From an uncultured bacterium (GTDB lineage: Bacteria; Hydrogenedentota; Hydrogenedentia; Hydrogenedentales; JAEUWI01): DNA of 27,696 nt. Of this stretch, positions 1 to 27,696 are shown in pieces. The notes beneath the pieces were generated by a model that saw only the letters and a program-made list of their open reading frames with translations, was not told the DNA's origin and made no database searches. Position 1 is the stretch's first letter. Each line of letters begins with the position of its first letter. The stretch spans positions 1-27,696 of the forward strand of contig CAXBPH010000074.1 of the NCBI GenBank assembly GCA_963977445.1, in the 5' to 3' direction. Made by a program: the position numbers and the translations under genes.

Positions 1-49
1 CCCAGAGAAGTGTGGCCAAAACCCCGGAAGGGGTATATACAGAATTCAT
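1..49 (-). CDS. Possible 5' end of a gene running off the left edge (MNSVYTPSGVLATLLW...)
   Basis: Minus-strand ATG at 49 with AAGGA about 10 nt upstream; frame open to the edge, but only 16 codons are visible. Confidence 0.3.
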   Translation of the reverse strand, partial: MNSVYTPSGVLATLLW

Positions 50-179
50 GAAAAGCATTCCTTTGGATTGGGCGGTGCCAGCGAATGTACCGCTCAACTT
101 GGGTACATCGACGCCGCAGCCGACCGACGGAGGGATTGACCTACGCTAACAGTCCTCACCCCTCCATTGCAATGGACTT

Positions 180-1946
180 TTAGGAAGATGAGGACAAAAC
201 GTCTTCGATGACCTGTCGCATGGTGTCGGCACTGAAGGGCTTCTTAAGGAATGCGGAAAACTCGATGCCCGGATATCTGCGTTCAACTTCGCGTCGGGTA
301 TAGCCGCTACACAGGACGATTGGGATTTTCTCACACAGGGGTTTCAGCGCCACGGAGACGTCCAGGCCGTCTTTACTCGGTAGCATTACATCGAGCAGGA
401 TTACGTCGATATTGTCCTTTTGGGATTCAAAAACGGAAAGGGCATCGTCGCCATCTACCGCTAGAAATACGGTGTATCCGCTGCCCTGGAGTATATGCAT
501 GCCCAGTTCACGGACCATTTCTTCATCGTCCACCAGCAAGACGCCCCCACCGCAAGGGCGTTCTCGTACAACTTCGTCAACCAGCGGCAAGGCATCAACG
601 GTCGCTTGTGCCTCGATTGCGGGAAATATCACGATGAAGGTGGTGCCTTTTTCGGGCGTGCTCGTTACGCTAATGGCTCCCTTGTGTGCCCGAACAATGC
701 CAAGGACTGCGGCCAGGCCCAATCCTCTTCCGGTAAATTTTGTGGTAAAAAAAGGATCGAAAATCTTGTCCACCATGTCGTTCTCAAATCCTGCACCAGA
801 ATCCGTAATTTCGAGGAAGCTGTAGGTACCCGGTTGGTGTCCTTCGGTGAAACGCATCGTTGCTATACAGGCCGCGTCGGCAAGAAGGGTCCCGGTGCGA
901 ATCACAATTGTGCCGGAACTTTCGGCGATCGCTTCCGAAGCGTTGGTGACAATATTGACGATCAGTTGTTTGAGCTGGCTTTCATCGCCAACAATTTTCG
1001 GCAAGTCTTCGCTCAGTTCAAAGGTAAGGTTAATTTTCTTACTTATGGTCGCGGTTATCAGGTAGCGCATCTCGGAAACGATGGTGGACAAATTGGTGGG
1101 TGACAGTTGAAACATACCACCGCCAGAATAGGACAGAATCTGCGATACAAGGTCGGTGGCGCGATCAGAAGCTTTGTGTATTTCACCTACACAATGTTGA
1201 ACGAGAGCAACATCGGCAACATCGGAGTCAATAAGGTCTGCATTACCTACAATTACCGCAAGAAGATTGTTGAAATCATGGGCGATTCCACTGGCGAGAA
1301 CCCCGATACTTTCGAGTTTCTGCATTTCACGGGCTTGCTCTTCCATGCGTTTCTTGTCAACTTCCAGCGCTTCCCGTCGCGCCACTTCGTCGCGTGCTGT
1401 CTGATGCATGGACTTATAGTCTTGAATTCGATGGGTCAACTCGGTGACATCTTCCACCGTAATCATGGCATAGAATTCCGGGGAAGGTGTTCGAGTAGAT
1501 TCAGGAACAGCCGTTACCGTTGTTTTCTGAACGCGCTGCGCGCCCCCGGTGGTGACCGATGGGAAGAAGTGTCTGTAGAGGGTGGAGGGGAAAACTATGG
1601 TAGGGCCACCTTCGAAGATAACGTCAATTTGCGCGCGAATCGGTACCTCCAGGAGATAGGGCGCCTGTGAGGTGACGGATGTCCCCAATACGCCGTCGGC
1701 CGAAATGCCCGTCCATGACGCCATGCAATCATTCCAGAATACCACGTTGAGTTTCGGGTCGATTATACAGACGCCGACGGGCATGTGATTGAGAAGGGTA
1801 AAACGATCTTCACCCGCTCGAAGTTCCGACGGTCCAGATTCCATTTCAGAAAGATTCCTTTGCTGAATACATGGTTGGAAACCTGTTGTATACGAAGAAA
1901 ATATTACGGCGGGGATGGAACCATTTGCGGGCGTTCCATCGCCCAT
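180..1946 (-). CDS. Hybrid sensor histidine kinase/response regulator (PAS-HisKA-HATPase_c-REC), cytoplasmic
   Basis: PAS-like MPVGVCIID..VVFWN; H-box GIAHDFNNLL; N-box QLIVNIVTNASEA; DSGAG, FDPFFTTK, GRGLGL; receiver LLVDDE, ILLDVMLP, CSGY, KPF. No TM segment. The true start may be ~34 codons downstream (MESGP). Confidence 0.95.
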   Translation of the reverse strand: MGDGTPANGSIPAVIFSSYTTGFQPCIQQRNLSEMESGPSELRAGEDRFTLLNHMPVGVCIIDPKLNVVFWNDCMASWTGISADGVLGTSVTSQAPYLLEVPIRAQIDVIFEGGPTIVFPSTLYRHFFPSVTTGGAQRVQKTTVTAVPESTRTPSPEFYAMITVEDVTELTHRIQDYKSMHQTARDEVARREALEVDKKRMEEQAREMQKLESIGVLASGIAHDFNNLLAVIVGNADLIDSDVADVALVQHCVGEIHKASDRATDLVSQILSYSGGGMFQLSPTNLSTIVSEMRYLITATISKKINLTFELSEDLPKIVGDESQLKQLIVNIVTNASEAIAESSGTIVIRTGTLLADAACIATMRFTEGHQPGTYSFLEITDSGAGFENDMVDKIFDPFFTTKFTGRGLGLAAVLGIVRAHKGAISVTSTPEKGTTFIVIFPAIEAQATVDALPLVDEVVRERPCGGGVLLVDDEEMVRELGMHILQGSGYTVFLAVDGDDALSVFESQKDNIDVILLDVMLPSKDGLDVSVALKPLCEKIPIVLCSGYTRREVERRYPGIEFSAFLKKPFSADTMRQVIEDVLSSSS

Positions 1947-1994
1947 CGCGGCACGACGAACGTCTCTTTAGCCCGTAACATAAAATGAGTCCTC

Positions 1995-2023
1995 AGTATA
2001 CCTTAGTGTATGCCCATTACCAA
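1995..2023 (-). promoter_or_regulatory. Candidate sigma70-type promoter for the kinase gene
   Basis: Minus strand TTGGTA-N17-TATACT in the divergent intergenic gap. Confidence 0.35.
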
Positions 2024-2122
2024 TCCAATGTACGACCTGACTTGGCGGGAATGCACTGGTATTGCAATTCCTGACTCGGGACTGTTTAAATCCAAGTGGC
2101 GTCGGTGCCTTATTGAAATCTA

Positions 2123-3994
2123 ATGGAGAATCTATTCGTGAATCACGGTGTATGTAGAAGTCTCATTTTAGCAGTTATAGTCTGTCTTTCCACGGTAAGT
2201 TTTGGGGCGAGTGTGGAGGAGATACACACGGCCCTCCGCGACCCGGCACCTCATCCGCGATTATTGTTGAGCAACGCCGAACTTGCCGAACTCAAAGCGC
2301 GGGCCGGGGACGACGAGGCCCTGCAGCGGATTGCCAGTCAAATCATAAGCGAGGCAGATGAGACATTAAATGCCCCGCCGCTGAAGCACATACTGAAGGG
2401 CCCCCGGTTGCTGACCGTGAGTCGCAACTGCCTGCGCCGGGTGTATACGCTCGCCCTCGCCTGGCGGTGGACCGGAAACGATGCCTATGCCAACGCGGCC
2501 ATAGCGAATCTGCAGACGGTTTGTGCCTTTCCCGATTGGAATCCTTCCCATTTTCTGGACACGGCAGAAATGAGTCATGCCGTCGCTATTGGCTACGACT
2601 GGCTTTATGACTACATGGACGAGGGCACCCGAAACACGATCCGGGAGGGATTGATACGCCATGGCATGGAGCCCGGGTTGGCCGCCTATGCCAATGAGAA
2701 GACGTGGTGGGTAAAGTCGGAATTCAATTGGAACCAGGTGTGCAACAGTGGTCTGCTCATCGGTGCTCTGGCGTTGGTCGAATCTGATCCGACCTACGCG
2801 AATACGATCCTGCCTGCTGCTGTGGCTTCCCTCCCTAAATCACTGGCCTCCTATAATCCAGACGGCGTTTGGAGCGAGGGCCCTGCGTACTGGAGCTACG
2901 CCACACGCTATACCGCCTATGGCCTGGCGGCGATGGAGAGCGCCTTGGGCACCTCCTTTGGCTTGAGCGATATGCCTGGACTCGCAAAGACCGCCTATTT
3001 TCCCATGCTGACCACAGGGCCAACCGGGCTCTATCTGAATTTCGCGGACAGCAAACAGAACAGCACGCGCAAGCCCCTGCCGACCTTGTTCTGGCTTGCC
3101 CGCACGTATAACCTGCCGGGCGTGGCCTACGGGGAACACCAGTTGCTGAAGGAGCAACCCGCGAGTCCTCACCACCTTATCTGGTACGTGCCGGCCCCCG
3201 TTGGCGGCGCAGAGGCCCTTCCCCTGGACCGCTACCTCGAGAGCACGGTGCCGGTTTCGGTGAGCCGCAGCGCATGGAACGATGAGAATGCGCTTTTCCT
3301 GGGAATCAAAGGGGGCTACAACCAGGTAAATCACGGACACCTCGATCTGGGTAATTTTGAACTGGATGCCCTGGGAAATCGATGGGCCCGGGACTTGGGT
3401 TCGGACGACTACAATCTTCCGGGCTACTGGGACCGGAAAAAGGGCGGAAAACGGTGGAATTATTTTCGACTTAACTCTCTCAGCCACAATGTGCCGCTCA
3501 TCGACGGCAACGGCCAGGACCCCAATGGCAAAGCGACTATTCTCCGAACAGGTTCCGATGATGACGGAGCCTTTACGATTGTTGATTTGTCCAAAGCCTA
3601 CGAAGGGGCGAAACAGGTCATTCGTGGTGCTGGACTGATTGGCGGGCGTCGCGCTGCGTTGATTCAAGATGAATTCGAGCTGGAGGAAGGGGCGGCCCTT
3701 AGCTGGGCCATGACGACCGATGCCGAAATTACGATCGAGTCACCCCACCACGCCATCTTGTCGCAAAATGGCAAAACCCTGCATGTAGACATCGTGTCAC
3801 CCGCTACGGCCCAGTGGGCCGTGGCAAGTGCGGAGCAGCAGGAGCCCGAACATGGCAATCAGGGCGTGAAACGTCTTCTCGCGCAGGTTCCTGCCGGTGC
3901 CACGAAGGTCACCGTGTCGATTTGTCTGCGCCCGGAGTGGCCCGACGGCGGTGCCATACCGCTTCCTGAAGTGGCACCCCTGGCTTCCTGGTAA
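2123..3994 (+). CDS. Secreted heparinase II/III-family (polysaccharide lyase-like) protein
   Basis: Signal-peptide-like N-terminus; [50 protein letters not shown] motifs typical of Hepar_II_III proteins. Confidence 0.85.
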
Positions 3995-4013
3995 ACGTGA
4001 AGGGATTGGGCTC

Positions 4014-4541
4014 ATGGGTAGCGTAAGAGAGCGAATCGAGGTGGTAGCGGGGGATATCACCACCGAGTCCGTGGATGCCATCGTCAATGCCGCGAATGAA
4101 TCTCTCCTCGGGGGCGGGGGCGTCGATGGCGCCATTCATCGGGCCGGGGGGCCGTCCATTTTGGCAGCATGTCGCCTTCTGGGCGGCTGTGAGACTGGTG
4201 ATGCCAAAATAACGACCGGGGGGGACCTGCCGGCGCGCTTTGTGATTCATACGGTAGGCCCCGTCTATGGCGGGGGCAATGATGGGGAGCCGACGCTCCT
4301 GGCCCGTTGCTACCGCAGGAGTCTCGAGGTTGCGGTGCAACACGATGTCCGTACGATAGCGTTTCCGGCGATCAGCTGCGGCGTATACGGGTATCCCATC
4401 CCCGCTGCCGCCGCGATTGCCATGGAAACGGTGGCACAGTTTTTAGCGCAGGACACAACTATTGAGCAGGTCCGCTTCGTTTTGTTTGGCCCCACGACGC
4501 TGTCGGCCTTTCTGACCTGCTTTAATGACCTCACCGAATGA
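4014..4541 (+). CDS. ymdB: Macro-domain O-acetyl-ADP-ribose deacetylase (YmdB-like)
   Basis: [49 protein letters not shown] at 4014 follows the upstream stop by 19 nt. Confidence 0.93.
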
Positions 4542-4589
4542 ACTCAGACACGGAATAAGCAATGAGCAGAGGGTAGTTAACTCTTTACA

Positions 4590-4619
4590 TTGCAACTTTT
4601 ACGGCCTGCTGGGCATAAT
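4590..4619 (+). promoter_or_regulatory. Candidate sigma70-type promoter of the exbBD-TPR-VWA operon
   Basis: TTGCAA-N18-CATAAT about 80 nt upstream of the ATG at 4701. Confidence 0.45.
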
Positions 4620-4700
4620 ACCCTCATGATGCGCACTGGGGCGCGGTGTGTCCGCAATCAGTGGCCATTTAATGATGTTGGAAGCGTTTGGAGTTGTTTC

Positions 4701-5501
4701 ATGAGTCGATTTATCGGGCTGGTTCTTGTCGGACTGATAGTGTGTGCTACCGCGGCCTTCGGGCAGGAAGATGCCGTGCCCGCTGTGGACGAGGTTTCGG
4801 CGGCGCCCGTGGCGATGGAGCGTCCAACGGTGACGGTCCTGGAGCCCGCCATTCCTTCGATGCCGTCGAACCCCAATCAATTGACCCTGATGATGATGAT
4901 TCAGCAGGGGGGCTATATACTCTGGGTGATTATGGCCCTTGGTTTTGTGTCGCTTGTTCTGTGCCTCTACCACCTCCTCACGCTCACGCCGGGCCGTGAA
5001 GCGCCCAAGAGCCTCATTCGCCGTGCCCATACCCAATTGCAGGAAGGGGATCTGCGCGGGGCCTACCAGATGTGCCAGGAGCGGGATGAGTATCTGGCAT
5101 TGGTGCTGCGCGCCGGCCTGAAAATGGCGGGTCACGAGCGTTACGTCATCCAGGAGGCCATGGAAAGTGAAGGGGAGCGGGGGGCCACGGCGCTCTGGCA
5201 AAAAATATCCTATCTGAACAATATCGCGAATCTGGCACCGCTGCTGGGGCTGCTGGGCACGGTTTGGGGCATGATGCAGGCCTTCGGCGCGATTGCCTTT
5301 GAAGATGCCCAGGTAAAGGGGCTCACCATGGCCTACAGCGTGGCCGAAGCCATGATTACCACCGCCGCTGGACTGCTTCTGGCGATTCCCACCATGGCGG
5401 TGTATTTCTTCCTGCGCGGGCGGGTGATCAAGATTATCGCGGCCGTCGAAGCCAACGCGAGCGAGCTTGTGGAACTCATCGTGAAGGAGGGCGAGTCATG
5501 A
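4701..5501 (+). CDS. exbB: MotA/TolQ/ExbB proton channel family protein with N-terminal signal-like extension
   Basis: GGYILW; LAPLLGLLGTVWGMMQAF; AEAMITTAAGLLLAIP. ATG 4701 with GGAG upstream. Confidence 0.93.
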   Translation: MSRFIGLVLVGLIVCATAAFGQEDAVPAVDEVSAAPVAMERPTVTVLEPAIPSMPSNPNQLTLMMMIQQGGYILWVIMALGFVSLVLCLYHLLTLTPGREAPKSLIRRAHTQLQEGDLRGAYQMCQERDEYLALVLRAGLKMAGHERYVIQEAMESEGERGATALWQKISYLNNIANLAPLLGLLGTVWGMMQAFGAIAFEDAQVKGLTMAYSVAEAMITTAAGLLLAIPTMAVYFFLRGRVIKIIAAVEANASELVELIVKEGES

Positions 5502-5950
5502 GATTCGGCCGCAGCATTCCGGAAAACTCCGAATCCATCCCGATGGCCCCCCTGATCGATATCGTTTTCCTGACCCTGGTTTTCTTTATGGTAACCTCCG
5601 TCTATGGGGCCCTCGAAAGTGAGGTCGACATTACCCTGCCCACGGCGGACTCTGCCATTCAGTCCGAGCGAAACCATGGGGAGATTTTCATTAACCTCCG
5701 TTCCGATGGCTCCATTGTGGTCAACAACCGGGAGCAAACTATCGAGGAGCTGCAAAATCTGCTCGATCGGGTGGCCGAGCTCTTTCCCGGCGGTGCGGTG
5801 ATTATTCGTGGCGACCAGAATGCCATATTGGGCCGGGCGATTCAGATCCTCGACAGCTGCAGGAAAGCCGATATTCAGAACGTCTCCTTTGCCGCCCTGG
5901 ACACGGCGGAGTCGCAAAGCGGAGCCGCCCCAGCCAACGAGGGCCGTTAA
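5498..5950 (+). CDS. exbD: ExbD/TolR biopolymer transport protein
   Basis: MAPLIDIVFLTLVFFMV with the conserved TM Asp; ITLPTA; VIIRGD. ATGA overlap with exbB; strong SD AAGGAGG. Confidence 0.95.
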   Translation: MRFGRSIPENSESIPMAPLIDIVFLTLVFFMVTSVYGALESEVDITLPTADSAIQSERNHGEIFINLRSDGSIVVNNREQTIEELQNLLDRVAELFPGGAVIIRGDQNAILGRAIQILDSCRKADIQNVSFAALDTAESQSGAAPANEGR

Positions 5951-5951
5951 G

Positions 5952-8297
5952 ATGATGCGGATCTTGTCCATAGCCTGCCTGGTTACGCTGGCGTGCATTA
6001 CCTTTGGCGCACACGGTGCTGACGATGAATCGATTCAGGAAAACCAGCTGAATTTCGCCAACGGGCTCTTTCAACACGGATTCTTTGAAGAAGCTACAGA
6101 AGAGTACGAAGCGTATATTGCCGCACAGGCAGGCGCCTCCGTAGCGCCTGAGGTCTGGTATTATCTCGGTGAGTCGGCCTATGCGGCGCGCAAATACGAA
6201 CGTGCCATAGAGGCGTTCGAGACCCTCCAGGCACAGCCCGGTGATTCACCCTGGAAGGTGAAGGCCCGGTTGAGCCAGGGCGAGGTCTACTTTTATGTAA
6301 AGGCCTACGAAAAATCCATCGCCCTGCTCACCCCCTTGTCGGCCCCGGACCAGCCGGAAAGCAGCCGTGGGAACGCCATCTACTATCTGGGCAAAGGGCT
6401 CTTCGAATTGGGTCGAAATGCCGAAGCCATACAGACATTTTCGGTCCTGGTGGATGAAATGCCCGCCCATCCCCTTTCCGCTTATGGGGGCTTTCAATTG
6501 GCCTGCACCCACCTTGCGATGGGTGCCCTCGAAGAAGCAGCCATGCAATTTTCTTCGGTGGCCGGCTCCGAAGCCGATGGGGCCTTGCGGATGGAGAGTC
6601 GTTTTCGGGCGGCACAGACCTACGACAAGATAGGTTGGTACAATGCCGCCCTCGGTGCCTACGAGCAACTGACCACCGAATTTCCCGAGGCACCCTTTGC
6701 CGAGGAAGCGGGCATGGGGCTTATCTGGGCACTTTTTCATGAAGGAAAGTGCGGAGACGCCCAGAAGGCGATCACCGCCCACCTCAAGCGTTTTCCCGAG
6801 ACAAAGAAACTGGTCGAGCTGGAGTATATTCGCGCCAATTGCCTTCAGCAGGCAGGTAAGAACGACGCCGCCATGGAAGCCTTTATCCAGTTGCGGGAAA
6901 CCTTTACCAAATCCGAGTTCGCCGGACGTGCCCTTTATAAGATGGCCTGGATACAGTATCTGAACGATAACATGGGGCAGGCTCAGGAACTGGTGACGCA
7001 ATTCCTGCAGGAGTATAAGGATTCCCCACTGGTCGGTGAAGGGGCCTTTCTCCTGGGCACCATCTTTGTAGCCCAGGGAAACTATGAAGACGCCCAGGAG
7101 GAGTTTCGCCTCGTATCGGAGCGCTATCCCCAGAGTGAGTTTGGTGCCGAAGCCCTCTTTAAGTCCGGCGAATGCCTGGAGCAGCTCGCGCTGACCGATG
7201 CCGCCGCGCAGACCTTTGAAGAATTTGTGACGAAGTACCCCGACCATGCCCTGACCAGCCAGGCCATACTCCGTGCGGGGGATGCACGTTTTGCCGCCAG
7301 TGCCTTCGAAGAGGCGGTCGCGCGCTATACGAAGATCCTGGAGAAGCCCACCGATCCGGCGGTCGAGGAGCAGGTACTCTATCGCCTCGCCCTCACCTAT
7401 CATAATATGAAAGACTACGCGAGCAGCGCCAAAACCCTCACCACCTTACTCGAAAAGTTTCCCCAGTCCACCCATCGGGAAGAGGCGCTATTTCGTGTTG
7501 CTGAGCACACGCTGAAAGTGGTCGAAGAGCCCGTGAAGGCCGTTGAGCTCTACCAGCAGCTGTTGGATGCGTCCCCCGAAGGTCCCTATGCCGGGCGTGC
7601 CCTCCGTGGCCTCGCGCTGGCCCGCTATACCCACAAAGATTTTGAACAGGCCGCAACCCTGTTTTATCGCCTCATGACAGAGGCGAAAGACGTGTCATTG
7701 AACGAAGAGGTCTACAATTGGACCGGACAGTGGTTCTATGACCACGAGCAGTGGAAAGAGGCGGCCCACACTTTCGAAATCTTGCTGGAAGCCATTCCTG
7801 CCTACCCCTATGCCGATGAAGTGCGATTCAAGATTGCCGAGTGCAGTGAAAAAGGCGGCGATCAGGAAAAGGCCCTGACGTTGTATACAACCATGGCGGA
7901 TTCTGGCGCCGTATCCGATTTTGCTACGCGGGCGCGCTGGCGTCTCGGGCAAGTCTATGAGGCCCGTGGTGAATTCGACAAGGCCATCGACTGGTATGAA
8001 GCCGCCGCCAATTCCAATAGCGGAGACGTAGCCGCGCAGGCCCGTTTTCAACTCGGGGTGCTCTACGAGGGGCAGGCAGAGTTTGGCAAGGCCGCCCGCA
8101 GTTTCATGCGCGTAGCCATTCTGTTCCTTCACGAAGAAATGTCACCCGAGTCGCTATGGCGCGCCGGTCAATGCTATGAGAAAGTGGACCAGGCGGAACA
8201 GGCCCAAAAAGCCTATAGTGTGCTATTGGCAGATTTTCCGGAGAGCCCCTTCGCCGCGAAGGCACGGGAAGCCTTGTCAGCCGCTGGGAAGTCCTGA
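5952..8297 (+). CDS. Exported tetratricopeptide-repeat protein (CpoB/BamD-like repeats, ~780 aa)
   Basis: Signal peptide MMRILSIACLVTLACITFGAHGA; many TPR units (YYLGE..Y, FPESPFA, YPQSEFG, YPDHAL). ATG 2 nt after the exbD stop. Confidence 0.9.
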   Translation: MMRILSIACLVTLACITFGAHGADDESIQENQLNFANGLFQHGFFEEATEEYEAYIAAQAGASVAPEVWYYLGESAYAARKYERAIEAFETLQAQPGDSPWKVKARLSQGEVYFYVKAYEKSIALLTPLSAPDQPESSRGNAIYYLGKGLFELGRNAEAIQTFSVLVDEMPAHPLSAYGGFQLACTHLAMGALEEAAMQFSSVAGSEADGALRMESRFRAAQTYDKIGWYNAALGAYEQLTTEFPEAPFAEEAGMGLIWALFHEGKCGDAQKAITAHLKRFPETKKLVELEYIRANCLQQAGKNDAAMEAFIQLRETFTKSEFAGRALYKMAWIQYLNDNMGQAQELVTQFLQEYKDSPLVGEGAFLLGTIFVAQGNYEDAQEEFRLVSERYPQSEFGAEALFKSGECLEQLALTDAAAQTFEEFVTKYPDHALTSQAILRAGDARFAASAFEEAVARYTKILEKPTDPAVEEQVLYRLALTYHNMKDYASSAKTLTTLLEKFPQSTHREEALFRVAEHTLKVVEEPVKAVELYQQLLDASPEGPYAGRALRGLALARYTHKDFEQAATLFYRLMTEAKDVSLNEEVYNWTGQWFYDHEQWKEAAHTFEILLEAIPAYPYADEVRFKIAECSEKGGDQEKALTLYTTMADSGAVSDFATRARWRLGQVYEARGEFDKAIDWYEAAANSNSGDVAAQARFQLGVLYEGQAEFGKAARSFMRVAILFLHEEMSPESLWRAGQCYEKVDQAEQAQKAYSVLLADFPESPFAAKAREALSAAGKS

Positions 8298-10060
8298 TGC
8301 TTAGCCGCCGCCTGATGTTTGGGCTCAGCGTCCTGTGTGTCGTGGTGATTTACGCGATTCTCTTTATCGTGGCACCCAATATTCAGATGATTCAGACCCA
8401 TGTAAAAGCACAGCGCCTCGCGGCCCACTTTAATGTGCAATTGCGCGATCCGGGTCAAATTCTCGGTGATAAGGGGGCCGGGAATGAGTTGGCCTTTGCG
8501 GCCCGACCCGGCTCGGTAAGCGATTTGTTGAAGCCAGACGCAACCCTCATCGCGCCTACCGGACAGGATACCCGAGGTGCCGAGGTTCCTCGATTGGAGG
8601 CCCGGATCGGTCAGGATCGGGTCGAACCCGAAGAACTCACCATCTCCGATTCCTTATCCCGAATGGATGCTCGGGTATTGGCGATATCACGGGACACCGC
8701 GCGCAGTGCGTTGGATGTACCACGACGTCTGGTGCGTTCTGGTGACGACACGAAAGCACCGGTGGAATTTTTGCCTACCTTGCGGGAGCCCGGCCCGCCC
8801 AATGGTGGGAATGTCGTTTTGTTGCCGCCTTCGGGGCTGCCGAGCCTGCTTGCGGAAGGTTCGGGGATCCTGGGTAACACCCGCCCCGGTGTGCTGGAGG
8901 GGCAGTTGCATGGTGGCACGCCCGCCGAGGATCTGCTTGAATCTGCCGCGCGCCTTCCCGATTTAGCTGGTGTAACAACGGCCCGAAGGGATACCGTTGC
9001 GCAGGCGATGAAGTCCATGGAGGAGACGCGAAACGTTGAAACCATGGAAGGACTTCTGGACATGGAGCTTTCCACATGGCAAAGTCCCCGTGAGCCCGAT
9101 GGCTTTTTTGAACTTCGCATTTTACCCCGCCAGAGCAAAGATATTCCGGTCCTGCCGAAAGATGTGACCTTCGTTGTCGACGCCTCCAGCAGCATACCCC
9201 AGCACAAACTCAACGTGACGGCCAAGGGATTGCGCAACGCGATTGCTCAACTTCGTGAAAGCGATCGCTTTAATGTGGTGGCCTTTCGGGATAGCCCACA
9301 GCAGTTCAAGGCCGAGCCAGTTCCGGCCACCCGGGAAAACATCGCAGAGGCCCAGGTCTTCCTCCAGCAGCTGGAGTCCCGGGGTGAGACCGACGTCTAC
9401 AAGGCCCTGCAGCCCGTGGTAAAGCAGTTGCCCCGTCACGGGATGCCTGGCGTCGTGGTGGTCGTGAGTGACGGTCGGCCCACGACCGGACTGCGGGATG
9501 GTCGCACTATCATCAACGGACTCTCGAACGACAATGAAGGGGGGAATGGAATCTATGCCTTCGGCGGCGGAAAAACCGTCAACCGATACCTTCTCGATTT
9601 GTTGGCCTATCGAAACAAAGGTGCCGCCGAGGTGGTGCAGCCTATCGATGATATTGAAACCGCCCTCCCAAAATTCTTTAAGACCTTGCGCGATCCCATT
9701 CTGGTGGACTTGCAGGCAGACTTTGGGCGGCTTGATGAATCCACCATATACCCCCAGGGCTTGCCCGACTTTTTTGGTGGACAGGCCGTCACACTCTACG
9801 GACGCTACACCCCGGGTAAAGACGGATCCTTTGCGATTCGCCTTGGGGGGGATGCGGGCGATGAGAAAAAGGAAGTGATTTTTCGTACCGACTTCAGCGA
9901 TGCCAAAGCGGGTGATCGGGATATCGCCCGGGGTTGGGCCTTTCAAAAGGCCTACGACATTATCGGCCGAATTTCGAAAGAGGGTGAAAAGCCCGAGTAC
10001 CTGAACGAGCTGAAACGGCTTCGTGTGGAGTATGGGGTCCAAACAAGTTATGACGAGTGA
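8297..10060 (+). CDS. Membrane-anchored von Willebrand factor A domain protein (ITIH/VIT-VWA-like C-terminal half)
   Basis: N-terminal TM helix; Pro/Gly-rich linker; MIDAS DVTFVVDASSS, GETD, VVSDGRPT; LPDFFGGQAVTLYGRY. TGATG coupling to the TPR gene. Confidence 0.88.
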   Translation: MLSRRLMFGLSVLCVVVIYAILFIVAPNIQMIQTHVKAQRLAAHFNVQLRDPGQILGDKGAGNELAFAARPGSVSDLLKPDATLIAPTGQDTRGAEVPRLEARIGQDRVEPEELTISDSLSRMDARVLAISRDTARSALDVPRRLVRSGDDTKAPVEFLPTLREPGPPNGGNVVLLPPSGLPSLLAEGSGILGNTRPGVLEGQLHGGTPAEDLLESAARLPDLAGVTTARRDTVAQAMKSMEETRNVETMEGLLDMELSTWQSPREPDGFFELRILPRQSKDIPVLPKDVTFVVDASSSIPQHKLNVTAKGLRNAIAQLRESDRFNVVAFRDSPQQFKAEPVPATRENIAEAQVFLQQLESRGETDVYKALQPVVKQLPRHGMPGVVVVVSDGRPTTGLRDGRTIINGLSNDNEGGNGIYAFGGGKTVNRYLLDLLAYRNKGAAEVVQPIDDIETALPKFFKTLRDPILVDLQADFGRLDESTIYPQGLPDFFGGQAVTLYGRYTPGKDGSFAIRLGGDAGDEKKEVIFRTDFSDAKAGDRDIARGWAFQKAYDIIGRISKEGEKPEYLNELKRLRVEYGVQTSYDE

Positions 10061-11729
10061 GATGGGCACCACCATGACCGCGGGTACATGGCGCGTGGCT
10101 CTGGCGTCACCCCATACGGCGCTGCAACTTGGTTTTCCTGATATTTTTGGTCCGGACGAGACGCTTTGGCATCAGCAGGTGGGACGTCTGACACGGGCAA
10201 TGGAATGCTATCTGGCGCACTACGGTGACGAACCGGTTCGCGTATTTCGGGCTCCGGGCCGTATCAATCTTCGGGGAATGCATGTTGATACCCATGGCGG
10301 CTACCTGAACCTCATGACCCATCAGCGAGATGTGTTGGTGGTGGCCGGCAGGGGAAAGGCGGCCCTTACACAGGCCGCTAACACCGATAGCGATTTTCAA
10401 CCGTTGCGTATCGCGCGACATGACCTGCCGACCTGGGCAGACGGCGAGGATTGGGCGGCCTTTCTCGACAGCGATGGCGTCCACCGTCACGTGTCGAGCC
10501 AGACCGGGTCGTGGGCGAATTATATCGAGGGTTCCTGGTTGCGCGCGGCGATGGCCCTGGGGCAACGCGAGATGGGTGGGCTGAATCTGGTGGTAGACAG
10601 TACGCTTCCCCGAGGGGCATCACTCAGCTCTTCTGCGGCCCTGTGTCTGGCCCTGCTTCAATCGTGGACCGGCTGGTATGGTCAGCCACTTCACAAGGAC
10701 GCGCTGATTCTCGCCGCGCAGGACGCCGAGTGGTTTACGGGTTCCCGCTGCGGGACCTGCGATCAAACGGCTATTGTGTCGGGAACACAAGGCACCATTC
10801 TCCACGGCGCCCTCGATCCCCGGGCTTTCGACACGACGGGCATGGTTCCCATCCCATTTCCAGCGGCGCTCTCCGTGTTGGTAATCAATAGCCACACCCG
10901 ACGAAGTCTCAGCGGCATAGAAAAGGTCGCCTACACGACAAATCGATTCGCCTACTCCATGGCCATGGCAATTTTACAGCAGACATTGGCCAGGCTGGGC
11001 TATGAGGAAGAGGTCATTGCGCAAAGCGACGTTCTGAGCCGCATTACGCCGGAACGGCTGGGTGGTGAAGGGGCTGTTTACCGAATTCTAAAAGAGATAC
11101 CAGAATCCCTCACGCTCGACGCGTTACGCACGGGCTATGTGTTGCCCGACCTGGATCACGAATACGAACGGTACTTCGGGGATGTTGATAGGGCCCATCG
11201 CCCCACATCTATCGCCCTCCGCGGACCTCTACTTTTCGGGATTGCCGAGTCCGCCCGGGCGCACCAATTTGCGAAAGCCATCCAAGAGGAAAACTTCGTG
11301 TATGCCGGGCAATTGATGACGTGGGGCCACGACGGAGACCGTCGTATTACCGGAGACGGACTTCCGGCCATACAACCCGTCGGTGACGCCTATCTGGACG
11401 GGATGATGAAACAAAATGGTCCCATTGTGGCGTGTCCCGGTGCCTATGGCGCAAGTATTCCCGCATTGGATACGCTGGTCGACCGTTCTCTTGCACTGGG
11501 CGCGCTGGGAGCCTCTCTGACGGGTGCGGGCATGGCCGGCACGGTGCTCGCCCTGTGTAAGAAAGAGGCCGCGGAAACCATTCGGACGGGGCTGGTTGAT
11601 TATATGTCCGGTTCTGCATACGCGGAAATCGCCCATCTACCCGCGCCCCTGTCTGATGGGGCCTTGGAAGATGCGGTCGTGGTGAATCGGTCCGTGGCCG
11701 GGGCAGGGGAGCTGCGGCTGGAGATGTAG
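10050..11729 (+). CDS. GHMP-family sugar kinase, galactokinase-like with a divergent sugar-binding motif
   Basis: APGRINLRGMHVD, LPRGASLSSSAA (ATP loop), CGTCDQ, GASLTGAGMAG. Start uncertain (10050, 10062 or 10074). Confidence 0.85.
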   Translation: MTSEMGTTMTAGTWRVALASPHTALQLGFPDIFGPDETLWHQQVGRLTRAMECYLAHYGDEPVRVFRAPGRINLRGMHVDTHGGYLNLMTHQRDVLVVAGRGKAALTQAANTDSDFQPLRIARHDLPTWADGEDWAAFLDSDGVHRHVSSQTGSWANYIEGSWLRAAMALGQREMGGLNLVVDSTLPRGASLSSSAALCLALLQSWTGWYGQPLHKDALILAAQDAEWFTGSRCGTCDQTAIVSGTQGTILHGALDPRAFDTTGMVPIPFPAALSVLVINSHTRRSLSGIEKVAYTTNRFAYSMAMAILQQTLARLGYEEEVIAQSDVLSRITPERLGGEGAVYRILKEIPESLTLDALRTGYVLPDLDHEYERYFGDVDRAHRPTSIALRGPLLFGIAESARAHQFAKAIQEENFVYAGQLMTWGHDGDRRITGDGLPAIQPVGDAYLDGMMKQNGPIVACPGAYGASIPALDTLVDRSLALGALGASLTGAGMAGTVLALCKKEAAETIRTGLVDYMSGSAYAEIAHLPAPLSDGALEDAVVVNRSVAGAGELRLEM

Positions 11730-11745
11730 GGGCAGGAAGCAATGC

Positions 11746-13431
11746 TTAGCTTCGTGCATTCCATCGTGTTTTCAGTAAGTCCAGTTTTTCGACCATCAGT
11801 TCCGAGCGGGTGGCGCAGGCGCGATAGATATTGAGTGTGGTGGTCGCCAGAACCATCACGTCCGCCCCTTCCAGATTATCGCGCTCAAACCGGGCCATCA
11901 GAATAAGCGGGCGACACGCCTGGTTTACTTCGCCATAGACCCGACCCTCCTCATCCAATGCCATGAGTTGGCTGACGAGCGTTTTGGCCTCATCGATACT
12001 CCCTCGGTTGTCCCGATTCATGATGAGGGCTTCGGTGGTGACGATACCCCGTTTGGAGAGTGCCGCGAGTCCGGCAAACTGCGTGCCATAGGCCGCTGCC
12101 CAGTCTTCTATGCATTTCTGGTCGGGTCCGCTGAAATGACGAAACATCTGATCCAGTCCGGCCACTTCCTGCTCCGGCTGGCTGCCTCCTGAAAGATGGC
12201 CCAGCCACATGGTGCGATAGGCGATGCGTAGAAAATCTCGTTCGCTCAACACCCGTCGGATGACCGGATAGAACTGCAAAAAACCATCGGGGGCGAAGCG
12301 GGTCATGTAGATGTCCACATCCGCCAGTGCGGGGTCATCTTCAAGAAGTGGTGGTACCCCATCCTGGCCGTGGTCCTGTACATAGTGCATGGCCGTGAGG
12401 ACCTGGCTGGCCTCGATGCGATTCTGTTCGTCTTTGGCGGTGGGCACGAAATCCGAACGGCCCATGTCTACCCGGCGCGTTTCGATGGCCCCGTGTCCCG
12501 CGCCATAGGGGCCCGTTTCCCGATAGTGAACATTGCCGACAGAAACGAGGGTGATGGGGCAGTTCACCGAAGCGGCGATATGCATGGTGCCCGTATCGTT
12601 GGTTACCAGCATGCGCGCATGGGTCAGCACCGCAGCGACCTGGGCGATACTGGTCTTTCCAAAGAGGTGCACGGCGGAATCAGGCAGGAGTTCCTCAAAT
12701 CGGTCGCCGAGATACTGTTCTTCATTCACGCCCAGCAGCAGGATTTTCGCATGGTGGGAATCGATGAGGATACGGGCGAGGGCGGCAAAGCGCTCGACTG
12801 GCCACCGCTTGTTATTTTCGCTGGCACCCATCTGAAAGCAAACCACGAAATCATCGGGCAGGATGCTGGAGGCTTCGAGGAGGTCCTGGGCGGCTTGCCG
12901 ATCCTCTTCGGTGAGGGCGAATCGAAGTTCCTGCGACGGGGGGGCCTCGGGAACGATGTTGCGACTGATGTCACACAGGTTCAGGTCGTTGTATTCGCGG
13001 CTGAAGACACTGGTAAAGAAATAATTGGTCCAGGCACCGCGCAATATGAACTGCCAGTCGCTACTCAGGCAGGCACCGTGAACTTCCGGCACATTCAATA
13101 ATTTCGCCAGCATGGCGGAGCCAACGCTATGGGTCACATTGAACACGATGTCGTAGTTCTGGGTCCGGAGTTCTTCGATTTGAGCCTCGGCCAGTTGGTA
13201 GGCCTGGAGCAGTCGGTTCGAATCATCAGAGGTCAGGTGGAGATAGAGCTCGTCTTCGTCATAGACGATAGTCTCATCAATATCCGGATTGCGATCGGCG
13301 ATAGCCTTGCCCATCTTTCGCACCATGAGGGCAATGTGGGCGTCAGGGTATTTCAGACGGACCATGTGAATCATGGGCGTCGTCTGGAGTACATCCCCCA
13401 TGCGGGTTGTTTGAAGTATAAGAATGCGCAT
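11746..13431 (-). CDS. Glycosyltransferase family 9 (heptosyltransferase-like) with C-terminal extension
   Basis: MRILILQTTRMGDVLQTTP; FQMGASENNKRWP; GKTS; LVTNDTGTMHIAA. Confidence 0.9.
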   Translation of the reverse strand: MRILILQTTRMGDVLQTTPMIHMVRLKYPDAHIALMVRKMGKAIADRNPDIDETIVYDEDELYLHLTSDDSNRLLQAYQLAEAQIEELRTQNYDIVFNVTHSVGSAMLAKLLNVPEVHGACLSSDWQFILRGAWTNYFFTSVFSREYNDLNLCDISRNIVPEAPPSQELRFALTEEDRQAAQDLLEASSILPDDFVVCFQMGASENNKRWPVERFAALARILIDSHHAKILLLGVNEEQYLGDRFEELLPDSAVHLFGKTSIAQVAAVLTHARMLVTNDTGTMHIAASVNCPITLVSVGNVHYRETGPYGAGHGAIETRRVDMGRSDFVPTAKDEQNRIEASQVLTAMHYVQDHGQDGVPPLLEDDPALADVDIYMTRFAPDGFLQFYPVIRRVLSERDFLRIAYRTMWLGHLSGGSQPEQEVAGLDQMFRHFSGPDQKCIEDWAAAYGTQFAGLAALSKRGIVTTEALIMNRDNRGSIDEAKTLVSQLMALDEEGRVYGEVNQACRPLILMARFERDNLEGADVMVLATTTLNIYRACATRSELMVEKLDLLKTRWNARS

Positions 13432-13451
13432 GTGATAGCTTCCGCAGGTCC

Positions 13452-15251
13452 CTACCGAATCATTCGGGTAATGGCGTCGGCATTGAGCTTTACCTGACAC
13501 ATATAGGCAAATATGGCTTCCGCAGGTCCTCGCTCCCCGCCCAGTGGTGGGGTTAGCTGAGACATGACCTCATAGGTAAAGGGCGTCTCCGGTGGCAAGG
13601 CATCGAGCCATTGATACAAGTCGCTGTCTTCTTCGAGTCTCTTTTTGATTTCCGTCACACTGTGGACGGCCCGGATGCCTCGTTTTATAAGCTTGGCACC
13701 GTGGGCCGAAAAGATGTGGCGGAGCATGTCTTTGGCACGGAGTTCATAGGTGTGTTCCGCAAGGACACGGGTTTGGGCCGCCGTTGCCATGGCCTGTCGT
13801 TCTTCGGGGTGGGCCAGGTAGTAATCGATTTTTTCGCGCAGCTCCCGGAGATCCCGATAGACGGGGAGTTCCGTATCGAAGTCGAAGAGTTTGTCCAGTC
13901 CCACGCAGGGATCGCAGAGTTGAAAGCCACCGGCCGCCGCAATTTCAAAGACCCGCGGGTTGATGGCGTCACAGGCGGGGTCCACGCCGTTGTGGGTACT
14001 GCTGGAGTGGAGGTTCAGGTTGATGGCGGAGCCCGCGACGATTTTCATAAAGACTTCGGCGTCGAAACGCTTCTCGCCCTCGGGCAACAGGCGGCGCAGA
14101 TAGCGATCCGACCAGTTTACGCCCCAGATTTTGAAGTTGTAATCGCCCAGCCCTTTGAAAATTTCGATGCGGTTGTAGTACCCGGCACCGGCAAAACTCA
14201 GGTCACAGCCATATTGTCCCTGCTCTTCTTCAGAAAGTGTGGTGGGGCCGTGTCGCTGTGGGTCGCACGCGGTTTGAACGTGGGCATGGTGTTGACAGCC
14301 CACGGCATCGAGCTTTTCTTCAAACTCACCGGGCTGTATGTGAAAGAAGTAATCGTAGTGGGGGGCGGTAGTTCGCCAATAGGGGAGATGGCGCCAGTTT
14401 TCCACATACCAGAAGGCCGTGATGGTACCATTTGCCCGGAGGCGTTCGGGAAAGTTGGGTGCGACGGGGGCCTGTGCCAGCACGATGCAGATTTCCGGAT
14501 TAAATTCGGCCACCTGCGCATAGGTCCACTCAGACAAGAAGTTGGTGAAGTAGTCGGTTAATTGGGCGGCCGGCTTTTCGCCCGTGACGGTGGCAGAAAT
14601 CTTTTCATACAAGGGCCACGCGTCTTCGTGGTTGATGTATCGCGTGTTGTGGCCCAGTCGGGCGAACGCGTGGGCAAGATATTCGGCAATGGGGAGGGAG
14701 CCCCCATACATGGGGCCCACCACGGCCACATTCATGTGTTTGTCTTCCAGGGAGCGAACGGATAAGGTGGCCTGGAGTTTTGCGACGAATTCGCCATGGC
14801 GTTGTGCCGTGGGGGGATGGATGAGTAGTTGGGGTTCCCGCGCCAGGAAGTTATCCAACGCGGCGTCGTCGCCTGCGTCCGGCAGTTCGCCCAACCCCAA
14901 CAGACAGTCTATCGTGCCCAGGGGGCCTCGGACCGCCAGGGCCAGGATGTCCTTGTCGGGTTCAATGACGACCACGTCGTGCCCGTGTTCGCGAAGTGCG
15001 ATGACGTGGTATCCCAGACCGGAGCCCACCACGAGTACGGGGGTCTTCTCATCGAGCTTGGCGGAGTCGAGAAGGCGTTGGGCTTCCTGTTCCGGATTGT
15101 AGCGACTGTGAAACTGGATGCCACCGACCCGCAACGTTGGGCTTCCGGTCCGGCTTTCTCCCAACTCAATATCGTCGGCACATGGGTGATCCGCAAGGGC
15201 TGCTTGCCATGCCGCAGGTGATTGGAGATAGGTAAATTCCATCGTGCCCAT
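13452..15251 (-). CDS. CgeB-like glycosyltransferase (DUF3880/Glyco_trans_1_2) with N-terminal Maf-like domain
   Basis: N-terminal FHSRYNPEQEA and VVGSGLGYH (Maf-type N-domain); C-terminal DLSFAGAGYYNR, INLNLH, NPRVFEIAAAGGFQL, EHTYELR. Confidence 0.85.
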   Translation of the reverse strand: MGTMEFTYLQSPAAWQAALADHPCADDIELGESRTGSPTLRVGGIQFHSRYNPEQEAQRLLDSAKLDEKTPVLVVGSGLGYHVIALREHGHDVVVIEPDKDILALAVRGPLGTIDCLLGLGELPDAGDDAALDNFLAREPQLLIHPPTAQRHGEFVAKLQATLSVRSLEDKHMNVAVVGPMYGGSLPIAEYLAHAFARLGHNTRYINHEDAWPLYEKISATVTGEKPAAQLTDYFTNFLSEWTYAQVAEFNPEICIVLAQAPVAPNFPERLRANGTITAFWYVENWRHLPYWRTTAPHYDYFFHIQPGEFEEKLDAVGCQHHAHVQTACDPQRHGPTTLSEEEQGQYGCDLSFAGAGYYNRIEIFKGLGDYNFKIWGVNWSDRYLRRLLPEGEKRFDAEVFMKIVAGSAINLNLHSSSTHNGVDPACDAINPRVFEIAAAGGFQLCDPCVGLDKLFDFDTELPVYRDLRELREKIDYYLAHPEERQAMATAAQTRVLAEHTYELRAKDMLRHIFSAHGAKLIKRGIRAVHSVTEIKKRLEEDSDLYQWLDALPPETPFTYEVMSQLTPPLGGERGPAEAIFAYMCQVKLNADAITRMIR

Positions 15252-15283
15252 TTCGTGCCACGTTGATGGGTGTGGCGAAGTCT

Positions 15284-18200
15284 CTATGCGTCCGGGGTAT
15301 TGCTATCCAAGGTGCTCAACAGACGCAGCGCCGCTTCATTGGCCGGGTCAAAGAGCACCACCATGTCCAATTGTTCTCTCGCTTCAGCGTCTTGTCCCAA
15401 CTCGGCCAGGGCCTGGGCAAATTGAACCTTGAGGTCCAGATTGCCTGGATAAAATTCAATGTAGGCCGTGAGGACAGGAAGGGCTTCTTCCATCCGCCCT
15501 AAGGCCCGCGCGACGCTGAGAAAGGACGCAAAGAGCCCTTTGTGGTCGAAATTATTCAGCATGGCCCGCTGGAAATGGGTGAAGGCATCGTCCAGCGCGC
15601 CTTCCTGCATGGCGATTAGCCCCAGCGCCGCATCGACCCGGTCCAGGCTGGCATCAGCGGCCATGGCCTGCACTAAGAGCGGTTTGGCCCGATGGGGGGC
15701 ATTCATGGCCAGGAGCAGGATGCCATAGTCGCCCACGATCAAGGGGGCATCTGACTTCTTGAGGGCCAGCTCGTAGGCCGAGGCCGCTTCCTTCAGGCTG
15801 CCCAGGCGGCCATAGGCACGGGCGACGATATGGAGTTGTTCCACTTCATCCACGCCCACAGCGTCCAGCGCAATGCCCAGGGCCATTTCGTATTCACCCT
15901 CATCCATAGCGCGGTTGGCTGTGTCGAGGGCATCCCAGCTGGCCTTGCAGGCAATACCGAGATGCTGGTAGGTCAGGAATTCTTCATGCTCGGCCTTACT
16001 CACGTTGTGAAAGGTGAAATTACCGATGGTCAGCGAGCCGTCTTCGTTCAGGGGCAAGGCACTGGCGGGGCGCGAGTTTATAGAGGTGACGTTAGCGGCC
16101 TTCATGCCGGCGGATTCGATCATCTTGATGAAATCGATACGGGTGTAGAAGCGAAGGTGGGTCGCATCCATAATACCCTGCTCGTAATAGGTCCAGCAGC
16201 CCTGTCCGAGCATGTGGAGCACTTCGAAATTGCGGGCATTCGGGATGGAGATCACAATTACGCCGTGGGGCGCTAAAACCCGGTCCAACTTGCGCAGAAC
16301 GGCCTCGGGCTCTACCAGGTGCTCCAGCACATCGGCACAGATGATACAGTCGAAATGTCCATCTTCAAAAGGCAGGGTCATTTCTTCAATGTTGCCGAGA
16401 TAGACCCGATCGAGTACATCGACGGCGCGGAGGTAGGCTTCTTCGATGAATTCCACACCACAGACTTCTTCGACACCCCGCTCTTCCTTCAATACTTTAC
16501 CCAGGGCACCGGCGCCACAACCCACATCGAGGACCCGTTTTGCGCCTACGGGGATGCCCTGGAGGAGTTCCCGGCGGGGGTGCTGATAATACCCTTCCGC
16601 ATTCTTGACGCCGTGGTGTGGTAAGGGGATAGCCAGGGGGCCCGTGGTCTTTTCAACGTCTCGCAACATCGTCTGTATGCGACTGGCGTAGGTGTGCTCC
16701 TGCAGGACCCGCTGTTGACCCTGGCGGGCAATGGCCTCGCGGGCCGCGTCATCATCAAGGTAGCGTTGAATCAGGGAGAGGGCGTCGTCTTCATCGTCAT
16801 ACACCACCAGGTCCCGACCGTTCTCAAACAGTTCGCTCAGTCCGATAGCGTCGTCCGTAATCAAAAGCGCGCCAGACGCCATGGCCTCAAAGACCCGCAT
16901 GTTGACGTCGGCGTTGAGGCACATATTCACGACGATTTTGGCATGGGCATAGGCCTCTGCCATTTCGTGGGGCCAGCATTGGGTGATGAAATGATTTGGA
17001 AAGGCTTCCCGTACCCGCTCGATAAAATGTCGGCGGTGATCGCCGCTGGCGCTGGACATGCTGCCGACGAAGGCGATGTCGTAGTGACGCTCACCCGAAG
17101 GGACGTCATGTAACTCGGGGGCGCAGCCCAGGGGCAACCAGCGGGCCTGAGATATGCCGGCATCGAGAAACGCTTGCACCTGAGCGAGTTGGGCCAGGTA
17201 GACAAAATCAAAATGTCGGGCGATTTCGATGCGGTGAACCGACGACACATGGGTATCGATAAACCAGGCGACCTTGGGTAAGTCCAACGCGGCAAAACCG
17301 GGCTCAATGGCATCTTGACCGGAATCGACCCACAACAGGAGCGCGGGCTTGAACTCGGACGGAATTCCATCCTCAATTTCCTGTACCTCCGCATGGGCGC
17401 GCAGGGCGAAATCGTGCTTGGGATAATCGGGTATGGGATACGAAAAGCCCCATTGGATTAAGAGGGTATCGGGAATCTGTCGTCCGCAGGAGAGGACGGT
17501 ATGGTCTTTTCGAATGGCTTCCCGGATATAGCGGCCCGTGGTATGGGGGCAAGCCACATAGGAAAGGAGGAAGGGGACCCCAACACGGGATTTCTTTTTC
17601 TCCGTCATCGGCGCACTCCGCTTAACCGGCTTCTTGTCGGCGGCCTCCAGGATGGCTTCCCGCCACTGCGTAACAAAGGTGGAAAGGGGAAATTCGTCGG
17701 CCACCAGCTCTCGTCCTTTGGCACCCAGGGCCCGTGCACCATCGGGATCGTCCAACAGGGTTTGCAGGTATTGTCGGAGCACCTTGTGGTCGTAGTCAGC
17801 GTAGCCGTTGACCCCGTTGGTAATGGGCGACGTGGGATTGGCCAGGGACACCACCGGCATACCGCAAGCCATGGCTTCCAGCATCGCGAGATTGTAGCCG
17901 TCTTCATAGGCTTCGCGTGAAACGTGGAGCAGGCATCGGTGGCTCCGGAATATTTCGAGCAAGTCGTCAAAGGAGGTGGTGGAAACGCTGCCGGGAATGA
18001 GTGGATTGGTGCCGACGACCCGATTGGGAAGGCCCTCGCAGCAGGCTTCCTGAAAATCCACGTCAAACATGAGGTCCCGCTGGCGCATGGTGTTTCCCAC
18101 GCGAATGGCGCAGGCCGTGTCGCCACGATAGCCACCCCAGTTGTCTACATTAAATCCCGGACGAATAACCCGGCCCGGAAGGCCATAGTCATCCCGCTTG

Positions 18201-18604
18201 GAGTCAGAGATGTAGACAAAGTCATAGAAGTTCTGTAATTCACCGAGCATCTCCGCATACTTACTCAATCCATCACCAGCGTCATCGTTAATGGTGGTGT
18301 GGAGATAGGTGCGGCGATTGTGACAAATCAGGAGTCGGCCCGCGTCACTGTCTGCGGCATCGACGGCGTTGTTTTCGTTTTGCGCGATGACCACATCGTA
18401 GTAGCCCTGCTTCAGGCGCTGTCGCCAGGTCTGCTCGCCCACGAAGTGCAGATTTTCGGGGGCCGGGCGAAATACATGTTGCCATGCCCGGGCGAAGGGA
18501 CCCCGTTCATAGAGTCCGATATCGAAGTCCAGGCCCGTCTCGGCCATCATGCAAAGATAGGGCTCGTGAAAATTGAACGTGAGGATGCGGGGTGAATTCA
18601 TCAT
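15284..18604 (-). CDS. Multidomain protein: GT4-like glycosyltransferase + CgeB-like glycosyltransferase + class I SAM methyltransferase + TPR
   Basis: EDGYNLAMLEAMACGMPVV (GT4); YDIAFVGS, NMRVFEAMASGALL, EHTYASR (CgeB-like); VLDVGCGAG, FDCIICADVLEHL, THLRFYT (MTase); C-terminal TPR helices. TGATG overlap with the upstream gene. Confidence 0.9.
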   Translation of the reverse strand: MMNSPRILTFNFHEPYLCMMAETGLDFDIGLYERGPFARAWQHVFRPAPENLHFVGEQTWRQRLKQGYYDVVIAQNENNAVDAADSDAGRLLICHNRRTYLHTTINDDAGDGLSKYAEMLGELQNFYDFVYISDSKRDDYGLPGRVIRPGFNVDNWGGYRGDTACAIRVGNTMRQRDLMFDVDFQEACCEGLPNRVVGTNPLIPGSVSTTSFDDLLEIFRSHRCLLHVSREAYEDGYNLAMLEAMACGMPVVSLANPTSPITNGVNGYADYDHKVLRQYLQTLLDDPDGARALGAKGRELVADEFPLSTFVTQWREAILEAADKKPVKRSAPMTEKKKSRVGVPFLLSYVACPHTTGRYIREAIRKDHTVLSCGRQIPDTLLIQWGFSYPIPDYPKHDFALRAHAEVQEIEDGIPSEFKPALLLWVDSGQDAIEPGFAALDLPKVAWFIDTHVSSVHRIEIARHFDFVYLAQLAQVQAFLDAGISQARWLPLGCAPELHDVPSGERHYDIAFVGSMSSASGDHRRHFIERVREAFPNHFITQCWPHEMAEAYAHAKIVVNMCLNADVNMRVFEAMASGALLITDDAIGLSELFENGRDLVVYDDEDDALSLIQRYLDDDAAREAIARQGQQRVLQEHTYASRIQTMLRDVEKTTGPLAIPLPHHGVKNAEGYYQHPRRELLQGIPVGAKRVLDVGCGAGALGKVLKEERGVEEVCGVEFIEEAYLRAVDVLDRVYLGNIEEMTLPFEDGHFDCIICADVLEHLVEPEAVLRKLDRVLAPHGVIVISIPNARNFEVLHMLGQGCWTYYEQGIMDATHLRFYTRIDFIKMIESAGMKAANVTSINSRPASALPLNEDGSLTIGNFTFHNVSKAEHEEFLTYQHLGIACKASWDALDTANRAMDEGEYEMALGIALDAVGVDEVEQLHIVARAYGRLGSLKEAASAYELALKKSDAPLIVGDYGILLLAMNAPHRAKPLLVQAMAADASLDRVDAALGLIAMQEGALDDAFTHFQRAMLNNFDHKGLFASFLSVARALGRMEEALPVLTAYIEFYPGNLDLKVQFAQALAELGQDAEAREQLDMVVLFDPANEAALRLLSTLDSNTPDA

Positions 18605-19230
18605 CAACCAGAGGTGGCGGGAATCTGTGCCTGAAGTAGCGCGACGATTTCCAGTTCCTGCTCTGCGCGGGGTGCCAGTTCATATTCCAGCAAATCGCCC
18701 AAGAGGATAGTGTCGCTGTCTTTGAGAGCCTGAGCAGCTTCTTCGAGAAACTGATTCAATTCCTCGTGAATGGTAACCATGGATTTGCCGTTGAGGGTAA
18801 TCGCCGTGGTGTCCAATTCCAATGCATTGGTTACCAGGGCTTCGCGGGACTTGATCTGGCTCCAGAGTTCGGCCATCTGAACGAAGGGCTCAAAGCCTTC
18901 CTCCGGTGTTTCCCCTTGAAACACGGCGGCAAGGCTGCGGCAGATAGCGGGTAGCTCGGGGAGGTAGTCGCCCAGACCGGTGAGACAGTCTTCAACAAGC
19001 TTGACGATACGTTCCGACCCGATTTCGACCCGGGTGACTTCCGTCGTGGGCAGGTCTTTCAGCTTTGCGCTCATGACTTCCGGGGCAATAGAGGTCCCGT
19101 CTACCGAAACGGAGAGTATGGATCGCCCTTCCCGCCGCAAAAACTCGCTTACTGCGCCCACGGCCGAAAAAACATCATCGGGACTGCCCTGCAGGTCGTA
19201 GTTGGTCGCGCCATCTAAAATTATTTCCAT
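18604..19230 (-). CDS. Conserved hypothetical acidic helical protein of flagellar/glycosylation loci
   Basis: 208-aa ORF tightly packed between csrA and the glycosyltransferases; C-terminal DTILLGDLLEYELAP motif. Confidence 0.8.
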   Translation of the reverse strand: MEIILDGATNYDLQGSPDDVFSAVGAVSEFLRREGRSILSVSVDGTSIAPEVMSAKLKDLPTTEVTRVEIGSERIVKLVEDCLTGLGDYLPELPAICRSLAAVFQGETPEEGFEPFVQMAELWSQIKSREALVTNALELDTTAITLNGKSMVTIHEELNQFLEEAAQALKDSDTILLGDLLEYELAPRAEQELEIVALLQAQIPATSG

Positions 19231-19243
19231 GGAGCACCCTTTC

Positions 19244-19465
19244 CTAACGGGGAATCAGATTGGAGATACCGTCGATAGAAGGCGCAGCAGCTGCCTGCGC
19301 ATTCTCTGCCTGAATTGCCAGGTAAACTTCCCGTCGGTGGACAGCTACGCTTCGTGGAGCCACGATGCCCAGTTTGACCTGATTATCTTTTAGATCGAGC
19401 ACCTTGACCTCAATGTCGTTGCCGATCATGATGCTTTCGTTTTCCTTACGCGTCAGAACGAGCAT
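19244..19465 (-). CDS. csrA: Carbon storage regulator CsrA (FliW-antagonised type)
   Basis: [30 protein letters not shown]; Asn55 and C-terminal extension; SD GGAGGAGGTGA. Confidence 0.98.
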
Positions 19466-19922
19466 TGCTCACCTCCTCCGGCGATGCGGCCGTCTTCCTC
19501 GCTTGCGCCAGGAAAAACTGAATCGGGTAGTCACTACGCTCTAACACGGTTTGCTTCCCCAAGCGCTGTTTCATGTTGAGCAGAACAGGCGCCTTTAAAT
19601 TCGTGCGCACTTTAGAAACATCCTCAGAAACGACGAGAATGGTGTAGATATCGAGCTCTTCGATGGCGGAAACGGCCAGTTCGGCCAATTCATGCTGCCC
19701 CAGCTTCACCTTGTAGTCAGGAACCACATCCCGGGGATTCATGAGGAGAAAAGCCAACTCCCCCGATTCCGTGGATTGAAGCCACATAACCGCGCTGTCT
19801 TCTGGTCCGGGAAGGACGATGAAGCGTCGGAATTCCTGAAAGCCAATGATTGGCTGGGTGAAGGTGACGATCGAATCGTCGGGAACATCAATGTCCCCAA
19901 ATCGTGTTGTTCTCAACTGCAT
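19446..19922 (-). CDS. fliW: Flagellar assembly factor FliW
   Basis: [46 protein letters not shown]; overlaps csrA by 20 nt. Confidence 0.97.
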
Positions 19923-19930
19923 CGTCTCAC

Positions 19931-19944
19931 TCCGGCATCCATGC
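19931..19944 (-). promoter_or_regulatory. Candidate CsrA-binding site in the fliW leader
   Basis: mRNA GCAUGGAUGC (CANGGANG core closed by G-C) directly followed by the SD-like CGGAG. Confidence 0.5.
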
Positions 19945-19960
19945 TGCGTGTACGCGTATC

Positions 19961-19990
19961 AGTATGCACCAAGCTATGGCTATGGTGCAA
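19961..19990 (-). promoter_or_regulatory. Candidate sigma70-type promoter of the fliW-csrA operon, overlapped by the inverted repeat TGCACCA-N11-TGGTGCA
   Basis: Minus strand TTGCAC-N18-CATACT, 38 nt upstream of fliW. Confidence 0.45.
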
Positions 19991-20063
19991 GCGAAAATAG
20001 AGAAAAACGACAGACCCCGTCAAGGGATAAATGACGAGATTCGGCGAGTGCGCTATGTCACCG

Positions 20064-20447
20064 TCAGGTCGTCGACGGACAATCGCCACACTGTCCCCGT
20101 AACCATTGTCCCCCATAATAGGTCGCCTTGGAGACGGCGCCCATAAAGCCCAGCCGCTCGGCAATCCAACTCAGGGACTCAAAGGGGGGGTAGGCGGCCA
20201 ATATGGCGGCCCAGGCATCGGCATCTTCCAGAATTTCGCCCTGGTGGACGGTACGGAGGTGTCGTGGCGGACCTTCCAGTTCCTCAACCGTGAAGGCGGC
20301 CCGCGCGGCGTCTGATTGTGCGTATTCCTGCCAGGGAACAAATTGGAGTTGGCCGTCGGCCCGTTTTCCGCCATATTCGGCCAGGCGGGCGCACAATCCG
20401 CAGGAAGCGTCAAAAAGAACGGTCAGCGGCTCTTCGGGCGTATCCAC
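20064..20447 (-). CDS. DCC1-like (DUF393) thiol-disulfide oxidoreductase family protein
   Basis: VLFDASCGLC (DxxCxxC), LQFVPWQ, DADAW; GTG start 2 nt after the META stop. Confidence 0.8.
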   Translation of the reverse strand: MDTPEEPLTVLFDASCGLCARLAEYGGKRADGQLQFVPWQEYAQSDAARAAFTVEELEGPPRHLRTVHQGEILEDADAWAAILAAYPPFESLSWIAERLGFMGAVSKATYYGGQWLRGQCGDCPSTT

Positions 20448-20449
20448 GA

Positions 20450-20911
20450 TTAGCCCTTTATCGGAATAAGTACGAGTTCGCCATCGCTCCCGTACGCGAG
20501 GGTCAATAGGTCATCCTGGAGTCGGTAGTCATGGCAGTCCGTCAGGGCATTGAGGAATTGCTGTTCCAGTTTCATCACGCCTGGTGGGGAGGGGCAGGCC
20601 TTCTTGGTGCCGGACAGGGCGCTGATTTGGAGTTTTTCCCCGTCACGTTGCCACTGCCCCCGAAAATTGTTGCAGCCCGATGACCCCGAAATGGCTTGAT
20701 CCGCATCAAAGTGTACCGTAAGAAGGGCATCGTCAGGCAGCGTCTCCTGGGCATTTTTGGGGCCATGACTCACCAACTGCCATTCCGTGCCCAGGAGTCC
20801 CGGGGACGTGGCGGCCACGGCCTTGGAAGCATTTCCGCCGGCACAGCCACCGAGGCAAAGTAAGGCTATGCCACACAGGAATGCACGGGCTTGATGAGGA
20901 AAAGCGAACAT
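20450..20911 (-). CDS. META/HslJ-domain lipoprotein
   Basis: Lipobox LGGC; GTEWQLVS, SGSSGCNNFRG, TKKACP, LEQQFLNAL. Start uncertain. Confidence 0.9.
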   Translation of the reverse strand: MFAFPHQARAFLCGIALLCLGGCAGGNASKAVAATSPGLLGTEWQLVSHGPKNAQETLPDDALLTVHFDADQAISGSSGCNNFRGQWQRDGEKLQISALSGTKKACPSPPGVMKLEQQFLNALTDCHDYRLQDDLLTLAYGSDGELVLIPIKG

Positions 20912-20977
20912 GGAGATTACTCCGGCTGATCGGGAGCCTACGTCACCCGCAGGCATTCGATACGCCCTGATGAATAG

Positions 20978-21006
20978 CAAAACGACGGTCTTTAAAGACC
21001 GTCGTT
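20978..21006 (-). terminator. Rho-independent terminator of the pilin-like gene (perfect 26-bp palindrome)
   Basis: AACGACGGTCTTTAAAGACCGTCGTT at 20981-21006, running into TTTT on the minus strand, ~60 nt after the stop. Confidence 0.65.
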
Positions 21007-21065
21007 ACAATACCATAGATTTAACGTGACGCCACACACCGCCGTATTGGGCGAGCTTCCCCGAT

Positions 21066-21440
21066 TCAGGGAAGGCGGTAGCGAATATCCGTAGTAATCA
21101 TCTTGCCCATGCCCTCGACTTCGCGAGACGGGGTCAAGGGGGCTGCCGTATCGGCCAGGGGAAGTTCACCTTCCACTTCGGGTACGGCGACACTGTTGGC
21201 GCGATTCGCCCGGCGGTCAAGCCGATCATATTGCTCCGGATCGACTTGGGGACGATTCGGCACCTGAATGACTTCCGGTACCGAAGCCGAAATCAGGATG
21301 TTTTCCGCCCGTTCCGGGTCCATGCCCGCAATCGCAGGCATAAGAATAGCCGTCAAGACCATCGTCACGCCCATGACAATCACAAGCTCCGATAGACTCA
21401 AACCGCTACTACGCTTTTCTGAATGTTCTGTTTTCCACAT
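21066..21440 (-). CDS. Small protein with prepilin-type (class III) N-terminal cleavage/methylation motif
   Basis: KRSSG|LSLSELVIVMGVTMVLTAILMPAI with Glu at +5; SD AGGAG/AGGGA; Pro/Glu-rich tail. Confidence 0.75.
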   Translation of the reverse strand: MWKTEHSEKRSSGLSLSELVIVMGVTMVLTAILMPAIAGMDPERAENILISASVPEVIQVPNRPQVDPEQYDRLDRRANRANSVAVPEVEGELPLADTAAPLTPSREVEGMGKMITTDIRYRLP

Positions 21441-21461
21441 ATCCCTGTTCTCCTGCCAGAT

Positions 21462-21573
21462 GTCATTGTGTCGTTAACTGCCCCAGCATTAATTACATTG
21501 GGCACGCGAAGGCGCACTGTCCCGTTTCACATGGGACCTTCGCGACGTGCCATAGTGACACAAGGACTATGAC
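21462..21573 (-). promoter_or_regulatory. Candidate structured 5' leader RNA of the pilin-like gene
   Basis: Nested stems GGCAC/GTGCC, CGCGAAGG/CCTTCGCG and TCCC/GGGA; hairpin CATAGT/ACTATG; long-range TTGTGTC/GACACAA. Confidence 0.4.
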
Positions 21574-21996
21574 GCGATTCGGCTTCGTTTATTCAATTTT
21601 CTCGAAGACCCCGACCGACGTTGTTGTGCCGTTTGGCCACCGTAGCGCCGTACATCGCAACAAACCTTCTTTTCTACAGTATATACGATTGAATCCCGAA
21701 AAGGATACAAAAGTTTCCTGAATCGTAATAAAATAATTGAATTTCACACCATATTGAGGGGATTTGCCCACTTTTTATTCAAGCTTTTGCTCGGGAACCG
21801 ACCTCAATGTAATAACCTTCAAAATAGTATCCCGCGTAGTAATCGTGTTTTGCGTAGTTGTCCGACGTGGTGTAGCTGTCTTCAATACCCCGGTTTCGAC
21901 GGTTTTATTCATATAGCCTGTCGTCGCCATGTTTTTCGCGATAGGGCCGTTCTACGTGGACCGTTTTCGTTATGAACCCGGCTGTTCACAGAACAA

Positions 21997-23733
21997 CTAC
22001 ACCTTGTATCGCTGGAGGGAGACCACAAAGGGATACCAGACCATTGGGCTTACCAGGAGCACGCACCAGAAACCGAACCGGAAGTCGATGAGGTAGCTGT
22101 CTTTTTCGATGGTGGTATAGGCGGCACCGCCGAGGGTGAATAGGAAGACAAACAGGGTCAGGCCCACGGCCACGTCGCGCCCGTTAATCAGTTGGAAGCG
22201 CAGGCCATAGGCGAAGAGTGCCGCCAGGGTGATGGGGGGCGCAACCCACGTGGCGTAGTCCATGGCATAGCCCTGCATCGCGTCGTTGAGGCGTAAGCCA
22301 TCTAGGACGATGGGAATGAGTAAGGCAACAACGACGATCCAGAACTCCCGAGACAGGGGCAGGCGCGTACCGAGGCGGGAGGCCCACCAACGGCAAAGGA
22401 TTACGGTGGCCAGGATTGTGGACAGGGCATCGGCGCCGGGAATGGGGAAGTTTCGGGGGCTGAGATCGGAGATGTTGACAGAATTCGTCGTGTCGATCAG
22501 GGCGGGGAAGAGGCGGAGCATATGAATTGGCATATCTGTGAAACCCTTTAGCAGTTCAATTCCCACGGCGATGAGTCCGTAGATGGACAAAACAAACTGC
22601 ATCAAAAATACGTCGCTTGACATCAACACGTTTTTCATGTCGGGCGAACCGTAGCCGGTGAGGATCTGGGCAACGGCGGCGAGGGGCGTCCAGAATAGTG
22701 CCGGCCCTTGGGTGAGGAGGCCTGTCAACAGTACGGCGAGGGCGAGGGCGACCCATTTCGCACGCCCCAGGCGTTGGGAGGACAGGGGACGGGCGAGTAC
22801 AAAACGCCGGTAGGAAGAGCTGAGGTAATAGTGTGCCGTAGCGATAATCACGGGTACGCCGAACATTGCCATTGCGCCCAGGCCAATCGCCGCGACGCTA
22901 TCGTGGTTGCCGAACGCTTGGCTAAGCCCATATCCGCTACCGACGAGGATGGGGAGCCACATGGTGCATTGGCGCCATTCAAACCAGACCTGGGCCCAGA
23001 AGGGGGATGAGAAGCTTTTCTTGCGGCGGCGAGCAATGGGTGACATTCTGTGCAATTTTGCGGGCAGGACGCTGTCCATACGCCAACCACTGCGGAGTGC
23101 CCGTGCGGCCCAATAGGCCCATAGCGCTCCACCAATCGCTAACACGATAAAGAGGTTGGTGGATGGTCCGAAGGGTCCCACACGACTGAGGAGGAAGCCC
23201 CCCAAACCCATGACCACGAAACCCGTGGCGTAGACGAAGGCCCCCTGGAGAATGCCCAGTGCCCCAATCCAGAAGATGGCGGCTTGACCTTGCATGGCGA
23301 CAGCCGTCAGTAAAAGCAGGGGAAGCTGGTAGGGGGCATCGACTTCGAGAATGCTACGGGCGACGCCCCAGACCAAGGCAAGGGCGATGGCCGCCCCAAG
23401 CTGACAGAGCAAATTGGGTGCCAGGAGGTGATGGAGTCGAAGGGGTAGCGCCATGTTAATCCACGGGGGACGGAGGGAGTAACCATAATTGCTCTGGCAG
23501 AAGGCACTGTGGACGAGTCCCACGAAGGCAAGGACACCCCCCTGTGCATCGAGCCAGAAGCGTAGGGATTCTATATAGCCCTCCGTGTAAAGGGGAGTGC
23601 TTTTCGTATAGGCGGCCAGCAAGGCGTTTAAGCCGAGTAGGGTAAGTAGGATTGCCAGACCATCGGCCCTCGACCTGAATTCATACCAGAGCATGATGGG
23701 ATAGCGTATTGCCGTGCGGAGACGGTGGGTCAC
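21997..23733 (-). CDS. Polytopic membrane protein, two fused ABC-2 permease-like halves (paralogue 1)
   Basis: Many hydrophobic helices; repeated half-motifs MLWYEFR/AQVWFEWRQ and MALPLR/LARPLSSQRLGRAKW. GTG 23733 chosen for its GGAGGA SD and for length parity with paralogue 2. Confidence 0.8.
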   Translation of the reverse strand: MTHRLRTAIRYPIMLWYEFRSRADGLAILLTLLGLNALLAAYTKSTPLYTEGYIESLRFWLDAQGGVLAFVGLVHSAFCQSNYGYSLRPPWINMALPLRLHHLLAPNLLCQLGAAIALALVWGVARSILEVDAPYQLPLLLLTAVAMQGQAAIFWIGALGILQGAFVYATGFVVMGLGGFLLSRVGPFGPSTNLFIVLAIGGALWAYWAARALRSGWRMDSVLPAKLHRMSPIARRRKKSFSSPFWAQVWFEWRQCTMWLPILVGSGYGLSQAFGNHDSVAAIGLGAMAMFGVPVIIATAHYYLSSSYRRFVLARPLSSQRLGRAKWVALALAVLLTGLLTQGPALFWTPLAAVAQILTGYGSPDMKNVLMSSDVFLMQFVLSIYGLIAVGIELLKGFTDMPIHMLRLFPALIDTTNSVNISDLSPRNFPIPGADALSTILATVILCRWWASRLGTRLPLSREFWIVVVALLIPIVLDGLRLNDAMQGYAMDYATWVAPPITLAALFAYGLRFQLINGRDVAVGLTLFVFLFTLGGAAYTTIEKDSYLIDFRFGFWCVLLVSPMVWYPFVVSLQRYKV

Positions 23734-23880
23734 TTTGATTTCCTCCGGTGAAGGATTTCCGGGTGTTTTAGACATGTCCGAATCGGTCCTGGTTGTGGTA
23801 GATATTGAAGGTCGGGCCTTGCGCGTTGCCCCCATCGAATTGCTTCGGGGGCCTCGAACAGATTGGTGGGCCGTCAGCAT

Positions 23881-23976
23881 TGTGTCGCCCCTTCAGGGCT
23901 GTTGGATTTGGGATGGCCGTATTCCCAGGGCGTTGTTCGCCGCGGCGAACTATGCTGGGGCTGCCCCGTTGGGGCG
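23881..23976 (-). repeat. REP-like module family A, reverse orientation
   Basis: GCCCCTTCAGGGC, CCCAGGGCGTTG, GCCCCGTTGGGGC; imperfect inverse of 24704-24791. Confidence 0.8.
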
Positions 23977-24055
23977 TTGGTGGCTGGCCTGTGAGTCAGC
24001 GATGTCGCAATCATTGACCTGTATGTACCTGCTTGGATTGCGCGCGCCTCGTGTC

Positions 24056-24215
24056 GGGCAGAACCAAAATAGGCAAAAGGACGGACGGTACGTAACCGAA
24101 GGTCAACAAGGCCGCAGTAGCGCCCGTTGCTGGTTCTTCGGGGAGCCCTGTCGTTTTCAAGATGACTGCCGTCAACAAAGCAACGGCGATAGTGGCTGTG
24201 CCCAAAACAACGGCA
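24056..24215 (-). pseudogene. Fragment encoding two TM helices resembling the C-terminus of the flanking membrane paralogues (truncated copy)
   Basis: HAVVLGTATIAVALLTAVIL...LLTFGYVPSVLLPILVLP; similarity to copy 2 stops at the GTGTCGGGCAG REP remnant at 24051-24061. Confidence 0.45.
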
Positions 24216-24235
24216 TGGCCGCGGGTCTGCGGCCA

Positions 24236-24552
24236 CAGGGGGTTGGGCATTTCCGCCACGGCGGATCTTCGACCTGCCCGACACAAGGCCTATGGCGGTC
24301 GAACAAGGGCACCACACGATTGGCTGGTCAACTATGCGCTCCAGCGGATTCGCTCGACCTCCTGTTTGAGGATGTCGCATACGTAGAAATCCGGGGGTTG
24401 GTTTGAGCGGTGTACGCGTTGCATTGGGTAAGATGCCAATCCTTTTTTTCAATGCTGCTTTTTTCTCAGGCCCGCATGCGTTTGATTGAGCGACGCCCGC
24501 TTTGTGTCGGGCAGGTATGCCCAATCCGCTACGGCGGATCTTTGACCCCCTG
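24236..24552. repeat. REP-like family B inverted pair (30-bp arms, each with a 21-bp insert), copy 1
   Basis: Arms 24236-24286 and 24502-24552 are perfect reverse complements once inserts 24251-24271 and 24524-24544 are removed. Confidence 0.85.
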
Positions 24553-24703
24553 ATTGTGCGCGTCTCTTGCAGGGCCTCGCGTGGTTCATGTCGGGTCGAG
24601 AGGCCCGTCCCCATGTTATTTCGCTTACGTCTTGTGTCCCACATGGTGCGTATGCCTCGCTCGGTTCGAGGGGTGCGCCAGCGTGGGGGACTACTGCCTA
24701 TTC

Positions 24704-24791
24704 GGCCTGAAAGGCCAGCGCAGCTTAGCCCAGGGCAACGCCCTGGGTTTGGGTGTGCCCACCATCGGGAAAGCCCTGAAGGGGCGATACA
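24704..24791 (+). repeat. REP-like module family A, forward orientation
   Basis: Three hairpins: GGCCTGAAAGGCC, CCCAGGGCAACGCCCTGGG, GCCCTGAAGGGGC. Confidence 0.85.
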
Positions 24792-24814
24792 GTCTCTACC
24801 GTCACGTAGTTCGG

Positions 24815-25040
24815 TCAGAACATTTTTTCCTGCATTGCACGTAAAGACGGTCCATGTTTCTTGTGCCACGTCAGGTAGCAGGGTAGAACCACGATGGGCA
24901 AAAGGATGGATGGTACGTAACCGAAGGTCAACATGGCCGCAGTAGTGCCCTTTGCTGATTCTTCGGGGAGCCCTGTCGTTTTCAAGATGACTGCCGTCAA
25001 CAAAGCAACGGCGATAGTGGCTGTGCCCAAAACAACGGCA
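24815..25040 (-). pseudogene. 3'-terminal fragment of a further membrane paralogue, apparently with its own stop
   Basis: Two TM helices then LLPIVVLPCYLTWHKKH, matching the P-x4-P plus basic-tail ending of both full genes (SPMVWYPFVVSLQRYK; CPIIWLPLLYRMQRNA). Confidence 0.5.
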
Positions 25041-25060
25041 TGGCCGCGGGTCTGCGGCCA

Positions 25061-25377
25061 CAGGGGGTTGGGCATTTCCGCCACGGCGGATCTTCGACCT
25101 GCCCGACACAAGGCCTATGGCGGTCGAACAAGGGCACCACACGATTGGCTGGTCAACTATGCGCTCCAGCGGATTCGCTCGACCTCCTGTTTGAGGATGT
25201 CGCATACGTAGAAATCCGGGGGTTGGTTTGAGCGGTGTACGCGTTGCATTGGGTAAGATGCCAATCCTTTTTTTCAATGCTGCTTTTTTCTCAGGCCCGC
25301 ATGCGTTTGATTGAGCGACGCCCGCTTTGTGTCGGGCAGGTATGCCCAATCCGCCACGGCGGATCTTTGACCCCCTG
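25061..25377. repeat. REP-like family B inverted pair, copy 2
   Basis: Arms 25061-25111 and 25327-25377; inserts 25076-25096 and 25349-25369. Confidence 0.85.
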
Positions 25378-25528
25378 ATTGTGCGTGTCTTATGTAGGGC
25401 CTCGCGTGGTTCATGTCGGGTCGAGATGCCCGTCCCCACGTTATTGCGCTTGCGTGTCCCGCCCCGCATGGTGCTTATACCTCGCTGGGTTCGAGTGGTG
25501 AGCCGACGTGGGGGAATACCGTCTCTTC

Positions 25529-25616
25529 GGCCTGAAAGGCCAGCGCAGCTTAGCCCAGGGCAACGCCCTGGGTTTGCGTGCGCCCACCATCGGGATAGCC
25601 CTGAAGGGGCGACACA
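25529..25616 (+). repeat. REP-like module family A, forward orientation
   Basis: Same three hairpins as 24704-24791; ends AGCCCTGAAGGGGCGACACA, the exact inverse of 23881-23900. Confidence 0.85.
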
Positions 25617-25659
25617 AAAGTCCGGATGGCGCGATTTGGACACTTTTTTCGAAGTCGGT

Positions 25660-27363
25660 CTACGCATTGCGTTGCATCCGGTATAGGAGGGGGAGCCAGA
25701 TTATAGGACACATGAGCGTCATCGTAAGGTAGAAGGCAGTATCACTATCCACGAGTCCGGCGTTGTAGGGCAGATCATCCAAGACGTAGGCCAGCGAGGG
25801 GGCTATCACCGCGAAAGCCACAACGAGGCCATTTCGCTGGGTCTTGGAAATCAGGCTTGCGGAACGTGCGTAGTGGAGGGTAGCCATGAGTATTAGGGCA
25901 GATAGCACTAGGTGGACAAGGCCAACGTTTGCTTGAAGCAGCAGGTGATTTTCTACAGAGGTGTATAAACTTAGTAGTGGTACCAATACGGCGAGGGATG
26001 CCAGGGAAATCCACGCCCATGGTAGTGGCACGCTGCACCGTTTGTGCGCCAATGCACCCAGAATAAAAATCGTTACCGGTGGCACAAGAAAGATTGCCGA
26101 GATGCTCCACCATTCTGAATTGTCCTCGAAAGTAAAAATGGATTGGAGTGCTATCAGAATGGGTATGAGGGGCAACAGGGTCAGGCAGATAACGCGACCG
26201 CACGTGAGGGCTACAAACCATACCGGCGCGGTCGCCACGACCAGGGCGAATAAATAGGGCATGGCAACGCCTTCGGGTAGAAGCGGCGCGCCAGCGGCCG
26301 CCCGGAAGGCCAAAGCGGCACCAAGTATGCCCATGATACCGGTGAGGGCCAGGGCCGTGGCGATAGCCGCAGCCCAAAGACGGGCTTGCTTTATTCCGTC
26401 TTCCGCCAAGGGAACTGCCAGGAGAAATCGGGTGCTTTTCCGGCCGGTAAACTCCCAGAGAAAACCCACGGTAAAGGCAATGCCCAATCCCAATCCACCG
26501 ATTGGGCTCTCGTAGACATCAAATTCCATATCCGTCAGGATGGTGAGCGGCATCAGTACCAATAACGTCGCAGTAACGAGGAAAATCGGTAGCCACAGTG
26601 TCACATCCCTACACTCGAACCAGACTTGGGTCCAGATCGGGGTGGCGGGTAGTTTCTGGAGCAATCCCTTACGCGGTGCTCCGGCAGTCTTTCTCGGGAG
26701 ATGCTTCATCAATGCATTGTTTGTCCGTGTACCGCTACCGTGTCGTGCATCGTAACCGGCGTGTATGCAGAGGGCCGCAAGGGGTAGGGTGATGATGACT
26801 AGTGCGGCGGCGACCCGCAGGCTGGCATCGACAATGGGTGTGGTCACGAAGGCGCAGATAACAATCAAAGAGACGAACCACACAATCATTTTGCCTACGG
26901 TGACTGACGTGTCGTTTCGCACTTGCAGGAAGGTCGCCCACTGGAGGGAGAACGCGAGGACGACGGAGAACAGGAGCAGATTGACGGTCCAGATAGACCA
27001 GCGGTAGGAATTCATAAACAAATAGAAAAAACAGAGAAGGGTGTGCGTTGTCGTGAGCAGTATGCGATAAAACAGCGTCGTGCCGAGCAGCAGGGAAGTA
27101 CGAATCGGCAGCGTGGCGAGTCGGCCTGGAAAGTGGAAGTGCAGCCCGACAGCGTTTTGCTCGGTGAATATCAGGATGATACCGGCAAACCAGAGGAGGA
27201 TAGACGGATAGATGAAAAGTTCATCATCGACATATATCAAGGTATTGGAATCGACATAGGCTGCAATGAAAAAAATACCGACAGTGAAGGCCCATATGGC
27301 ACCCAGTACGAGGCCTTGCTGACGCCATTGAGCCCAGGCGAGCATATATAATTTTTTCCGCAT
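25660..27363 (-). CDS. Polytopic membrane protein, two fused ABC-2 permease-like halves (paralogue 2)
   Basis: LAWAQWRQ/TQVWFECR and LATLPIRT/LLAVPLAED half-motifs; WLPI shared with paralogue 1; SD GGAG. Confidence 0.82.
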   Translation of the reverse strand: MRKKLYMLAWAQWRQQGLVLGAIWAFTVGIFFIAAYVDSNTLIYVDDELFIYPSILLWFAGIILIFTEQNAVGLHFHFPGRLATLPIRTSLLLGTTLFYRILLTTTHTLLCFFYLFMNSYRWSIWTVNLLLFSVVLAFSLQWATFLQVRNDTSVTVGKMIVWFVSLIVICAFVTTPIVDASLRVAAALVIITLPLAALCIHAGYDARHGSGTRTNNALMKHLPRKTAGAPRKGLLQKLPATPIWTQVWFECRDVTLWLPIFLVTATLLVLMPLTILTDMEFDVYESPIGGLGLGIAFTVGFLWEFTGRKSTRFLLAVPLAEDGIKQARLWAAAIATALALTGIMGILGAALAFRAAAGAPLLPEGVAMPYLFALVVATAPVWFVALTCGRVICLTLLPLIPILIALQSIFTFEDNSEWWSISAIFLVPPVTIFILGALAHKRCSVPLPWAWISLASLAVLVPLLSLYTSVENHLLLQANVGLVHLVLSALILMATLHYARSASLISKTQRNGLVVAFAVIAPSLAYVLDDLPYNAGLVDSDTAFYLTMTLMCPIIWLPLLYRMQRNA

Positions 27364-27389
27364 GGATTAGCGCTCCGCTTGTGAAGGAA

Positions 27390-27696
27390 GTGTCGCCCCT
27401 TCAGGGCTGTTAGATAGGGATGGGTCGTATTTCCAGGACGTTGTTCGCCGCGGCGAACTATGCTGCGGCTGCCCCGTTGGGGCGTTTTTGGTTGACCTGT
27501 GAGTCAGCGATGTCGCAATCACTGTCCTGTATGTACCTGCTTGAATTGCGCGCGCCTCGTGTCGGGCAGAACCAAAATAGGCAAAAGGACGGACGGTACG
27601 TAACCGAAGGTCAACAAGGCCGCAGTAGCGCCCGTTGCTGGTTCTTCGGGGAGCCCTGTCGTTTTCAAGATGACTGCCGTCAACAAAGCAACGGCG
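27390..27696. repeat. Composite repeat unit copy 3, truncated by the window edge
   Basis: Direct repeat of 23882-24188 at offset 3508; begins with the reverse REP-A module 26 nt upstream of paralogue 2. Confidence 0.92.

Follow-up and report, generated by a model that had tools for sequence, protein, structure and literature searches.

In a 27,696-nt stretch of DNA from an uncultured bacterium of the Hydrogenedentota (hereafter, the window), we found that a 21-nt block interrupting both arms of an inverted repeat is a member of a widespread REP-like family of 20-22-nt repeats, and that the 30-nt arm interrupted by it is itself a REP, of a family whose members flank RAYT (Y1/HUH) genes of this genome. 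Very small repeat elements are already known as a kind, and no new kind of system is described here, only an unfamiliar form of it: a REP-type singlet behaves as an insertion unit in REPs of other families; its empty and filled sites are known to the base, and its core is common to several phyla. The best explanation, which seems to us on balance, if narrowly, probable, is that REP-type elements of 20-22 nt were inserted without footprint into other repeats by a Y1 HUH enzyme acting in trans, and that the composites so formed then spread. In what follows, G000 is the genome of the window and C74 its contig, G001, G003, G004, G005 and G008 are congeners, and H1-H7 are the host-repeat contexts.

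The left arm of the inverted repeat (24236..24286, + strand), a REP of context H1 with a GGGCA-type stem, consists of CAGGGGGTTGGGCAT (24236-24250), TTCCGCCACGGCGGATCTTCG (24251-24271) and ACCTGCCCGACACAA (24272-24286), with the micro-element lying in the hairpin loop (site A). The inverted right arm (24502..24552, - strand), also of H1, consists of TTGTGTCGGGCAGGTATGCCCA (24502-24523), ATCCGCTACGGCGGATCTTTG (24524-24544) and ACCCCCTG (24545-24552), with the micro-element lying in the G-rich tail beside the hairpin foot (site B). The 21 nt of the left insert form the hairpin TCCGC-CACG-GCGGA and the tail TCTTCG(A), and the 21 nt of the right insert form the hairpin ATCCGC-TACG-GCGGAT and the tail CTTTG(A). 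Removal of both 21-mers leaves arms that are exact reverse complements over 30/30 nt, which bears out the claim, made in an earlier sequence-only reading of this DNA, that 21-nt inserts interrupt a perfect 30-bp inverted repeat. The inserts were also correctly described there as having the same orientation at different positions: both are on the + strand, between arm positions 15/16 and 22/23, respectively, and ACC stands directly 3' of each. The 20-mer core occurs four times in the window, against 0.01 occurrences expected. Because of an A/A ambiguity, the right insert could also be placed one base further on, at 24525-24545; for the left insert, 24252-24272 (TCC..CGA, under the boundary YCC..YGA) is as good a reading, and it leaves CATTCC as the loop, the commonest one of empty copies. 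When folded as DNA, each insert formed a hairpin of 5-6 bp (-4.5 and -6.1 kcal/mol, with z of -2.2 and -4.3 against shuffles), and the left arm was folded as an outer stem around an inner hairpin.

A 215-nt spacer (24287..24501) separates the arms, and a search of G000 gave no match to it beyond its tandem copy and contig C395; the 317-bp inverted-repeat unit was rejected as a MITE on the ground that this interior has no other genomic copy. The REP pair is carried by two tandem 825-bp units (24056..25705) situated between paralogous membrane-protein genes, and positions 24056-24791 and 24881-25616, at a spacing of 825 bp, are 94.6% identical over 736 nt. In the second unit, the left arm is at 25061..25111 (+ strand; micro-element at 25076-25096) and the right arm at 25327..25377 (- strand; micro-element at 25349-25369). 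The repetition of the pattern in this second copy, to which the earlier reading had pointed, is therefore real at those positions, but it is a plain tandem duplication, and because copy 2 lies inside the 825-bp duplication it does not constitute an independent case.

The family to which the window 21-mer belongs has as its consensus an imperfect hairpin, YCC-N-CC, a 2-3-nt loop and GGCG-SR, followed by the tail TCTWCGA. Six seeds allowing up to three mismatches gave 120 matches in G000, and a generic pattern gave 130, compared with 1 for a reversed-pattern control. The window subtype is a perfect 5-6-bp hairpin; in the commonest subtype, TCCTCCTGCGGCGCA, two of the six pairs (2.14 and 4.12) are mostly mismatched. 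Covariation was observed at pair 1.15 only (T.A versus C.G), where 38 of 43 distinct hairpins are paired, a figure reached by 0/1000 shuffles, and relatedness of the copies could mimic or inflate this signal. On the complementary strand, TCG(A/T)AGA precedes the hairpin, so that a GAAG/GTAG tag stands one base 5' of the hairpin foot, an arrangement resembling that of GTAG-tagged REPs (PMC3733652) and of the ends, made up of guide and hairpin, on which Y1 enzymes act (PMC6006769). Among 95 copies in G000, the tag tetranucleotide is GAAG in 58, GTAG in 16 and some other sequence in 21; among the congeners, GTAG is found in 12/21 copies in G003 and GAAG in 17/24 copies in G004. The accessible portion of PMC3733652 gives GYAG, GYRG, GTRG, GTMG and GTGG as degenerate forms of the tag, and GAAG is absent from that list. 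The same portion describes GTAG-tagged REPs as 20-40 bp palindromes with a stem-loop, present in many dispersed, mostly extragenic copies; the 20-22-nt element is such a palindrome, and its copies are likewise many, dispersed and mostly extragenic, lying in repeat-rich intergenic DNA when judged overall. Rfam gave no match at gathering score in the window and none covering the micro-element at E<=1 in C395 or two host loci, and the 13-mer string TCGAAGATCCGCC was found in no microbial paper of the literature searched, which held one unrelated match.

That the interrupted arms are themselves REPs became evident from their empty counterparts. The earlier reading had proposed a genome search for the uninterrupted 30-bp arm, and G000 indeed holds about 88 empty arms: in a two-half search (<=3 substitutions per half), GGGGTTGGGCAT and WCCTGCCCGACA abut without gap at 88 places. 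By eye, nearly all of these empty H1 copies form one hairpin, with covarying stems GGGCA/TGCCC, GACCA/TGGTC, AGGCA/TGCCT, GGACA/TGTCC and GGCCA/TGGCC. G000 has 16 matches to the Y1 transposase family, and H1-family REPs flank Y1 genes on contigs C31, C435, C220 and C48, the REP flanking the RAYT gene on C31 being of the GGGCA type, as in the left arm. In NCBIfam, 'REP-associated tyrosine transposase' was the best or sole match for four of five representative Y1 proteins, of which one passed the cut-off and three fell short of it (65-73 bits, cut-off 80), and the fifth was matched as an IS200/IS605 transposase. REPs of H5 flank the RAYT gene on C157 and those of H2b the gene on C9, and both empty and filled copies stand beside each gene; at the C9 gene, the upstream copy is empty and the downstream copy is filled, with near-identical flanks. 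Y1 genes number 12-19 in each of five congeners, and every genome holding the micro-element has many of them.

Almost every micro-element copy in G000 is nested in another repeat, and almost none lies in unique DNA; a BLAST of 40-nt flanks for copies in unique DNA is too insensitive for short REP hosts, and the few candidates for such copies were rejected as REP variants or as 3-mismatch chance matches without a following AC. At least seven named host-repeat contexts with fixed sites are present in G000, several of which flank Y1 genes, and every host tested has empty copies as well. Site A in the H1 loop is filled in 23 copies, with stem types GGGCA, GACCA, GGACA, AGACA and AGGCA, versus the 88 empty. 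Site B in the H1 G-tail is filled in six copies in G000, only on C74 and C395, and for three of these the REP has site A filled as well; what separates the two units in the doubly filled REP of C395 is a stem arm of the host itself. Insertion at H2 site 1 is after CGCACGAA or CACCCGAA, and insertion at H2 site 2 is at GGATCG|CG. Empty and filled copies, respectively, number 105 and about 40 for H2a/c site 1, 25 and 11 for H2b, 131 and 13 for H2 site 2, 36 and 6-7 for the palindrome H4, and 70 and 29 for H5, the REP flanking the C157 RAYT gene; H6, H7 and a few singles make up the other contexts in G000.

The same H2 site was also seen to hold other blocks of 20-24 nt, one type starting with CCCGTCAGG (about 7 copies) and a second type starting with CCCGCTCTT and ending with CGTCTACGCCG (about 11 copies). 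Judged by sequence, either the H2 site accepts several small inserts or these other blocks are divergent relatives of the micro-element.

The joints were defined with 90 filled copies having flanks of at least 40 nt, the element being taken as YCC..YGA. An empty paralogue was found for 55 of the 90, and none by this test for the other 35; the two flanks abut exactly (gap 0) in 54 of the 55, and the best pairs of empty and filled flanks are identical at 136/142, 133/140 and 120/123 positions. With 54 exact joins, target duplication is absent, and the earlier description of a discrete, orientation-specific unit residing in other REPs without target duplication stands. After ..YG (<=2 mismatches), AC follows at 80/90 copies and ACC at 53/90, against backgrounds of 5.5% and 1.8%, and AC follows in 37/45 distinct contexts. 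By these frequencies, the stricter claim that the element is always 5' of ACC is nearly true. As a boundary, however, 'before ACC' fails: empty H5 copies read GGGCCG|CCTGC, and most empty H1 arms have the loop CATT|CCTG, the commonest of that family. An element YCC..YGA standing 5' of C agrees with every empty site and is therefore the reading we prefer; where A precedes the element, the originally suggested N-YCC..YG before AC comes to the same thing. On the tag strand, insertion is 3' of ...SG(T), and the flank motif, at 1-3 bases, is too short to separate target from element end. Three findings had been named at the outset as fatal to the earlier reading, namely that no empty arm exists, that the 21-mer occurs only in the window contexts and that its flanks elsewhere show no ACC preference, and none of these holds.

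As to the direction of change, the empty state looks ancestral from sequence comparison. Empty copies outnumber filled copies in every host. Orthologues of the C157-type RAYT gene (58-81% identity) are present in 7/8 congeners, and the H5-like REPs beside them are filled in 0/15 cases over six loci of five congeners, with 2/5 filled in G000; three further loci gave no H5-like REP by the pattern used.

A 410-nt MITE-like repeat, represented by a copy at C149:5240-5659 (locus L001, about 145-557) and by about 27 others, carries terminal inverted repeats GGTTCATGGGCAAT / ATTGCCCATGAACC and two inverted internal REP modules of H2, and has no Rfam match. In an alignment of 27 copies, 21 could be scored at both sites, of which 13 are right-filled, 3 left-filled, 5 filled at neither site and 0 at both. 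The tree of these copies is star-like, and the left-filled state cannot be placed on its starred branches with fewer than two changes; judged from the sequences, a single origin of the right-filled state is possible, and two empty copies (C221 and C321) lie inside the clade of right-filled copies.

Hairpins are prone to deletion, and the filled form could in principle be ancestral in each host, with the empty copies arising by precise deletion of the hairpin, for example through slippage or hairpin excision in replication, as the two empty copies within the right-filled clade might suggest. The greater number of empty copies in every host, the uniformly empty REPs at the orthologous C157-type genes of five congeners, the lack of any copy filled on both sides among the 21 scored MITE copies, and the absence of a flanking direct repeat to drive slippage all stand against this polarity, to which we attach very little credence. 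Taken together, the distinct hosts and sites, the five stem subfamilies at site A and the MITE states lead us to count at least ten separate insertion events in G000.

The micro-element family is present in 9/9 genomes of the genus, even though one neighbouring protein has only 28-39% identity from species to species. The 22-nt class gave 65 matches in G000 and 5-26 in 8/8 congeners, and outside the genus it gave 1-2 matches in 4/32 genomes, with 0-1 for controls; the 21-nt class was again found in 9/9 genomes of the genus, and matches per genome within the genus range over 5-65 and 5-45 for the two length classes. The copies in G003 and G004 are again nested in palindromic repeats, some of these hosts being as in G000, including H5-like repeats and H2 site 2. 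When one genome per species was scanned with a tag-strand-anchored pattern, at least 117 stretches matched, and 44 of the 80 listed were inspected; among the matches listed, two to four each come from MAGs of the Planctomycetota (Phycisphaerae, Sedimentisphaerales, Planctomycetaceae and Pirellulales), Sumerlaeota, Desulfobacterales and Hydrogenedentota, and the actinomycete matches were rejected as chance matches to one conserved coding stretch. Five distant MAGs hold 19-53 copies each (controls 0-1), with TCGAAGATCCGCC invariant and the loop genome-specific, and the element is multi-copy in MAGs of the Phycisphaerae, Planctomycetia, Sedimentisphaerales and Sumerlaeota. In a Phycisphaerae MAG (locus L214, 497-606 and 2455-2520), head-to-tail 22-nt arrays of 3-5 copies were observed upstream of two paralogous genes.

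Such strong conservation of the 13-mer across phyla, together with the placement of the element at the loops or feet of host hairpins and the frequent transcription of REPs described in the available text of PMC3733652, would also suit a functional module, that is, a protein-binding or RNA-structural hairpin that selection has repeatedly added to structured repeats or transcripts and that is not mobile. No Rfam family matches the element, however, and point mutation could not have produced the same 20-22-nt block, exact in its boundaries, in hosts that are unrelated; the tandem 22-nt arrays of the Phycisphaerae MAG also speak against such a module, which would still require an insertion mechanism, and we consider it highly improbable.

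Some filled arrangements recur beyond the window. In G004, a GGGCA REP filled at site A lies upstream of a related membrane-protein gene and its inverted partner is empty; the spacer of this REP pair is not alignable with that of the window, so that orthology of the two pairs could not be demonstrated. A REP doubly filled at sites A and B was found, among the matches listed, in another Hydrogenedentota MAG (locus L162), and the H3 arrangement is common to G000 and G003. Because filled types recur in G004 and in another MAG, filled REPs can be regarded as established, propagating composites. The two arms had originally been taken as two separate insertions, and they do appear, from their sequences, to stem from two distinct insertions during the history of this REP family, which, in view of G004 and L162, need not have taken place at this locus. 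Orthologous comparison of empty and filled states between strains is ruled out by congener divergence (28-39% identity for the neighbour protein), and three public read runs contain only 0.05 of the sampled words of window positions 23900-24900.

These recurrences bear on whether the element merely hitch-hikes, that is, whether a few ancient insertions made composite REPs, which host RAYT enzymes or duplication then spread, while the element itself is no longer, or never was, mobile. Since copies are almost never found in unique DNA, hitch-hiking on host repeats could explain most of the copy number, and the filled REP of G004, the doubly filled REP of L162, the H3 arrangement of G000 and G003, the fit of the right-filled MITE copies to one starred clade and the plain tandem duplication behind copy 2 of the window are all in keeping with it. 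As the whole explanation it is nevertheless rather unlikely: at least ten host/site combinations in G000, plus others in G003 and G004, need separate insertions; one and the same site has been filled in REPs of five stem subfamilies; the left-filled MITE state requires at least two changes; and the core is invariant across phyla although the hosts differ, which argues for continued protein recognition. We return to insertion in trans followed by spread of the composites, under which most present copies, the window copies included, are probably inherited composites and not fresh local insertions.

According to this preferred explanation, the tag and hairpin layout would be recognised by a Y1 HUH enzyme of the RAYT/IS200 type, which would insert the element in trans as single-stranded DNA, 3' of ...SG(T) on the tag strand and 5' of C on the hairpin strand. 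Insertion would be in a fixed orientation and confined to a few set positions in other repeats, several RAYT-flanking REPs among them, and the filled REP would then multiply as a composite together with its host. The hosts are hairpin-forming repeats, and the many Y1 genes in each genome with the element are in keeping with such a route. Several points weigh against the HUH reading: there is one hairpin in 20-22 nt, as opposed to two in the IS200/IS605 and REPIN models in the available portions of PMC6006769 and PMC3116915, and the hairpin of the majority subfamily TCCTCCTGCGGCGCA is poor, with GAAG as the tag in 58/95 copies and GTAG in only 16/95.

The HUH cut-and-join route proposed in the sequence-only reading is made plausible by the 16 Y1 genes of G000, but adjacency links no enzyme to the element. 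The check suggested there, for the hairpin next to a Y1 transposase, came out negative, with no free copies flanking Y1 genes in G000; more broadly, no Y1 gene flanked by free micro-element copies was found in G000 or, by comparison of the listed positions, in five congeners (G001, G003, G004, G005 and G008), and near the C157, C9 and C31 Y1 genes the element is present only as nested copies. A RAYT gene flanked by its own REPs is thus a feature present for the H1 arms and absent for the micro-element in G000. Assignment of the micro-element to one Y1 gene by adjacency was accordingly rejected for G000 and the five congeners, and the C157-type RAYT was rejected as the micro-element's own, its REPs being empty in five congeners. 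In a Sedimentisphaerales MAG, 4/11 Y1 genes have a micro-element copy within 1 kb.

Several further arrangements around Y1 genes were noted. Two of the Y1 genes of the Sedimentisphaerales MAG (loci L211 and L212) lie in units of about 3.8 kb, each comprising a RAYT-like gene and another ORF; these units are bounded by direct repeats of about 400 nt with one micro-element copy each, and may be a composite mobile unit. At C168:12900-13300 (locus L078), an IS200-like tnpA is followed downstream by a tandem array of three units, each of about 115 nt and with hairpins ATCCGC-TTC-GCGGAT and GTCC(A/G)C-TTC-GCGGAC; the former resembles the window micro-element hairpin, with different tails, and may serve as a lead. 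On C363 (about 230-560), the similarity between a RAYT-like gene of the C184/C68 type and its paralogues ends directly behind the motif HVW, and a palindromic repeat with a micro-element-like block lies at the break, so that the gene looks interrupted.

A route other than HUH chemistry, for instance through an RNA intermediate, is a further alternative. Elhai and co-workers reportedly described, in 2008, small dispersed repeats (SDR, families SDR1-8 in Nostoc) of 21-27 nt in Nostoc and its relatives, nested in other repeats and in themselves, which are said to have been proposed among the smallest mobile elements, with an RNA-mediated mechanism suggested; to our knowledge, they have no GTAG-type tag. 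The micro-element is like these repeats in size and nesting and unlike them in phylum and, probably, in sequence. Nothing observed here points to a reverse transcriptase, and the tag and hairpin layout and the abundant Y1 genes fit HUH chemistry better, so that we think an RNA or other non-HUH route most unlikely and keep to a Y1 HUH enzyme in trans.

REP/REPIN-RAYT (TnpA-REP) systems (PMC3116915, PMC2817692, PMC6006769 and PMC3733652) share with the micro-element a short GC-rich imperfect palindrome, extragenic copies that number from tens to about a hundred, lineage-specific variants and many RAYT genes per genome; the tetranucleotide 5' of the hairpin foot looks GTAG-like in the micro-element too, and the window's host arms are REPs of the ordinary RAYT-flanking kind. 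Unlike a REPIN as portrayed there, the micro-element is gained or lost as a single 20-22-nt hairpin filling single sites, and not as an inverted REP doublet. It further differs from REP/RAYT systems in lying inside other REP families at fixed positions with a tag that is mostly GAAG, in having no RAYT gene with free copies at its sides (G000 and five congeners), and in its core 13-mer being common to several phyla, whereas REP families are usually tied to one RAYT lineage.

REPs within palindromes have been reported by Di Nocera et al. 2013 (PMC3733652), whose available text describes GTAG-23 of T. roseum in CCGSSCC(n3,4)GGSSCGG, with hundreds of unfilled targets, and REP dimers of A. variabilis and H. 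neapolitanus within long palindromes. The present case resembles these in that a small tagged REP lies inside another palindrome, with unfilled targets in one of the published cases. It differs from them, as they appear in that text, in that the targets are REP families beside Y1 genes, with several hosts and two sites in one host, and in that the base-fixed boundaries derive from 54 exact pairs of empty and filled sites.

With IS200/IS605 elements, as outlined in the available part of PMC6006769, the micro-element appears to share orientation-specific insertion at a short flank motif without target duplication, and the logic of a hairpin with a guide tetranucleotide. A single-strand mechanism, as in IS200/IS605, would by analogy explain the preference for hairpin-forming targets. 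In contrast to those elements as outlined there, the micro-element has no separate left and right ends and no transposase gene inside or beside it, and its flank motif is of only 1-3 bases.

The replicative unit and the insertion route of REPs remain unsettled, and the REPIN model, as given in the accessible portion of PMC3116915, holds single REPs to be dead remnants. We put forward, as a possibility and tentatively, that a single GAAG/GTAG-tagged hairpin of 20-22 nt may be a complete mobile unit, moved in trans by a Y1 HUH enzyme conserved across several phyla (Hydrogenedentota, classes of Planctomycetota, and Sumerlaeota), and that it may act as a parasite of REPs with a preference for the single-stranded hairpins of REPs from other families. 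If this were true, the micro-element would be among the smallest transposable DNAs, and REP singlets would be replicative units in their own right. The dozens of base-exact empty and filled sites in several hosts are defined substrates for in vitro assays of Y1/RAYT cleavage and strand transfer, and the cross-phylum core is a marker for finding the responsible enzyme by co-occurrence. Were the element to hitch-hike only, the result would amount to hardly more than a neat account of composite REPs from a phylum about which little is known.

In the window itself, two paralogous genes on the - strand (21997-23880 and 25660-27363) leave between them a gap that is filled by the repeat array; they encode multi-pass membrane proteins, which were matched to no Pfam family. 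The best relatives of the neighbouring membrane protein are only 28-39% identical, and 1-3 tandem paralogues are found in these relatives. The upstream regions of the two genes are repeated as well, with 95% identity over 308 nt between 23882-24188 and 27390-27696. A 597-codon ORF (23874-25667, - strand), which spans the repeat array and overlaps each membrane-protein gene by a few bases, was rejected as a gene, being arginine-rich, without a Pfam match and probably not coding; we take it as spurious because, by a rough estimate, tandem duplication and GC-rich repeats make so long a frame unsurprising. A dispersed repeat, GGCCTGAAAGGCC..CCCAGGGCAACGCCCTGGG, at 24700-24748 and 25525-25573 of the window (- strand), resembles the Acido-Lenti-1 RNA motif (RF01687), its copies on C395 (locus L002, 214-258 and 2465-2509) scoring 33.8 bits, under the gathering score of 37. 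This repeat has many copies in G000, and a similar sequence adjoins an IS200-like gene on C77.
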